Shown here one piece after another: positions 1 to 64,000 of a DNA stretch of 64,000 nucleotides (the first letter of the stretch is position 1; each line of letters starts with the position of its first letter). The notes under the pieces are model-generated. The model searched no databases. It saw only the letters and a list, made by a program, of their open reading frames with translations, and was not told the origin of the DNA. The stretch comes from Dehalococcoidia bacterium (GTDB lineage Bacteria > Chloroflexota > Dehalococcoidia > Lucifugimonadales > UBA826), in contig JAPYSB010000007.1 of NCBI GenBank assembly GCA_029936675.1, forward strand, positions 2,520 to 66,519. The letters run 5' to 3'. Made by a program: the position numbers and the translations under genes.

Positions 1-914
1 TGGAGATCCACATATTTACCAACAACAGCGATTTTGAGCCGTTCTTTTGGACTTTTGATCAAATCGACCAAATCTGACCAGCCATTCAACCCAAGTTTCT
101 GATCCTCAACATCAATAGCCATAGCATTAGTGATTAAAGCCGCAAGACCTTGCTCTTCAAGTATCAATGGAACTTCATATATGCTGGCCACCGTGGGAAC
201 CATAAGAACCCCCTCCAGGGGTACATCACAGTGAATCATTATTTTTTTTCTCAAATCCTCAGGAATCTTCTCGTCACTGCGGCAAACAATGGCATCAGGC
301 TGAATACCAATGCTCCTGAGTTCTCTTACGCTGTGTTGTGTGGGTTTAGTTTTAAGTTCATCCGTGGAAGAAATATGCGGAAGGAATGTGAGGTGCATGT
401 AAAAGACGTTATCTCTACCAACCTCATTCCTCATTTGTCTTATAGCCTCAAGAAATGGTAATCCTTCAATGTCACCAACAGTACCTCCAACCTCAACTAC
501 AATCACATCCGCCCCACTTGATTCAGCCAAATCCAATATGTGCTGTTTGATGTTATCGGTAACATGAGGAACAACCTGGATCGTGCCACCTAGGAATTCT
601 CCCTTCCTCTCCCTGGCTATTACGTCGCTATAGACCTGGCCTGCTGTGAGATTGGAAGCTTTGGTCAATTCAACATCCACAAATCTTTCATAATGGCCCA
701 AGTCGAGATCGGTTTCACTCCCATCATCTGTGACAAATACTTCCCCATGTTGATAAGGAGACATAGTCCCTGGGTCAACATTTAAATAAGGATCAAGCTT
801 CAATAAGGAGACAGTCATACCTCTAGATTTGAGTATCTTACCGATAGAACCAACGCAAACCCCTTTGCCTACCGAACTCACTACACCACCTGTTACAAAT
901 ACAAATCTAGTCAT
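1..914 (-). CDS. pyrG: CTP synthase (5' part; runs off the window start)
   Basis: Absent from the ORF track. Manual translation from ATG at 914 gives MTRFVFVTGGVVSSVGKG...KLDPYLNVDPGTMSPYQHGEVFVTDDGSETDLDLGHYERF, the PyrG signature. Confidence 0.97.
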   Translation of the reverse strand, partial: MTRFVFVTGGVVSSVGKGVCVGSIGKILKSRGMTVSLLKLDPYLNVDPGTMSPYQHGEVFVTDDGSETDLDLGHYERFVDVELTKASNLTAGQVYSDVIARERKGEFLGGTIQVVPHVTDNIKQHILDLAESSGADVIVVEVGGTVGDIEGLPFLEAIRQMRNEVGRDNVFYMHLTFLPHISSTDELKTKPTQHSVRELRSIGIQPDAIVCRSDEKIPEDLRKKIMIHCDVPLEGVLMVPTVASIYEVPLILEEQGLAALITNAMAIDVEDQKLGLNGWSDLVDLIKSPKERLKIAVVGKYVDL

Positions 915-939
915 TGGTAAACCTTTTAAACTGAGAAAA

Positions 940-1083
940 AAGAACAGTCATTTTGAACTTCCGTGGGCCAGGTTTGGCGAGGCTGTATTGTCAGCACCAG
1001 CGGGGCAATTTCTTGCGGTTTGATTACAAGTTTGAGTGGGACAGATATCTGCAGGAAGAGTTCCCAGTCCAAGAATTGTCCCA
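940..1083. ncRNA. Candidate rod-shaped structured RNA (6S-like RNA or pyrG leader)
   Basis: Hand folding pairs the two ends (acagt/attgt, ttttg/caaga, gaac-ttcc/ggaa-gttc) and gives an inner stem (tcagcacc/ggtttga, gcaa/ttgc) around a central bubble. The strand is uncertain. Confidence 0.4.
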
Positions 1084-1138
1084 AAATTTGAATCCTGGTG
1101 ATAAACGATAACCAAGTATCCCCTTTGTCGGTTTCTGT

Positions 1139-1168
1139 AGTATAGTCACCCTCTTTTTTCTATGTCAA
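1139..1168 (-). promoter_or_regulatory. Sigma70-type promoter facing pyrG
   Basis: TTGACA (1168-1163), 18-nt spacer, TATACT (1144-1139) on the minus strand. Confidence 0.7.
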
Positions 1169-1247
1169 ACAAGGACCCTTTCAACACAATCGTATTTGAT
1201 CTTGGTAGAATTAGTTAAGCACCTTAATTTAAGGAGGTTGAATAACT

Positions 1248-2156
1248 TTGCGTTACTACCGATTAGTTAATTCCATAGGCGACGTGTGTTTATCAGCAGA
1301 AACAGGAGAAGGATTGCTAGAGAATCTAACTTCCGTGGAAGATGACGTAACAGACGTTTTAGACTTGATCAAGGCATCCTCTATCACTGGAGAGTCAATC
1401 GACGACTTAGCAAGAAGAATATTGGATTCAGGGGATTCGGAACAAATATCACTGTCAGACATAACCCAGGAAAACCCTGAATTTGACGGTGGCTGGACAA
1501 TTGATAGGCCCTTTGACCCACCAGAAGTTTGGGCTGCGGGAGTTACTTACAAAAACAGCGAAATGGAACGCCGCCGTGAAAGCGACACCCCTGATATATA
1601 TTCGAAAGTTTATAACGCAGACAGACCTGAGATATTTTTTAAATCCACCTCGGAAAGATGCATGGGACCATTTGATAATGTGGGAATACGATCTGATTCT
1701 TCATGGGACGCGCCGGAACCAGAATTAGCCTTTGTGATATATAAAGGTGAAATTGTTGGCTATACGATTGGCAACGACATGAGCAGCAGGTCTATCGAAG
1801 GAGAAAATCCACTCTACCTACCACAGGCAAAGATGTTTGATAGTAGTTGTTCCATAGGGCCTTGTTTTGCCACGCCAGAGACTATTTCAAACCCTCAAGA
1901 TCTCAGTGTAGATTGTGTAATAGCAAGGAATGGGGAAGAGGTATTTTCAGGGTCCACTTCAACATCTGAAATGGCAAGAACTTGCCAGGAAATATGTGAG
2001 TGGGTAATAAAAAGCAATTTTGTGCCCGATATGACCACCGTTCTTACTGGCACATCAATAGTACCGCCACCGGATTTTACCCTTCAAGAAGGAGATAGGG
2101 TGATAATATCGATAGAAAATCTGGGTGTGCTAGAAAACAACGTGATTGAAGTCTAG
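1248..2156 (+). CDS. Fumarylacetoacetate hydrolase family protein (2-keto-3-deoxy-pentonate dehydratase-like)
   Basis: Motifs EVWAAGVTY, RPEIFFK, PEPEL and GNDMSSRSIEGENPLYLPQAK; AAGGAGG lies upstream of the TTG start. Confidence 0.88.
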   Translation: MRYYRLVNSIGDVCLSAETGEGLLENLTSVEDDVTDVLDLIKASSITGESIDDLARRILDSGDSEQISLSDITQENPEFDGGWTIDRPFDPPEVWAAGVTYKNSEMERRRESDTPDIYSKVYNADRPEIFFKSTSERCMGPFDNVGIRSDSSWDAPEPELAFVIYKGEIVGYTIGNDMSSRSIEGENPLYLPQAKMFDSSCSIGPCFATPETISNPQDLSVDCVIARNGEEVFSGSTSTSEMARTCQEICEWVIKSNFVPDMTTVLTGTSIVPPPDFTLQEGDRVIISIENLGVLENNVIEV

Positions 2157-2413
2157 ATATCCAAATCGTTTTCACTTTGAGAACTTATTTCGATTTTTTC
2201 CTCAAACGCTTTTTTGATGTCAGTAATCTTTATCTCAGTATCAGATAGTCTTTTGTTTGCCTCTTCCGCTAATTTCATTCCTTTCTCATAAACCTCTGAA
2301 GCTTTGTTTAAAGGTAATTTTCCGTTTTCCAGGTCTGAAACGGATTTTTCCAACTCATCCATTATTTCTTCAAAAGATAAAGCGTCCAATTCATTTTCTG
2401 ACATGGTACTCAC
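2153..2413 (-). CDS. xseB: Exodeoxyribonuclease VII small subunit
   Basis: SFEEIMDELE...LENGKLPL...YEKGMKL pattern; lies directly downstream of xseA. Confidence 0.92.
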   Translation of the reverse strand: MSTMSENELDALSFEEIMDELEKSVSDLENGKLPLNKASEVYEKGMKLAEEANKRLSDTEIKITDIKKAFEEKIEISSQSENDLDI

Positions 2414-2434
2414 AAGCCCTCCAAAAGCCCAATA

Positions 2435-3661
2435 CTATAAAAGATTAAGTTGATGTTCCTCTGGGACTCCGAGCCCCATATTTTCTCCGACTGTTTTGGC
2501 ATCAATGACACCATCGCTCACTGTGATCGCTATATTTTCACCACTGCCTATATCACCTACTCTGCTAATGACTTTACCGTCGGAGGATTTTTGAAGTACC
2601 GAATACCCTCTTGCTATAGTTGTATGAGGAGCTAAGGCAGTCATTTTTTCCGCCAGTCCTCTCAAATACTCCTTTGTTAATTCATTCTTGTGAACAACGT
2701 TTGAATTCGCCCTGGTTATCAAATCATCAAGTCTTATCTTATGTGTCACAAGATCTGGCAATGCACGATCAAGCTTGGTCACCGAATATTTCAATTCATT
2801 TCGCCCAACGTCGATCCTAGCAGAACAATACAAATACATCTGCGATGTATAGTAATTTAGTTTACCCTTTAATTCCTCTAAATCTGGGACCGCCAGCTCT
2901 GCGGCAGCTGTTGGCGTAGAGGCTCTTAAATCGGACACCAAATCGGCTATGGACCAGTCTGATTCGTGTCCTACCCCACTAATCACCGGAGTAGCAGAAG
3001 CAAATATAGCTCTTGCTACAACCTCCTCATTAAATGGCCATAAATCTTCTGGGGACCCTCCACCTCTGGCTACGATGATTGTATCTATCCCACCAACCCG
3101 ATTTAGGGAGTTTATAGCCTCTGCTATCAATGTGGCCGCAGTGTTCCCCTGCACAGGGGTATGCGCCAGCACCAATTCTACTCTTGGAAATCTTCGAGCA
3201 ACCGTCTGCTGAATATCCTGCCACGCAGCAGCATCTTTAGAGGTAACGATCCCCATTACAGACGGAAAAGAAGGGATGGGTCTCTTCCTTCCTCGGTCAA
3301 AAAGGCCTTCAGAGTCCAACTTGTTTTTCATCTCTTCGAACCTGGCCTGGAGGATGCCATCCCCAGCCGGTTCTATCAGATTAGCTATAAGTTGCAACCG
3401 GCCACTTGGGGCATATACTGAGACTCGGCCAAATACGAATACCTCCGCCCCTAATTCCAAATGTTCAACACCAATGCCGCCTCTGAATAAAGCAGAATCC
3501 AACACTCCATCCTCATCCTTCAGGGTGAAATATGCGTGTCCAGATGCGGACCTTGTGGCTCGAGAAACCTCCCCAATTACACATACATCACTTAGGATCG
3601 GGTCGGACCCGAAAAGGTTATTGAGGTGCAGTATAACTTGTGAAACACTTAAAGCAGGCAT
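2435..3661 (-). CDS. xseA: Exodeoxyribonuclease VII large subunit
   Basis: Motifs SGHAYFTLKD, ARGGGSPEDLWPFNEE, SGVGHE and ASTPTAAAE. Confidence 0.97.
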   Translation of the reverse strand: MPALSVSQVILHLNNLFGSDPILSDVCVIGEVSRATRSASGHAYFTLKDEDGVLDSALFRGGIGVEHLELGAEVFVFGRVSVYAPSGRLQLIANLIEPAGDGILQARFEEMKNKLDSEGLFDRGRKRPIPSFPSVMGIVTSKDAAAWQDIQQTVARRFPRVELVLAHTPVQGNTAATLIAEAINSLNRVGGIDTIIVARGGGSPEDLWPFNEEVVARAIFASATPVISGVGHESDWSIADLVSDLRASTPTAAAELAVPDLEELKGKLNYYTSQMYLYCSARIDVGRNELKYSVTKLDRALPDLVTHKIRLDDLITRANSNVVHKNELTKEYLRGLAEKMTALAPHTTIARGYSVLQKSSDGKVISRVGDIGSGENIAITVSDGVIDAKTVGENMGLGVPEEHQLNLL

Positions 3662-3665
3662 TCAG

Positions 3666-4229
3666 CTAAACTCTAGAAATATAACTTCCGGTTCTGGTAT
3701 CTACCTTGATGACATCACCTTGATTTACAAAAAGAGGTACTTGAAGCTCAAATCCGGTTTCCAATGTAGCCAATTTAGTCGCCCCTTGCGCTGTATCGCC
3801 TTTTACCCCCGGAGGTGAATCGTCGACTTTTAAATCAGCTGTTGTAGGTAACTCCAAAGAAATAGGGTTATCTTCAAAGAAAATTAATTCCACCTCAGTC
3901 TGTTCAATCATAAAATCGAGCGAATCAGCGATTTGCTCTTTATCCATGGGGAATTGGTCGAAGGTTTCAGTGTCCATGAAATAATAAAAATCTCCATCCG
4001 GGTATATATATTGTGCTTTTCTCCTATCGACAGACGCAGGAGTGAAGCTAACGTCGTAACCTGAAAAGGTCTTGTCAATAATCCGACCGGATCTCAAATT
4101 CCTAAACCTTATCCTCATCACTGGAGCTCTCTGTTGCATCTTGCTTCTTTCGTAACCCACGACTGAATATGGCTCACCGTCGAGCTCTATCGACATGCCT
4201 TTTTTTAATTCACCGTATCCTATCGTCAT
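3666..4229 (-). CDS. efp: Translation elongation factor P (non-canonical KMQQR loop)
   Basis: Motifs YFMDTETFDQ, PPGVKGDT, ATLETG and VPLFV...IKVDTRTGSYISR; lies in the conserved aroQ-peptidase-efp order. Confidence 0.95.
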   Translation of the reverse strand: MTIGYGELKKGMSIELDGEPYSVVGYERSKMQQRAPVMRIRFRNLRSGRIIDKTFSGYDVSFTPASVDRRKAQYIYPDGDFYYFMDTETFDQFPMDKEQIADSLDFMIEQTEVELIFFEDNPISLELPTTADLKVDDSPPGVKGDTAQGATKLATLETGFELQVPLFVNQGDVIKVDTRTGSYISRV

Positions 4230-4277
4230 TGTGATAACCCCTATACAAAATATGTGTGAAGCAAAAGACCCATCTAA

Positions 4278-5342
4278 CTATTTCGGAGCGTTAGTTAACA
4301 AAGATACCTCAGTTTCCTCGAGCAATACCATGTCCTCTATTCTAACTCCACCCCACCCGGGCAGATAGATGCCAGGTTCCACTGTAAAAATCATACCTTT
4401 TCCCAAAATATCCTCAGAGGAAGGAATTACCATTGGCATCTCATGAACATTAAGGCCAATACCATGGCCTAATCCATGCGAAAAATTTTGCCCAAATCCA
4501 TGATTTGTTATTACTTCCCGAGCGATTAGGTCTAACTCTTTACCAATCACACCTTCCTTCACAGCTCCTATTGCGGTGATCTGAGCTTCCAGAACCACCT
4601 CGTATACACATCGAAATTTTTCGTCCTCACCATCAACCAAAATTGTTCGTGTTATATCGCTTCTATATCCATTCAGTAAAGCGCCCATGTCGATAACTAG
4701 CGGATCACCCGTTTTGATAATTGTGCTTCCAGCCCTATGGTGTGGTTTAGCAGAATTAGCGCCTGTCGCTACTATAGTGTCAAAGGCGACACCGTCAGCT
4801 CCGTTTTCCCTCAAAAATTTTTCTATAACCCATGCTATTTCAAACTCAGATTTGCCTGGTTTTGATTCTTTGATGCCAAGTGTTACGGCATCGTCAGCAA
4901 GGGAAGCAGCTTTTCGAATTAGCTCTATCTCATCTTTGTCTTTAACAGATCTGGTTTTTTCTACTACTCCCTTGGACGAAATCAAATTTACTCTAGGGTT
5001 CAGCAATTTTTCCAAACCTATGAATTCAGAGTATGTTAAATGGTCTGATTCAAACGCAACATTAGTTATGGAACAAAGCCTTGATACTTCCTCTAACGCA
5101 CTAAACCCAGATGATAAGGAAACCGTAATTTGATCGCAGGTCTGTTCTCGACCTTGCTCCATATATCTCGAGTCAGTAAAAAGAAAATCATTATTTCCGG
5201 AAATCAATAAAAACCCGTTGCTTCCGGTGAATCCGCTCAAGTAACGAACATTTACCAAATTTGACACCAAAAAAGCATCTGCATTTAAAACATTGCAGGC
5301 TTTCTTAATCTGTTTTCGTCTTTTTTGGTACTTAGATTGCAT
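4278..5342 (-). CDS. Xaa-Pro aminopeptidase (M24 family)
   Basis: Motifs RYLSGFTGS, GYRSDITRT, HGLGHGIGLNVHE and TVEPGIY...GGVRIED. Confidence 0.93.
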   Translation of the reverse strand: MQSKYQKRRKQIKKACNVLNADAFLVSNLVNVRYLSGFTGSNGFLLISGNNDFLFTDSRYMEQGREQTCDQITVSLSSGFSALEEVSRLCSITNVAFESDHLTYSEFIGLEKLLNPRVNLISSKGVVEKTRSVKDKDEIELIRKAASLADDAVTLGIKESKPGKSEFEIAWVIEKFLRENGADGVAFDTIVATGANSAKPHHRAGSTIIKTGDPLVIDMGALLNGYRSDITRTILVDGEDEKFRCVYEVVLEAQITAIGAVKEGVIGKELDLIAREVITNHGFGQNFSHGLGHGIGLNVHEMPMVIPSSEDILGKGMIFTVEPGIYLPGWGGVRIEDMVLLEETEVSLLTNAPK

Positions 5343-5772
5343 TTTCGAGATAATGGATCAACAGTTCGATAGCATACAAATATCCAGAAGTCCCAAACCC
5401 GGCAACTTGTCCGATAGCCACAGATTCCACCACAGAAGTTCTCCTATATTTTTCCCGCTGATGTATGTTGGATATATGTATTTCCACTAAAGGGATTTTT
5501 GCATCTATCAATGAATCCCTGAGAGATAATCCATAATGGGTCAAAGCTCCAGCATTAATCACAATACCATCTGAAGTAGACGCTTCGTTTTGAATAAAAC
5601 TAATCAATTCGCCTTCTGAGTTACTTTGGAAACAAATTGTTTCGACGCCGGCCTCTTTGGAAAATTTTTCAATCGTTGTAATAACGTCACTAAATAATTC
5701 AGACCCGTAATGAGATTCATCTCTTTTACCTAAGTTGTTAAGATTAGGTCCATTGACAACCAGTATTTTCAC
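5332..5772 (-). CDS. aroQ: Type II 3-dehydroquinate dehydratase
   Basis: Motifs NGPNLNNLGKR, QSNSEGEL and EIHISNIHQRE. Confidence 0.96.
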   Translation of the reverse strand: MKILVVNGPNLNNLGKRDESHYGSELFSDVITTIEKFSKEAGVETICFQSNSEGELISFIQNEASTSDGIVINAGALTHYGLSLRDSLIDAKIPLVEIHISNIHQREKYRRTSVVESVAIGQVAGFGTSGYLYAIELLIHYLENAI

Positions 5773-6717
5773 TTATATTTTCTCCTCCAATTCCTTCGCC
5801 ATCGGATGTGCATCCAAATAGCTTTTCCTTGCCTCTACACCTGTCACATGGGTATATATTTGGGTTGTTGCAGGGCTGGAATGTCCTAGCAAATCCTGAA
5901 CAACCCTGAGATCTGCCCCCCCATTTATTAGATGCGTTGCAAATGAATGTCTCAAGGTATGAGTGTGAACCTCGTTGCCTAACCCTGCCAGCCGCGCATA
6001 TTTTTTTACCAAATTCTGTATTGACCTAATGCTAAGCCTCGACCCCTGTTTACTTAAGAATAATGAATCGCTTTTATCAAAGTCTTTAATCTTCGGTCTA
6101 TCCACAATTATGTATCTTTGTAGGCTAGATTTAGCAGCAAGTCCGAGTAATGTCAGCCTCTCTTTATCTCCCTTACCGATCACTTTAACAGTCTTGGAAT
6201 GAAAATCCACATCGCCTATATTCAGCCCGTGGGCCTCACTTACCCGCAGGCCCGAAGCATAAAGTAACTCTAAAAGAGCTACATCTCTATTTCTAAGTGT
6301 TTCAGAATATATTCCCGATTTAGGTGAATCAATTAGCCTTACAACCTCGTCGTTGGTCAAAAATCGAGGTAATTTCACTTCCTTTTTCATTGTAGAGCGC
6401 CTAGGAACAGGATCTACTGACAATACACCTTCGGTTACCAGCCACCTATAAAATCCTCTAAGTACGGAGAGTTTTCTAGAGATACTAGATCTTTGGTAAT
6501 TTTTATCGACCAAAAAGACCAAAAACCCCCTCACGGTTCTACGGTCAACGTCTCTTAAATCACCAACTTCCATCATCTCCAGAAATTTCACAAATGTTTG
6601 CAGATCTTGAAGGTAGGTTTTGACTGTGGCATCAGACAAGCCGCGGTAGCCCACTATATGTTCTAAATAGGCCTCAATATATGAATTAATGTCTTTTCCG
6701 GTTGGTTCATATCCCAT
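5773..6717 (-). CDS. xerC: Tyrosine recombinase XerC/XerD
   Basis: Motifs LELLYASGLRVSE, GKGDKER, HTLRHSFATH and QDLLGH...TTQIYTH; lies downstream of topA. Confidence 0.88.
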   Translation of the reverse strand: MGYEPTGKDINSYIEAYLEHIVGYRGLSDATVKTYLQDLQTFVKFLEMMEVGDLRDVDRRTVRGFLVFLVDKNYQRSSISRKLSVLRGFYRWLVTEGVLSVDPVPRRSTMKKEVKLPRFLTNDEVVRLIDSPKSGIYSETLRNRDVALLELLYASGLRVSEAHGLNIGDVDFHSKTVKVIGKGDKERLTLLGLAAKSSLQRYIIVDRPKIKDFDKSDSLFLSKQGSRLSIRSIQNLVKKYARLAGLGNEVHTHTLRHSFATHLINGGADLRVVQDLLGHSSPATTQIYTHVTGVEARKSYLDAHPMAKELEEKI

Positions 6718-6785
6718 GAAAATAGGATATTAACGTCTCCCAATATTTACCAGCAGTTAAGACACTAATTATTCGCTGTGCTGGA

Positions 6786-8933
6786 TTAGCTGGCTAATCC
6801 AGCATTAACGGTCTCTGCCTCTTCCTCAAATTCTGTAATAGACCCACGAAATCCACATTCTTTCGACGGACACCTAACGTTATCCCTACCTGATGGTAGC
6901 AATATTCCATCACAATCAGGACACGGATTGCTAATGGGTTTGGTATTTACAGCAAACTTACAATCTGGGTAGTTGGTACAACCGAAGAAAATTCCTCTTT
7001 TGCTTTTACGTTCTGCTAACTCGCCCACATTACATTCGCGGCACTTTATCCCTATAGTCAAAGGTTTAGTATTTTTACAATCTGGAAACCCGGAGCAGGC
7101 GATAAACCTGCCATTTCTGCCTCCTCGTATAACCATGGGCCGCTCACATTTTTCGCATACCTCGTCACTCTCTTCATCGATCTTTTCTCTAGGGACCCTC
7201 ACAGCCTCGACTTTAGCTGTCTCAATCGCTTGGTCAAACGGTTCATAAAATTCTTGCAGCATAGGATTCCATTGCATCAATCCTTCCGCTATATCATCAA
7301 GCTGCTTTTCCATGCCTGCTGTAAAACCAACATCAACAATATCTTCAAAATGTTCTTTTAAAAACTCGGTCACTGCAATTCCTAATTTAGTGGGAGTAAT
7401 ACGACCGCGATCTCGACGAACATAGTCTCTTTCCAGGATAGTACCTATTATCGAAGCATAGGTACTTGGTCGACCGATTCCTTCACTCTCCAAATTTCTT
7501 ATTAAAGATGCTTCAGTGAATTTAGGAGGTGGTTCTGTAAAATGCTGTTCTTTGATAAGTTCATCGCAGTGCATTTCCTGACCGTTGGTAAGGATTGGAA
7601 GGCCTTTCTCTTCCTCTTCGGTTTCATCGTCCTTGGCCTCTGTGTAAAGGATTCTAAAACCGTCAAATTTCAAAACAGACCCAGTGGCCCTGAACGTATA
7701 AACTTTTGATGAAGAGGCACTTTTCGAATCAAAATCAACGCTAGTCCTGTCATATAGTGCCTCGGCCATCTGGCTTGCTACCAAACGCTTCCATATAAGA
7801 TCGTACAAACGATATTGGTCTCTATCTAATTTATCCCGTAATGCCTCTGGAGTCCTCAACACTGAAGTCGGCCTTATAGCTTCATGAGCTTCCTGGGCAC
7901 CCCGCACCTTTTTTGAAAAAGTCCTGGGCTTTTCAAGAGAATAGTCTGAGCCATACTTGCCGTTTATATATTCATTTGCCTCAGTGAGTGCTCCCCCTGA
8001 AATATTAGTGGAGTCCGTTCGCATGTAGGTTATCAATCCCTCAACACCGGCGGGGCCCATGTCGATCCCCTCATAGAGTTGCTGAGCAAGTACCATGGTC
8101 CTAGAGGCGGAAAACCTCAATCTTCGAGAGGCTTCCTGCTGCAAAGTACTCGTAATAAAAGGAGCAGAAGGTCTTCGTTTACTTTCTTTGGTTATGTAAC
8201 TTCGAACTACAAATCCAGAACCTTTCAAATCTTTAAGTATTAATGCAGCGTCGTTTTCATTATTTATTTCGGGCTTTTTCTTCGAACCTTCAATCGAGAC
8301 CAAAGAAGCTTCCAGCAAGTTTTCTTTAGGCTTTATCCCCAGCAAGGCATCGATAGTCCAATATTCCACCGGCTTGAATGCTTCTATTTGGTGCTGGCGG
8401 TCAACAACCATTCGCAAGGCAACAGACTGGACACGTCCAGCAGAGGTACCTTTCTTTACCTTGCTCCACAATACCGGGCTCAACGTGTATCCGACCAACC
8501 TGTCCAATATCCGTCTAGCTTGCTGAGCGTCTACCAAATCCACATCAATATCTCTTGTGTTCGCAAAAGCCTCTTCAATCGCTGGTTTGGTTATCTCGTG
8601 GAAAACAACTCTCCGAGTTTTCTCAATATCGATATTTGCTGCCTCTATAAGATGCCAGGAAATAGCTTCGCCTTCCCGATCCGGGTCTGTTGCCAGATAA
8701 ACCAAACCTGCACTTGCTGCAGCCTTTTTTAATTCCGCAACTATTTTTCTTTTATCAGCCGATACCGTATAAGTAGGTACAAATCCGTCTTCACGGATAT
8801 CTACTCCTAATTTCTTTCTAGGCAAGTCTCTGACATGCCCCATAGAAGCTTTTACATCATAGTTCTTCCCGAGAAATCTACCGACTGTTCTAGCTTTTGC
8901 GGGAGATTCCACGATTACAAGGTCTTTAGCCAT
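6786..8933 (-). CDS. topA: DNA topoisomerase I
   Basis: Motifs IVESPAKA, LATDPDREGEAI, SAGRVQS, ITYMRTDS and AQEAHEAIRPT, plus C-terminal C4 zinc ribbons. Confidence 0.98.
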   Translation of the reverse strand: MAKDLVIVESPAKARTVGRFLGKNYDVKASMGHVRDLPRKKLGVDIREDGFVPTYTVSADKRKIVAELKKAAASAGLVYLATDPDREGEAISWHLIEAANIDIEKTRRVVFHEITKPAIEEAFANTRDIDVDLVDAQQARRILDRLVGYTLSPVLWSKVKKGTSAGRVQSVALRMVVDRQHQIEAFKPVEYWTIDALLGIKPKENLLEASLVSIEGSKKKPEINNENDAALILKDLKGSGFVVRSYITKESKRRPSAPFITSTLQQEASRRLRFSASRTMVLAQQLYEGIDMGPAGVEGLITYMRTDSTNISGGALTEANEYINGKYGSDYSLEKPRTFSKKVRGAQEAHEAIRPTSVLRTPEALRDKLDRDQYRLYDLIWKRLVASQMAEALYDRTSVDFDSKSASSSKVYTFRATGSVLKFDGFRILYTEAKDDETEEEEKGLPILTNGQEMHCDELIKEQHFTEPPPKFTEASLIRNLESEGIGRPSTYASIIGTILERDYVRRDRGRITPTKLGIAVTEFLKEHFEDIVDVGFTAGMEKQLDDIAEGLMQWNPMLQEFYEPFDQAIETAKVEAVRVPREKIDEESDEVCEKCERPMVIRGGRNGRFIACSGFPDCKNTKPLTIGIKCRECNVGELAERKSKRGIFFGCTNYPDCKFAVNTKPISNPCPDCDGILLPSGRDNVRCPSKECGFRGSITEFEEEAETVNAGLAS

Positions 8934-9087
8934 TATTTATAGTCACCAAACAAATTAATTAATTAAACAAGATTTTTAGAAAGCCTTCCTAAACAGTCCA
9001 CAATAATACTTTACCAAAATACTCCATCGCCCATACTATCCTTAGGTCCATTAAGCAAGCATTCAAATTACCCAGAACCCACATCAA

Positions 9088-9180
9088 TGGCGGAGAGAGT
9101 GGGATTCGAACCCACGGTTCCCCTTGTGAGGGAACACGCGATTTCCAGTCGCGCCTATTCGGCCACTCTAGCATCTCTCC
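9088..9180 (-). tRNA. tRNA-Ser(GGA)
   Basis: GGAGAGA acceptor stem, anticodon arm GCGAC-TGGAAA-TCGC, long variable arm, GTTCGAATCC T-loop and encoded CCA. Confidence 0.96.
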
Positions 9181-9207
9181 ATATTGATCGTTCCGGGTCC
9201 TCTACGG

Positions 9208-9294
9208 CGGAGAGAGTGGGATTCGAACCCACGATGAGATTACTCCCATACTGGTTTTCGAGACCAGCGCCTTAGTCCGCTCGGCCATCTCTCC
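9208..9294 (-). tRNA. tRNA-Ser(CGA)
   Basis: GGAGAGA acceptor stem, anticodon arm CTGGT-CTCGAAA-ACCAG, long variable arm and T-loop. It is followed by CCG rather than CCA. Confidence 0.95.
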
Positions 9295-9489
9295 CAACCC
9301 TGACAAACGAGTATATCAGTCGATTTATAACAATTGAAATCTTAATCGGTTTCTAAGATAAGGAGAGGTGTTCTGAAACTAGCTGCCATCTCCTTCCACA
9401 TATCCCAACGGTCTAGCAGTCTACGATTTTTCACCTGCAAAATTTTATTCTTACAAACCTGAAAAACCCGGCTTTACAGGGTAGTGAGT

Positions 9490-9672
9490 TTAGACATCCT
9501 TTGGGGAAAAAATAGAGCCTTTTTTAGATGAAGGCGGTCTCCTGTTCAAGGCAGAAGCCATCATTCTCGAACCTACAATACTTATTGCTGCTGCCCCAAT
9601 TATACCAATCGGTAACCCTTTCAAAAAAGTTCTACGCGAAAAAGATTTTTTCCGTTGAGATGCCTGGTCCAT
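9490..9672 (-). CDS. Small protein with a twin-arginine (Tat) signal-like sequence
   Basis: SRRTFLK followed by a hydrophobic segment; AAGGTGG SD-like sequence lies upstream of the ATG. Confidence 0.65.
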   Translation of the reverse strand: MDQASQRKKSFSRRTFLKGLPIGIIGAAAISIVGSRMMASALNRRPPSSKKGSIFSPKDV

Positions 9673-9753
9673 ATAACCACCTTACCAATTTACTGAGTTT
9701 CCATTCAAATTATAAGGATATCAATCTAATGGATCAAGAATAAATCCCAAACC

Positions 9754-12201
9754 CTAAATAGCAATCGATTCGTACTTTGCCTTCTTTTCAAGAATAAGTT
9801 TTTCTTCCACTAAGTCAACGTATATACAGTCCCCATTATCAAAATCTCCTTTTATCAGGGCAGTTGACAGAGGATTTTCAATATTTTTTCTAATGCTACG
9901 CCTAAGGGGTCTGGCCCCATATTCTCTGTCAAATCCGTCAGACGCAACCCAAGATTTAGCGGCTTCGGACAACTCTAGATCAATATCATGTTCCACGAGT
10001 TTTTTTCTTAGGTTTTCTATCATGATATCCACTATTTGGCGTTGATCTTCTTCTGAAATAGGTTGAAATATTAAAATTTCATCGACCCTGTTCAAGAATT
10101 CTGGCCTGAATGATTTCTTTAGCGCGTCTTCTATTGAAATTCTTAATTTTTCGCTATCTTTTGAGTTATCTGTGTCTCTCAAAAACCCTAACGACTCAGA
10201 AGCACTAATCGACGAACCTAAATTACTGGTCATGATTATTACTGTGTTTTTGAAATCTACGACTCTACCTTGGCCATCAGTAAGCCTACCGTCTTCGAGA
10301 ATTTGCAACAATATATTGAAAACATCAGGATGTGCTTTTTCTATCTCATCAAAAAGGATAACCTTGAAAGGCTTTTTCCTCACGGCTTCTGTCAGTTGAC
10401 CACCATCAGAATATCCCACGTATCCCGGGGGAGAGCCTATCATCCTTGCTACTGAGTGAGGCTCCATATATTCACTCATATCCAGACGCACCATATTTTC
10501 CTCATCGTCAAATAAGTACCAGGCAAGCGATCTAGCCAGTTCAGTTTTGCCAACTCCCGTTGGTCCTAAAAATATAAAACTCCCTATTGGTCTATTTTCA
10601 TCCTTGATTCCAGCACGTCCTCTTCTTACGGCTTCACAAACTGCTGCAACTGCTTCTTGTTGACCAACAAGCCTACTTTGGATACGAGATTCCATGCTAA
10701 GAAGTTTGTCTGCCTCACTTTCTAACAATCTTTCAACAGGTATGCCTGTCCAAGTAGCAATGAGGGAAGCTATATCCTCAGAAGTTACCTGCCGTTCAGA
10801 GGTTTCAAAAATGTTTAATTGGTTTTTTTCGTCTGTATAGTTTTCCTCGATTCGAGCTATTTCCACTTTTATTTCTGACGCCTTCTCAAAATCTCCCGTC
10901 TCAGAGGAAGCTATCTCTTCTATCTGTAGTTGGCGCAGTTTAGATTCTTTTTCTCTCAAAGACATTGGATGGAGCTGTTCATCGATTCGGATTTTACTTG
11001 CTGCTTCGTCTATTAAATCGACAGCTTTATCTGGGAGCAATCTTCCAGATATATATCTATGGCTCAACACTGCTGAGGAATTGAGAGCTTCATCTTGTAT
11101 TTTCAGCCTGTGATGGGCTTCATATTTGGGTCGAAGAGCTTTCAGCATCTCTATACTCGTGGCTATATCCGGCTCTTCAACCAGAATTGGCTGGAATCTT
11201 CTTTCAAGAGCGGCATCAGACTCAATGTACTTTGTGTATTCTTCCTCGGTCGTAGCACCTAGACACTGAAGTTCGCCTCTGGCGAGAGCAGGTTTCATCA
11301 TGTTGCTGGCATCAAGGCTACCGTCTGTAGCCCCGGCACCAACCACCGTATGAATTTCGTCGATAAAAAGCATGACTTGACCGTTCGACTGTTTTACTTC
11401 GTCCATAACAGCTTTTAGCCTTTCTTCGAACTCACCGCGGAATTTTGATCCAGCAAGTAAAGACCCCATATCTAAGGCAAGAATTCTCTTTGACCTAAGT
11501 TCAAAAGGGACATCTCCAGCAACTATCCTTTGTGCCAGACCCTCTGCTAAAGCTGTTTTACCTACGCCAGCCCCACCGATCATTACTGGGTTGTTTTTTG
11601 TTCTCCGTATCAAAGTCTGCATGACTCTAGATATTTCTACATCACGCCCAACAATAGGGTCCAAACGGCCTTTTTCGGCCAACAGAGTCAAATCTGTGGC
11701 AAATTTTTCTAAAGACCTATATCGACTTTCGGCTCTTTGATCTGTAATTCTATGGGAGCCCCGAATACCTTGAAGAGCTTTATACACCTCCTCAGTTGTG
11801 ACTTTAAAATCACTCAGTAGTCCGGCTGATACTCCTGTCTCTTCCTCAGTGAGGGCTATAAGAATGTGTTCCGTTCCAATAAATTCATCATTTAATCTTT
11901 GGGATTCGTCGTGCGCCCTTTCAAACAATTCAGATAATCTGGGTGTAATAAAAATTTGATTTACTTGACCAGCCATCCTGCCACCTTTTTCCAGGTTAGC
12001 GTGAAGAGTGGCATGCAGAACGTCTAGATTCACCCCCAAAACATTGAAAATTTCCGAAGGGACCCCCTTTTCTTGCTCTATTAAAGCCATAAACAGGTGT
12101 TCGGAATCCCACTGGTTGTGTCTATATCTGTTGAGTATATCCTGAGAGGCAGCTATTACCTCTTGAGCCTGTTCAGTAAACCTATCTGGACTTAAAACCA
12201 T
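9754..12201 (-). CDS. clpC: ATP-dependent Clp protease ATP-binding subunit, ClpC-type
   Basis: Clp N-terminal repeats, two AAA+ modules (GAGVGKT and GPTGVGKT), a short UVR-like middle domain and an LGF ClpP-docking loop. Confidence 0.85.
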   Translation of the reverse strand: MVLSPDRFTEQAQEVIAASQDILNRYRHNQWDSEHLFMALIEQEKGVPSEIFNVLGVNLDVLHATLHANLEKGGRMAGQVNQIFITPRLSELFERAHDESQRLNDEFIGTEHILIALTEEETGVSAGLLSDFKVTTEEVYKALQGIRGSHRITDQRAESRYRSLEKFATDLTLLAEKGRLDPIVGRDVEISRVMQTLIRRTKNNPVMIGGAGVGKTALAEGLAQRIVAGDVPFELRSKRILALDMGSLLAGSKFRGEFEERLKAVMDEVKQSNGQVMLFIDEIHTVVGAGATDGSLDASNMMKPALARGELQCLGATTEEEYTKYIESDAALERRFQPILVEEPDIATSIEMLKALRPKYEAHHRLKIQDEALNSSAVLSHRYISGRLLPDKAVDLIDEAASKIRIDEQLHPMSLREKESKLRQLQIEEIASSETGDFEKASEIKVEIARIEENYTDEKNQLNIFETSERQVTSEDIASLIATWTGIPVERLLESEADKLLSMESRIQSRLVGQQEAVAAVCEAVRRGRAGIKDENRPIGSFIFLGPTGVGKTELARSLAWYLFDDEENMVRLDMSEYMEPHSVARMIGSPPGYVGYSDGGQLTEAVRKKPFKVILFDEIEKAHPDVFNILLQILEDGRLTDGQGRVVDFKNTVIIMTSNLGSSISASESLGFLRDTDNSKDSEKLRISIEDALKKSFRPEFLNRVDEILIFQPISEEDQRQIVDIMIENLRKKLVEHDIDLELSEAAKSWVASDGFDREYGARPLRRSIRKNIENPLSTALIKGDFDNGDCIYVDLVEEKLILEKKAKYESIAI

Positions 12202-12258
12202 GTTATCGCCCCATTACAAATAATATTTTCATCGCCCGGCTTATATAATATCAATAAG

Positions 12259-12279
12259 GTTGACACGATTCAACTCAAG
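12259..12279. promoter_or_regulatory. HAIR-like (HspR) operator upstream of clpC
   Basis: Minus strand reads CTTGAGT-N7-TGTCAAC against the HAIR consensus CTTGAGT-N7-ACTCAAG. It overlaps a TTGAAT-17-TATTAT promoter candidate. Confidence 0.7.
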
Positions 12280-12383
12280 GTCGTGTAATATAGCTGCTGG
12301 AACCCCTTATTTATCATTGATTCTTAGTTACCTTGGGAAATTCATAGCATGACCATCAGTAACATGTAATACAATCAATACAC

Positions 12384-13034
12384 ATGCTAATAGATATTCA
12401 CACCCACACATATCCAACCTCAGACGACAGCACCTTGACCCCAGAAGAACTCATCACTCGAGCAAAATTGATTGGCTTGGATGGAGTTTGTTTGACTGAT
12501 CATGACGGATTTTGGAATCCTTCAGAAGTGGAAAAACTCGGCAAAGATAATGATTTTCTTGTAATCCCAGGTTGCGAAGTAACCACTGAAGAGGGTCATT
12601 TACTAGTGTATGGCTTGAGTGAATATATTTTCGGAATGCACAAATCAGCCTTTGTAAAAGACCTTGTAGATGAGGCAGGCGGCGCTATAGTGGTTGCCCA
12701 CCCATACCGAAGAGTGTATCGCGAAACCGCTCCTCAGGATAAAATTTCCTATTCCGAAATGATAAACCGAGGGTTGAGAAATGAGGTGTTTGGAATGGTG
12801 GACGGCATAGAAATAAGAAACGGCAGGGGAACGGAAAAAGAAAATGAATTTTCTGGTAACCTGGCCAAGGAACTTAAAATGCCTGGGACTGGGGCAAGCG
12901 ATGCACACAAGCTATCTGATATAGGCACGTATGCCACAGAATTTTATGACAAAGTCACTGGATTAGATGATTTCATAGTTTCGATAAAATCGGGCACATA
13001 TGATGCCAGAAAATTGGATGTTCATCCTGTATAA
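12384..13034 (+). CDS. PHP domain metal-dependent phosphoesterase
   Basis: Motifs DIHTHT, LTDHD, GCEVTT..GH, AHPYR and ASDAH. Confidence 0.9.
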   Translation: MLIDIHTHTYPTSDDSTLTPEELITRAKLIGLDGVCLTDHDGFWNPSEVEKLGKDNDFLVIPGCEVTTEEGHLLVYGLSEYIFGMHKSAFVKDLVDEAGGAIVVAHPYRRVYRETAPQDKISYSEMINRGLRNEVFGMVDGIEIRNGRGTEKENEFSGNLAKELKMPGTGASDAHKLSDIGTYATEFYDKVTGLDDFIVSIKSGTYDARKLDVHPV

Positions 13035-13041
13035 CAGTCCG

Positions 13042-14016
13042 TTATCGAAGTTCTGATATCAGCAGATCAAAGGATTCTTGTTCAGTTAATTTCCCTTCCC
13101 TCACACGAATATTAGATTTCAAAAGATTATCGTGCATATTCATTATCTTGGCCTGAGAAATTTTTTTTTCCATCTCCAAGGTCTTCTGCAAGGGATAGCC
13201 AGACAAATTAATATGTTTGCCAATATCCCCTGTTGGAATTTTCCGACTCAATAAATGTTTAGCCAGTATTAAAAAACGAAGTTGCCTCTCTATCATCCTC
13301 ACAATCCCAGAAGGAGATTCTCCCAGACTTATAAGCATTGATGAAGCATTTAGAGCATCTCTAGTCCGGCCTTCTATTACTGAATCTACAACTCTAAAGA
13401 CATTTTGCTGCCGCACATAAGGCACCATGAGGATTACGTCTTCTCTAGTTATTAAACGGCCACGCGAGTAGGTTTTGATTTTATTTAGTTCGGAATCGAT
13501 TAAACGCAATTCACTTCCTACAGAATCCGCTATAAGAGTTACCGCAGTGCGTTCGATGTCTAGACCCATTTTCGAAGAACGGGTGTTTATCCATTCTAAT
13601 AGATCTCGATGTCCAAGCGGTGAAAATTTTTCAACCTGTCCAAGTTTGAGAATAGTGGACAAGAATTTATTAGAAGGTAATGATTCTCTCTCAATTAGCA
13701 ATAAATTGGCTGTTGGGGGCAAATTCGTCAATAGATCTGGAAAATTGAGCCACTCGGTTAAATCTTTTTTTGAACCTGCGGATCTTTTATTAACACCACC
13801 CAACCTATTAAGTAAACCCTCGACAATGACCAATCGTCTATCAGCCATAAATGGGACTGTTGATAACGATGTTAACAGTTCGTCTACGGTTACAATATTC
13901 CCGTCTAACATGGTGGTGTTGATATCCGACATTTCGGGTGGGGTTACTGTTAGGCGAAACTCGGATACTCGCTCTGAAAGCCTAAATTCATCTTTCCCTT
14001 CCAAAACAACTATCAA
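13042..14016 (-). CDS. holA: DNA polymerase III subunit delta
   Basis: Motifs TVPFMADRRLVIV and SELNKI...Y; size is typical. Confidence 0.88.
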   Translation of the reverse strand: MIVVLEGKDEFRLSERVSEFRLTVTPPEMSDINTTMLDGNIVTVDELLTSLSTVPFMADRRLVIVEGLLNRLGGVNKRSAGSKKDLTEWLNFPDLLTNLPPTANLLLIERESLPSNKFLSTILKLGQVEKFSPLGHRDLLEWINTRSSKMGLDIERTAVTLIADSVGSELRLIDSELNKIKTYSRGRLITREDVILMVPYVRQQNVFRVVDSVIEGRTRDALNASSMLISLGESPSGIVRMIERQLRFLILAKHLLSRKIPTGDIGKHINLSGYPLQKTLEMEKKISQAKIMNMHDNLLKSNIRVREGKLTEQESFDLLISELR

Positions 14017-14111
14017 TTTTTCACCCCAATGATAATCTCAACAAGTCTTATATCCTGAAATAGAATAGAATCTAAGATAGACATAAAATAATCATACCCA
14101 AAGCGAAAAAC

Positions 14112-14429
14112 ATGGGCCGATTACCAATAATTTTCTTGAAATTAATGCTTGATAGAAAAATCCCTATCAAATACAAGCTTTTACCTGCCCTAGGTCTTGC
14201 CTATGTCATCTTACCATTTGACATCGTCCCTGACATGCTGCCCATCCTTGGGTTTTTAGATGACATTATCATCCTTGTCGGCACGATAATAATTTTTATG
14301 ATTTTTGGCCCGCTCAGAAAATTATCCGATGCAATGAAAAATTCCAAAACAAAAGAAAATCGACAGAAAGAAACCGATATTGTTGAAGGGGAATATCGCA
14401 TAATCGACGAGCCTACCGACTCCCAGTAA
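14112..14429 (+). CDS. YkvA/DUF1232 family membrane protein
   Basis: Motif YVILPFDIVPDMLPILGFLDD. Confidence 0.88.
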   Translation: MGRLPIIFLKLMLDRKIPIKYKLLPALGLAYVILPFDIVPDMLPILGFLDDIIILVGTIIIFMIFGPLRKLSDAMKNSKTKENRQKETDIVEGEYRIIDEPTDSQ

Positions 14430-14543
14430 TTTAATAAGAACTATAAGTCCATATGTTATAATTCTCATTCTTGTCAAACACAAAAAACGGACACAAACCC
14501 GTCATAAATACGATCAGACTTACGGGTTACAGGAATATTAACA

Positions 14544-15185
14544 ATGAGAGTTGTCTTTATAGAAGATGTTGAAGGGGTTGCATTAGGGGGAGAGATTAAG
14601 GAAGTAAAAAATGGCTTCGCAAGAAATTACCTTATTCCTAAAAACCTTGCCGCACCGGCAACACACAATAACCTACAAAGAATTCATAAACTCACAAAGA
14701 ACGCCGCCACTTCCAGGACATATCGGCTGGATGAAATGAAAAATTTGGCAGGGACCTTAGATGGGACGGAAATAAGTATCGAAATGAGAGCTGGGTCCAA
14801 CAATCGGCTTTACGGATCCGTAACTGGCACCATGGTAGCCGATGCATTGGCGGAAGAAACTGGCATAGAAATTGAAAGAAGATTGGTGCAACTTGATGAT
14901 CCCATCAGAGAAGTAGGGACATACGAAATACCACTAAGACTTTACTCAGACGTGAATGCTCTAATAAAAGTCACCGTTTACGCCACCGGAACCGACCCTT
15001 TTGAGATGGTTGCTCAAGAAGACAAAGAGTCTGATGAAGACAAGTTGTCGTCGAAAGGTGACTTGGATGGTACCCCTGAAGAGATCTCGGATTCAAATAT
15101 AGCAGAAAACGTCCCAGAATCTTCTGTTGAGCTCGAGGAAAGTAATACGACAGACGCTGAACCAGAGGAAGACTCTCAAGAGTAA
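14544..15185 (+). CDS. rplI: 50S ribosomal protein L9 with acidic C-terminal extension
   Basis: Motifs EVKNGFARNYLIPKNLA, LYGSVT and PIREVGTY. Confidence 0.96.
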   Translation: MRVVFIEDVEGVALGGEIKEVKNGFARNYLIPKNLAAPATHNNLQRIHKLTKNAATSRTYRLDEMKNLAGTLDGTEISIEMRAGSNNRLYGSVTGTMVADALAEETGIEIERRLVQLDDPIREVGTYEIPLRLYSDVNALIKVTVYATGTDPFEMVAQEDKESDEDKLSSKGDLDGTPEEISDSNIAENVPESSVELEESNTTDAEPEEDSQE

Positions 15186-15285
15186 CCGGAAACTGAATTG
15201 TCGATAACATTTCGACTTGATTGCGTGGAAGCGATCATGTGATAATCGACAACCCATACGCCAAATTGGACCCCGGGAGATTGGG

Positions 15286-16656
15286 TTGTACACCGATAGA
15301 ACTCTGCCACACGATATCGAAGCTGAACACTCGGTCATAGGATCTTTGCTATTAGACGGAGATTCATTGTCAAAAGTGTCTTCTATATTGAAACCCACTG
15401 ATTTTTACCTGGAAAAAAACCGATACTGCTTTGAGGCTTGTTTGGATTTAGCTGGGAGAAATGAGGTCATAAACCAGGTAACTGTAGCTCATGAATTGTC
15501 TCTCCAAGAAAAATTGGATTCTATAGGAGGATCAGTTCATCTATCAGATATTGTCAATGGAGTGCCAAGCCCAGCTCACATACTGCATTTTGCTCAAATA
15601 GTCCAAAGAACCTCGATTATGCGGCAACTTGTGCAAGCTGCTGGTTCGATTGCGAACATAGGGTATGAAAGTTCCCCTGACACCAACGAATCGTTAAACA
15701 GGGCAGAAGAGCTCCTTTTCGGCATCCGTTCTGAACGAGGAACAAGGGATTTCGCTGCATTACGTGATGTTCTAGACAACTATATGGCTGAAAGTCTACA
15801 ACCGGACATAAACAGGTTAGCCCCCGTCCAAAGTGGTTACAGTCAATTTGATCAGCTTTTGGGAGGGGGAATGCAGCGATCTGACCTATTAATAGTGGCC
15901 GCTAGGCCTAGCCTGGGGAAAAGTACCCTGGCCTTTAACATGGCTGCAGCAGCAGCAGCTAATGGTAACAATGTTGGTATTTTCAGTCTAGAAATGAGTG
16001 CTGAACAGATAGCCCTCCGTCTTCTTTCAAGTGAAGCCCATGTCGATAGCCATAGACTGCGGCTTCAATTAATCAACGAAATGGAAGAGCAAAGACTCTT
16101 CGATGCAATTGGCAATCTTTCTGACCTTCCCCTATACATTGACGACACTCCATTTCAAACGATCGTTGAGATGCGTAGTAAAGCCAGACGCCTTCAAGCA
16201 GAGCGAGGTCTAGACCTAATAATAGTGGACTATTTGCAGCTGATAAATGGCAGTGGTGGTAGAAATAGCAACAGGGTTCAGGAAATGGGAGAAATATCAA
16301 GATCATTGAAGGGTATGGCTAGAGATCTTAACGTACCGGTGTTAGCCTGCTCACAACTAAGTCGGGCAATAGAACAACGTCCAGATCACCGGCCCATGTT
16401 ATCCGATTTACGAGAAAGTGGCAGCATAGAGCAGGATGCTGATGTGGTTGCTTTCATACATCGCGAAGACAGATACGTCGACCCTGAAGCCTGGGAAAAA
16501 CGATATCCCACCCAAGAATATCCAGCTAACATTGCAGACATAATAGTAGCTAAACATAGAAATGGTCGAACTGGGGGAATAAAGCTTTATTTTCAAGAAC
16601 GTTTCGTTAAATTTGAGGATCTAGAAATTTATCAGCAAGACTCAGTAAGTGCATAA
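15286..16656 (+). CDS. dnaB: Replicative DNA helicase
   Basis: Motifs LPHDIEAE, AARPSLGKS, FSLEMS, VDYLQL, SQLSR and SDLRESGSIEQDAD. I moved the start to TTG 15286, which follows a GGGAG SD. Confidence 0.96.
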   Translation: MYTDRTLPHDIEAEHSVIGSLLLDGDSLSKVSSILKPTDFYLEKNRYCFEACLDLAGRNEVINQVTVAHELSLQEKLDSIGGSVHLSDIVNGVPSPAHILHFAQIVQRTSIMRQLVQAAGSIANIGYESSPDTNESLNRAEELLFGIRSERGTRDFAALRDVLDNYMAESLQPDINRLAPVQSGYSQFDQLLGGGMQRSDLLIVAARPSLGKSTLAFNMAAAAAANGNNVGIFSLEMSAEQIALRLLSSEAHVDSHRLRLQLINEMEEQRLFDAIGNLSDLPLYIDDTPFQTIVEMRSKARRLQAERGLDLIIVDYLQLINGSGGRNSNRVQEMGEISRSLKGMARDLNVPVLACSQLSRAIEQRPDHRPMLSDLRESGSIEQDADVVAFIHREDRYVDPEAWEKRYPTQEYPANIADIIVAKHRNGRTGGIKLYFQERFVKFEDLEIYQQDSVSA

Positions 16657-17309
16657 TGCCATTTCAAGGTTTTATAAAAGGGGTGAGGTACATACCCGTT
16701 CCTGCTCCTGTATTCGGAGAATTATTGCAGGAAATTCAAGATATAACTGAGTTAAAAATAATTCTTCGGATTATCCGTTTGCTGCACAATAAAAAAGGTT
16801 TGGAAAGGTATGTGTCCATAGACGAACTGCTGGCAGACCGTGTTCTTTCAATCGGCATGGGCTCGATGGATCTGGATAGTCGGAGAACACATATCCTTCA
16901 GTCTTTAGAATCGTCAGAGAAACGGAAAATATTAATTAAGATCAACAGGAAAAATACAGGCACATTCGCATATTTCTTGAACACGGAATTCGAAAGGCAA
17001 GCAATCGGGAAAATGAAGGATTCTGAACACCAATCCGACTTTGAGCCTTGGGAAACCGGCGAAGATAGACCAAATATATATTCTCTTTATGAACAAAATA
17101 TTGGTATATTAACTCCGATTGTGGCAGAAAAAATCGGAGAAGCTGAACAAAGATACCCTGTGGAGTGGATAGAGGAAGCAATAACAGAGGCTGTATCTCT
17201 AAATTCAAGAAATTGGAGATACATTTCGAGAATACTAGAACGGTGGGAAATAGAGGGAAAACAAAATGGAGAATCTAGGAAGCATTCTGGCAAAGCTAGA
17301 TACATTTAA
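16656..17309 (+). CDS. DnaD domain protein
   Basis: C-terminal DnaD/DnaB_2 motif (IYSLYEQNIG...WIEEAI...NWRYISRILERW); translationally coupled to dnaB. Confidence 0.85.
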   Translation: MPFQGFIKGVRYIPVPAPVFGELLQEIQDITELKIILRIIRLLHNKKGLERYVSIDELLADRVLSIGMGSMDLDSRRTHILQSLESSEKRKILIKINRKNTGTFAYFLNTEFERQAIGKMKDSEHQSDFEPWETGEDRPNIYSLYEQNIGILTPIVAEKIGEAEQRYPVEWIEEAITEAVSLNSRNWRYISRILERWEIEGKQNGESRKHSGKARYI

Positions 17310-18618
17310 AGCTAACAGAAGCAACGATCTCTCTCAAGATATAGATCTAAATCCACCTATAATTTGTGATATATGCAACGATAAAGGCTGGCTAACCCCC
17401 AAACTTCCAACGGGTCACCAAGATTTCGGGTCGATAAAATCTTGTGTGTGTCGAAAAAATGTAAAACAGGAAGAACTGACGACGAGGCTACTTTCATACA
17501 GTAACTTAGGGTCTCTCTCACGCTACACTTTTGAAACTTTAGATCTGAAAAATGAAACAGCTCAACAGGATGCGGACGACATCTTTCGTGAGGCTTTCAT
17601 AAACTGTTCCAATTATTCCGAACGCCCGAGCGGCTGGATATTGATCAACGGTCCCCATGGATCCGGCAAAACACACCTTTCCGCGGCAATAGCTAACAGG
17701 TGTATTTCAACAGGAAAACCCGCGTTCTTTATATATGTACCTGATTTAATGGACCATCTCAGAGCTAGTTATACAAATAATTCAGACTTTGAATATGACG
17801 ACTTATTTGACCAAGTTAAGAATGCGCCAATATTAATCCTCGACGGTATAACTGACCACAGCGTAAGTAGCTGGTCGGCGGAGAAATTGAATCAGATCCT
17901 CAATCACCGATCAAACGGAAGACTCCCCACTATTTTGACGACTTCTGAAGATATCAATTCTTTAGACCCGTTTATTAGAAGCCGAATATACGATTCAAAT
18001 CTTTGCAATATAGTCACAACGGATTCAAGAATTAGTAGTTATGATGAAATGTCTTCTCTCGGGGCTATTCCTAAAGAGCTTTCACAAATGAACTTCGATA
18101 CCTTTAACTCAAAAGGGAGGAGGGGAAATTCCAATTTAGAACCAGTGTTTGAAAGTGCCAAAAAATACAGTCAGACCCCAGATGGATGGCTCACCTTCTA
18201 TAGCGATAATTCAGGAGTGGGTAAAACCCATTTGGCAGTTGCTATCGGGAATTACCGCAAATCAGTTGGCGAGGATGTTTTCTTTGCATTCGTACCAGAA
18301 TTGATGGATGAATTGAGATCCGGGTTCTCTCCCGACAGCTCACTTAGCTCATCTCGTATTTTCGATAGGGTTAAGGATTCCTCATTATTAATTTTGGATG
18401 ACTTGGGAAATGAACAAGATACAAACTGGTCCCAAAAAACGATATATCATCTTTTGGTTTACCGACACAATCACAGACTACCAACGATTATAACGACCAG
18501 GACAGATTTCACCAGCATAGCCAGTAAAAGCGCGCAAGCCTCCAGAATTCAAGATGCGAAAATAGGCCAAATTCTGAACATACAAGCTCCAGATTACAGA
18601 ATGGGCAGAACCCGATAA
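17266..18618 (+). CDS. DnaC/DnaI (IstB-like) helicase loader with two tandem AAA+ domains
   Basis: N-terminal CDIC...CVC zinc site and two Walker A motifs (GPHGSGKTH and SGVGKTH), each followed by VPD/ELMD.LR and LILD. Confidence 0.85.
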   Translation: MENLGSILAKLDTFKANRSNDLSQDIDLNPPIICDICNDKGWLTPKLPTGHQDFGSIKSCVCRKNVKQEELTTRLLSYSNLGSLSRYTFETLDLKNETAQQDADDIFREAFINCSNYSERPSGWILINGPHGSGKTHLSAAIANRCISTGKPAFFIYVPDLMDHLRASYTNNSDFEYDDLFDQVKNAPILILDGITDHSVSSWSAEKLNQILNHRSNGRLPTILTTSEDINSLDPFIRSRIYDSNLCNIVTTDSRISSYDEMSSLGAIPKELSQMNFDTFNSKGRRGNSNLEPVFESAKKYSQTPDGWLTFYSDNSGVGKTHLAVAIGNYRKSVGEDVFFAFVPELMDELRSGFSPDSSLSSSRIFDRVKDSSLLILDDLGNEQDTNWSQKTIYHLLVYRHNHRLPTIITTRTDFTSIASKSAQASRIQDAKIGQILNIQAPDYRMGRTR

Positions 18619-18639
18619 ACACAGGAACCAAACCTTTAA

Positions 18640-19005
18640 ATGACAATAGCTGAAGGCTGTATATTCTGCGAAATAATTTCCGGAAAGGAACCGGCTGATT
18701 CCTACCACGAGGAAAAAGATTTTGTGGTCTTTGAAAATAACCTTAGATGGTTTTCAACTCAATTGCTTTTCGTACCCAAATTACATATGACCCAGTCTAA
18801 TTTATGGTCATCGAAAAGTTTGATATCTGAAATCGGATTTCTTGCTAATGAAATGGGTCAGAAAAGGTGTCCATCGGGTTATAGAATTCTCTCCAATTTT
18901 GGAGAGGACGGTATGCAGTCCCAGAAGCATGCACACCTGCACCTAGTTGGTGGAAGTAAATTGGGAATGTACGTATGGGGTAAGCTGAGGAAAAACCCGC
19001 TGTGA
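18640..19005 (+). CDS. HIT family nucleotide-binding protein
   Basis: CIFC at the N-terminus and a Q..KHAHLHLVGG histidine triad. Confidence 0.9.
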   Translation: MTIAEGCIFCEIISGKEPADSYHEEKDFVVFENNLRWFSTQLLFVPKLHMTQSNLWSSKSLISEIGFLANEMGQKRCPSGYRILSNFGEDGMQSQKHAHLHLVGGSKLGMYVWGKLRKNPL

Positions 19006-19097
19006 GAAAGTAGCGAAAATTCCCGAATATCTCTATTACCCTCCAAATGGCAAAATGCGGTTATATGATGTCAACCATATTAAATATGTCTTCATCG

Positions 19098-20153
19098 CTA
19101 CGAATTAAGTGCATTATCAGCCCATAGGATTATTTCTTCAGTTTTGTCCCAACCAACACAGGCATCTGTAATTGATACACCATACTCCAGGGTACCTGGA
19201 TCATTACCAAGTTTCTGACTTCCAGGATTTATATTGCTCTCAAGCATCACTCCCACAATGCTATTGTTCCCGCCTGCTCGCTGTGAAATCACATCTTCAA
19301 ACACCGAAGGCTGTCTTTCGTGATCTTTATTAGAGTTACCATGACTGCAATCAATTATTAATCGCTGGTCCAACCCCCCGTTGGATAAAACTTCATTAGC
19401 CGATTTTATTGAATCTGAGTCATAGTTAGGACCTAATTTACCCCCTCTCAACACCAAATGGCCATCTGGATTACCACCAGTTCTTAAAACACACACGTGC
19501 CCATCAGGCCCAGTCCCTACATATGAATGCTGGCTGCGGGCGGCCAATATACCATCCACCGCGGTCTCAAAACTTCCATCCGTACCATTCTTGAACCCAA
19601 CCGGAATTCCAATTGCACTCGCCATCTGTCTATGGGTTTGACTCTCAGTTGTCCTTGCACCTATTGCAACCCAAGAAACTAAATCTTCAAAATAATGCGG
19701 GACTACAGGGTCCAAAACCTCACAAGCTGCAGGCATTCCCATGTCATTGATTTCTTGCAGCAATCGCCTTGCTCGCTGTAATCCTTGTGAAATATCAAAT
19801 GTCTCATCGAGCCCAGGATCATTTATCAGACCCTTCCAACCTACCGTTGTTCTAGGTTTCTCAAAATATACTCTCATCACAACATATATTTTTTCACTAA
19901 GCCGATCTCTCAGTTCAATCAGTCTTCGAGCATAATCCAGAGCGGCTTCCTCGTCATGAATAGAGCAAGGTCCCGTTATTATCATTACTTTATCGGCATC
20001 GCCATGGAGAATATTTTTTATTGTCTTTCTAGCCTCTTGAACGGTTAAAGCGGCATTATCAGATCTGGGAAATCTGTCTACTAGCTCTAGGGGGCTAAAC
20101 AAGTGATTTGAAGAAAACCCCAACCCTTGGACATGGCTTTTTTGACTGCTCAT
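19098..20153 (-). CDS. aroF: 3-deoxy-7-phosphoheptulonate (DAHP) synthase, class I-alpha (AroF/G/H family)
   Basis: Motifs GPCSIHD, RVYFEKPRTTVGWKGLINDP, IGARTTESQTHR, DCSHGNS and YGVSITDAC. The choice of aroF over aroG is inferred. Confidence 0.93.
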   Translation of the reverse strand: MSSQKSHVQGLGFSSNHLFSPLELVDRFPRSDNAALTVQEARKTIKNILHGDADKVMIITGPCSIHDEEAALDYARRLIELRDRLSEKIYVVMRVYFEKPRTTVGWKGLINDPGLDETFDISQGLQRARRLLQEINDMGMPAACEVLDPVVPHYFEDLVSWVAIGARTTESQTHRQMASAIGIPVGFKNGTDGSFETAVDGILAARSQHSYVGTGPDGHVCVLRTGGNPDGHLVLRGGKLGPNYDSDSIKSANEVLSNGGLDQRLIIDCSHGNSNKDHERQPSVFEDVISQRAGGNNSIVGVMLESNINPGSQKLGNDPGTLEYGVSITDACVGWDKTEEIILWADNALNS

Positions 20154-20223
20154 TTTAATCCTCAATTTTTGAATTGAATTTTTTTGCTACTTTTGCTACT
20201 TTTATGATCTATTCATAAAACCC

Positions 20224-20258
20224 AAAAAAAAAAGCCCCAATCGCTACCGATTGTGGGC
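20224..20258 (-). terminator. Attenuator terminator upstream of the DAHP synthase
   Basis: GCCC-A-CAATCG-gtag-CGATTG-G-GGGC hairpin followed by T10 on the minus strand. Confidence 0.9.
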
Positions 20259-20282
20259 TCCTGTCTGACTTTGGATATATTC

Positions 20283-20372
20283 CTAGAGTTTACACAAGTC
20301 CTTTATCGGCAGCTGACTTAAGCTACTAAAATAATAATAAAAGTGTGTGTGTTTATAGAATTTATTTTCCAT
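20283..20372 (-). CDS. Phe/Tyr-rich leader peptide MENKFYKHTHFYYYFSSLSQLPIKDLCKL
   Basis: Manual translation. Seven of the first 15 codons are Phe or Tyr, including the run FYYYF, and the ORF precedes the terminator and the DAHP synthase. Confidence 0.85.
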   Translation of the reverse strand: MENKFYKHTHFYYYFSSLSQLPIKDLCKL

Positions 20373-20382
20373 AGCATGCCGG

Positions 20383-20411
20383 ATAGTATACTCTTTCACA
20401 AATGGTGTCAA
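20383..20411 (-). promoter_or_regulatory. Sigma70-type promoter for the leader and DAHP synthase
   Basis: TTGACA (20411-20406), 17-nt spacer, TACTAT (20388-20383). Confidence 0.7.
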
Positions 20412-20443
20412 TAAATCTCTAACCCAAATTAAGAAGCATAAAT

Positions 20444-21421
20444 ATGTCTAATATCCCTTCTGAAATGATTCCTTGTTGCGCGGCATCCAGGAACTCCAAG
20501 TTGCCCATTTATACCTCTAAAGTGCGAGGGACTAAAAAATCTCAACCGGAATTCATTAACCCAAAAAACATGGCCACCATTACAGGTGGCACATTTCAGA
20601 TGGGTGCTGATTACGAGTTCGGCTTTCCAGGTGATGGAGAAGGGCCAATAAAGGAAGTGAGACTGGATTCCTTCCTAATTGACATCACCGCTGTTACAAA
20701 CAGGAATTTTGCTGACTTCGTAAAAGAAACAAAATACAAAACCGACGCGGAGCAATTTGGCTGGTCATTTGTATTTTATAAATTCATTGCTCCCCGAAAT
20801 GCGCGATCTGCCAATCAATCTCCTGCGGGTACCCCGTGGTGGAGAAGAGTAGACGGGGCGTCTTGGAAACACCCAGAAGGTACTGGTTCCAATATAAGAA
20901 CTAGAATGAGCCACCCGGCTGTCCATATCTCATGGAATGATGCAACTGAGTTTGCCTCTCACTACGGAAAACGTCTGCCAACTGAAGCAGAATGGGAATT
21001 TGCAGCACGTGGTGGCGAAAAACAACAATTATACCCTTGGGGAAATGAACTCCATCCAGAAGGCCAACACATGTGCAATATATGGCAAGGGGAATTTCCA
21101 ACCATCAACTCGGAAGATGACGGATTTGCAGGCACTGCTCCGGCCAAAAATTATCCTCCAAACGGCTATGGGTTGTATAACGTAGTCGGGAACGTATGGG
21201 AATGGCAGCAAGATTGGTTCAGCAATTCCTCCAACGACATGGATGCCAAATACGACCCTAAGGGTCCGGATTTTGGTACATCAAAAACCATAAAAGGAGG
21301 CTCCTACCTCTGCCACGAATCATATTGTAATCGCTATCGGGTGGCCGCCAGAAGTTCAAATACACCGGATAGTTCCACCGGCAATCTGGGATTTAGATGT
21401 GTTTCCGACATTAAAACCTAA
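20444..21421 (+). CDS. Formylglycine-generating enzyme (sulfatase-modifying factor)
   Basis: Motifs RLPTEAEWEFAARGG and GNVWEW, with the catalytic GGSYLCHESYCNRYRVAAR retaining both Cys. Confidence 0.92.
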   Translation: MSNIPSEMIPCCAASRNSKLPIYTSKVRGTKKSQPEFINPKNMATITGGTFQMGADYEFGFPGDGEGPIKEVRLDSFLIDITAVTNRNFADFVKETKYKTDAEQFGWSFVFYKFIAPRNARSANQSPAGTPWWRRVDGASWKHPEGTGSNIRTRMSHPAVHISWNDATEFASHYGKRLPTEAEWEFAARGGEKQQLYPWGNELHPEGQHMCNIWQGEFPTINSEDDGFAGTAPAKNYPPNGYGLYNVVGNVWEWQQDWFSNSSNDMDAKYDPKGPDFGTSKTIKGGSYLCHESYCNRYRVAARSSNTPDSSTGNLGFRCVSDIKT

Positions 21422-21531
21422 AATTGTCGATAGCGGAACTAAAAACCTTGCGATACAATTTTGCTGGCTGAGCCAGATCCTGAATACTTCAGCAAAGAGT
21501 ATTAGTTCACATTATGCGAATGGGTAGTTAG

Positions 21532-24198
21532 GTGACCAATAAAATGACTAGTGATGAAATAAGGGAAGCCTTCTTAAAATACTTTGAAAATAAAGGACAT
21601 CTCAGAGTCCCAAGCTCATCTTTAATACCCGTCGGTGACCCTACTCTCTTGTTGACAATCGCCGGAATGACTCAATTCAAACCATATTTTTCTGGCCAAC
21701 AGACCCCGCCAAGACAAAGATTGACCTCTGCTCAAAAATGTTTCAGAACCCCGGATATAGATATAGTCGGGGATGCCACTCACAACACATTATTTGAGAT
21801 GTTAGGTAACTTTAGTTTCGGCGACTATTTCAAAAATGAAGCCATTGAATATGCTTTGGGATTTCTAATTGGTGAATTAAATCTCCCAAAGGAAAAACTT
21901 TACATTACTGTCCACCACACGGACGATGAAGCCCAGGAAATATGGGAAAACATCGGGGTTCCCAAGGAACGTATATATCGATTCGGGGATGAAGACAATT
22001 GGTGGGGTCCTCCGATACATGGCAATGAAGGGCCATGCGGGCCATGTAGCGAATTACATTATGATTTTGGATCGGGCAAAGGGTGTCTCAAAAATGACTG
22101 CGCTCCTAATTGTGAAAATCTAATGTCAACTGGTGAAAAATGCACTCGGTTCGTGGAACTATGGAACTTGGTATTCATGCAGTACTACCATCACCCCGAT
22201 GGAACCAGAGAAAAATTACCTGCACCAAGTATTGACACTGGGATGGGTTTGGAAAGAGCCACCATCGTCATGCAAGATGTAGAAACAATGTACGAGACAG
22301 ACATATTCGCTTCTCTGGTAACGCAAGTTTGTTCAATCAGTGGACACAAATATGGGAAAGATTTGGAGACTGATTATGCTATTAGAGCAATTGCAGAACA
22401 TACAAGAAGCTCCACATTTTTGACGGCTGATGGAGTGGTCCCGGGTAACGAAGGCAGGGGTTATGTACTAAGACGAGTTATTCGGAGAGCCATCAGGCTT
22501 GCTCGAAAACTTGGATTGCAGGAATCATTTATGTCACCTATTGCTGAATCCGTGATAGAAAAAATGGGAGTGACATATCCTGAACTATACAACCATAAGG
22601 AATTTATTCTAAGCGTCCTGACATTAGAGGAGGAACGGTTCCAACAGGCTTTCGAGAATGGCTTTACCATGCTAGAGGAAGCTATGGGAAATTCTTCCAC
22701 TTTGGAAGGGGATCTAGTTTTTAAGCTTTGGGATACTTATGGGTTCCCAATGGAAATGACTCAGGAAATAGCTGCAGAGAGAAATATTACGGTGGATATG
22801 GCTGGTTTCGAAAAAGAGATGGAGGCACAGAAAAAACGGGCCCGATCTCACGCACAATTCGATGGCGATCACGCGCGAGTTCGTTTATACGAAGAGTTAG
22901 GGGTTGGTAATACTAATTTCACCGGCTATGAAACACTGGACGGGAAAAGCGTTGTAGTCGGATTAATTTCAATGGGCCTATCTGTTGCCGAAGTTTCGCA
23001 AGGTCAAGAATTGGAGATGATTTTACAAGAAACTCCATTTTATGCCGAGGGAGGCGGACAGGTGGGGGATGGTGGCACCATTGGTAACTCCGAATGTGAA
23101 ATGGCAGTGCACGACACAAAAGAGTCAATCCCCGGTCTCATTGTGCATTACGGATTTTTGTCAAAAGGAACCATTTCAGTCGGGGACACAGTGCAGAGTC
23201 ATGTTGATCCAACAAGAAGAGATGACACTGCCAGAAACCATACTGCTACCCATATGCTGCACGCCGCCCTGCGACATGTGCTAGGGCCCCATGTAAGACA
23301 GGCAGGGTCCCTTGTTACAGCATCCAGACTCCGATTCGATTTCAGTCATATAAGGGCTGTTACTCCAGAGGAGATGTGGCAGGTGCAATTCCTAGTCAAC
23401 GAAAAAATAAGACATAATGCAGAGATTAATAGGAGTGAAGATACCTACAGCGGAGCAATTGAAAAAGGTGCCCTGGCTTTTTTTGGTGATAAATATGGAG
23501 ACACAGTACGATTGGTAGAAATTGCTAATGGGGATACTTTCAGTTTTGAAGTATGTGGTGGAACCCACGTGAACCAAACTGGTGAAGTTGGAGTTGTATA
23601 TATTTTGGGTGAATCTAGTATTGGCGCAGGCATGAGAAGAATAGAAGCTATCAGTGGCAGAGAGGCAGAGAGGCTTGTTTGGCAAAACATGCAACGAGAT
23701 TCCAGAATCGCGGATATATTGCAAACCACCCCATCGGATATTGAAGACAGGGTAACAGCTATCTCAGAACAAATATCTTCGGCTAATAATCAAATCCAAA
23801 AATTGGAAAGACAAATGTCGGCCTTGGCTGCCACAGCCTTGTTAGATGAGGTACAAATAGTCAACGAAATCAAGATCTTAATATCAGTTACAGAGGATCC
23901 ATCAGCAGAACTATTACGATCAACAGGAGATTGGCTCCGAGACAAGTTAGGGACAGGTGTAGTTGCTATAGGTTCTATAGTAAATGGGAACCCAATGGTA
24001 GTTTGCATGATAACTCCAGATCTGGTCGAAAAGGGTTTGAACGCTGCAAAAATAGTGCAAGAAGTGGCCAAAATAATCGGCGGCGGCGGCGGCGGAAGAC
24101 CCGAATCGGCCCAAGCCGGCGGAAAAGACCCCAATAAATTAAGGGAAGCTTTGTCCATTGTTCCTAGCATGATTTCAGACCTATCTGGAGGAGAGTAG
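21532..24198 (+). CDS. alaS: Alanine--tRNA ligase
   Basis: Motifs GPCGPCSE, ELWNLVFMQY, IDTGMGLER, NHTATH, EVCGGTH and GGGGGGRP. Confidence 0.98.
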   Translation: MTNKMTSDEIREAFLKYFENKGHLRVPSSSLIPVGDPTLLLTIAGMTQFKPYFSGQQTPPRQRLTSAQKCFRTPDIDIVGDATHNTLFEMLGNFSFGDYFKNEAIEYALGFLIGELNLPKEKLYITVHHTDDEAQEIWENIGVPKERIYRFGDEDNWWGPPIHGNEGPCGPCSELHYDFGSGKGCLKNDCAPNCENLMSTGEKCTRFVELWNLVFMQYYHHPDGTREKLPAPSIDTGMGLERATIVMQDVETMYETDIFASLVTQVCSISGHKYGKDLETDYAIRAIAEHTRSSTFLTADGVVPGNEGRGYVLRRVIRRAIRLARKLGLQESFMSPIAESVIEKMGVTYPELYNHKEFILSVLTLEEERFQQAFENGFTMLEEAMGNSSTLEGDLVFKLWDTYGFPMEMTQEIAAERNITVDMAGFEKEMEAQKKRARSHAQFDGDHARVRLYEELGVGNTNFTGYETLDGKSVVVGLISMGLSVAEVSQGQELEMILQETPFYAEGGGQVGDGGTIGNSECEMAVHDTKESIPGLIVHYGFLSKGTISVGDTVQSHVDPTRRDDTARNHTATHMLHAALRHVLGPHVRQAGSLVTASRLRFDFSHIRAVTPEEMWQVQFLVNEKIRHNAEINRSEDTYSGAIEKGALAFFGDKYGDTVRLVEIANGDTFSFEVCGGTHVNQTGEVGVVYILGESSIGAGMRRIEAISGREAERLVWQNMQRDSRIADILQTTPSDIEDRVTAISEQISSANNQIQKLERQMSALAATALLDEVQIVNEIKILISVTEDPSAELLRSTGDWLRDKLGTGVVAIGSIVNGNPMVVCMITPDLVEKGLNAAKIVQEVAKIIGGGGGGRPESAQAGGKDPNKLREALSIVPSMISDLSGGE

Positions 24199-24201
24199 CA
24201 T

Positions 24202-24618
24202 CTGAACCCCGGAAGTATATTGGCTCTAGATGTAGGAACTGTTCGTATAGGGGTAGCTGCCAGTGACCCTACACAGACGATTTCCACTCCACTACGGAGT
24301 CTAACTCGAAAAAACCCATTCTCAAAAATAAGGGAAATATGCTCAGATAGAGGCGTCGTATTGATCCTAATCGGGATGCCGTATTTACCTTCTGGAAAAT
24401 CAGGTACTCAGGCGCAAATAACGGCCGAGTTTATTGATGACCTGAAAATATCTACTGAGATCCCCATACGAACCATAGATGAAAGAATGACAACTATTGA
24501 AGCAAAAACCCGACTTAAAGAGGCAGGTCATAAAAACACCAGCAGGACCAGAAACAAAGGAATCATTGACTCTGCTGCCGCAGCAGTATTGCTGGACGAA
24601 TATATTAGTTCCCTTTAA
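24202..24618 (+). CDS. ruvX: RuvX/YqgF pre-16S rRNA nuclease
   Basis: Motifs ILALDVGTVRIGVA, DERMTT and IDSAAA; lies downstream of alaS. The start is either CTG 24202 (after a GGAGG SD) or TTG 24220. Confidence 0.9.
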   Translation: MNPGSILALDVGTVRIGVAASDPTQTISTPLRSLTRKNPFSKIREICSDRGVVLILIGMPYLPSGKSGTQAQITAEFIDDLKISTEIPIRTIDERMTTIEAKTRLKEAGHKNTSRTRNKGIIDSAAAAVLLDEYISSL

Positions 24619-24625
24619 GAATAAT

Positions 24626-25642
24626 TTAAAATCTTACAACCATCTGCACTTGGGTAGATGGTTTTATTAGGGCTTCAAAAGCTTCCTGTATACCCTCTAT
24701 GGGCAAGAAATCAGTGTCCAGCAGCATTGGTTCCAGGTCAACCTTGCCATTTGATATCAAATCAAGGGCTACTCTCCAATCATAAGGTTCAGCACCAAAA
24801 GTGGTATTTAATTGAATTTCTTTTCCTGCCCAATCAACTGGGAGCATTGGCACACTTTCCCAAGCTAAAGCAACGAGCATAACACTTCCCTTTTTCCGAA
24901 CCATATTTAGAGCCGCATCCAAGGTAGACGGGGCAGCCGCACATTCAAATACAACATGGGGGCCATCTCCCTCTGCCAAATTAACTACCGAGGAGATTAC
25001 ATCCTCACAGGATGGGTCCACAACGGCATCGGCACCCAATTGTAAAGCCGTATCTCTGCGTGTAGCAGAGGGTTCTGAGACTATTATTTTTCGCGCTCCA
25101 GCAGCTCTCGCAGCTTGCATAGTTAGTAAACCGATCGGGCCGGCACCCAAAACAGCTACGACATCGCCTAATTTCATATTTGACAATCTGACTGCCCTGA
25201 CTGCAACTGAACAGGGTTCCGTCAGTGCTGCCTTTAAATCACTAACGTTGTCAGGAATCGACAAAGGTGTCCAATCATTCAACAAAGTGAATTCGGAGTA
25301 TCCTCTTTTCCGGGTGTCGGAAAATCCTTCTAATCGGTAGTTGTATTGTTCCTGCCTTCTCAAGGGGGCTTCCAAACCTGGTGGAGGTGTGCCACCGCCC
25401 CCAATGACTCTGTCGCCTTCTTTCCACATGGTAACTCCCGGGCCCACGGCGGCTACAGAGCCGCTAAATTCATGTCCCATTACAGTGCCAGCTGGAGCAA
25501 TATCATAAAGAAAAGCATGAACATCAGTCCCACAAATGGCACTATAACTAACTTTCACTAAAATTTCCCCTGGCCCAGGCTCAGGAACAGGTAGGTCTTC
25601 AATAACAAGTTCCTGTTTTCCTTTGTATACAGCTGCTTTCAT
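24626..25642 (-). CDS. Zinc-binding (MDR) alcohol dehydrogenase
   Basis: Motifs CGTDVH, GHE and GAGPIG. Start set at MKAAVY, which follows a GGGAG SD. Confidence 0.9.
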   Translation of the reverse strand: MKAAVYKGKQELVIEDLPVPEPGPGEILVKVSYSAICGTDVHAFLYDIAPAGTVMGHEFSGSVAAVGPGVTMWKEGDRVIGGGGTPPPGLEAPLRRQEQYNYRLEGFSDTRKRGYSEFTLLNDWTPLSIPDNVSDLKAALTEPCSVAVRAVRLSNMKLGDVVAVLGAGPIGLLTMQAARAAGARKIIVSEPSATRRDTALQLGADAVVDPSCEDVISSVVNLAEGDGPHVVFECAAAPSTLDAALNMVRKKGSVMLVALAWESVPMLPVDWAGKEIQLNTTFGAEPYDWRVALDLISNGKVDLEPMLLDTDFLPIEGIQEAFEALIKPSTQVQMVVRF

Positions 25643-25729
25643 GTCATCACTCCCAAAATCAATGATATTAAATGAGTGCATTATAAATACCTAAGTCAAT
25701 AAAAGGGGAAAATTAAAAAAGGGAAAATT

Positions 25730-25772
25730 AAAAGCCAGCGGCGTCCTAAGAAAATCTTAGGGCGCCGCTGGC
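25730..25772 (-). terminator. Intrinsic terminator after acpP
   Basis: 18-bp near-perfect GC-rich inverted repeat (25734-25751 / 25755-25772) followed by a T-rich tract on the minus strand. Confidence 0.85.
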
Positions 25773-25807
25773 CTGTTTATAGAGTGCAGGTAAGTCGTGA
25801 AAGTGAC

Positions 25808-26062
25808 CTAGTCCTCTACACCCTTATCCCGTAGGTAATCGATGGCTGCCTGAACCGTAGTTATTGATTCGGCGTCTTCGTCAGATATTTCTATTTCAAT
25901 ATCATCAGAACTAAATTCTTCCTCAAAAGCCATTATCAATTCAACCAAGTCAAGTGAATCTGCGTTCAAATCATCTGTAAACGAAGCTCCAGGCAAAACT
26001 TCAGCCTCATCTACACTTAATTTTTCTGCTACAACAGCTTGAACTTTTTCAAGTAGCGACAT
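25808..26062 (-). CDS. acpP: Acyl carrier protein
   Basis: Motif [20 protein letters not shown]. Confidence 0.97.
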
Positions 26063-26090
26063 TTGATGCCTCCATTTTATTTATTACGTT

Positions 26091-26522
26091 CTAAACAGTG
26101 ATACCAACTTTCATATAAGACCCAAGAACCCCATTGACAAAGCTAGGAGAATTTTCTGACCCAAATCTTTTTGCCAGCTCCACGGCTTCGTTAAGCACCG
26201 CCTTTTCAGGAACTTTGTCTTTACACCATACTAATTCTGCAATTGCCATTCGAAGAATATTGCGATCCACTATTGCTATTTGCATCAAAGGCCAATCTGG
26301 AGCTAACTCACTGATTATAGTATCGATTGAGGCGAAGTTTTCAAGTACATTTGCAACTATGTCACCAGCAAATATGTGAAAGTTATTTTCAAATTCATAT
26401 CGGTTAAAACCCCTTTCAAGAACCTCCATTGCATCATGACCTACAGAGTCATATTCGCACAAAGCTTGCAGACCCAACACTCTGGCTTCTCTTCTACTAT
26501 AGATACGGGATTTATATTCCAT
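26091..26522 (-). CDS. nusB: Transcription antitermination factor NusB
   Basis: Motifs RREAR..LQAL, VDRNILR and NEAVELAKRFG...FVNGVLG. Confidence 0.96.
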   Translation of the reverse strand: MEYKSRIYSRREARVLGLQALCEYDSVGHDAMEVLERGFNRYEFENNFHIFAGDIVANVLENFASIDTIISELAPDWPLMQIAIVDRNILRMAIAELVWCKDKVPEKAVLNEAVELAKRFGSENSPSFVNGVLGSYMKVGITV

Positions 26523-26541
26523 TTCAACTACGAGTTCTTCG

Positions 26542-27492
26542 CTAATTCCTACTAATTGCTACAATAGACTCTATATCATTGATACTAGATACATTCGCAG
26601 CTCTATCAATCTTTTTTACCATTCCCCCTAAAGCCCGCCCTGGTCCTATCTCGAGAAAATTTGTTATACCTGACTTTATCATGAAGTCAACAGATTTTTT
26701 CCATTGCACACACCCTGAGATTTGAGTTATCAATTCTCCTTTTATTTCATCACCTGTTTGGAGGGGGTTCCCTGTACAATTGGCTACAATAGGGACTTCT
26801 GGATCATTGAATTTCAGCCCATCGATGAATTCCATAAGGCCAGCTTTCGCAGGCTCCATTAACCCAGAATGAAAAGCCCCTCCAACTTTCAAAGGAATTA
26901 CTTTTTTCGCTCCCCTAGCATTTGCCATATCCATAGCTCTAGCTACAGCAATTTTTCCCCCACTTATCACGATTTGTTCTTGAGTGTTGATATTTGATAT
27001 ATATACGCCAGATTCCCTCGCTATTTCCTGTAACACCATTTCATCCAACCCCAAAATTGCGGCCATAGTCCCCGGGTTTGAATCGCAAGCATTTTGCATC
27101 AGTTCCCCTCGTTCTTGAACTAGCAAAGCCGTGTCCATAACTGACAAAACTCCTGACGCCGCAAGAGCCGTATACTCGCCAAGGCTATGTCCTGCCATTA
27201 GGTATGGAACAGGCATGAATTCTTGCGTAATATTTTCTTTCATCGCTTCCATACAAGCCAAACTCACTGCCATGATTCCGGGTTGGGCATTCTTGGTCTC
27301 CCGCAAATCATCTTCCGAACCTTCAAACATGATTTTAGATAGAGGCCTACCTAAAGCTTCATCGACCATCTCAAACACTTGCCTGCCGGAGTCCGAACCT
27401 TCGTAAAGCTCCAACCCCATTCCGACAGATTGAGCACCCTGACCAGGGAATAGAAAAGCTGTCTTGGAATTTCTTGCAAAGGTGAGTGTCAT
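26542..27492 (-). CDS. fabD: Malonyl-CoA:ACP transacylase
   Basis: Motifs FPGQGAQ, GHSLGEY and GAFHS. Confidence 0.96.
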   Translation of the reverse strand: MTLTFARNSKTAFLFPGQGAQSVGMGLELYEGSDSGRQVFEMVDEALGRPLSKIMFEGSEDDLRETKNAQPGIMAVSLACMEAMKENITQEFMPVPYLMAGHSLGEYTALAASGVLSVMDTALLVQERGELMQNACDSNPGTMAAILGLDEMVLQEIARESGVYISNINTQEQIVISGGKIAVARAMDMANARGAKKVIPLKVGGAFHSGLMEPAKAGLMEFIDGLKFNDPEVPIVANCTGNPLQTGDEIKGELITQISGCVQWKKSVDFMIKSGITNFLEIGPGRALGGMVKKIDRAANVSSINDIESIVAISRN

Positions 27493-27525
27493 ATTAATGT
27501 CCTTTAGTAAGCTACGCCCGAGATC

Positions 27526-27717
27526 TTATACAACTGTTTGATCAGAGTTGGTCACGTTACGGCCATTATAAGTGCCACAGCTCAAGCATGCCCTGTGGGG
27601 CATGCGAGGAAGATGACACTGAGGGCAATTAGAAAGTGAGGCAGGTTTTATAGCATTATGAGCATTCCGGCCGCCTTTTCTTTTCCTGGAGTGTTTTTTC
27701 TTGGGTAGTGGTGGCAT
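27526..27717 (-). CDS. rpmF: 50S ribosomal protein L32
   Basis: PKKKHSRKR...CPQC...PHRACLSCGTY. Confidence 0.96.
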   Translation of the reverse strand: MPPLPKKKHSRKRKGGRNAHNAIKPASLSNCPQCHLPRMPHRACLSCGTYNGRNVTNSDQTVV

Positions 27718-27734
27718 GTTAGTTCCCTTGTTTA

Positions 27735-28280
27735 TTATTCCGTTGGCCTAAAAGACTCTAATAGAGCAGCCAATTTAGTATTTTTTTTGTTATTTCTGCA
27801 ATTACATTTTTCTTCATTGAGGTTTATACCGCAATCTATGCACAACCCTTTACAATGTTCCTTGCATTTAGAATTGATAGATGCGTGCAATGAAGTATAT
27901 TGGCACACCGCATCAGATAAATCCAATACATTATCTTCTCCGATATAAAAATTGTCTTCACCAATTCCTTCTAATTCATTTCTTTCACCAGTAACTAAAT
28001 TAAACAACGGGAAGTACTCTTCCTCTATCGCTAAACCTAAGGGTTCAATATATTGGTCTAGACAATTCCCGCATTGCCTACCGATTTTAGCCGACAAACA
28101 AGCACTTACCCATACTCCTACATCAGTTTTGGTAAGTAAAACTGAACCATCAACATCGCACTTAAATTCAGACCGACCCATTTTGATGGTACCGCTTACA
28201 CTTTCTAACTTTTTGTTACCACTACTCGCCTTTAGCAAGGTAGCTACTTTAAAGTCCATAGCACGCCTCATGGTGTCCAT
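27735..28280 (-). CDS. YceD/DUF177 family protein
   Basis: CGNCL and CKEHCKGLCIDCGINLN motifs; lies upstream of rpmF. Confidence 0.88.
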   Translation of the reverse strand: MDTMRRAMDFKVATLLKASSGNKKLESVSGTIKMGRSEFKCDVDGSVLLTKTDVGVWVSACLSAKIGRQCGNCLDQYIEPLGLAIEEEYFPLFNLVTGERNELEGIGEDNFYIGEDNVLDLSDAVCQYTSLHASINSKCKEHCKGLCIDCGINLNEEKCNCRNNKKNTKLAALLESFRPTE

Positions 28281-28484
28281 TCAAAGAAATAATTCAAACA
28301 AACACTATATCTTTGGCAAGGGAACTCGGTCAACCAGAATACAAGCTATTTTCAATCAATTATTTAACACTTAATGTATTTAGAATAAAAGTGTTTGAAA
28401 ATCCGTTAAGGTTAGATTACATTGACTGAAGTAACAAAAATATCCCATGGAACCTACCAACTACCCGATGAAAAAGGCAAAACA

Positions 28485-29975
28485 ATGACATCTCCAGAAA
28501 AAACCTATGACGTAGTGATAGTGGGGGCGGGAAACGCCGCCTTAACTTCAGCACTATCTGCGGCATCAAAAGGTGCGAAAGTGGCAATTCTCGAAAAAGC
28601 CCCTGAACACCTACGAGGAGGTAATTCTTATTTCACAGGTGGGCTTTTCCGATTTGCATACAATGGGATAGAAGATATTTCAAAGTTATTACCTGAAATA
28701 ACATCAGAAGAAAAACAAAATATAGATGTGGGATCTTACAATGAATCTGAATTTTATTCTGATGTTATGAGGGTTACTGAAGGTTTGTCAGACCCTTCCT
28801 TACTTCAAATACTAACATCTCAATCATTCCTCACCATGCTATGGATGCGAAATCAGGGGGTCCCATGGATACTTGCCTACGGCAGACAAGCTTTTAAACA
28901 TGAGGGTAAACAAAAATTCTGGGGAGGATTGATTGTAGAAGCAGTCGGTGGAGGTAAGGGATTGTCCGATAGGCTTTTTGAATTGGTTGAACGAAACAAT
29001 ATCGAAGTACTGTATCAAACTAGCGGCACAGATTTATCGGTCGATCAACAAGGACACATCGAAGGAGTAATTGCAAAATCAAAATCTGGATACGAGAAAA
29101 TCTCCTGTAAATCAGTTGTGCTTGCTTGTGGAGGCTTTGAAGCAAACTCAGAGATGCGAACCAGATATTTAGGACCAGGTTGGGAACTAGCAAAGGTTAG
29201 AGGAACCCAATATAACACCGGTGATGGTATAAATATGGCTCTCCGAATCGGGGCACAATCTCACGGGCACTGGAGTGGGTGCCATGCGGTTGCTTGGGAT
29301 TTAAATGCACCTCCTCACGGTGATAGAAATGTGGGAGACCTTTTTCAAAAACACTCTTACCCATTTGGACTGATAGTAAATGTTGAAGGAGAAAGATTTG
29401 TCGATGAAGGTGCGGATTTGAGAAATTACACCTATGCAAAATACGGCCGCGAAATATTAAAACAACCTCAAAGGGTTGCCTTTCAACTTTTTGACCAAAA
29501 GACTAAACATCTATTAAGAGATGAATATTTTATTCCCCAAATGACGATGGCGGAAGCTGAAACAATAGAAGAATTGGCTGTCGGGTTAGACATTAACCCT
29601 GGACAGTTACAAATAACTGTCCAGGAATTCAATGGGGCAGTCCAAGACGGTGATTTTAATCCTACCGCTCTTGACGGGAAGCACACTGAGGGAATTACCC
29701 CCCCAAAGTCCAACTGGGCGCAAAAATTAGATAAACCTCCTTATTTAGGGTATGCAGTAACCTGTGGAATAACATTTACATTTGGTGGTCTGAAAATAGA
29801 TACGAACACACAAGTCCAAGACAATTCTGATATGCCCATACCTGGGCTTTACGCTGCAGGGGAACTCACTGGAGGGTTGTTTTACAACAACTATCCTGGA
29901 GGATCCGGTCTAATGTCCGGCGCAGTATTTGGGAAAATAGCCGGTGAGAATGCCGCAAAGGAAGCCTTAATTTAG
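28485..29975 (+). CDS. tcuA: FAD-dependent tricarballylate dehydrogenase TcuA-like flavoprotein
   Basis: Motifs VVIVGAGNAA, RGGNSYFT, GGFEAN...LGPGWELAKVRGT, RFVDEGAD.RNYTYAKYG and GITFTFGGL. The start may be 28422 or 28485. Confidence 0.8.
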   Translation: MTSPEKTYDVVIVGAGNAALTSALSAASKGAKVAILEKAPEHLRGGNSYFTGGLFRFAYNGIEDISKLLPEITSEEKQNIDVGSYNESEFYSDVMRVTEGLSDPSLLQILTSQSFLTMLWMRNQGVPWILAYGRQAFKHEGKQKFWGGLIVEAVGGGKGLSDRLFELVERNNIEVLYQTSGTDLSVDQQGHIEGVIAKSKSGYEKISCKSVVLACGGFEANSEMRTRYLGPGWELAKVRGTQYNTGDGINMALRIGAQSHGHWSGCHAVAWDLNAPPHGDRNVGDLFQKHSYPFGLIVNVEGERFVDEGADLRNYTYAKYGREILKQPQRVAFQLFDQKTKHLLRDEYFIPQMTMAEAETIEELAVGLDINPGQLQITVQEFNGAVQDGDFNPTALDGKHTEGITPPKSNWAQKLDKPPYLGYAVTCGITFTFGGLKIDTNTQVQDNSDMPIPGLYAAGELTGGLFYNNYPGGSGLMSGAVFGKIAGENAAKEALI

Positions 29976-30080
29976 AGTATTCTTGACCAAATTCACATAT
30001 AAATCTAAAGTATGGGTTCTTGCTACGATAATAAAACTATCGATTGACCTAGATTAGTCAATATAGGGGAGAATCTCATA

Positions 30081-30968
30081 ATGCCATACGGTAGTGGGGA
30101 CTATACATACGAAGTCGATCAAGACTGGGGCAGGTTGCCAGAGGGGTACGAATTCAATCAGGTGGCAGGGGTAGCGGTGGATAAGGAAGATAATGTCTAC
30201 CTTTATAACCGAAGTGAACATCAGGTCATGATATTTAAAAAAAATGGGGATTTTTTAAAATCCTGGGATGTTAAATTTTCCAATCCTCATGGCATGCATA
30301 TAGGACCAGATGGGAATTTTTATTTTGCTGACCGTGATGCCCATGTCGTCCTTAAATACAGTCCAGACCAAACACTTCTACTTACTCTCGGCACCTACAA
30401 TGTTGAATCAAATACCGGCTACAGTGGAAATCTGATGGTAGTTCCGCACCCGGCTGGACCCTTTAATCTGCCGACGGGGGTAGTTGTCGCCGACGACGGT
30501 AATATTTTCGTGTCGGATGGTTACGGAAATTGTAGATTCCATAAGTTCTCCCCTGATGGAGCATTACTAGATACTTGGGGTGAAGCTGGAAAAGATAACC
30601 CCATGGATTTTCATCTTCCCCATGGAATAGCCCTAAACAAAGATGGATTACTAGCAATCTGTGACCGCGAAAACCACAGAATCCAATTTACCGATCAAGA
30701 TGGGGAATTCATGTTTATTTGGGATGGATTCTTACAACCAACCGATATAGCCTTCGGACCAGATGGAGAAGCATACGTATCGGAATTGCAACACAGAATT
30801 TCAATATTAGATGCAGAAGGAAATTTGATAAGCCGGTGGGCAGATGAGAGTAGCTCATCCGCGGGTCATTTCATTGCCCCTCACGGGATCGCTGTGGACT
30901 CTTCGAAGGATATCTATGTTGGAGAGGTTTTGGAAGGAAGGCGAATACAAAAATTTATTAGGCAATAA
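30081..30968 (+). CDS. NHL-repeat protein, peptidyl-alpha-hydroxyglycine alpha-amidating lyase family
   Basis: NHL repeats with SDGYGNCR, PHGIA and CDRENHRIQ. Confidence 0.82.
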   Translation: MPYGSGDYTYEVDQDWGRLPEGYEFNQVAGVAVDKEDNVYLYNRSEHQVMIFKKNGDFLKSWDVKFSNPHGMHIGPDGNFYFADRDAHVVLKYSPDQTLLLTLGTYNVESNTGYSGNLMVVPHPAGPFNLPTGVVVADDGNIFVSDGYGNCRFHKFSPDGALLDTWGEAGKDNPMDFHLPHGIALNKDGLLAICDRENHRIQFTDQDGEFMFIWDGFLQPTDIAFGPDGEAYVSELQHRISILDAEGNLISRWADESSSSAGHFIAPHGIAVDSSKDIYVGEVLEGRRIQKFIRQ

Positions 30969-31000
30969 TCAAAAAGTAAAAATAATCTAGGAGATATTAA

Positions 31001-32644
31001 ATGAACGGTGACCAATTAATGGCCAGTTTACTGAAGAAAGAAGGAACTGAATGGATTTCCTGTTTCCCGGCTCAAACCTTGATTGAGGCTTGCTCACAGG
31101 AAGGAATCAGACCTATCCTCTGCAGACAAGAACGAGCTGGGGTAAATATGGCCGACGCATACAGTCGGATCCACAATGGTAACAAGATCGGGGTCTTTAC
31201 CATGCAACATGGTCCAGGCGCAGAGAATGCATTTGGAGGAGTAGCACAAGCTTATGCTGATAATGTACCCATGCTACTGATACCAGGGGGATCTACTGAA
31301 AGAAGAGTAGGGGTTCATCCTGGATTTGACGCAATCCCAAACTATCAACATATAACTAAATGGGCAGGCCGTATAAACACAATCGAACGCATACCAGAAA
31401 TGGTTAGCCAAGCATTCACCCATTTGAGAAATGGAAGACCTGGTCCTGTATTACTCGAATTGCCAGGTGATGTTGCCCATGCTGAAGTTCCAGCAGGTAT
31501 AGAAGAATACCAACCCAGTCGGTCATATAAATCATATGCAGCAAATGAGGATGTGAGGGATATAGTCACCGCTTTGCTAAAGGCAGAAGCACCCGTTATA
31601 AACGCAGGCCAAGGCACATTGTATGCCGAAGCCACAGACGAACTAATAGAATTTGCCGAGTTAGTCAATGTTCCGGTCATGACTACCCTCGCTGGTAAAA
31701 GTGCCTATCCAGAAGATCACGCCTTAGCATTAGGCACTGGAGGCAATACGGGCACCTTAATGGTTGACAGATTCCTCCAAAACACAGATTTCGTTTTGGG
31801 AATAGGAACTAGTTTCGCAATATCAAACTTCACTGCACCAATGCCACCAGGGGCCACCAAAGCACAAATTACCAACACCGCTGAGGACATTAACAGAGAC
31901 TACCGTGTCGAATACGGTGCGGTCGGTGATGCTAAATTAGTTTTACAGCAATTGATTGAGGAAGCAAAATCTCAGCTAGGTGAGCATGGCAGAGGTGATG
32001 TGCACGGGGTAAAAGAAAAGATATCGATAATAAAAGACGAATTCATGAAAGAATGGGGACCAAGATTAAATTCAGATGAGACCCCTATGAGCCCATACCG
32101 AGTATTCAATGAGATGATGAAGGCCATCGATCCTAGAAATGCTATAGTCACTCATGACTCTGGGTATCCTAGAAATCAGCTTGTTCCATTTTGGCCGGCT
32201 CTCACTCCCCGCTCCTATATCGGTTGGGGTAAGTCAACACAACTGGGGTACGGCTTAGGGTTAGCGCTTGGCGCCAAAGTTGCAGCACCGGATAAGATAG
32301 TCATAAATGTTATGGGAGACGCTGCATTTGGTATGTCAGGTTTGGATATAGAGACTGCTAGTCGATCCGGACTTGGAACAATAACGATCGTATTGAATAA
32401 TGGTGTCATGACACACTATTACGACCACTTTCCACACGCTACTGAGAATTGGAAGAGTAATGAATTAGGCGGTATATATTCCGATACCGCAAAAAGTCTG
32501 GGAGCACATGGTGAGCGAATACATAATCCGGATGAAATAGGTCAGGCAATGACAAGAGCTGTAGAAGCTGCTAAGGGTGGGCAACCTGTACTACTGGAAA
32601 TGATTACCAAAGAAGAAGAAACTATCTCAACCTATGGAAGATAG
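31001..32644 (+). CDS. Thiamine pyrophosphate-requiring enzyme (acetolactate synthase-like)
   Basis: Motifs CRQER, GRPGPVLLELP and the TPP motif GDAAFGM...NNG. Confidence 0.9.
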   Translation: MNGDQLMASLLKKEGTEWISCFPAQTLIEACSQEGIRPILCRQERAGVNMADAYSRIHNGNKIGVFTMQHGPGAENAFGGVAQAYADNVPMLLIPGGSTERRVGVHPGFDAIPNYQHITKWAGRINTIERIPEMVSQAFTHLRNGRPGPVLLELPGDVAHAEVPAGIEEYQPSRSYKSYAANEDVRDIVTALLKAEAPVINAGQGTLYAEATDELIEFAELVNVPVMTTLAGKSAYPEDHALALGTGGNTGTLMVDRFLQNTDFVLGIGTSFAISNFTAPMPPGATKAQITNTAEDINRDYRVEYGAVGDAKLVLQQLIEEAKSQLGEHGRGDVHGVKEKISIIKDEFMKEWGPRLNSDETPMSPYRVFNEMMKAIDPRNAIVTHDSGYPRNQLVPFWPALTPRSYIGWGKSTQLGYGLGLALGAKVAAPDKIVINVMGDAAFGMSGLDIETASRSGLGTITIVLNNGVMTHYYDHFPHATENWKSNELGGIYSDTAKSLGAHGERIHNPDEIGQAMTRAVEAAKGGQPVLLEMITKEEETISTYGR

Positions 32645-32678
32645 ACGATAGGATTCTGTGTACACACTGATTTTTATT

Positions 32679-33596
32679 CTATATTGTCGCCGTGTACACA
32701 GAATTCATAGCTAATGGTCTGAATTTGCGTTTGTATTGCCTCAACCCATCAATATTTAGATCGCTGGCGTCATTGACCAACTTGTAATCCCTTAACATCC
32801 CAAAAGTTTTCCACCTAAGATATTCCGATAACCCATCAATTCCTATCACAGTCTTTGCCACAAAAAAGCAGGCCGTATTTTGGTTTATAGGGCCAGCCAT
32901 AGAAAACCCAACCAATTTTTTCTCTACCTCCACCCCCCAAGCCATTAAATCTCCTGTATCAAAATCACCAATGGAATTAAGGGCAGCTCGTGTATAGCCC
33001 CAATCCAACAGAAATTTATTTTTCCTCCCTTGAAGGGAACGCCATTTCCCCAGCATTTCCAAGGCTGCAGGCACATCGTTTTTTTCCATTTGAAAAAATA
33101 TGGGATTTTTTCTGGTTGCCCTATTAATTTTCTTTCTAATATCCCTAAACATTCCGCCTTCTAAACGAAAGACCACATTTGGATCATAAAGATATTCATT
33201 CTCTCTCTTTTCAATATGGATATCATCCCTAAATATATTTCGGAGATGTAAAACGTCTGAAGAATCAACCCACAAAATTCGCATTTCTGATTGATTCAGA
33301 GAATCCTTAACGCGTGAAAGATAAGTCTTTGTTTCCGAAGTCAAAGTGGAGGGGGGTATAACGAGGTCAATTCGATTAGAGTTTTTCCCAGTTATATGTT
33401 GGAACAAGAAAAATGAGTCTCCTTTTCGAGTCAGGTAGAGAGGCCTTCCAGGCGGTAAGCTATAGCAAGCAAGGTAGGGAGCAAAATAAACCCAGGCATT
33501 TCTTTCTATTTTGTTGAATATTGCCCTCAGCGAAGCAATATCAAAAATTGTTAAAATTTTGTAATTGTCTGATATATCTTGAAATAATTTCCTCAG
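32679..33596 (-). CDS. DUF2156 / phosphatidylglycerol lysyltransferase C-terminal domain (GNAT-fold) protein
   Basis: Motifs EYLYD...LEGGMFRDIRKKINR and NDASDLNIDGLRQYKRKFRP. The frame stays open 63 codons upstream of the track start, up to CTG 33596 after an AAGGAG SD. Confidence 0.78.
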   Translation of the reverse strand: MRKLFQDISDNYKILTIFDIASLRAIFNKIERNAWVYFAPYLACYSLPPGRPLYLTRKGDSFFLFQHITGKNSNRIDLVIPPSTLTSETKTYLSRVKDSLNQSEMRILWVDSSDVLHLRNIFRDDIHIEKRENEYLYDPNVVFRLEGGMFRDIRKKINRATRKNPIFFQMEKNDVPAALEMLGKWRSLQGRKNKFLLDWGYTRAALNSIGDFDTGDLMAWGVEVEKKLVGFSMAGPINQNTACFFVAKTVIGIDGLSEYLRWKTFGMLRDYKLVNDASDLNIDGLRQYKRKFRPLAMNSVYTATI

Positions 33597-34603
33597 CTTA
33601 AAGTCTCCTTGGAATTCGTATAAATGAGATTGCGGGGAGTCGGGTCTGAGGTTTTTAGATATCCAGATGAGAAAAATTTCCCCATCTTGCTTATCCCAGC
33701 ATGCTTTTGTGCGCCGACGTATTCGTTGAAAGCGGGGATTAGTTCTTGAGGTGAGAGACCCATACTTGCTATATTTTTGAACAAACGGGCATTTTCAGCT
33801 GGAATTAGATTCGAATAGGATACAAACCCTAAACCGTTCGTTCGTTCTTTTAACATCTCCGTACCAACGGAAATGAACCTCGTCAAACCCTCCACCGTAT
33901 ACGGTGGATCTGTAATAAATACATCCTGAGAATTTTTGTAACATGAGGGGATTTCCTCAATAAAATCGATTTTATTCAGGCGTATCTCAAAATTAAGTTT
34001 AAAGCTCATAGATTCAATGAAATTTAATATTCTCTCATCAATATCAAAAACGTTTAAGCTATTTATTTTTAATCCGAATTGTGTAGCAAAAAGAATCATG
34101 GCAAGTGAAGTCAAATCATCATCCCCTAATATTGCTATATCCCTTCCCTCTATTGAGTCATTTTGATGGAAATACATAAGCCTTTTAAAACACGTCAGGG
34201 AGGTCGCATGCGATTGATCAAGACTATAGTCAGGAGAAGGTCTTTGTTTCGTCAATTCATCGAATTGAGAGGCCAACCTGGTTACTGTATCTGAAACTTC
34301 ATACTGCCAATGAAAGTCAGGGATCTTAGTGTCAAGTATTCCAATAGAACGCAAAAGCTTGATTCCCGTGTCTGTCAAGATCGCACCCCCTTTCCTTGAA
34401 AGGAGTTTCCTTTTCTCTAATTCCCGGCGAGTTGCTGAGAGTGCCGGTACAGGTATGCCGGTCGCCCTCGAAATATCATGTATAGGCACCGTTTCCCCTC
34501 TAAATATTTCCCTCATGATTAGCCTAACCCCCTGATATCCTTCCTGCAATCGGGAATCCACAGAAACTTGAATTAAAATTTCCTCGGCCTCGGACTTATC
34601 CAT
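33593..34603 (-). CDS. Bis-aminopropyl spermidine synthase family protein (BpsA/DUF43-like)
   Basis: N-terminal winged-helix segment, RPSPDYSLDQ, IAILGDDDLTSLA, DIDERIL and DVFITDPPYT..GL..F. Confidence 0.85.
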   Translation of the reverse strand: MDKSEAEEILIQVSVDSRLQEGYQGVRLIMREIFRGETVPIHDISRATGIPVPALSATRRELEKRKLLSRKGGAILTDTGIKLLRSIGILDTKIPDFHWQYEVSDTVTRLASQFDELTKQRPSPDYSLDQSHATSLTCFKRLMYFHQNDSIEGRDIAILGDDDLTSLAMILFATQFGLKINSLNVFDIDERILNFIESMSFKLNFEIRLNKIDFIEEIPSCYKNSQDVFITDPPYTVEGLTRFISVGTEMLKERTNGLGFVSYSNLIPAENARLFKNIASMGLSPQELIPAFNEYVGAQKHAGISKMGKFFSSGYLKTSDPTPRNLIYTNSKETLS

Positions 34604-34756
34604 AAATTACACATACCCCTCGATAATACTAATTTTATGCTGTCGGAATGATAAAACGTAATTCCACAGCTTGCTTCATCCACAAATGACAAGTAATGGA
34701 AATGTTATACTCCGCCTCATCTTAGCGGTAAGTACGAAATTTAGGGAGAGCAAGTT

Positions 34757-36403
34757 ATGTTGGTAATAGATGCTATTTCACAAATTCTAAAGAAAGAAGG
34801 TGTGAAGTACCTTAGTGCTTTTCCCACAACCTCAGTTATAGAGGCAGCGGCCGAATCAGGCATCAAACCGATAATATGTAGACAAGAACGGGTCGGGGTG
34901 GGGATTGCCGACGGTTATTCGAGAATTACCACAGGTAGCCCTCCTGGCGTTTTTGCAATGCAATATGGCCCTGGAGCCGAAAATGCCTACCCAGGAGTGG
35001 CAACAGCATTCGCCGATTCAGTACCTGTGCTATTTTTGCCCCTTGGTCACAGAAGGGATCGTGATAGGGTCTTTCCGCATTTTAATTCAGTTGATAGCTT
35101 CTCTTCCGTTACTAAATATGTCGAGCAACTAAATGAAGCAGGGTCAGTTGCAGACACAATGAGAAGAGCTTTTTCACGTTTAAAAAACGGCCGGCCAGGG
35201 CCAGTAATGGTTGAAATACCTATTGACGTCGCCGAGCAAGAAATCGAGGCATCGACAATCTCACGGTACGAGAAAGCAATGACTGTGCGTTCTTCAGCTG
35301 AGGAGGAGGCCGTACTGAGGGTAGCTAAAACTATCCTTAGTTCAAAAACGCCTCTAATATACGCAGGGCAGGGAGTGCTATATTCTGGTGCGTCTCGAGA
35401 GTTACAAGAATTAGCAGAACTAACTAACATACCTGTCACTACCACAATGGCAGGCAAAGGTTCTATTGATGAACGCCATCCTTTATCTCTTGGTAGTTCA
35501 TCTGTCGTAATGAATGGCGCCGTTCTACACTACATGAAAACAAGTGACACATTGCTGGCAATAGGCACCAGCCTCACAAAGCATGGAATGGTAACCACAA
35601 TCCCAGACGGGAAAAATATTATTCATATCACTAATGATCCTATTGACATTGGAAACTATTATCAGCCTGACGATGCCTTACAGGGGGATGCGAAATTAGT
35701 CATTCGGCAATTAATAGAGGCGTGCTCTGATTTACTTTCTACTCGAGATAGGCCGGAATCCCCTGCCAACCATATTAGAGAAATAAAATCGGAATGGAAA
35801 AAGGGTTGGGAGAAAAAATTAACCTCCAAAGAGTCTCCAATAACTCCGTACAGAGTGATAAATGAATTCATGAAAGCCACAGACCCATCCCAGAACATAG
35901 TGACGCATGATTCGGGTAGCCCAAGGGACCAGATCATGCCTTTTTATGAATCGGGAGGCCCAGGCACCTACATAGGCTGGGGGAAATCACATGGCCTAGG
36001 TACAGGTCTAGGGCTGAATATGGGAGCAAAATTAGCCTCTCCCGAAAAATTTGTTGTGAACTTCATGGGGGATGCAGCCTTCGGCATGACGGGGTTAGAT
36101 TTTGAGACTGCTGTTAGAAGCGGTATTCCGATTTTAACTGTGGTCCTTAATAATTCAACGATGGCCATAGAGACAGCTCATATGGCTTCCTCACATGAAC
36201 TGTACAGTACAAGGAACTTGGGTGGTGATTATGCAGACATGGCTAGAGCTATGGGTGGCTGGAGTGAAAGAGTCGATGACCCGGCAAAAATACAAGACGC
36301 ATTCTTTAGGGCAAAAAAGGCAACTGAAAACGGACACTCTGCGCTCCTGGAATTTATAACCTCGGAAGAGCAGGATTTTTCGTTCAGAGGAGCATTACGT
36401 TAG
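34757..36403 (+). CDS. Thiamine pyrophosphate-requiring enzyme (paralog of 31001..32644)
   Basis: Motifs CRQER, GRPGPV, THDSGSPR, YIGWGKS and GDAAFGM. Confidence 0.9.
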   Translation: MLVIDAISQILKKEGVKYLSAFPTTSVIEAAAESGIKPIICRQERVGVGIADGYSRITTGSPPGVFAMQYGPGAENAYPGVATAFADSVPVLFLPLGHRRDRDRVFPHFNSVDSFSSVTKYVEQLNEAGSVADTMRRAFSRLKNGRPGPVMVEIPIDVAEQEIEASTISRYEKAMTVRSSAEEEAVLRVAKTILSSKTPLIYAGQGVLYSGASRELQELAELTNIPVTTTMAGKGSIDERHPLSLGSSSVVMNGAVLHYMKTSDTLLAIGTSLTKHGMVTTIPDGKNIIHITNDPIDIGNYYQPDDALQGDAKLVIRQLIEACSDLLSTRDRPESPANHIREIKSEWKKGWEKKLTSKESPITPYRVINEFMKATDPSQNIVTHDSGSPRDQIMPFYESGGPGTYIGWGKSHGLGTGLGLNMGAKLASPEKFVVNFMGDAAFGMTGLDFETAVRSGIPILTVVLNNSTMAIETAHMASSHELYSTRNLGGDYADMARAMGGWSERVDDPAKIQDAFFRAKKATENGHSALLEFITSEEQDFSFRGALR

Positions 36404-36469
36404 CGATGTGTTCCCGTAAATTTTGCAATGTCTTTGCTGCCATATATTAGATAAAAAAGGTTAGTTCAT

Positions 36470-37348
36470 ATGAAGGATATCTTAAACATTACCTTGTTGG
36501 GGACAGGTACTCCTGTTCCTTTAATAGAAAGAATGGGATGCAGTATTTTGGTGCAGGCTGGAGAGGACAGCATATTAATCGATTGCGGTAGAGGAGCTGT
36601 GCAAAGGATCAACCAGACTGAAACTCATATAAATTCAGTGACCACCGTGTTGTTGACTCATTTACATTACGATCATTACATCGGAGTCCCTGATTTATGG
36701 CTCACAGGATGGCTCTACGGCAGGACGCAGGCAATGTCAGTGTATGGACCCCCAGGTACAACAAACATGATTCGCCACTTATCCAAGGCCTTTGAGATAG
36801 ATGTCCACATACGAAGAGATCTAGACGAGAAATTTGATCCAGAAGGCGCACTAATTTCAGGAAATGACATTGTTCCCGGATTTATTTATGAAAAATCAGG
36901 GTTGCAGATTCAATCCTTTGAGGTAGATCATTATCCTGTTCCAGATGCGATGGGATACATAATCACTTACGGGAAGAGGAAAGTAGTCATCTCAGGTGAC
37001 ACTAGATACATGCCTACCATGGCTTCAATAGCAAAAGAAGCTGACCTTTTGATTCACGAAGTTGCAGCACCTGAGGCAATATGGAAAAGATCAACTATGA
37101 TCGGTAGAAACCCTGAACACACCAAGAAAATTATCGATCATCATGCGACGCCGTCACAAGTAGGCTCGATTTTCGCAGAATCAAAACCTAGGTTAGGAGC
37201 CTTGTATCATATTGTGGGAGGCCCTGGAGCGGAAGAAGAGATATCAGAAACCATCAAAAAAGTGTACGACGGAGATTTCCTCATACCAGATGACCTCACT
37301 GTTATTGAAATTGGAGACGAGATCAAAATATCCAAGGTACCTAGTTGA
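36470..37348 (+). CDS. MBL-fold metallo-hydrolase (RNase Z/AtsA arylsulfatase family)
   Basis: Motifs LLGTGTP, THLHYDH, ISGDT and LLIHE. Confidence 0.85.
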   Translation: MKDILNITLLGTGTPVPLIERMGCSILVQAGEDSILIDCGRGAVQRINQTETHINSVTTVLLTHLHYDHYIGVPDLWLTGWLYGRTQAMSVYGPPGTTNMIRHLSKAFEIDVHIRRDLDEKFDPEGALISGNDIVPGFIYEKSGLQIQSFEVDHYPVPDAMGYIITYGKRKVVISGDTRYMPTMASIAKEADLLIHEVAAPEAIWKRSTMIGRNPEHTKKIIDHHATPSQVGSIFAESKPRLGALYHIVGGPGAEEEISETIKKVYDGDFLIPDDLTVIEIGDEIKISKVPS

Positions 37349-37359
37349 ATATTACCAAC

Positions 37360-38805
37360 CTAACCTCGATCAATTATCTCAAGTGTCTTCTTCTTCACTA
37401 ACTCCTTATCATAGCTAGCAAAACTAAGGGCAGCAGTTCGATGAGGGTCACCACTAAAAAACCTTTCGTACAAAACTTGGCGGCCACCAAATGAACTTAT
37501 ACTAATATCCCAGCCCATACGAAAAAGCTTGGTCCGTTGCTTGGCATCCAGTGTATCAGTCGATAAATACTCCTCAAGCAATCCTCCAATATCGGAATCG
37601 AAGTCTGCCTCAGTCGGGACAGCTATTAGACTGCTAGATCCAATAAGTTGCAAAATCTCAATTAACCTAGGATATGCAGAGGTGAAAGAGGATTTCGCAG
37701 CAGACAGAGAAGCAGAATCTGGCTCCATGACCCCCCATTCGTTCATTTTAGCATTAGAGATGGAAGCTTCAAGGCAAGCTTTACTAACCTCATAGGGGGT
37801 TATCAATTCTGAAGCAAGAGCTTGTATATATGGAATTTCATTCGTACTTAAAGCTTCTGTCATTAAAGCAGCTAACCCAAGCACAAATTCCGCCTTAGCC
37901 ATATTTTTGGTCACTATTTGTTGGTTAATATGGGGTCCTGCTCTAGTGTTCGAAAAAGCGGAATTGGATATTTCAACATTATTGAAAATAAATACTTTTT
38001 CCCAAGGTACAAATACATCGTCAAATATAACGATTGCATCACCCTCATCAAATTTTGAGGACAGCGGATGGTCAAAAGAAGATCTGCCGACAGACAATGC
38101 TTCCCTGCACAAGAATTTTAGTCCTGGAGTATCGCAAGATACACCAAAAGCCAAAGCGTACTTTGATGCATCCTTATCGGTTGGTACAACCGATGATGGA
38201 AATACTAATATTTCGTCGGAGAGCGGGGCAAGAGTGGCTAATATACGAGCACCTTTCACTATGATCCCATCGTCTCTCTCACGTTTAACATGTAATCCGA
38301 GATCATCACCTTTAGCATAGGAAGGGTATTTCTTTGTTTTGCGTACATTTACCAAGGTATGGGTGAGAGTTAAATCATTTTCCATCACATATCTGAAGTA
38401 ATTCTGAATATTTTGGCCAAACATTCTATCCTCTCTGCCAAAAAAATCAGAGGCAGCTGAACAAGCCATCAATATTACATTCATGTAGTCGGGAGTCCTA
38501 GCCAAAACTCCGCCACTGAATCTTGCCCAATTAAGCATCATATTGCCTCTTTGAATCAAATGATCCTTTGAGGTGGGTGTAATGAAGGAAAGTCCTTCAG
38601 GTTTATCATTACTCTCTGGGTTGAAAGTCATTTTTGAAGAAAGGCCAACATCATGTTGCATTTCGTACAAAGATGCTATGGAGTCGGCACAACCCGAGAA
38701 GGCTCTGTGACTGGTTACATCTTCAACCTTCTCACCTTCAATCCAGAGATCTTTTGGGTGTAACCGTAACCTTTCCAGATATTGGTTCCCATTCTTAGCT
38801 GGCAC
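37360..38805 (-). CDS. hpaB: 4-hydroxyphenylacetate 3-monooxygenase oxygenase component-like
   Basis: Motifs RTPDYMN, GARILATLAP, FDHPLSSKFDEGDA and FGGRQVLYERFFSGDP. Confidence 0.85.
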   Translation of the reverse strand: MPAKNGNQYLERLRLHPKDLWIEGEKVEDVTSHRAFSGCADSIASLYEMQHDVGLSSKMTFNPESNDKPEGLSFITPTSKDHLIQRGNMMLNWARFSGGVLARTPDYMNVILMACSAASDFFGREDRMFGQNIQNYFRYVMENDLTLTHTLVNVRKTKKYPSYAKGDDLGLHVKRERDDGIIVKGARILATLAPLSDEILVFPSSVVPTDKDASKYALAFGVSCDTPGLKFLCREALSVGRSSFDHPLSSKFDEGDAIVIFDDVFVPWEKVFIFNNVEISNSAFSNTRAGPHINQQIVTKNMAKAEFVLGLAALMTEALSTNEIPYIQALASELITPYEVSKACLEASISNAKMNEWGVMEPDSASLSAAKSSFTSAYPRLIEILQLIGSSSLIAVPTEADFDSDIGGLLEEYLSTDTLDAKQRTKLFRMGWDISISSFGGRQVLYERFFSGDPHRTAALSFASYDKELVKKKTLEIIDRG

Positions 38806-38833
38806 TTTGCACCTACTATCCCGTCACAAGCCT

Positions 38834-39322
38834 CTAGGATGAGGAGGTGATTTCAGCGTCAGTTAATTTTTTTGCTTTTACACCATCGAGAGAATCTGGG
38901 AAATCTCCAGCGAACAAATACCCGTCTTTCGGCCAAGATGATTTGGGCATTTCGTAGAAAATTTCGATCTCGTTACCATCAGGGTCAGATATGTAAAACC
39001 CTAAAGACACTCCATGATCCGCGACGCTTCTAATTTCTAGGCCCTCAGCAATGCACTTCCGATGTATTTCCTTAACATCCTCCAATGATTCCATTTCCCA
39101 TGCAAAATGTGCGAGAGAGTGAGTAGCAGAATCCTCTATGCCATCAGATTTAATGAGAGCTAGCTCATGAGAAGCATCCTCTCGAGCACTCATAAATATC
39201 ATGGTCCCAGTGGGCCGTCTGGTAGTTACATGTAACCCCAGAATATTTGTGTAAAATTTTTCAGAATCATCAATATCATTTGCACGCAGGACAATATGTC
39301 CTAGCTGTTTTACTTTTACCAT
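38834..39322 (-). CDS. VOC family (glyoxalase/extradiol dioxygenase-like) protein
   Basis: Motifs LGHIVL, HELAL, LAHFAW and DHGVS...Y..DPDGNEIE. Confidence 0.85.
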   Translation of the reverse strand: MVKVKQLGHIVLRANDIDDSEKFYTNILGLHVTTRRPTGTMIFMSAREDASHELALIKSDGIEDSATHSLAHFAWEMESLEDVKEIHRKCIAEGLEIRSVADHGVSLGFYISDPDGNEIEIFYEMPKSSWPKDGYLFAGDFPDSLDGVKAKKLTDAEITSSS

Positions 39323-39427
39323 AATTAGTAACCTCCCACTAAATGACCTTTGAAATAAAATAACCCCAGTGAAACGATATTTTCTCCTTATAACTCAACA
39401 GTTAAACAAGGAAAGGTAGGTTTAATC

Positions 39428-40489
39428 CTATCCCTCTCTTGGAAACCAATAGCACCCATATTCGTCAACGCAGGGGGCACAATGGGCAACTATATGACCG
39501 GGAGAAACCTCTTTCATGACGATCTCATTAGCGTCACAGGCTGGGTCAGGGGACGGACAGAGAGGGTCGTAACTGCAGGCGGACGGTGGAGACATCGGGC
39601 TCGGAACACCCCCTCTCAATACTATCCTTTCTCTATCAGCCTCCATTAGCGGATCTGGTATTGGAACAGCAGACAACAAAGCTTTGGTATATGGGTGAAC
39701 TGGATTATCGTATAGTTCATTTCTCTCTGCTATCTCGACGATATGGCCTAGGTACATAACCGCAATTCGATCACTAATGTGCTTCACCACTGATAAATCA
39801 TGGGCGATGAATAGATATGTAAGGCCCAAATCTTCCTGAAGATCTTCAAGCAGGTTGATTATTTGCGCCTGAATCGACACGTCCAAAGCCGACACCGGCT
39901 CATCGCACACTATGAAACTGGGATTAACCGCTAGGGCCCTGGCTATACCTATCCTTTGTCTCTGGCCTCCACTAAATTCATGGGGATATCTATCTGCCAT
40001 GTACGGGCTCAGGCCACAAGTCGTTAGCAACTCCGAAACCCTATCTCTATATTCACCTCTGCTAGCAGTCAGCTTATGCACTTTCAAGGGTTCGCCAACT
40101 ATATCCCCACAGGTCATACGAGGATTCAAAGATCCATACGGATCCTGAAATATCACTTGCATTTCCCTTCTCATTCGACGAAGTTCGCCTGTGCTTAGGC
40201 TAGTCACATCCACGCCATCGAATAAAACTTCACCTGCTGTAGGTTTATACAATTGCAGGATGCATCGGCCAGTAGTTGTCTTACCACAACCACTTTCACC
40301 TACAAGACCAAGGGCCTCACCCTTTTTTATGGTAAAGCTCACATCATCTACAGCTTTTATTTCGGCGACTTTCCTCTGAAAAATAATGCCTTCGTTGACT
40401 GGGAAATACATCTTAAGATTGCTAACTTCAAGTAAAGTATCCCCCACCTGAGCGGTTGAGGCGCCATCTGTTTCTGTAACCATTTTCAC
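39428..40489 (-). CDS. oppF: Oligopeptide/dipeptide ABC transporter ATP-binding subunit
   Basis: Motifs [46 protein letters not shown] and HPYT. Confidence 0.92.
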
Positions 40490-40538
40490 TCCACAAAATG
40501 CGATTAACTATTTATAACAAAATCTTATAGGTTTTTAA

Positions 40539-41552
40539 CTAAGAATCTCTTGGAAACCATTTACAGCCATATTCTTGTTCGCAATGAGCGCAATATGCAA
40601 CCCAGTGGTTAGGCTCTTCTTCTCTGAGAACTGGCTCTCCAGTTAGGCATTCAGGGCTTGGAGACGGGCAATTAGACTGAAATCCGCAACCCGACGGCCT
40701 ATTACCAAGATTAGGGGGCATCCCTTCAATAGCTTCCAGCCGTTCACGAGTATTATCGTCCGCATCCAACCGTGGAACCGAGTTAAGTAACCCTATCGTG
40801 TAAGGGTGCATTGGATTCTTATAAATCTCCACTGCAGTAGAAGTTTCAACGATTTTACCGGCGTACATAACAATCACACGGTCGGCATATCTAGCAACTA
40901 CTCCCAGGTTGTGGGTAATTATTATTAAAGCTGTGCCTAAGTCCTTAGACAGATCCTGCATCAGTTCTAATATTTGTGCCTGAATAGTGACATCAAGTGC
41001 AGTAGTCGGCTCATCTGCAATAATTAGCTGCGGATTACAGCTTAGTGCCATGGCAATCATAACTCTCTGGCGCATTCCACCACTGAACTGGTGAGGGTAA
41101 TCATCTAATCGAGTTGTTGCGTCCGGAATACCTACCATAGTCAACAATTCTGTTGCCCTTTCCTTAGCATTGGTTTTGTTCATTTTTTGATGCAATTCTA
41201 AAGTCTCAGTTATTTGGCGACCTATAGTAAGAACTGGGTTCAGAGATGTCATTGGTTCCTGAAAAACCATAGAAATGCTGTTACCACGAATACCCCTCAT
41301 CTCTTTCTCGTCCATCTGGACTAGATCTTCACCACCAAACAATACTTCACCCTCTACTATTCGACCGGGTGGGCTTGCTACCAATCGCATTATCGACATG
41401 GCACCCACACTTTTGCCACACCCACTTTCCCCAACAATTCCTACTACCTCACCCTCTGCAACTTCATACGAAATTCCATCAACTGCCTTCACTACGCCAT
41501 CTGCAGTGAAAAAATGAGTCTTTAGATTTTTGACTTCGAGCAACGGAGCCAT
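40539..41552 (-). CDS. oppD: Oligopeptide/dipeptide ABC transporter ATP-binding subunit
   Basis: Motifs [33 protein letters not shown] and [11 protein letters not shown]. Confidence 0.92.
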
Positions 41553-41682
41553 ACGACATTCCCCCTTGTTGCTTCTTCAGGTTTTAAATTTAAACCCGAA
41601 TAACCAAACTTGATTTTGTGTAGCACATTCTAATAAACCGATCCAATAGTAACAACTCATAAATGCAATGATTTCATGGAAA

Positions 41683-42402
41683 TTATTCAAACATACGACC
41701 ATCAGCAAACGAATTCAGATTTTGAATAACCATATCAGCAGCATAATCCGTGCTAATTTCACTAGAGTTAATAGTGAAATGGAATAGATTGGGATTATCT
41801 GGTTCATCCAGTTCAAAATACTTTTTAAAAAAATGATTTCTGGCCTGATCTCTCTGTTCAAGAGTGGCAATAGCCTTTCCTCTATTGATAGTTTCTCGAC
41901 TCATCAAGGTTTTCACTCTGTCCTCAAATGAAGCTACCACTCCCACTCGCAAAACATTAGGCATGTCCTTCAAAATCACGTGCCCACCTCGCCCAATGAA
42001 TACAACATCCCCATCCGCGGCCATTTCTTTCATGGTAGATTCTATAGCCTCGATATATACGTCGTCCTCCACTTCATGACCTCTCGTTATTATCGGCTGT
42101 GGGATATCCTCATACTCTTCTGTTAATAAGGCCGTAATACCTGGCCCGAAATATGGATCACCAGCCGCCCCGGTAACAGCTGAACGCTCAAGAAGTCTCT
42201 GTATCACGTGTATCCATTTCTCCGATCGGGTTGGAAGTTTTTCTTCTATTTGGTGTAAAGCCTCGACGGTAGCACCCACATTTTTTGCTATATTGGACAG
42301 AAAGATCCTATCTACATAGTCAGCCTTTAATCTTCGGGCAACTAAAGGACCTATGTCCCTCGCTCCTCCTCCGGACATACCTCCAAGTGTTATCGTGTAC
42401 AT
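41683..42402 (-). CDS. Cytidylate kinase-like family protein
   Basis: ITLGGMSGGGARDIG degenerate P-loop, VVFIGRGG and DNPNLFHFTINS. Confidence 0.8.
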   Translation of the reverse strand: MYTITLGGMSGGGARDIGPLVARRLKADYVDRIFLSNIAKNVGATVEALHQIEEKLPTRSEKWIHVIQRLLERSAVTGAAGDPYFGPGITALLTEEYEDIPQPIITRGHEVEDDVYIEAIESTMKEMAADGDVVFIGRGGHVILKDMPNVLRVGVVASFEDRVKTLMSRETINRGKAIATLEQRDQARNHFFKKYFELDEPDNPNLFHFTINSSEISTDYAADMVIQNLNSFADGRMFE

Positions 42403-42515
42403 TTATCACCTCCATTGGATTAGGCTTATTCCGAATCTAAATTTCATGGAGTCAAAAGCAGTGAAAAACCTCTAAATCGAATGCTGACAAACATTAGTGC
42501 GTCTGTCAACTTTTA

Positions 42516-43028
42516 TCAGAAATCTACCAAAGAGAACAACAATTCATCATCCAAAATTTCTGGAATGCAAAGATCCTTCAAAATTATGACAGTGTTGATA
42601 CCTACTATAATCCCGCCCATTTCTTCGATTAATGCCCTTGAAGCCTGGATAGTTCCACCAGTGGCAACCAAGTCATCAACTAATACCACCCTTTGAGAGG
42701 GCTGTATCACATCTGAATGAATTTGAAGTACGTCGGAGCCATATTCCAGATCATATTTAATCTCCCGAACCGAATATGGTAATTTACCTTCTTTCCTTAT
42801 TGGCACAAATGGTAGCTTCATCTCGTATGCAAGAGCGGATCCAAAAATAAACCCTCTTGACTCTATACCAACGATCACATCAGGAGAAATTATTTTTGAC
42901 TTTTTTGCGAAAGCATCAACACAATATCGAAATGACTCTTGATGATAGAGTAAAGGTGTAATATCTCTAAACAATATTCCTGGTTTAGGGAAATCTGGAA
43001 TATCTCTTATATATTGCTTTAAGTTCAT
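42516..43028 (-). CDS. apt: Adenine phosphoribosyltransferase
   Basis: Motifs IPDFPKPGILFRDIT, ESRGF, RKEGKLP, YDLEYG and VDDLVATGGT. Confidence 0.97.
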   Translation of the reverse strand: MNLKQYIRDIPDFPKPGILFRDITPLLYHQESFRYCVDAFAKKSKIISPDVIVGIESRGFIFGSALAYEMKLPFVPIRKEGKLPYSVREIKYDLEYGSDVLQIHSDVIQPSQRVVLVDDLVATGGTIQASRALIEEMGGIIVGINTVIILKDLCIPEILDDELLFSLVDF

Positions 43029-43106
43029 TACCTAACCATTAGGACCGTGATTTACATGGCATTACGATGATAAATCCAAACTCAATGGGATTGGAGGAAA
43101 TCTTAT

Positions 43107-43764
43107 ATGGTAAGTGAGGAAAGGGAAACCATAATCAAAAAAGGTTCCGAGTCAAAGTACCTAACTCTCAAAGTACCTAACTCTTTGTAAAAAGGATGTA
43201 TGGCCTTTCCTTGAATCACATGGCGGTAAGGTAATTTGTTTGATGAGAGGTCTCATTGGCCTGACTCCCACCACATTAGTGCAAATAACTTCCTATAATG
43301 ACATTCATTCATGGGACGGTAACCAAGACTCATGGTCCTCTCTCCGGGAACAATTTGTCGAACGGGAGACTGTAAGGGTATTGAAACCCATTTCCCAGCG
43401 ACCAAAGAACGTGATCCCGGTAGAAGATAGAAGACCCGTCTATGGATACCGTAAATTTATGATCTCACCGAATGATATTTCCGAGTTCGTCACCTGTTCA
43501 GAAAACGGAATGTGGCCAAAAATCGAGTCGACGGGGGCTTGCATATTAGGCATATGGACTACCACTTCCAGCACACCGATGGAAGTAATACTTCTTACTG
43601 GGTATCATAGCCCCTCCCATTGGGAACAGACTAGATATGCATCAGGAAATATGGGCGCTTCTAAAGAGTTGTGGAATAGAGAAATGTCATATAAATCTCA
43701 AAGGGTAGAGTTGACAAAGACTACTAAAGTAAGCCTAATGGCATCTTTGGACATTGATCACTGA
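43107..43764 (+). pseudogene. Two-domain NIPSNAP-like (dimeric alpha/beta barrel) gene frameshifted by a 16-bp tandem duplication
   Basis: The ATG at 43107 follows a GGAGG SD and stops at TAA 43188-43190. Removing one repeat copy joins it in frame to ORF 43240..43764. Confidence 0.72.
43152..43183 (+). repeat. Perfect tandem duplication, 2 x TCAAAGTACCTAACTC
   Basis: Read directly at 43152-43167 and 43168-43183. Confidence 0.97.
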
Positions 43765-43808
43765 ATTCAATTTCTTAAGGTATATGTTAATCCAATGGAG
43801 GTAACAGA

Positions 43809-44093
43809 ATGATTGGAGTTCTAACACATCACTGGGCCGAGCAAGGCAAAGTCGAAAATGCTATACATATTTTAGACGGAAACGGTGAAGCTCAAAGTAA
43901 GGCGCCAGGGTTCATAAATAGAACCACCCTGCTATCCAAAACAGACCCAACGCAAATCAGTTCTTTGGTAGTTTGGGAAAGCGATCATATTTACGATAAA
44001 TGGAAGGAAAGCGCCGAAAGGGCAAAAGCGATGAAAAATGCAGAGGATCTGTGGAGCCGGACCCCCGAATCAGAAAGGTTCGACATACCTTAG
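43809..44093 (+). CDS. Antibiotic biosynthesis monooxygenase (ABM) family protein
   Basis: About 95 aa with an APGFI...VVWES...W pattern and a GGAGG SD. Confidence 0.75.
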   Translation: MIGVLTHHWAEQGKVENAIHILDGNGEAQSKAPGFINRTTLLSKTDPTQISSLVVWESDHIYDKWKESAERAKAMKNAEDLWSRTPESERFDIP

Positions 44094-44112
44094 ATAAGGT
44101 GCCTCTTTAAAG

Positions 44113-45360
44113 TTAGTCCTCAAATGAGCTGAAAACAACGCATGCATTCTGACCACCAAACCCAAAATTATTAGAAAGAACTGTATTCACTTTAGCTTTT
44201 CTCGCCACATTGGGAACATAGTCCAAATCACAATAAGGGTCCGGATTATTGTAGTTGATAGTAGGTGGAATAAGATTTGACTGTATAGTTTTTACGGTGG
44301 CGACTGCTTCGATAGCACCTGCTCCACCTAGGGCATGCCCCATCATGGATTTATTCGAACTTATGGGAATTTTATAAGCTAGATCACCAAAGGCGAGTTT
44401 GATTGCTTTGGTCTCCGAAACGTCATTTAATGGCGTTGAGGTTCCATGAGCATTGATATAATCAATATCTTCTAGTTGCTTGTCGGCATTACCAATAGCC
44501 CATTTGATAGCTCTCGCAGCGCCTTCTCCATTTGCATCAGGCTGCACAGCATGATATGCATCTGATGACACGGCATAGCCAATAATTTCTCCCTTGATAT
44601 CTGCACCTCTTTCTTGGGCGTGGTCTAAGGTTTCCATTATGAGTATTCCAGCTCCTTCGGCCGGAACGAAGCCATCTCGGTTTGAATCAAACGGTTTACT
44701 CGCATCTTGGGGATTCCCATTAAATCTACTTAGCGCCTTTATAACGTGAAATCCTGCAAGCCCAATTCTGCTTATACCTGCCTCACAACCGCCGGCCACT
44801 ATGACATCCGCTGCACCTCTTCTGATGGCCTCATATGCCTCTCCAATCGCTTGATTGCCTGCAGCACATGCAGTTATAACAGTCGAGGAATACCCTTTCA
44901 AATTGAATATTCGACTAACTTGGGCTGCAGCCATATTAGGAAGTATCATCGGTATGAAAAAAGGGCTTACTTTCATCCCGCCTCTTTCAAACAGGATCTT
45001 TGCATTGTCTTCTGTAGTAGGAAAGCCGCCATTACCATTACCCATCACCACTCCCACTCGGTCGTTATTTAATGACAAATCTAAACCGGAATCTTCAATT
45101 GCGGTGGCAGCAGCAGCTACGGCGAACTGGGAAAATCTGGCCATTCTTCGGGCCTCTTTTGGATTTGTATATTGGCCCGCGTCAAATCCTGTAACTTCCC
45201 CCGCTATGTCACTCGGGAATCCTTCAGTATCACATAAGGTAATTTTGCTTATTCCAGAGTGTCCTTTAGACAAGCTACCCCAAAATTCCTCTACTGTTTG
45301 GCCTAAAGGGGACATCACTCCTAACCCGGTTATTACTACCCTTGTACCGTCTTTTGCCAT
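44113..45360 (-). CDS. fabF: 3-oxoacyl-ACP synthase II
   Basis: Motifs RVVITGLG, TACAAG, DYINAHGTST, KSMMGHALG and NNFGFGGQN. Start set at ATG 45360 to avoid overlap with folC. Confidence 0.95.
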   Translation of the reverse strand: MAKDGTRVVITGLGVMSPLGQTVEEFWGSLSKGHSGISKITLCDTEGFPSDIAGEVTGFDAGQYTNPKEARRMARFSQFAVAAAATAIEDSGLDLSLNNDRVGVVMGNGNGGFPTTEDNAKILFERGGMKVSPFFIPMILPNMAAAQVSRIFNLKGYSSTVITACAAGNQAIGEAYEAIRRGAADVIVAGGCEAGISRIGLAGFHVIKALSRFNGNPQDASKPFDSNRDGFVPAEGAGILIMETLDHAQERGADIKGEIIGYAVSSDAYHAVQPDANGEGAARAIKWAIGNADKQLEDIDYINAHGTSTPLNDVSETKAIKLAFGDLAYKIPISSNKSMMGHALGGAGAIEAVATVKTIQSNLIPPTINYNNPDPYCDLDYVPNVARKAKVNTVLSNNFGFGGQNACVVFSSFED

Positions 45361-45418
45361 TGCTATTGCCAACCTTTTACTGTCATTTAATCGTTTTGAT
45401 TCATACCCATCTATTATT

Positions 45419-46780
45419 TTAGGGCAAATTTGGATAAATCTCAGGCGGAATCTCTTTAATAACTTCAGAAACCTCTGCAGCAACAGACAGAGACCCAGTA
45501 CCCAATATTAAATCACTCTGGCCTGCCAAACTAAAGGCGTGGTCTAACCCTTCAGAAACACTGCCATATGCCTTGGTCGTGACAATATCGCAATTGGCAG
45601 AAGCTATTCTAACAATTTCCGCCCCGATAGCCTTGGGATGCCTCGAAGATACTGGAATTAGCACGGGATTTAGTGACTTCAAAGGTTCCAGCATATTGAC
45701 GATATCATGGCCTCCAATCGCACCAAAAACTATTATAACTTTGCAGTTATCCATATGATCATTAACAGTTTCCACCAACCGCTCCATTGAGTATGGATTG
45801 TGGGCCCCATCGACTATTAAAGTCGGGCCTGATGTTTCTAACACTTCGAACCTGCCTGGCCAACAAACCTTGGACAGCCCAACTTCAACTGAATCGTCAT
45901 CAATTAGATATCCTGATTGCTTTAAAGTCTCAATAGCGCATATGGCAGTAAGGGCGTTTTCCGTCTGGTGAATTCCAAGTAATGGTAGTTTGAATTCGTA
46001 ATTTCGTAGTGGGGTTCTTACGTGGAGATACTGGCCAGACAAATCTTTATTTTTAACATCGACAGAATAATCATCGCTAACTTTTTTTACCGGTGCATTA
46101 CAATCAGCTGCAATTTCTGTCATAACATTCATCGATTCCCAGTGCTGAGGAGATATGATTACGGGAATTTCATCTTTTATGATTCCTGCTTTCTCAGAAG
46201 CGATTTTAGCTAAGGTATCTCCTAATATATTGACATGGTCAAGGCTGATAGAAGTGATTACGGAAACGATGGGTAATAATATGTTCGTCGCGTCCAACCT
46301 ACCACCTAATCCCGTTTCCACCACCTGGAAATCGACATTCGATTCACGAAAAAAATGGAATGCTGCTGACACCATAAATTCAAACCAAGTAACTTCACCA
46401 TATTGACTGTTTTGCCCAGCCTCCAAAACCACCGGCCAGATTTGTTTAACAAGATTGGTAAAATCATTTTTGGAGATCGGTTCAGGCCCTATCCTAATCC
46501 TTTCAGTTAACGAATGTAGATGAGGTGAAGTTGCTAAGCCCACTTTGTATCCAGCTGAACCTAATATAGCGGTAATCATGGCTGCGGTGGTACCTTTTCC
46601 TTTGGTGCCAGCTATGTGGACAGAAGGAACGCCTAAGTGGGGGTTGCCCAACAAAGCACATAGGAGACGCATCCTTTCCAAGTGAAAAAATGAATGTTCA
46701 GGACTATGCTTGCCTCTTTCAAAATCGGCTAAAGTAAGCGTCTGTTCAACGGCACGGTAATAGGCACGATCTTTTTCCAA
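45419..46780 (-). CDS. folC: Folylpolyglutamate synthase / dihydrofolate synthase
   Basis: Motifs HIAGTKGKG, TSPHL...ERI, ETGLGGRLDATN, EKAGIIK, WPGRFE and DGAHN. Confidence 0.96.
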   Translation of the reverse strand: MEKDRAYYRAVEQTLTLADFERGKHSPEHSFFHLERMRLLCALLGNPHLGVPSVHIAGTKGKGTTAAMITAILGSAGYKVGLATSPHLHSLTERIRIGPEPISKNDFTNLVKQIWPVVLEAGQNSQYGEVTWFEFMVSAAFHFFRESNVDFQVVETGLGGRLDATNILLPIVSVITSISLDHVNILGDTLAKIASEKAGIIKDEIPVIISPQHWESMNVMTEIAADCNAPVKKVSDDYSVDVKNKDLSGQYLHVRTPLRNYEFKLPLLGIHQTENALTAICAIETLKQSGYLIDDDSVEVGLSKVCWPGRFEVLETSGPTLIVDGAHNPYSMERLVETVNDHMDNCKVIIVFGAIGGHDIVNMLEPLKSLNPVLIPVSSRHPKAIGAEIVRIASANCDIVTTKAYGSVSEGLDHAFSLAGQSDLILGTGSLSVAAEVSEVIKEIPPEIYPNLP

Positions 46781-46785
46781 GAGCG

Positions 46786-48801
46786 CTAGAACTGGGTCTG
46801 AAGGGGTAACGATCCTGTAGCGGCTGAGGACTGTAAAGATTTAAAATCTACCACACCAGTCGCCTTTATACCTGATTTGTTAGATGCAGTACGGGATTTA
46901 CGCGAGCCACCACGTTTGGAGGAATTCAAGGTATCAATAGAACCTGCTTCAGTGATCAAAGAATTTATTCTTTCAACCAACGTTTTAGCTTTCTCTATAC
47001 TATCTTCAGATATGTGGACTTTGAAATCCTCGAAGTTTTCCAGAAGATATGCTGCAGGCACATATCGATCAAAAACACCCCCGGCGGTTCCCGTTTTCGC
47101 GAAATATGCTTTCAGTCTTTCCACGATTCTTGGATTACTCTCCGTGATGGACCTCATAGTCAATGTTTGTTCAAGTTGATTAGCATAAGAAAGGTTGACC
47201 AATTCCAAATAAATCTTTGGCTCAAATAAATCCTCGATATCCGCGTTTCTTACTCTAGTAACTTGCACCCACTTTACAGGGTTCTCGCCTTCTAATTCGT
47301 TTTTCCTGTTAATAGCCTCTATCTTTTCCTTGTTGGTAGGAGTTAAATCCATCATCACTGCGACACTAACATAGTTATCCCCGAGAAGCGTGACAAAGGT
47401 GGAAAGGTTATCCGTGCCACCTACAGGTATTACTACCCACCTTGGATCAATCCTTATACCTGACTCAGCTGCCACCATATCACCCAAAACTTGCAGGTAT
47501 ATCAAATCCGAAGGAGAGTTAACCATCAAACAGTGGGGAGATAGAAATAGAGTCTGGGCCATCTGGTACCCCAAAGCCATCTGCAAGGGGAATACAGTCT
47601 CCTTGTCATTATTAACAGGATCATCACTTATCACAGTGCCTACACCATCCATGTCTTGAACTAATCTAATTCGATGCAATTTCTCCAAATCAATCATAAA
47701 AGGTGAATGGGTAGTGTAAAGAACCTGGCATCTTGGTGAAAGCCTTTCATCCATGAATCTCAAGAAATCTTTTTGGGCCATTGCATGAAGTGCTGTGCCC
47801 GGCTCGTCGAGTAGAATTATCAAGTCGCCACTTTCTGTTTCTTCCAGATGCGAAAAATACGACAAAAAAGAGAAAAACCAAACAAACCCCTTCGACCTCT
47901 CATCAAACGAGACGGTGACACGGTGCCTCGCATTTTCTATTCTTACGTGTAAAATTTTTCCTTGGTTCAAAGGAGCAGCATCCCTAGGGTCGGCCTGAGA
48001 TACATCAAATTCAACTTTTAACTGGCGATTTTGTTGCCAATATTCAAATATCTCATCAGTTATGGTTATTGAGGCAGATTCTAACTCAACTTTTATGTCC
48101 TCATACCCTAAATCTTTTTCCAAATCCTCTAGAGAAACTCCCGATAAAGTTAACAGAGACAGGAATGTCCTATCGGCGTCATCAAAAGGTCCTCCATTTT
48201 CTGCCCTCTGCCTGAGCTCATTGATAGATATTTTTCCTCTCATGAGACTGTAATTATCAAAGTAAACGAATTTAGGGAGCCATTTTTCCAAAAATTGCTC
48301 TGAAATTCTCTCCGAAACATTATTAACATCTTCCACAGGCTGCACAGCACTTTGAAAAGAAGTTGGGGCAGGTGTGGAAGGCTGAGTAAACGCCGTCACG
48401 TTAAGAGGTTGAGAAACTGATTCTGCAAGGCTAATTTTCCAATTTCGTTCATTTTTGTAATTCTTGGTGACAATAACCTTGTTTGAAGCTAATATCCCAT
48501 TACCAAAATTCGCCTCGATTTCAGATATTTCCTCATCATTCAGCTCAAATTCTGCCTGTGCCACCTCGCATGGATTTTGATCATGAATTTTTTTATATTT
48601 GATGTACCCTTTTCGAGGGTAATCTCTAATGCTAAAAGTATCTTCATCACCGGAAATAGAGTTAATCTTCCTAATAGCTTGAAGAAATGCTGTTTTACCA
48701 GACTCGTTTTTACCCACCAGAGCCGTAACATCATCAACTCTAACCCATGAGGAATCGTCAATACTTCTATAGTTGATTACCCTAGCCTGAGTTAGTTTCA
48801 T
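46786..48801 (-). CDS. OLD-family ABC ATPase with a (degenerate) TOPRIM domain
   Basis: Motifs NYRSI, VGKNESGKT, SKGF.WFFS, LLDEPG, YTTHSPFM, LMVNSPSD and DIEDLF. Confidence 0.78.
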   Translation of the reverse strand: MKLTQARVINYRSIDDSSWVRVDDVTALVGKNESGKTAFLQAIRKINSISGDEDTFSIRDYPRKGYIKYKKIHDQNPCEVAQAEFELNDEEISEIEANFGNGILASNKVIVTKNYKNERNWKISLAESVSQPLNVTAFTQPSTPAPTSFQSAVQPVEDVNNVSERISEQFLEKWLPKFVYFDNYSLMRGKISINELRQRAENGGPFDDADRTFLSLLTLSGVSLEDLEKDLGYEDIKVELESASITITDEIFEYWQQNRQLKVEFDVSQADPRDAAPLNQGKILHVRIENARHRVTVSFDERSKGFVWFFSFLSYFSHLEETESGDLIILLDEPGTALHAMAQKDFLRFMDERLSPRCQVLYTTHSPFMIDLEKLHRIRLVQDMDGVGTVISDDPVNNDKETVFPLQMALGYQMAQTLFLSPHCLMVNSPSDLIYLQVLGDMVAAESGIRIDPRWVVIPVGGTDNLSTFVTLLGDNYVSVAVMMDLTPTNKEKIEAINRKNELEGENPVKWVQVTRVRNADIEDLFEPKIYLELVNLSYANQLEQTLTMRSITESNPRIVERLKAYFAKTGTAGGVFDRYVPAAYLLENFEDFKVHISEDSIEKAKTLVERINSLITEAGSIDTLNSSKRGGSRKSRTASNKSGIKATGVVDFKSLQSSAATGSLPLQTQF

Positions 48802-48984
48802 ATCTTCTCCACCTCTACGATTTACACCTTATCGTACCTTTTATATTTCTTACCATAGAGAACACGTTCCCATTATATGAATGGCCAGTTCAAACTAACC
48901 ATAGGGAGGCGTCAAAGGCAAGGCATTTATGTACAATGTTTGATAGGCTTGGTATTCCCATCTTGAAACCTGTTTGCGTGCAAA

Positions 48985-49839
48985 TTATACTTGGCTATAC
49001 CCACTACCCACACGATCTCGATCAACCCCTGTACCTTTGGCTTCATTTATCCAACCGAATTCTTTAAGAATCTGCTGACTATATGTCACTCTACCTGTTA
49101 CTTTATCTATGGGTTCAGTAGCCAATAATAGTGCCGCCTTGGCCATTAATTCCGGATGCTCACCTCGTGGGTCATCCATGCCTGTTACCAAATTATGAAA
49201 AACGGTTCCGGGTGTAGGAACTACTTGGGAGGGAGACACACAAGTTACCGAAATTCCATCACCATATACTTCCTGAGCTAAGCCTTGGGTAAATCTCTCT
49301 AAAGCTGCCTTCTCGGCTCCATAGCAAGTACCACCAGGGTTTGAGGGAACATTTGAATAGGGGCCACGACCTGGACCGATCGCCGCTCCGGAGGAAATGT
49401 TTACGATACTCCCAGATCCAGTTGAGATCATATCTTCCAATGCTAACTGGCTTAGAATAAATGGGGCGTGGAAATTGACTGCCCAAGACCTCATCCAGCG
49501 GTTAATCGGATAGTCCCTCACAGGAATAAAATATGTCAAGGCAGCGTTATTAACCAGCACATCGACTTTTCCATATAATTCATGTGTCTCGGCAAAAAGG
49601 CGCTCGCAGTCTTCAGGCAGTGAAATATTGACAGTAACTGGTTCGGCCTCACCTCCAGCTTCCTTGATATCACTCACTGTTTTTTGTAATGAACCTTCCA
49701 GGGGATGATCCCCCTCTTTTAAAGTTCTTGCTGCACAAACTACTTTCCCTCCTTCTTTGGCAAAAATCCTAGCAATCTCTGCTCCAATGCCTCGGCTCGC
49801 ACCAGTTACTACGACAGTTTTTCCATCCAAAGTACCCAT
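48985..49839 (-). CDS. SDR family oxidoreductase
   Basis: Motifs TGASRGIG, VNNAA and YGAEK. Start set at MGTLDGK, which follows an AAGGAG SD. Confidence 0.9.
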   Translation of the reverse strand: MGTLDGKTVVVTGASRGIGAEIARIFAKEGGKVVCAARTLKEGDHPLEGSLQKTVSDIKEAGGEAEPVTVNISLPEDCERLFAETHELYGKVDVLVNNAALTYFIPVRDYPINRWMRSWAVNFHAPFILSQLALEDMISTGSGSIVNISSGAAIGPGRGPYSNVPSNPGGTCYGAEKAALERFTQGLAQEVYGDGISVTCVSPSQVVPTPGTVFHNLVTGMDDPRGEHPELMAKAALLLATEPIDKVTGRVTYSQQILKEFGWINEAKGTGVDRDRVGSGYSQV

Positions 49840-50038
49840 AACATTTCTCCTTATATAATTCCCATAACAAGCTGACCACCCTACCACCAAATAGGAATTC
49901 GTTAAAGGATTTTATTTTACAAGGTCATCTTCACACAAGATATCCGTTCGATTTGTTGACCCATTTATTGATAAAAATTTATAATCTTCGGTAAATGATC
50001 CTTACTTTGCACCGAGTCCATGAGAGGTTCTACCAGTT

Positions 50039-51484
50039 GTGAATTTGAGACCAGTTATATTGGCAGGTGGTTCAGGTAAACGTTTGTGGCCGCTTTCCCG
50101 AAATCAATACCCTAAACCTTTTCTCACCAATAATAGTCATACATCTTTAATCCAAAACACCGTGCAGCGATCACTGAATTTGGATTTAGCTCTCCCTGTC
50201 ATCGTTTGCAACGAACAAAATCGATTTTTACTAATTGACCACCTGAATTCCATATCAGCTCAAGTTGAAAAAATTCTTTTGGAGCCTTTACCCAAAAATA
50301 CAGCTCCCGCCTTGACGCTTGCAGCACTCTATCTTTTAGAGAATTTGGGAGACCATATTTTATTTTCAATGCCTTCCGACCATTTCATAGAGGAAGATGA
50401 TGATTTCTTAGAGGCGGTAAGTACTGCCTCTAAACTAGCAGAGGACGGGGGGATAGTTACATTTGGAATAGATGTTGAAACCCCTGACGTAAACTTTGGC
50501 TATATCCAAAAAGGTAAGTCTTCAAGAAGTGGTTACTATGAATTGAAAGGGTTTCACGAAAAACCAGATTCTAAGACCGCACATAGAATGCATGAATCTA
50601 AAGAATTCCTATGGAACAGCGGGATGTTTTTTGTAAAAGCTAGTTCATGGGTTCACAACTTAAAAATCCATTCTCCAAGAATTTTAGAGGCCTGTGAAAG
50701 ATCCATTCAAAATGGCACAGAGGATGACATATTCTTTCGTCCTGAACCTGAATCATTAGGTGATTGTCCTAGCAAATCTATCGATCATGCAGTCATGGAG
50801 AACCTGAAACATTCTGAGAATACCTTCAAGAATTGGGTGGTTCCCTTAAAATCATCATGGTCAGATTTAGGATCGTGGAGTTCTTTCATGGGGTCTCAAA
50901 TTCCTGATAAATCCAATAACCTGCTGCAGGGCGATGTTATTACTGATTCTGTCCAAAATTCCATAATCGTGAGCGACCATCGGACTGTGGCGGCTTCTCA
51001 TGTTGACAATCTGATCATTGTGGAGACACCGGATGCAATATTGGTAGCAGATAGGAACCAAGAACACGAAATTAAAGACTTAGTGAATAAAATTCCAGCT
51101 GAAAGCACGGCGATTTTCGAAAGCCACAAGAAAGTATTTCGACCATGGGGGCATTATGAAATTGTTGATAGCGGAGAAGAATTCCAGGTTAAACGGCTAA
51201 CTGTGTTGCCGAAACACGCGCTTTCACTGCAAATACATAACCACAGAACAGAACATTGGGTGGTGGTATCTGGAGTTGCAACAGTTACAAAGGGCAGTGA
51301 GAAAATGACACTAGAAAAGAATCAATCAACATACATACCAAGGAAAGTCCAGCATAGATTGGAAAATAAAAAAGACGAAAATCTTGAAATAATAGAAGTA
51401 CAATCGGGTTCATACTTTGGAGAAGACGACATTGTTAGGCTTGAAGATAGGTATGATAGGGCTTCCGGCACATCAAATTTATGA
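50039..51484 (+). CDS. manC: Mannose-1-phosphate guanylyltransferase / mannose-6-phosphate isomerase
   Basis: Motifs ILAGGSGKRLWPLSR..YPK, NTAPA, WSDLGSW, RPWG and LSLQ.HNHR.EHW. Confidence 0.93.
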   Translation: MNLRPVILAGGSGKRLWPLSRNQYPKPFLTNNSHTSLIQNTVQRSLNLDLALPVIVCNEQNRFLLIDHLNSISAQVEKILLEPLPKNTAPALTLAALYLLENLGDHILFSMPSDHFIEEDDDFLEAVSTASKLAEDGGIVTFGIDVETPDVNFGYIQKGKSSRSGYYELKGFHEKPDSKTAHRMHESKEFLWNSGMFFVKASSWVHNLKIHSPRILEACERSIQNGTEDDIFFRPEPESLGDCPSKSIDHAVMENLKHSENTFKNWVVPLKSSWSDLGSWSSFMGSQIPDKSNNLLQGDVITDSVQNSIIVSDHRTVAASHVDNLIIVETPDAILVADRNQEHEIKDLVNKIPAESTAIFESHKKVFRPWGHYEIVDSGEEFQVKRLTVLPKHALSLQIHNHRTEHWVVVSGVATVTKGSEKMTLEKNQSTYIPRKVQHRLENKKDENLEIIEVQSGSYFGEDDIVRLEDRYDRASGTSNL

Positions 51485-51506
51485 GCAACAGATAAGGGTA
51501 ATTTAT

Positions 51507-51677
51507 ATGAAGGAAATACCACTCATATTTCCATTTGCGTTGTTGGTCATAATAGTAGCGTTGATGTTTTCCACAGCCTATGGATTAGCTGATAGTACGA
51601 TAAAATCAAAAGGGGCCTCAACAAGTCAATATAAATGGGAAGAAAAAGCTGCTTTTTGGGTTTGTCCTTTTCATTAA
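51507..51677 (+). CDS. Small membrane or secreted protein ending in CPFH
   Basis: ATG 51507 follows AAGGG; the product has one hydrophobic helix and fills the gap between manC and the SDR. Confidence 0.55.
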   Translation: MKEIPLIFPFALLVIIVALMFSTAYGLADSTIKSKGASTSQYKWEEKAAFWVCPFH

Positions 51678-51704
51678 ATTCCAGTAGTAAATTAGGAGAT
51701 TAGT

Positions 51705-52454
51705 ATGAAAAATCTCGACGGTAAAGTAGCCATCGTCACGGGTGCCGCGACAGGAATTGGTTACGGAATATCCAAACGTCTCGCCAACGACGGAGCAAAC
51801 TTGGTAATGGTAGATTTGGACGCCAGTATGATGGAGCAATCAGCTAGTGAAATTGCGGCCAGAACACAGGAAGTAGAAATCTCCATTGGTGATGTTTCCG
51901 ACCCTAAAACAGCTCAAGAAGCGGTCAATAAAGCAATTACTAAATGGGGAAAGATAGACATACTAATAAATAATGCCGGTATAGGTGGGGTTAACGGAAA
52001 TATTTGGGAATTAGACGTGGAGGAAATGGATAGAGTGTACCGAACTAATCTTCGAGGGGTCTTTTCCTTTTGTCACGAGGTAATCCCTCATATGTTAGAA
52101 AAAGATTACGGGAGAATTGTTAACATCGCCTCTATCGCTGGTAAGGAAGGAAATCCACGTATGGTTCCGTATTCGTCCACCAAAGCTGCGGTGATCGGCC
52201 TTACAAAATCTATAGGCAAGGAACTGGCAGGCACCGGAGTTTTAGCAAATTGTGTTACTCCTGCAGTGGTTCAAACTCGTATATTAGAGGAATTCACTCC
52301 GGAGCAAGTTCAATATATGGTCGATAGAATACCTATTGGAAGAACTGGTGAAATATCCGAAATAGCTGCTTTGGTGGCTTGGCTGTCGTCTAATGAATGC
52401 TCTTTCAGTACAGGCGCCGTATTTGACATAAGCGGAGGCCGCGCCACTTACTAA
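51705..52454 (+). CDS. SDR family oxidoreductase (FabG-like)
   Basis: Motifs TGAATGIG, NNAGI, YSSTK and FSTGAVFDISGGRATY. Confidence 0.9.
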   Translation: MKNLDGKVAIVTGAATGIGYGISKRLANDGANLVMVDLDASMMEQSASEIAARTQEVEISIGDVSDPKTAQEAVNKAITKWGKIDILINNAGIGGVNGNIWELDVEEMDRVYRTNLRGVFSFCHEVIPHMLEKDYGRIVNIASIAGKEGNPRMVPYSSTKAAVIGLTKSIGKELAGTGVLANCVTPAVVQTRILEEFTPEQVQYMVDRIPIGRTGEISEIAALVAWLSSNECSFSTGAVFDISGGRATY

Positions 52455-52506
52455 CCTTAATTTGAATAAAGCGGTTAGGGAAATATTGGAATTAGATAAG
52501 TTTCCC

Positions 52507-52950
52507 TTATATCTGAAAGGTGTTTACTCCTACTTCAGCACCAACTGAAACAACCCCGCCTTTCTCTACAAATGCCAAGAGACCCCTTTTTCCGTCAATT
52601 TCTTCCTTCAAACCAGGTCGTATTTCATCCATGCGAGAGCAAGGTTCGCAAACTCCGGTGATTTCCAATACCACGTCGGCACCTAAAGACACCCTATCCC
52701 CAGCGGAAATAGTTGATAAATCTAATCCTTCCAAAGTTACGTTTTCACGGACTTGACCAGGCTCAAGATCAAAATGGTTCAATGTCTCTACATCCATGAT
52801 CAATACCTGCCTTTTTGAACGCAGCCCATCGGAGCGCAAATGCCTGTCACCGTGCATACCGTGCCCGGTAACAAACTTAGCCTGAACAACCTCTTCCATC
52901 GGCTCACGGCTTCCCAAACATAATCGTAATGAAACTATTGAACCAGCCAT
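52507..52950 (-). CDS. MOSC domain protein
   Basis: Motifs GMHGDRH, RQVL, ENVTLEG, CEPC and RGLL. Start set at ATG 52950 after a GGAGG SD. Confidence 0.85.
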   Translation of the reverse strand: MAGSIVSLRLCLGSREPMEEVVQAKFVTGHGMHGDRHLRSDGLRSKRQVLIMDVETLNHFDLEPGQVRENVTLEGLDLSTISAGDRVSLGADVVLEITGVCEPCSRMDEIRPGLKEEIDGKRGLLAFVEKGGVVSVGAEVGVNTFQI

Positions 52951-53090
52951 AATCAGTAACCTCCATGGGGCCTTCATGCTTCTGTCCCCATTCTACACCT
53001 TTTTAAAAAACGGTCCGTTGTATAATCGCCCTCACATCCAATAAATTAAAACCATAAGATAAATAGGCCAAACAAATTAAGGACAGTTAT

Positions 53091-54041
53091 ATGGATTCAC
53101 AAGTAACAATTGGTAATGGTGCTTTTAAATATAACGTAGTCGATAATTGGGAACAGATGCCATCTGGCTACTCGTGGCCTGAAACGGCTGGTGTTGCTAC
53201 GGACGAGAATGACAATGTATACGTTTTTAACCGCGGTGAGCATCCTATGATGGTATTTGATAAAGATGGAAAATTCCTAAAATCATGGGGAGAAGGTGTA
53301 TTCACGAGAGCGCATGGTGTAAGTAGAGGACCAGACAACACCTTATATTGCACCGATGATGGCGATCATACAGTTAGGCAATGCACCCTTGACGGAAAGG
53401 TGTTAATGACAATAGGAAACCCCGGAAATCCTTCAGGATTATTCAGTGGAAAACCTTTCAATAGATGTACTCATACCGCAACAGACCCAGAAACAGGTGA
53501 CATTTTTGTGACAGATGGATACGGGAACTCTCGAATACATAAATATTCCCCTGACGGAAATCTCTTGCACTCATGGGGAGGGCCTGGAACTGGCGAAGGT
53601 GAATTTAACATCATACACAACATTGCAACAGACAAAAATGGGTATATTTACATCTGCGACAGAGAGAATCACAGGGTACAAGTTTTCGATAAGAGCGGAA
53701 ATTTCGAAGCCGCTTGGTCAAATGTTCACAGGCCCTGTGCTATTTACATAGATGCGCAACAAAGAATTTATGTTGCCGAGTTAGGTTATGGAAACAATGT
53801 AAGTAAAAATGTACCGAACATAGGCCCCAGGGTGAGTGTTTTGGATCAATCCGGAAAAGTATTAGAACGAATTGGAGATATGGGATATGGATTTGAAATC
53901 GGTCAATTCGCTGCGCCGCATGGCTTGTGCCTTGATTCCAGTTTGAGCATATATGTCGCAGAAGTAGCTAGAACAAATATGAGTCATTACACTACTCCTC
54001 CTGATGTTCTCAGAAGCTTCCAAAAACTAGTCAAAGCCTAG
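53091..54041 (+). CDS. NHL-repeat protein, peptidyl-alpha-hydroxyglycine alpha-amidating lyase family (paralog of 30081..30968)
   Basis: Motifs TDGYGNSR, CDRENHRVQ and APHGL. Confidence 0.82.
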   Translation: MDSQVTIGNGAFKYNVVDNWEQMPSGYSWPETAGVATDENDNVYVFNRGEHPMMVFDKDGKFLKSWGEGVFTRAHGVSRGPDNTLYCTDDGDHTVRQCTLDGKVLMTIGNPGNPSGLFSGKPFNRCTHTATDPETGDIFVTDGYGNSRIHKYSPDGNLLHSWGGPGTGEGEFNIIHNIATDKNGYIYICDRENHRVQVFDKSGNFEAAWSNVHRPCAIYIDAQQRIYVAELGYGNNVSKNVPNIGPRVSVLDQSGKVLERIGDMGYGFEIGQFAAPHGLCLDSSLSIYVAEVARTNMSHYTTPPDVLRSFQKLVKA

Positions 54042-54123
54042 TAACTGCCCATAGTAGATGCTAATCTACCTCGAACAATCAATCCGAAAGAACCATTAAC
54101 CAATCGAACGAAGGAGGCTGGAA

Positions 54124-55110
54124 ATGGCAGCAACTAAAGCACACAGTAAGTTGGTCCAACAAATGACCGAAGCTGGTTCCAAATTTTTAGAAAGCCTTTC
54201 GCCAGACCAAAAAAACAAAGCTTGTTTCGAATATTTGGATGGAGAAAGAATATTTTGGTACTACCCCCCTATGAACCGTCACGGCTTAGCCTTGAGGGAC
54301 ATGGAATCCAACCAAAGGGATTTAGCCTTTAAGTTGATGTCAACTGGTCTGACTAACAAATCATATGAGCAAGCTAAACAAATAATTGCTCTTGAAGACG
54401 TATTGGGACCTCTTGAGAAAGAGAGCGGTGTGAAATCATTCAAAAGAGATCCTGAATTGTATTATTTCACTATATTTGGAACACCTGGTGGAGATGGCCC
54501 CTGGGCCTGGAGGGCAGAAGGACATCACGTTTCGCTACATTTCAGCGTCTGGAAAGGTGAAATCATATCTATGACGCCTTTTTTCTTTGGTGCTAACCCT
54601 GCCGAGGTCAGACAAGGACCCAAAAATGGTCTGCGAATCCTGAGCCATCGGGAAGATATTGCGTTCGACTTAATGAATAACTTTGATGAAGGGCAGAAAA
54701 AGAAGGCGATAATTTATGGAGCCGCACCCTACGACATAATTACATACAACAGCTCCAAAGTTTCCTTACCTGCTCAGGAAGGCCTATCGATCTCAAAAAT
54801 GACAGGAACGCAACGAGAAATTATCGAGTCTTTAATATCGGAATACATCAATCAAGTGCCCGAAGAATTGGCACAGAAAAAATTTGACGACCTTGAAAAA
54901 TATGGGTTGGGAAATGTTCATTTTGCCTGGGGTGGTGCTACTGATGCTAGCGGTGAACACTACTACAGAATTCACGGAGGAAATTTCGTGGTGGAATTCG
55001 ACAACAGACAAAACAGTGCGAACCATATACATTCTGTATGGCGAGATGTAGACAACGATTTCGCCGAAGATGTCATGAGGCAGCACCTGCTGGCCTACCA
55101 CGTACTCTAG
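54124..55110 (+). CDS. DUF3500 domain protein
   Basis: Motifs YYFTIFGTP, W.WR.EGHHVSL, PFFFGANP, HYYRIHG and NHIHSVWRD. Confidence 0.85.
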   Translation: MAATKAHSKLVQQMTEAGSKFLESLSPDQKNKACFEYLDGERIFWYYPPMNRHGLALRDMESNQRDLAFKLMSTGLTNKSYEQAKQIIALEDVLGPLEKESGVKSFKRDPELYYFTIFGTPGGDGPWAWRAEGHHVSLHFSVWKGEIISMTPFFFGANPAEVRQGPKNGLRILSHREDIAFDLMNNFDEGQKKKAIIYGAAPYDIITYNSSKVSLPAQEGLSISKMTGTQREIIESLISEYINQVPEELAQKKFDDLEKYGLGNVHFAWGGATDASGEHYYRIHGGNFVVEFDNRQNSANHIHSVWRDVDNDFAEDVMRQHLLAYHVL

Positions 55111-55114
55111 GATC

Positions 55115-55159
55115 ATTTTTTTAAGAGGGAGGAAATGGATTTCTCCCTCTTAAAAAAAT
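55115..55159. terminator. Inverted repeat between the convergent DUF3500 gene and dnaK
   Basis: ATTTTTTTAAGAGGGAG...CTCCCTCTTAAAAAAAT, with 17-bp perfect arms. Confidence 0.7.
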
Positions 55160-55160
55160 A

Positions 55161-57056
55161 TTAAACCTCTCTAAATTCACCTTCGACGGTATTCTCTGGA
55201 TCATCCTGTGAAGGAGTTTCTTCCTCCGGCGGCGCTCCAGCTGCCTCACCGGTTTTGCTGTACACTTCCTGACCTATCTTTTGAAGAGTTTCCTGAAGTT
55301 GCTGAAGGGCCGATTCAATAGTGGCATTGTCTTCCCCCTCCAAAGCAGCCTTCAAATCAGATATTTTTTGCTCCACCTCATCTTTAAGTGAAGCATCAAC
55401 ATGCTCCTCATTTTCTTTAACCAATGTCTCTGCTGCGAATACAGCCGATTGAGCCGTATTTCGAATTTCAACCATCTCACGTTTTTGCCGATCTTCTTCT
55501 GCATGTTGCTCAGCTTCATCAATCATTTGGTCTATTTCATCTTGAGATAATCCTGAACTGGCAGTTATTGTGATTCTTTGTTCTTTACCTGTACCTTTAT
55601 CAGTGGCTGAAACATTTAGAATTCCATTGGCATCTATATCAAATGTGACCTCCACCTGAGGAACGCCTCTCGGGGCTGGTAAAATACCATCGAGATTAAA
55701 TCTTCCGATGGTCTTATTCTCAACTGCCATTGACCTTTCACCTTGCAATACGTGTACCTCAACAGAAGGCTGGTTATCAGAGGCAGTTGTGAAAGTTTCA
55801 CTTTTTGAAGTGGGTATAGTCGTATTTCTCTGTATCAACGGTGTAGTTACACCTCCTAAGGTTTCTATACCCAAAGTCAGCGGAGTTACATCTAACAGCA
55901 AAATATCCTTAACATCACCTTGCAAGACACCAGCCTGCACAGCAGCACCGATCGCCACGACTTCATCTGGATTTACTCCTTGATGAACCTGTTTACCGAA
56001 GAAATCTTCTACTGCCTTTTGTACAACCGGCATCCGAGTCATACCGCCCACCAGGATAATCTCATCAATTTCAGATGAACTAACTTCAGCATCAGTCATA
56101 GCCTTCCTACAAGGCTCTATTGTTTGTTGGACTAAATCATTCACTAATTGCTCTAATGTTGACCTTTCCATTGTCTCAACTAAATGTTTCGGGCCAGAGG
56201 CATCTGCTGTAATAAACGGTAAATTGATTTCTGTCTGCATTAAGGTAGAAAGTTCGATTTTTGCCCTCTCTGCTGACTCTCTAAGTCTTTGTAGGGCCAT
56301 TCGATCACTCTTCAAATCAATCCCTTGGTCTTGTTTGAACTTATCGCAGATCCAATCAATAATAAGTTGATCAAAATCATCCCCTCCCAAATGAGTGTCT
56401 CCGTTGGTTGCTTTAACCTCAAAAACCCCATCCCCCATCTGAAGAACCGTAATATCAAAGGTGCCACCCCCCAGGTCATATACTGCTATAGTCTGGTCGC
56501 TTTCATTATCTAAACCGTATGCAAGTGCTGCCGCTGTCGGTTCATTAATGATTCTCATTACCTCTAGGCCTGCGATTTTTCCAGCATCCCTCGTAGCATT
56601 CCTTTGACTATCATCGAAATATGCCGGCACAGTAATCACCGCTTGGGTAATTTCTTCACCTAGTTTGGATTCTGCATCCTGTTTCAGCTTCTGAAGAACC
56701 ATAGCAGCAACTTCTGGAGGAGCGTAGTTCTTATCTCCCATAGAAACATGAGCATCACCATTTGCGTGTTCAACCACCGAGAAGGGAATTAACTCCTTAT
56801 TCCTAGAGACAGAATCATCCCCATATTTCATTCCCATGAAGCGTTTTACTGAAAAAACCGTATTATCGGGATTTGTAACCGCCTGCCTCTTAGCTGTTGT
56901 TCCAACATATCTTTCATTAGATCTAGGATTAATACCTACCACTGATGGGGTTGTCCGATTACCTTCAGCATTTTCAATCACCCGAGGTTCACCACCTTCT
57001 ATAATTGACATACATGAATTGGTAGTCCCTAAATCAATACCGAGAATTTTCGGCAT
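55161..57056 (-). CDS. dnaK: Molecular chaperone DnaK
   Basis: Motifs [35 protein letters not shown] and [11 protein letters not shown]. Confidence 0.99.
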
Positions 57057-57646
57057 TACTTGTCCTCCTGTTTACTTAATTCGTCTTTTTGATTTTCTTG
57101 CTCAGTAAATTTTGAAACGATTACTCTTGCAGGCCTGATGATCCTTTCATTTAGTCGATATCCTTGCTGAATCACATTAAGTATCAACCCATCTTCAATA
57201 TCAGAATTTTCTTCATACAAAAGGGCCTCATGTTCTCGAGGGTCAAAAGATTTACCCAGAGATTCGATCTGACTCACCCCTTCCAATTCCAGTGCTTTCT
57301 CCAAATTCCGTAGTACCAATTCGACTCCCTCTGTCCATTCAATTTGGGCCTCCTCAGGGACATTTTCAATAGCCCTTTCTAAGTCATCAACTATAGAAAT
57401 AAATCTTGAAATCACTCCGAATTGAACTGCCCTTTTGGCCTCTTCCATTTCCTGGTTAGCCCGATTTCTATAGTTAACTAAATCAGCTTGTGCCCGTTGG
57501 GCGATCAATTTGTAATGGTCTATTTCTTCGCTTAAATCAACTGGTGTTTCCGGTGCATCTGTCGAATCTTTTTCACTCCCAAGGTTATTCGACTCTTGAT
57601 CGTCTGACTCTGGGGTTGGATCTCCGGATATTTCTTTTTCTTCCAA
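57056..57646 (-). CDS. grpE: Nucleotide exchange factor GrpE
   Basis: Motifs [24 protein letters not shown] and QQGYRL...RPARVIV. Confidence 0.96.
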
Positions 57647-57676
57647 ATATTCTCTCCATGAGATAAAAATACAAAT

Positions 57677-58156
57677 TTAAGAAGGCCTAGTCTTTAATAT
57701 CTTGAACATTTCATTCAGACAATTTTCCAAATATTTTTTCAATTCACCCTTTTCAGCCTGATCCAAACCCGATTTCATTTTCAGCATCTGGTTAAACATA
57801 CCTAGTGAAAGCTCTACGCCTGCTAAATTCAGACCTATGTCACCTACTAAATGTTTGATAAGTCTCAGCCTGACTATATCTTCCTCAGAATATAATCTGA
57901 GCATCCCAACAGTTCTTGAGGGCCTTACCAACCCCGACCTTTCGTATTTACGCAAGGTCTGTGGATGCATTTCTAACAGCCGTGCAGCCACACTAATAAC
58001 ATAGAGTCCATCCGGTGAGGCATAGGCACTTTCATTGCTTCTCGTTCGTGGCCTACCCGGCCCTGACCTAGGAGTACCTTGGCTCACAGAAACCCCAAGT
58101 CGAATCACGCGCTGGTTCGAAGCAGGACCTTGTCTTCCAGAGTCTCTATGTGGCAT
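57677..58156 (-). CDS. hspR: MerR-family heat-shock repressor HspR
   Basis: YVISVAARLLEMHPQTLRKYERSGLVRPSRT...RLYS...GLNLAGV; lies immediately upstream of grpE-dnaK. Confidence 0.88.
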   Translation of the reverse strand: MPHRDSGRQGPASNQRVIRLGVSVSQGTPRSGPGRPRTRSNESAYASPDGLYVISVAARLLEMHPQTLRKYERSGLVRPSRTVGMLRLYSEEDIVRLRLIKHLVGDIGLNLAGVELSLGMFNQMLKMKSGLDQAEKGELKKYLENCLNEMFKILKTRPS

Positions 58157-58221
58157 AAAATATTTCTATACTCCGATTGGATGTATACTGAAACTTAGGT
58201 TTTTAATTGAATAAATGTTAT

Positions 58222-58246
58222 AAGTTGATCCGTTTCGTGTCAACTT
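58222..58246. promoter_or_regulatory. HAIR-like operator overlapping the hspR-grpE-dnaK promoter
   Basis: AAGTTGA-N11-TCAACTT palindrome. It contains the minus-strand TTGACA, which has TAACAT 17 nt downstream. Confidence 0.72.
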
Positions 58247-58319
58247 ACATTATATCGATCATTAACTACATTCCAACCAATATTCTAATGTCAGCGAGCA
58301 CACTTATGAGAAAACGGTT

Positions 58320-58961
58320 ATGACACCTGATTTAGTTATTTTTGACTGTGATGGTGTACTTGTTGATAGTGAAATCATATCTAACTCAGTGCTTTCCGAG
58401 TCATTGGAAACGATTGGGCTAAATATCACACCAGAGGTATGTATCGATTTATTCCTTGGAAAATCCTGGGATTATTGTTTTAGTGTGATAAAAAAGCGCT
58501 TGGGAACAGAACCTCCTCATAATTTTCATGAAACTTACATGGAAAAACTGTTAGCCCAGTTTGAAAAAAACTTGAAACCGGTCGAAGATATACATTTCGC
58601 CTTGGAAAACATACCTTACCCAAAATGTGTGGCATCCAACGGGCCACACCTAAAAATAAGTAAAACCTTATCTATCACAGGTTTACTGGAGAGATTTGGT
58701 GAGCACGTATACAGTGGAGATGATGTGAAATCCGGAAAACCAGCCCCAGACCTTTTTCTACACGCAGCAGTGAAAATGAGTGCTACTCCCTCAAATACTT
58801 TGGTGATAGAAGACTCAACAGCTGGTGTAGAGGCGGCCTATAGTGCTGGGATGACTCCGCTAGCATTCTGCTCAAAAAAAACTAACCCAGCATTTGGACA
58901 ATCGAAAACCATAGTTTTCCGTAGCATGAGAGAATTGCCCGATCTGATAAATAGGTTGTAA
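58320..58961 (+). CDS. HAD-superfamily hydrolase (IA)
   Basis: Motifs IFDCDGVLVDSE, GKPAPDLF and VIEDS..GV. Confidence 0.92.
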   Translation: MTPDLVIFDCDGVLVDSEIISNSVLSESLETIGLNITPEVCIDLFLGKSWDYCFSVIKKRLGTEPPHNFHETYMEKLLAQFEKNLKPVEDIHFALENIPYPKCVASNGPHLKISKTLSITGLLERFGEHVYSGDDVKSGKPAPDLFLHAAVKMSATPSNTLVIEDSTAGVEAAYSAGMTPLAFCSKKTNPAFGQSKTIVFRSMRELPDLINRL

Positions 58962-58980
58962 TCAGCAATCGGAGGAAGTT

Positions 58981-59802
58981 GTGAACGACGAAATTGAATC
59001 TCTATTGAAAGGGTCTATTGATCTTAACGTATACGCTGCCCCTGACGTCCCCAAAAGGCGAATGGATGCCTTGGAAACGGCGAGAGCAGCCTACGAAGCT
59101 GGAATGGGCGGGTTCGTATTAAAATCACACAATTACCTCACATACCCTATGACCTACGCTTTATCTCAAATGTATCCAGGGCTAGGAATATACGGATCAA
59201 TTTCATTAAATTCACCTGTAGGAGGAATTAATCCAGAAGCGGTGGAAACAGCGGCTCGATTGGGTACAAAAGTTGTCTTTATGCCTACTATTTCAGCCAG
59301 GTTTCACCTATCAAAAACCAGCTCTGGGAAAAGTCTATATATATTAGACGAATCAGGGAAGCTCACTGATGACACTCTTGACGTAATTGATATCGTTCAG
59401 GCAAACGATATGGTCTTGGCCTCAGGATATATTTCACCATTAGAGACGATGAAATTATTTGGCGCCGCCAAAAATCATGGCGTAAAAAAAATGATCGCAA
59501 CTCATCCTGAAGAACTCCTTGAAGACCAATTGAAAGATTTGACCACCCTAGGAGTCTACATGGAATACAGCTTCCTTTCATGTATGCCTTTAACAGCAAA
59601 AATAAGTCCTGTGGATTTGTCAGCGCAGATACTCAAAGCTGGCATTGAAAGATCCGTAGTAACAACTGCTTTTGGGCAGCCAGTAAACCCTCCACCATCT
59701 GAAGGCATGAGAATGGCCATAGCCGCCTTGCTGGATTCAGGAATGTCACCGGAGAATATTTCTAGCTTAGTAAAAGATAACCCTAGCGAGTTATTGAGCT
59801 AG
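58981..59802 (+). CDS. DUF6282 family amidohydrolase-fold protein with degenerate metal ligands
   Basis: Motifs GSIDLNVYAAPD, GM..FVLKSH, GGINPEAV, VFMPT, THPE and GQ..NP.P.EG. Confidence 0.7.
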   Translation: MNDEIESLLKGSIDLNVYAAPDVPKRRMDALETARAAYEAGMGGFVLKSHNYLTYPMTYALSQMYPGLGIYGSISLNSPVGGINPEAVETAARLGTKVVFMPTISARFHLSKTSSGKSLYILDESGKLTDDTLDVIDIVQANDMVLASGYISPLETMKLFGAAKNHGVKKMIATHPEELLEDQLKDLTTLGVYMEYSFLSCMPLTAKISPVDLSAQILKAGIERSVVTTAFGQPVNPPPSEGMRMAIAALLDSGMSPENISSLVKDNPSELLS

Positions 59803-59844
59803 TTAAGAAATCTCCGCTCCTAATAATGAGACCTGAACCTCGTT

Positions 59845-60258
59845 TTACCTATCATCTTTATTCTGATTTTGTCTTGCTATATTGAATACTGAAAAAGCTA
59901 GCAACAACCAACCAAATATAAATAGTAAAGCCCCGAAAGGAGCTACAGCACCGAGCCAATTAAAGGAGCTCAGACTTATCGTGTACAAGCTACCGCAAAA
60001 TATGACCGTCCCCGCCAAAACCAACCACGGTATATAAAAAAAAAGCCTGTTGAATTCAAATTTGAAATTCAATATTATCCCGATAAGAATCAAAGTCACT
60101 GAGTGAAACATCTGGAATCTGACGGAAGTTTCATAAGTATCTTTAGAATCCATATCCATGACAGGATCGAGCCAATGAGCTCCCAGTGCTCCAACCAAAA
60201 CGGACAAGAAAGCTAATATTGAACCCACACCTATCCAATAACTAGCAATAGTTTTCAA
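59845..60258 (-). CDS. DUF423 family membrane protein
   Basis: Motifs GALGAH, FQMFH, GTVIFCGSLY and GAVAPFG...GW. Confidence 0.88.
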   Translation of the reverse strand: MKTIASYWIGVGSILAFLSVLVGALGAHWLDPVMDMDSKDTYETSVRFQMFHSVTLILIGIILNFKFEFNRLFFYIPWLVLAGTVIFCGSLYTISLSSFNWLGAVAPFGALLFIFGWLLLAFSVFNIARQNQNKDDR

Positions 60259-60261
60259 ATA

Positions 60262-60450
60262 TCAACCTTGGTCAATGACATCAGTAAGTTCTCTATGGGA
60301 AATATCTGTCAATTCTTTCAATTGATTGGCTAATCTTATCCGTTCTTCCAATAGCCAGTTGAACTGAGCATCGCATCCAGCAATTGGGCCGGGATAATAT
60401 CTTATTTCTTCATTTAATTCTTTTAATTTATTCTTGCGATCCGATTCCAA
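60262..60450 (-). CDS. Small hypothetical protein (EIRxYPxPIAGCDAQFN motif)
   Basis: GAGGT SD before the TTG start; helix-motif-helix composition; abuts the DUF423 gene. Confidence 0.7.
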   Translation of the reverse strand: MESDRKNKLKELNEEIRYYPGPIAGCDAQFNWLLEERIRLANQLKELTDISHRELTDVIDQG

Positions 60451-60630
60451 TTTATTACCTCGGCCATCCAGATAATTGCTCAGGCAGCATGATAGCAGGA
60501 AGAAACTTGATCTTTACACCTTCCTGTTCAAAAAGCCTTTGGGGATAAATTAATTTTGTATTGTAAGGATACACGAGGGTACAATTCCAAACATCTACCA
60601 AAAGACATTTTTTTATACACGGAGTTACGG

Positions 60631-61611
60631 ATGAGCGAGATGCCCGCAGCGATATCAACTGGGTTGGGAGAATGGCGATGTGATGCTATAGACATCCCAA
60701 AAATGGAACCTGGCAAAGTATTAGTAAAAACGAATCTCGCATCGATATGTGGTAGCGACTTGCACATAACTTATATGGGTTGGAATGTGCATGAATTCCC
60801 TCTTCCCCACGGTTACCCCGGACACGAAGGTATTGGACAAATAATAGACCCTGGTGATACAGATTTTGCCGAAGGAGAATTAGTACTCACTGTGCCAAAT
60901 ATTTGGAACTCCAAGTGCTTCGCAGGCTACCAATTAATTGATCCTAATTTCCTTCTACGGGTACCATCAGGTGTTCCAGAGGCGCATCTGTTAATGGCAC
61001 AACAGCTTGGGACAGTGGTTTTTGGAACAAGAAAATTACCGACATTAGTCGGAAAAACTATAGCCATTTTAGGACAAGGTTCTGTTGGTTTATTCCATGA
61101 TTTTATGTTACGGAAACTCGGAGCTCATAAAATCATAGGGATCGAACCGGTGGCAGAGAGGTTACAAGCTGGCCGCAATATGGGAATCGACGAAGCAATT
61201 GATGTTACAGGCGACAAAGCTACAGAGGCCGTGATGGATCTTACATCTGGTGAAGGTGCAGACTTGGTAATAGAAGCTGTAGGCAGTGTTGACACTTTGA
61301 ACCAATCTTTGAAATTAGTTAAGCCTTTCGGAAAATTAGCAGTGTTTGGGTTGCCTCCAACCATGGAAAAAATTCCTTTTGATTGGGATACTTTTTTTCG
61401 AAAATGTATAGACATGCATTCAGTGTTTGGAGCCCAAGATGAGCCTGGTTTGCCAGCATTCCAACTAGCTGTGGACTACATAGAAAATAAGGAAATTGAT
61501 ATGGCACCTTTCGTCACCCACCAATTTCCAATATCTGAAATACAGAACGCTTTTAACCTGGCCGACTCTCGTGAAGATGGAGCCTTAAAAGTTTCCCTTA
61601 CCTTTGAGTAA
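60631..61611 (+). CDS. Zinc-binding (MDR) dehydrogenase
   Basis: Motifs ICGSDLH, PGHE, GQGSVG and VIEAVG. Start set at ATG 60631 after a GGAG SD. Confidence 0.88.
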   Translation: MSEMPAAISTGLGEWRCDAIDIPKMEPGKVLVKTNLASICGSDLHITYMGWNVHEFPLPHGYPGHEGIGQIIDPGDTDFAEGELVLTVPNIWNSKCFAGYQLIDPNFLLRVPSGVPEAHLLMAQQLGTVVFGTRKLPTLVGKTIAILGQGSVGLFHDFMLRKLGAHKIIGIEPVAERLQAGRNMGIDEAIDVTGDKATEAVMDLTSGEGADLVIEAVGSVDTLNQSLKLVKPFGKLAVFGLPPTMEKIPFDWDTFFRKCIDMHSVFGAQDEPGLPAFQLAVDYIENKEIDMAPFVTHQFPISEIQNAFNLADSREDGALKVSLTFE

Positions 61612-61625
61612 AATAAGGAGCTTAT

Positions 61626-62963
61626 ATGGGGAAACCACTTGAATATTCTACAGTAGAAGAATTGTCTGAACTATTAAGTTCTTCAAAAATTTCAACAAAA
61701 GAATTGGTACTTCACCTACTGGATCGTTCTAAAAGACTTGACCCAAATCTGAATGTTTGGGTAACGATGAACCCAACTTTGGAAACCGAAAACTATAGCC
61801 TAGAAAATACCAGTAAATTAGCCGGTATCCCTATCGGTATAAAAGACATTTATTGCACCCGCGACATGAGAACAACTTGTTGTTCTCCAATATACGAAAA
61901 ATATGAACCTGGGTACGACGCCCAAACAGTAAAAATGTTAAGAGACTCAAAGGCTGTGATTATGGGGAAAACCGTAACCACTCAATTTGCTTGTGGAGAT
62001 CCTCCTCCTACCAAAAATCCCTGGGATTTTTCAAGAACACCAGGAGGGTCCAGTAGCGGTTCAGCTGTCGGTGTAGCTTCAGGCATGTTCCCGGCTGCCC
62101 TAGGATCTCAGACTGCAGGTTCCGTTTTAAGGCCTGCGTCTTACAATGGTATCGTTGGATTCAAACCGACATACGGTCTCGTCAGTAGACAAGGAGTTTT
62201 CCCTGTAGCATTGTCTCTTGACACAATGGGATGGTTTACCCGTTCCGTAAAAGATGCTGCAATCCTGTTGCAGTATTTATCTGGTTATGATGCCGAAGAT
62301 AAGGATTCGGTGGAAGTGAACAGCAAATCATATATTTCGATCCCTAAACCGATTTCCCAACCACCTCATATCGGTATTGTAGAGGACTTCTACTATGAAA
62401 ATTCAGATCACAGCACCTTGGAAAAATTTGCCTTTTTATTGCAGAGACTTTCAAAGGCAGGGGCGATAATAGAGACTGCGAATACACACCTTGACTTTAA
62501 TAGCATCTTGGAATCTCACAGAGTCATCATGAATTGCGAGGCAGCACATACCCATAAAGATAATTATGAAAAAAGGCCTGATGACTTTGCTCCCAGGGTG
62601 AAAGAAATAGTCGAAAATGGTTTGAATACCCCAACACATATTTATATACAATCAAAACATTTTCAACAGACTTACAGTAGACAGGTATCAAAACTGTCAA
62701 AGAAATACGATGTTTTGATAATGCCAACAAGCCTGTCAGGTGCTCCGGCCTCAGATACTACTGGGGAGCCTATCTTTCAAGCACCGTGGACAATGGCAGG
62801 AGTGCCAGCAATCTCTTTGCCATACGATCTAGACGATGACGGTATGCCGCTGGGAGTACAAATAATATCGAACCATTTTAACGAATCGAATCTGCTATCG
62901 ACTTCAATGTGGATTGAATCAGTGGTGAATTTCACCCACAGGCCACCCCTACTTAGTGTTTAA
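61626..62963 (+). CDS. Amidase signature family enzyme
   Basis: Motifs GIPIGIKD, TPGGSSSGSA and LGSQTAGSVLRPAS. Confidence 0.92.
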   Translation: MGKPLEYSTVEELSELLSSSKISTKELVLHLLDRSKRLDPNLNVWVTMNPTLETENYSLENTSKLAGIPIGIKDIYCTRDMRTTCCSPIYEKYEPGYDAQTVKMLRDSKAVIMGKTVTTQFACGDPPPTKNPWDFSRTPGGSSSGSAVGVASGMFPAALGSQTAGSVLRPASYNGIVGFKPTYGLVSRQGVFPVALSLDTMGWFTRSVKDAAILLQYLSGYDAEDKDSVEVNSKSYISIPKPISQPPHIGIVEDFYYENSDHSTLEKFAFLLQRLSKAGAIIETANTHLDFNSILESHRVIMNCEAAHTHKDNYEKRPDDFAPRVKEIVENGLNTPTHIYIQSKHFQQTYSRQVSKLSKKYDVLIMPTSLSGAPASDTTGEPIFQAPWTMAGVPAISLPYDLDDDGMPLGVQIISNHFNESNLLSTSMWIESVVNFTHRPPLLSV

Positions 62964-63015
62964 AGATTCTGACAAATCCTTGGATTTCTTCCAATAGTAT
63001 GACTAGATTGGATAC

Positions 63016-64000
63016 ATGGTTGGAAAGACTAGGGAATCGATGGTTTTTCTATGGATGGCTTATAGTATTTTCTTCTTTCACCTCAAGTATGATAAATGCC
63101 GGCACTGGTAGCTATGCTTTAGGATTTTTCATCATCCCGATGGGTGAGGAGATAGGAATATCCAGAACACAGTTTTCGGTAATTCCTATATTTAAACTCG
63201 CCACAATTCCAATACTCCCGCTATTAGGCCTATTGGTGGATAGAAGGCATGGAGGAAGAATAATAGTTTCCGTTGGCAGTCTAGTTGGAGGTGCTGCCTT
63301 GGCTTTGACTTCTCAAATAGACAAAGTGTGGCAATTCTACATGTTATACGGAATTATCTATGGTTTTGGTACTGCCGCCATGGGCAGCCAATTGGTCGGT
63401 CCATCATTGATGGCCAAATGGTTCGTGAAAATGAGAGGAAGAGCGATGGCTATCGGCACCATGGGCATATCGGCCGGTGGTGTTATAGTGGCGCCTGTTG
63501 CAGGTTTGACCATATCCATCTTTGGATGGAGAGCAGCTTGGGTAGTATTGGGAATGATGGCGATATTTGCTATCGTCCCGGTTTCGTCACTATTTCTTAG
63601 AAGAAGCCCTGAAGACCTTGGACTACTGCCTGACGGAAATACATCTACCTCGAACGGAGAAGTTGCGCCAGAAAGTGAAGTAAGTTCCTGGACCCTTAAA
63701 CAATCAATTCGGAACACTCAATTTTGGATACTTTTGCTAATTCAATGTCTAGGCCTTTCAGGTTTAGTGGTGGTCCTATTTCACGAAGTCGCTTACATTC
63801 AAGACAAGGGATTAAATATCCAATCAGCAACCTTGGTAGCGACCTCGTTAGCCACCTCAGCCATGATTAGCAAACTCCCTTTCGGCTATCTAGCAGAAAA
63901 AATGGATATAAGAAGAGTCCTTGCGCTTTGCTTAATACCTGCTGGATTATCAACCTACATGATCATACCCATCGATTCTGTTTGGATTTTGGTGATTTGG
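63016..64000 (+). CDS. MFS transporter (partial; runs off the window end)
   Basis: Absent from the ORF track. Manual translation gives MVGKTRESMVFYGWLIV...GLLVDRRHGGR...KWFVKMRGRAMAI...GWRAAW. Confidence 0.9.

Follow-up and report, generated by a model that had tools for sequence, protein, structure and literature searches.

A predicted leader-peptide attenuator with tyrosine and phenylalanine codons ahead of the DAHP synthase gene of an uncultured marine bacterium

How is the first step of the shikimate pathway controlled in a bacterium in which a single DAHP synthase can be detected, and does the short gap in front of its gene hold the switch? We have analyzed a window of 64,000 nucleotides (the whole stretch of DNA under study) in which 290 nt separate a divergent gene, starting at 20444 on the plus strand, from a DAHP synthase gene on the minus strand. 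A preliminary description, made from the letters of this DNA, had placed in the gap an attenuator of the pheL/trpL type, in which the progress of a ribosome on a leader peptide decides whether transcription continues. All the parts of this element do lie inside the gap and on the minus strand, and the architecture of ribosome-mediated attenuation is supported by its conservation in relatives, by its alternative folds, by its geometry and by co-variation. We put at roughly 0.85 the probability that this is an attenuator of the DAHP synthase gene of that kind, predicted to sense the charging of Tyr-tRNA, Phe-tRNA or both. A response to charging, a coupling between ribosome and RNA polymerase, and the relative importance of Tyr and Phe are inferences from the sequence patterns.

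The gene behind the gap (19098..20153, minus strand) codes for a protein of 351 aa and has GAGGA before its ATG. The product is a class I-alpha DAHP synthase of the AroF/G/H type, with 490.9 bits against the profile NF009395 (cut-off 343) and 458.9 bits against TIGR00034, and it scores below the AroG- and AroH-specific cut-offs. The gene is apparently monocistronic, since the next one is convergent. The enzyme has its nearest named relatives in metagenome-assembled genomes (MAGs) of Dehalococcoidia/Chloroflexota, at 58-52% identity, so that, judging by the relatives of this one enzyme, the host probably belongs to the Chloroflexota. No other DAHP synthase was detected in the genome, which is 96.5% complete: the class II enzyme was without match, and the class I-beta model gave only a cross-hit of 24.6 bits to the same class I-alpha gene. 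With a single DAHP synthase detected, the attenuator would apparently gate the only entry into the shikimate pathway. Upstream of pheA, tyrA and trpE of the same genome no leader was found. Besides, a genome-wide scan for runs of any amino acid, over 390 terminator-like sites and with thresholds that could miss weak terminators, gave no other credible leader-peptide attenuator; the remaining candidates were located inside coding regions or before unrelated genes.

What would such a switch be made of? On the minus strand the promoter scan found a -35 hexamer TTGACA (20406..20411), which is kept in relatives, and, across a spacer of 17 nt, a -10 hexamer TACTAT (20383..20388). With 10 of 12 matches this is the top-scoring promoter-like site within the 3 kb scanned (18500-21500), and the alignment of upstream regions shows that GAGTATACTATCC, in the -10 region, is common to the genus and to several other genera. 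The predicted transcription start falls at about 20378-20375 (taken here as about 20377), leaving a 5' UTR of only some 3-6 nt ahead of the leader ATG. From this ATG (20372) a leader-peptide ORF of 29 codons plus TAG (20283..20372, minus strand, the stop at 20285-20283) encodes the peptide MENKFYKHTHFYYYFSSLSQLPIKDLCKL. Clustered in it, ahead of the DAHP synthase, are codons for end products of the pathway: a pair FY (20355..20360, minus strand) and the run TTT TAT TAT TAT TTT, FYYYF, at 20328..20342 (minus strand), the putative regulatory codons. The genome has a G+C content of 42%, and TTT and TAT are AT-rich codons. There is no Shine-Dalgarno sequence 5' of ATG 20372. With this and a start near 20377, translation of the leader would have to be near-leaderless, a mode of initiation that is putative for this organism.

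The leader RNA of 171 nt folds at -43.4 kcal/mol (z = -3.43), a value equalled by none of 200 shuffled sequences. Its MFE fold contains a 1:2 hairpin in which region 1 (GUAGCU, 20321..20326, minus strand) pairs with AGCTGC at 20314-20309; it has 6 bp, one of them G-U, and an energy of -6.8 to -8.9 kcal/mol. An intrinsic terminator at 20224..20258 (minus strand; stem 20258-20248 with 20243-20234, loop GUAG, U10 at 20233-20224) sits between the leader ORF and the gene, about 70 nt short of the latter. It was also picked by a terminator scan, its energy (20258-20234 with tail) is -18.0 kcal/mol and exactly ten T follow the stem. The competing structure is the antiterminator, a 71-nt imperfect hairpin at 20243..20313 (minus strand) of -25.9 kcal/mol. 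Its 2:3 pairing joins GCTGCCGAT (20313-20305) to ATCGGTAGC (20251-20243) by 9 bp including one G-U; at the same positions the base helix of the hairpin reads GCUGCCGAU paired to AUCGGUAGC. This helix uses up the terminator's 5' arm and loop as well as one base, the first, of its 3' arm, so that the two structures are mutually exclusive. The two full-length states are close in energy (-40.1 vs -37.9), and the stop codon of the leader is only 3 nt off the apical loop of the antiterminator.

In order to model a ribosome stalled at the last aromatic codon, we ended the transcripts just past the terminator loop and blocked a footprint of assumed size (-15 to +12 nt) around this codon. In all 20 of the complete family leaders described below, region 2 is then base-paired, over 11-18 bp, to the 5' arm of the terminator and to its loop, forming one long imperfect hairpin of 65-71 nt. 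When the leaders were folded at full length, the 1:2 hairpin and the terminator appeared in every case. The antiterminator also forms in several untranslated truncated folds. Checked on the minus-strand sequence, every coordinate of the preliminary description is right: the promoter that it claimed is near consensus (TTGACA-17-TACTAT), the ORF of 29 aa with FY and FYYYF is indeed found at 20372-20283, and the mutually exclusive pairings and the terminator with U10 are borne out by the folds and their energies. Regarding the 1:2 hairpin, the pairing does exist where it had been placed, but its textbook role is doubtful, this hairpin being weak compared with the -25.9 kcal/mol of the antiterminator. 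Since the antiterminator is so much stronger and forms in untranslated folds too, we think that the passage of the ribosome through region 2 is what decides. In this model termination would probably be enabled not by the 1:2 hairpin but by a ribosome that has moved across region 2 and reached the stop codon at the apex.

If these parts work together, they should be kept together in relatives. Of 41 related genomes searched, 32 have the enzyme, 23 of these being among the 24 further members of the same family. We extracted the DNA upstream; with our own genome included, 24 family loci were counted. In 20 of them the orthologous DAHP synthase gene is preceded by a complete leader, that is a Tyr/Phe-rich ORF followed by a terminator. 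L015, at a contig end, has a partial leader (the 3' two-thirds), and in the other three (L012, L018 and L019) no leader was found; L018 and L019, of one genus, keep the promoter and the terminator, with no aromatic ORF. All the leader peptides have a Y/F cluster ending in Y-F despite their wide divergence, with such examples as YYYF, YYF, YYFYWFYYF, YFFDYYYYF and YNYFTYYYF among the family leaders. Within the genus (11 loci) the cluster is YYYF in 10 and YYF in L002. More distant leader peptides are MRHDVRLNKYYFKG... in L014, MNKYFAYRFNYFRS... in L013, MNTKYYFYWFYYFSS... in L020, MLDINRYFFDYYYYFIS... in L021, MARNYFYHKFYYFRS... in L022 and MCYNYFTYYYFGS... in L023.

The reading frame is kept as well. 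All 20 complete family leaders have the F/Y frame open, over 24-30 codons, and no other frame is always open; the indels within the genus are whole codons (multiples of 3), and the TAT to TAC changes in the Tyr run of L004, L005 and L006 are silent in the F/Y frame. The preliminary description had named beforehand, as the finding that would speak against it, F/Y codons and an antiterminator that were not conserved in relatives. What we found is that the codons are kept in 20 of the 24 family loci and that the antiterminator forms in all 20 complete leaders under the stalled-ribosome model; the alignment of regions upstream of orthologues that it had proposed gave both a conserved F/Y run and compensatory base changes. 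Among further relatives, the leader of L025 is weakly aromatic (3 of 6 residues, Y-L-Y-C-T-F) and was kept as 'possible'. The presumed leader of L026, a GC-rich relative, was rejected, as only 4 bp reach the terminator and the fit to its own terminator ranks 12th of 12.

The spacing of the parts hardly varies. From the last aromatic codon to the 5' end of the antiterminator there are 15-20 nt (mostly 17), and from the stop codon of the leader to the apical loop of the antiterminator 0-4 nt, both in 20 of 20 leaders. It holds even between genera whose leaders defy alignment in their middle part. A spacing of 15-20 nt means that a stalled ribosome would just clear region 2, and a stop codon at the apex that a ribosome finishing the ORF would sit atop the antiterminator. 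The geometry thus fits, for the footprint size assumed, a stalled ribosome that frees the antiterminator and a finishing ribosome that blocks it.

Co-variation was analyzed in a MAFFT alignment of the 20 leaders. For the terminator and the 1:2 hairpin together, 87.8% of the cells are paired and 30 cells show a double change; no shuffle out of 500 reached this co-variation, and controls slid along the alignment gave 27-48% of paired cells. The fraction of paired cells is 89% for the terminator alone, 6 of whose 12 pairs show compensatory changes, and 85% for region 1 (20 sequences each). Column by column, the co-variation of the antiterminator is modest. The columns of its base helix have 77% of the cells paired and 6 double-change cells (reached by 8 of 500 shuffles), and 4 pairs are changed on both sides (reached by 56 of 500); an example is the double change of U-A to C-G from GCUGCC:GGUAGC to GCCGCC:GGCGGC. 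This weakness arises because the register shifts in distant genera, and we therefore used instead a register-free test of own versus foreign partners, in which the duplex energy of region 2 with the terminator 5' arm and loop is compared under permutation of the partners. With 12 representatives, the duplexes of region 2 with its own terminator add up to -214.0 kcal/mol, whereas permuted partners give on average -158.6 (sd 10.5). The observed sum was reached by none of 20000 permutations, and by 1 of 20000 with 9 family representatives, although in tests of this type on related sequences the significance is overstated.

These elements suggest the following course of events. Transcription would start at about 20377, and translation of the 29-codon leader would begin within a few nucleotides of the 5' end. 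With Tyr-tRNA and Phe-tRNA charged, the ribosome would pass the FYYYF codons and region 2 (20313-20305) and arrive at the stop codon. As this codon marks the apex of the 71-nt antiterminator, the hairpin would then be unable to close. The terminator (20258-20234 and U10) would form and transcription would stop around 20224-20233, still 70 nt upstream of the gene. At low charging of Tyr-tRNA or Phe-tRNA, the ribosome would stall on the aromatic codons and cover region 1, with its front edge stopping a few nt before region 2. Region 2 could then capture the terminator's 5' arm together with its loop, no terminator would form, and RNA polymerase would read into the DAHP synthase gene.

Could such a combination arise by chance? 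A window of five F/Y/W residues out of five occurs in 61 of the 123,689 short stop-to-stop frames of the genome, and one of at least four out of five in 1550. Combining the 61 frames with the 390 terminator-like sites, a rough estimate gives about one aromatic short ORF next to a terminator by chance, and exactly one was found. We have dropped the improbability of this co-occurrence as an argument, as chance predicts about one per genome. If the site is taken as non-random, it is because it stands before a DAHP synthase gene and because the element, its reading frame and its co-variation are found again in relatives.

In order to see how specific the position is, we built a covariance model, R1, from the aromatic run through the terminator. 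Of 151 genomes of the order, 7 contain a match, each a single copy; among them are all 4 sampled genomes of the family and G000, and all 7 copies stand ahead of a DAHP synthase gene. R1 is sequence-bound, so that a miss does not mean absence. The two weak matches in other families, L116 and L117 (encoding MKFATTSFYFSTYAYFSG... and MGDLRLDNWFLPYTYFSS..., respectively), are likewise located just upstream of a DAHP synthase, of 58% and 51% identity. We also scanned 80 diverse named DAHP synthase loci for an upstream short ORF with at least 4/5 F/Y/W followed by a terminator. Nine of them have one, compared with 0 of 80 in each of three controls (the reverse strand, the downstream flank and its reverse). 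These are MAGs of Dehalococcoidia/Chloroflexota (L031, L032, L039), of Polyangiaceae (L048), of gamma- and betaproteobacteria (L079, L083, L085, L102) and of Desulfobacter (L095). Therefore the design recurs in several phyla.

The RNA data consist of assembled library contigs, whose ends are not RNA ends. One metatranscriptome contig of 151 nt (X2, depth 2.5) lies on 20228-20375, the span from the predicted start to the U-run, and ends at 20375 plus 3 unaligned letters. It has 13 differences, which means that it comes from a relative, and as support for a terminated leader RNA it is a weak hint. Other RNA contigs cover the DAHP synthase gene, one of them up to 20143 and another up to 20202, and among the contigs listed none crosses the terminator. 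In X1, X4 and X5 the leader bins were barely covered or not covered at all. RNA-library contigs at least 99% alike were found in marine and seawater runs.

This discrete contig, covering the leader alone, brings in a different reading, in which the short transcript is mainly a trans-acting small RNA or a small-protein gene with its own terminator, no amino acid is sensed, and the DAHP synthase gene depends on readthrough or a different promoter. Members of the genus share the C-terminal portion of the peptide (SSLxxLPxKDLC), the leaders have weak sub-threshold Rfam matches to the small RNA models Spot_42 and BTnc231, and for Sinorhizobium trans-acting functions of terminated attenuator RNAs have been described. 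However, the conserved C-terminal codons overlap regions 1 and 2 and the antiterminator stem, and beyond the genus conservation extends to the pairing, the geometry and the aromatic run but not to the peptide sequence. The element occurs once per genome and only ahead of DAHP synthase genes, and between the terminator and the gene there is no second promoter-like site. A role in trans could be added to attenuation without replacing it. Taken as a replacement, we consider this reading quite unlikely.

Attenuation by a leader peptide might also be mimicked by a real switch that is set by something other than a ribosome (an RNA-binding protein, uncharged tRNA as in a T-box, or a small molecule as in a riboswitch), the F/Y ORF being incidental. 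TTT and TAT are AT-rich codons in a genome of 42% G+C, 1550 short frames have at least four F/Y/W residues out of five, and L018 and L019 do keep promoter and terminator without the ORF. Against this, leaders with a far higher G+C content and leaders from other phyla also have the aromatic run, the frame and the position of the stop codon are conserved, and the fixed distance of 15-20 nt from the run to the antiterminator is explained only by the footprint of a ribosome. Rfam does not offer an alternative either. The E. coli-type leaders have families there (Phe_leader, Trp_leader and also His_leader). In 19900-20700 we obtained 9 matches up to E = 10, with no leader family, no T-box and no riboswitch among them and none near its gathering score. 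For 15 related loci, at E up to 0.05, there were only two matches, both to non-leader models, below their gathering scores and neither of them a T-box or riboswitch. The S15, Spot_42 and ctRNA matches were set aside as terminator-like chance matches; Spot_42 in our own leader reached 19.8 bits for a gathering score of 80, and BTnc231 in L013 reached 30.8 for one of 80.4. A switch without the ribosome thus seems to us very improbable.

Finally, the regulatory frame might be an overlapping ORF from ATG 20377 (MLWKINSINTHTFIIILVA), sensing Ile/Leu/Val, with the ATG as a possible leaderless 5' end that coincides with the predicted transcription start and with a stop in the 1:2 loop, as in trpL; this frame is open in our own leader and in L001-L006, but it has only 7 codons in 5 of the 11 genus members (L007-L011), is absent or unrelated in other genera, starts with GTG in 6 of the 11, is altered (I to T) by the TAT to TAC changes, and would make no metabolic sense for a DAHP synthase, so that we give it almost no weight.

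Leader-peptide attenuation sensing Tyr and/or Phe being the preferred reading, we asked how far it resembles systems already known. Neshat et al. (2014) reportedly described in Corynebacterium glutamicum a leader peptide, aroR, upstream of the DAHP synthase gene aroF. According to the passages on this system in PMC11802643, the aroF operon is preceded by the leader peptide aroR (Phe-Tyr-Phe), a shortage of Phe raises transcription by stalling the ribosome, and the availability of Tyr is without effect despite the Tyr codon; the leader is also reported from RNA-seq in a passage of PMC4046766. Leader control of a DAHP synthase by Phe/Tyr codons is therefore already known and our element is not new in kind. 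Here too a leader peptide with Phe/Tyr codons stands directly upstream of the DAHP synthase gene. C. glutamicum is a member of the Actinomycetota and our organism probably one of the Chloroflexota, and the likeness is one of design, not of sequence comparison. Unlike in aroR, the run here is dominated by Tyr (YYYF) and the ORF has 29 codons, extending through the antiterminator strand to the apex. One DAHP synthase was detected here, and two are given for C. glutamicum in the passage of PMC4046766. Since in C. glutamicum Phe acts and Tyr does not, the sensing of both amino acids in our organism is something that we infer.

In E. coli, the DAHP synthase genes are repressed by TyrR/TrpR (PMC11802643), and attenuation is found elsewhere, in pheL-pheA and trpL-trpEDCBA, with a mechanism summarised in PMC11802643 and PMC3082878. 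Our element shares with pheL and trpL the short ORF with a run of end-product codons, the mutually exclusive antiterminator and terminator, and the intrinsic terminator before the structural gene. It differs from them in that the entry enzyme of the pathway is regulated and not a gene of a terminal branch, in that the run mixes two amino acids, in that the stop codon lies past region 2 at the apex of the antiterminator and not between regions 1 and 2, in the weakness of the 1:2 hairpin and in matching no Rfam leader model. Predictions closer to our gene come from gammaproteobacteria. Attenuators are predicted before aroF-type DAHP synthase/tyrA operons of Vibrio (Merino database, Table 7 of PMC1173090), and a motif in the aroF 5'-UTR of Shewanella is entered as 'attenuator sensing tyr-tRNA' (Table 3 of PMC2659441). 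Like ours they are computed and stand before class I-alpha DAHP synthase genes; the likeness is by description only, as the passages concerned give no leader peptide or structure. We found no paper that describes such a leader in Chloroflexi or Dehalococcoidia, although subscription papers and older comparative-genomics surveys of attenuators may hold predictions; PMC4833913 has a single passing mention of Chloroflexi.

The understanding of attenuation itself is left unchanged by these data. What they may add is the place where it is used. If the element works as predicted, the shikimate flux of this bacterium appears to be set at transcription, by way of the charging of Tyr-tRNA and Phe-tRNA acting on a single DAHP synthase, and a working leader-peptide attenuator implies that ribosomes follow close behind RNA polymerase in the host. 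It is possible, although we hold this tentatively and with more doubt than confidence, that the aromatic leaders of DAHP synthase genes represent one uncatalogued design that has arisen in or spread across many phyla, with a near-leaderless mini-gene, a run 15-20 nt before an antiterminator of about 70 nt and a stop codon at its apex. In such a design, if true, the untranslated state would read through, and termination would need a ribosome that keeps pace with RNA polymerase. It would amount to indirect evidence for a tight coupling of transcription and translation, and for near-leaderless initiation, in uncultured marine Dehalococcoidia-like bacteria, and the whole shikimate pathway would be gated through one enzyme. 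Rfam contains neither the element nor its relatives in other phyla, so that genome annotation misses them, and a family model built from the leader alignments could close this gap. The locus thus provides a concrete and testable regulatory element for an uncultured marine lineage.

Between the terminator of the leader and the start of the DAHP synthase gene, on the minus strand, we found a 9-nt sequence repeated in tandem (GTAGCAAAA x2, 20182-20199). In one contig of the metatranscriptome set X1 (record 7), an insertion of 9 nt behind 20181 adds a third copy of GTAGCAAAA. The repeat has the pentamer GUAGC in common with region 1 of the leader (20326-20321) and with the terminator loop, and this GUAGC could pair with region 2, the antiterminator strand at 20313-20305. 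When the upstream regions of the ten loci of the same genus (L002-L011) were compared, no conservation of the tandem repeat was found, and for this reason we consider it probably incidental.

Divergently from the leader runs an ORF of 325 aa (20444-21421, plus strand) whose start is located just 33 nt from the -35 box of the leader promoter, and the promoters of both must share this very short gap. Another ORF was called on the plus strand, coding for 450 aa (17266-18618), and by eye it appears to contain two P-loop (GxxGxGKT) modules. Elsewhere in the same genome, the intergenic region about 150 nt upstream of tyrA (a prephenate dehydrogenase match, contig C53, 143771-144226, minus strand) has a perfect 10-bp hairpin of the CCAAGCTTCA...TGAAGCTTGG type directly before the start codon; neither a leader ORF nor a U-run was found there.

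Within the family, the two loci of genus g5 (L018 and L019) retain a promoter (TTGACA...TATAGT) and a strong terminator ca. 70-190 nt upstream of DAHP synthase. Their leader is short and lacks an aromatic-rich ORF, the sole ORF having about 8 codons with one Tyr; either the attenuator has decayed here, or the gene is controlled differently. At the locus of genus g6 (L012) there is neither leader nor terminator before the DAHP synthase gene, and the end of a divergent or upstream gene lies close to it. The leader of another family member (L013, 1320-1446) gave a sub-threshold match to the Rfam family BTnc231, a Bacteroides sRNA (30.8 bits against a gathering score of 80.4, E = 0.015), and BTnc231 might itself be an aromatic-pathway leader.

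In other phyla, too, class I-alpha DAHP synthase genes were preceded, at a distance of 60-142 nt, by aromatic-rich leader ORFs with a terminator; these were named MAGs of Polyangiaceae, Gamma- and Betaproteobacteria and Desulfobacter (L048, L079, L083, L085, L095 and L102). Examples of their peptides are MNTRKTGKFYFYYRYYFYTRLPVLR and ...GFFWFGFYYFFEK, and several of these leader ORFs contain Trp.
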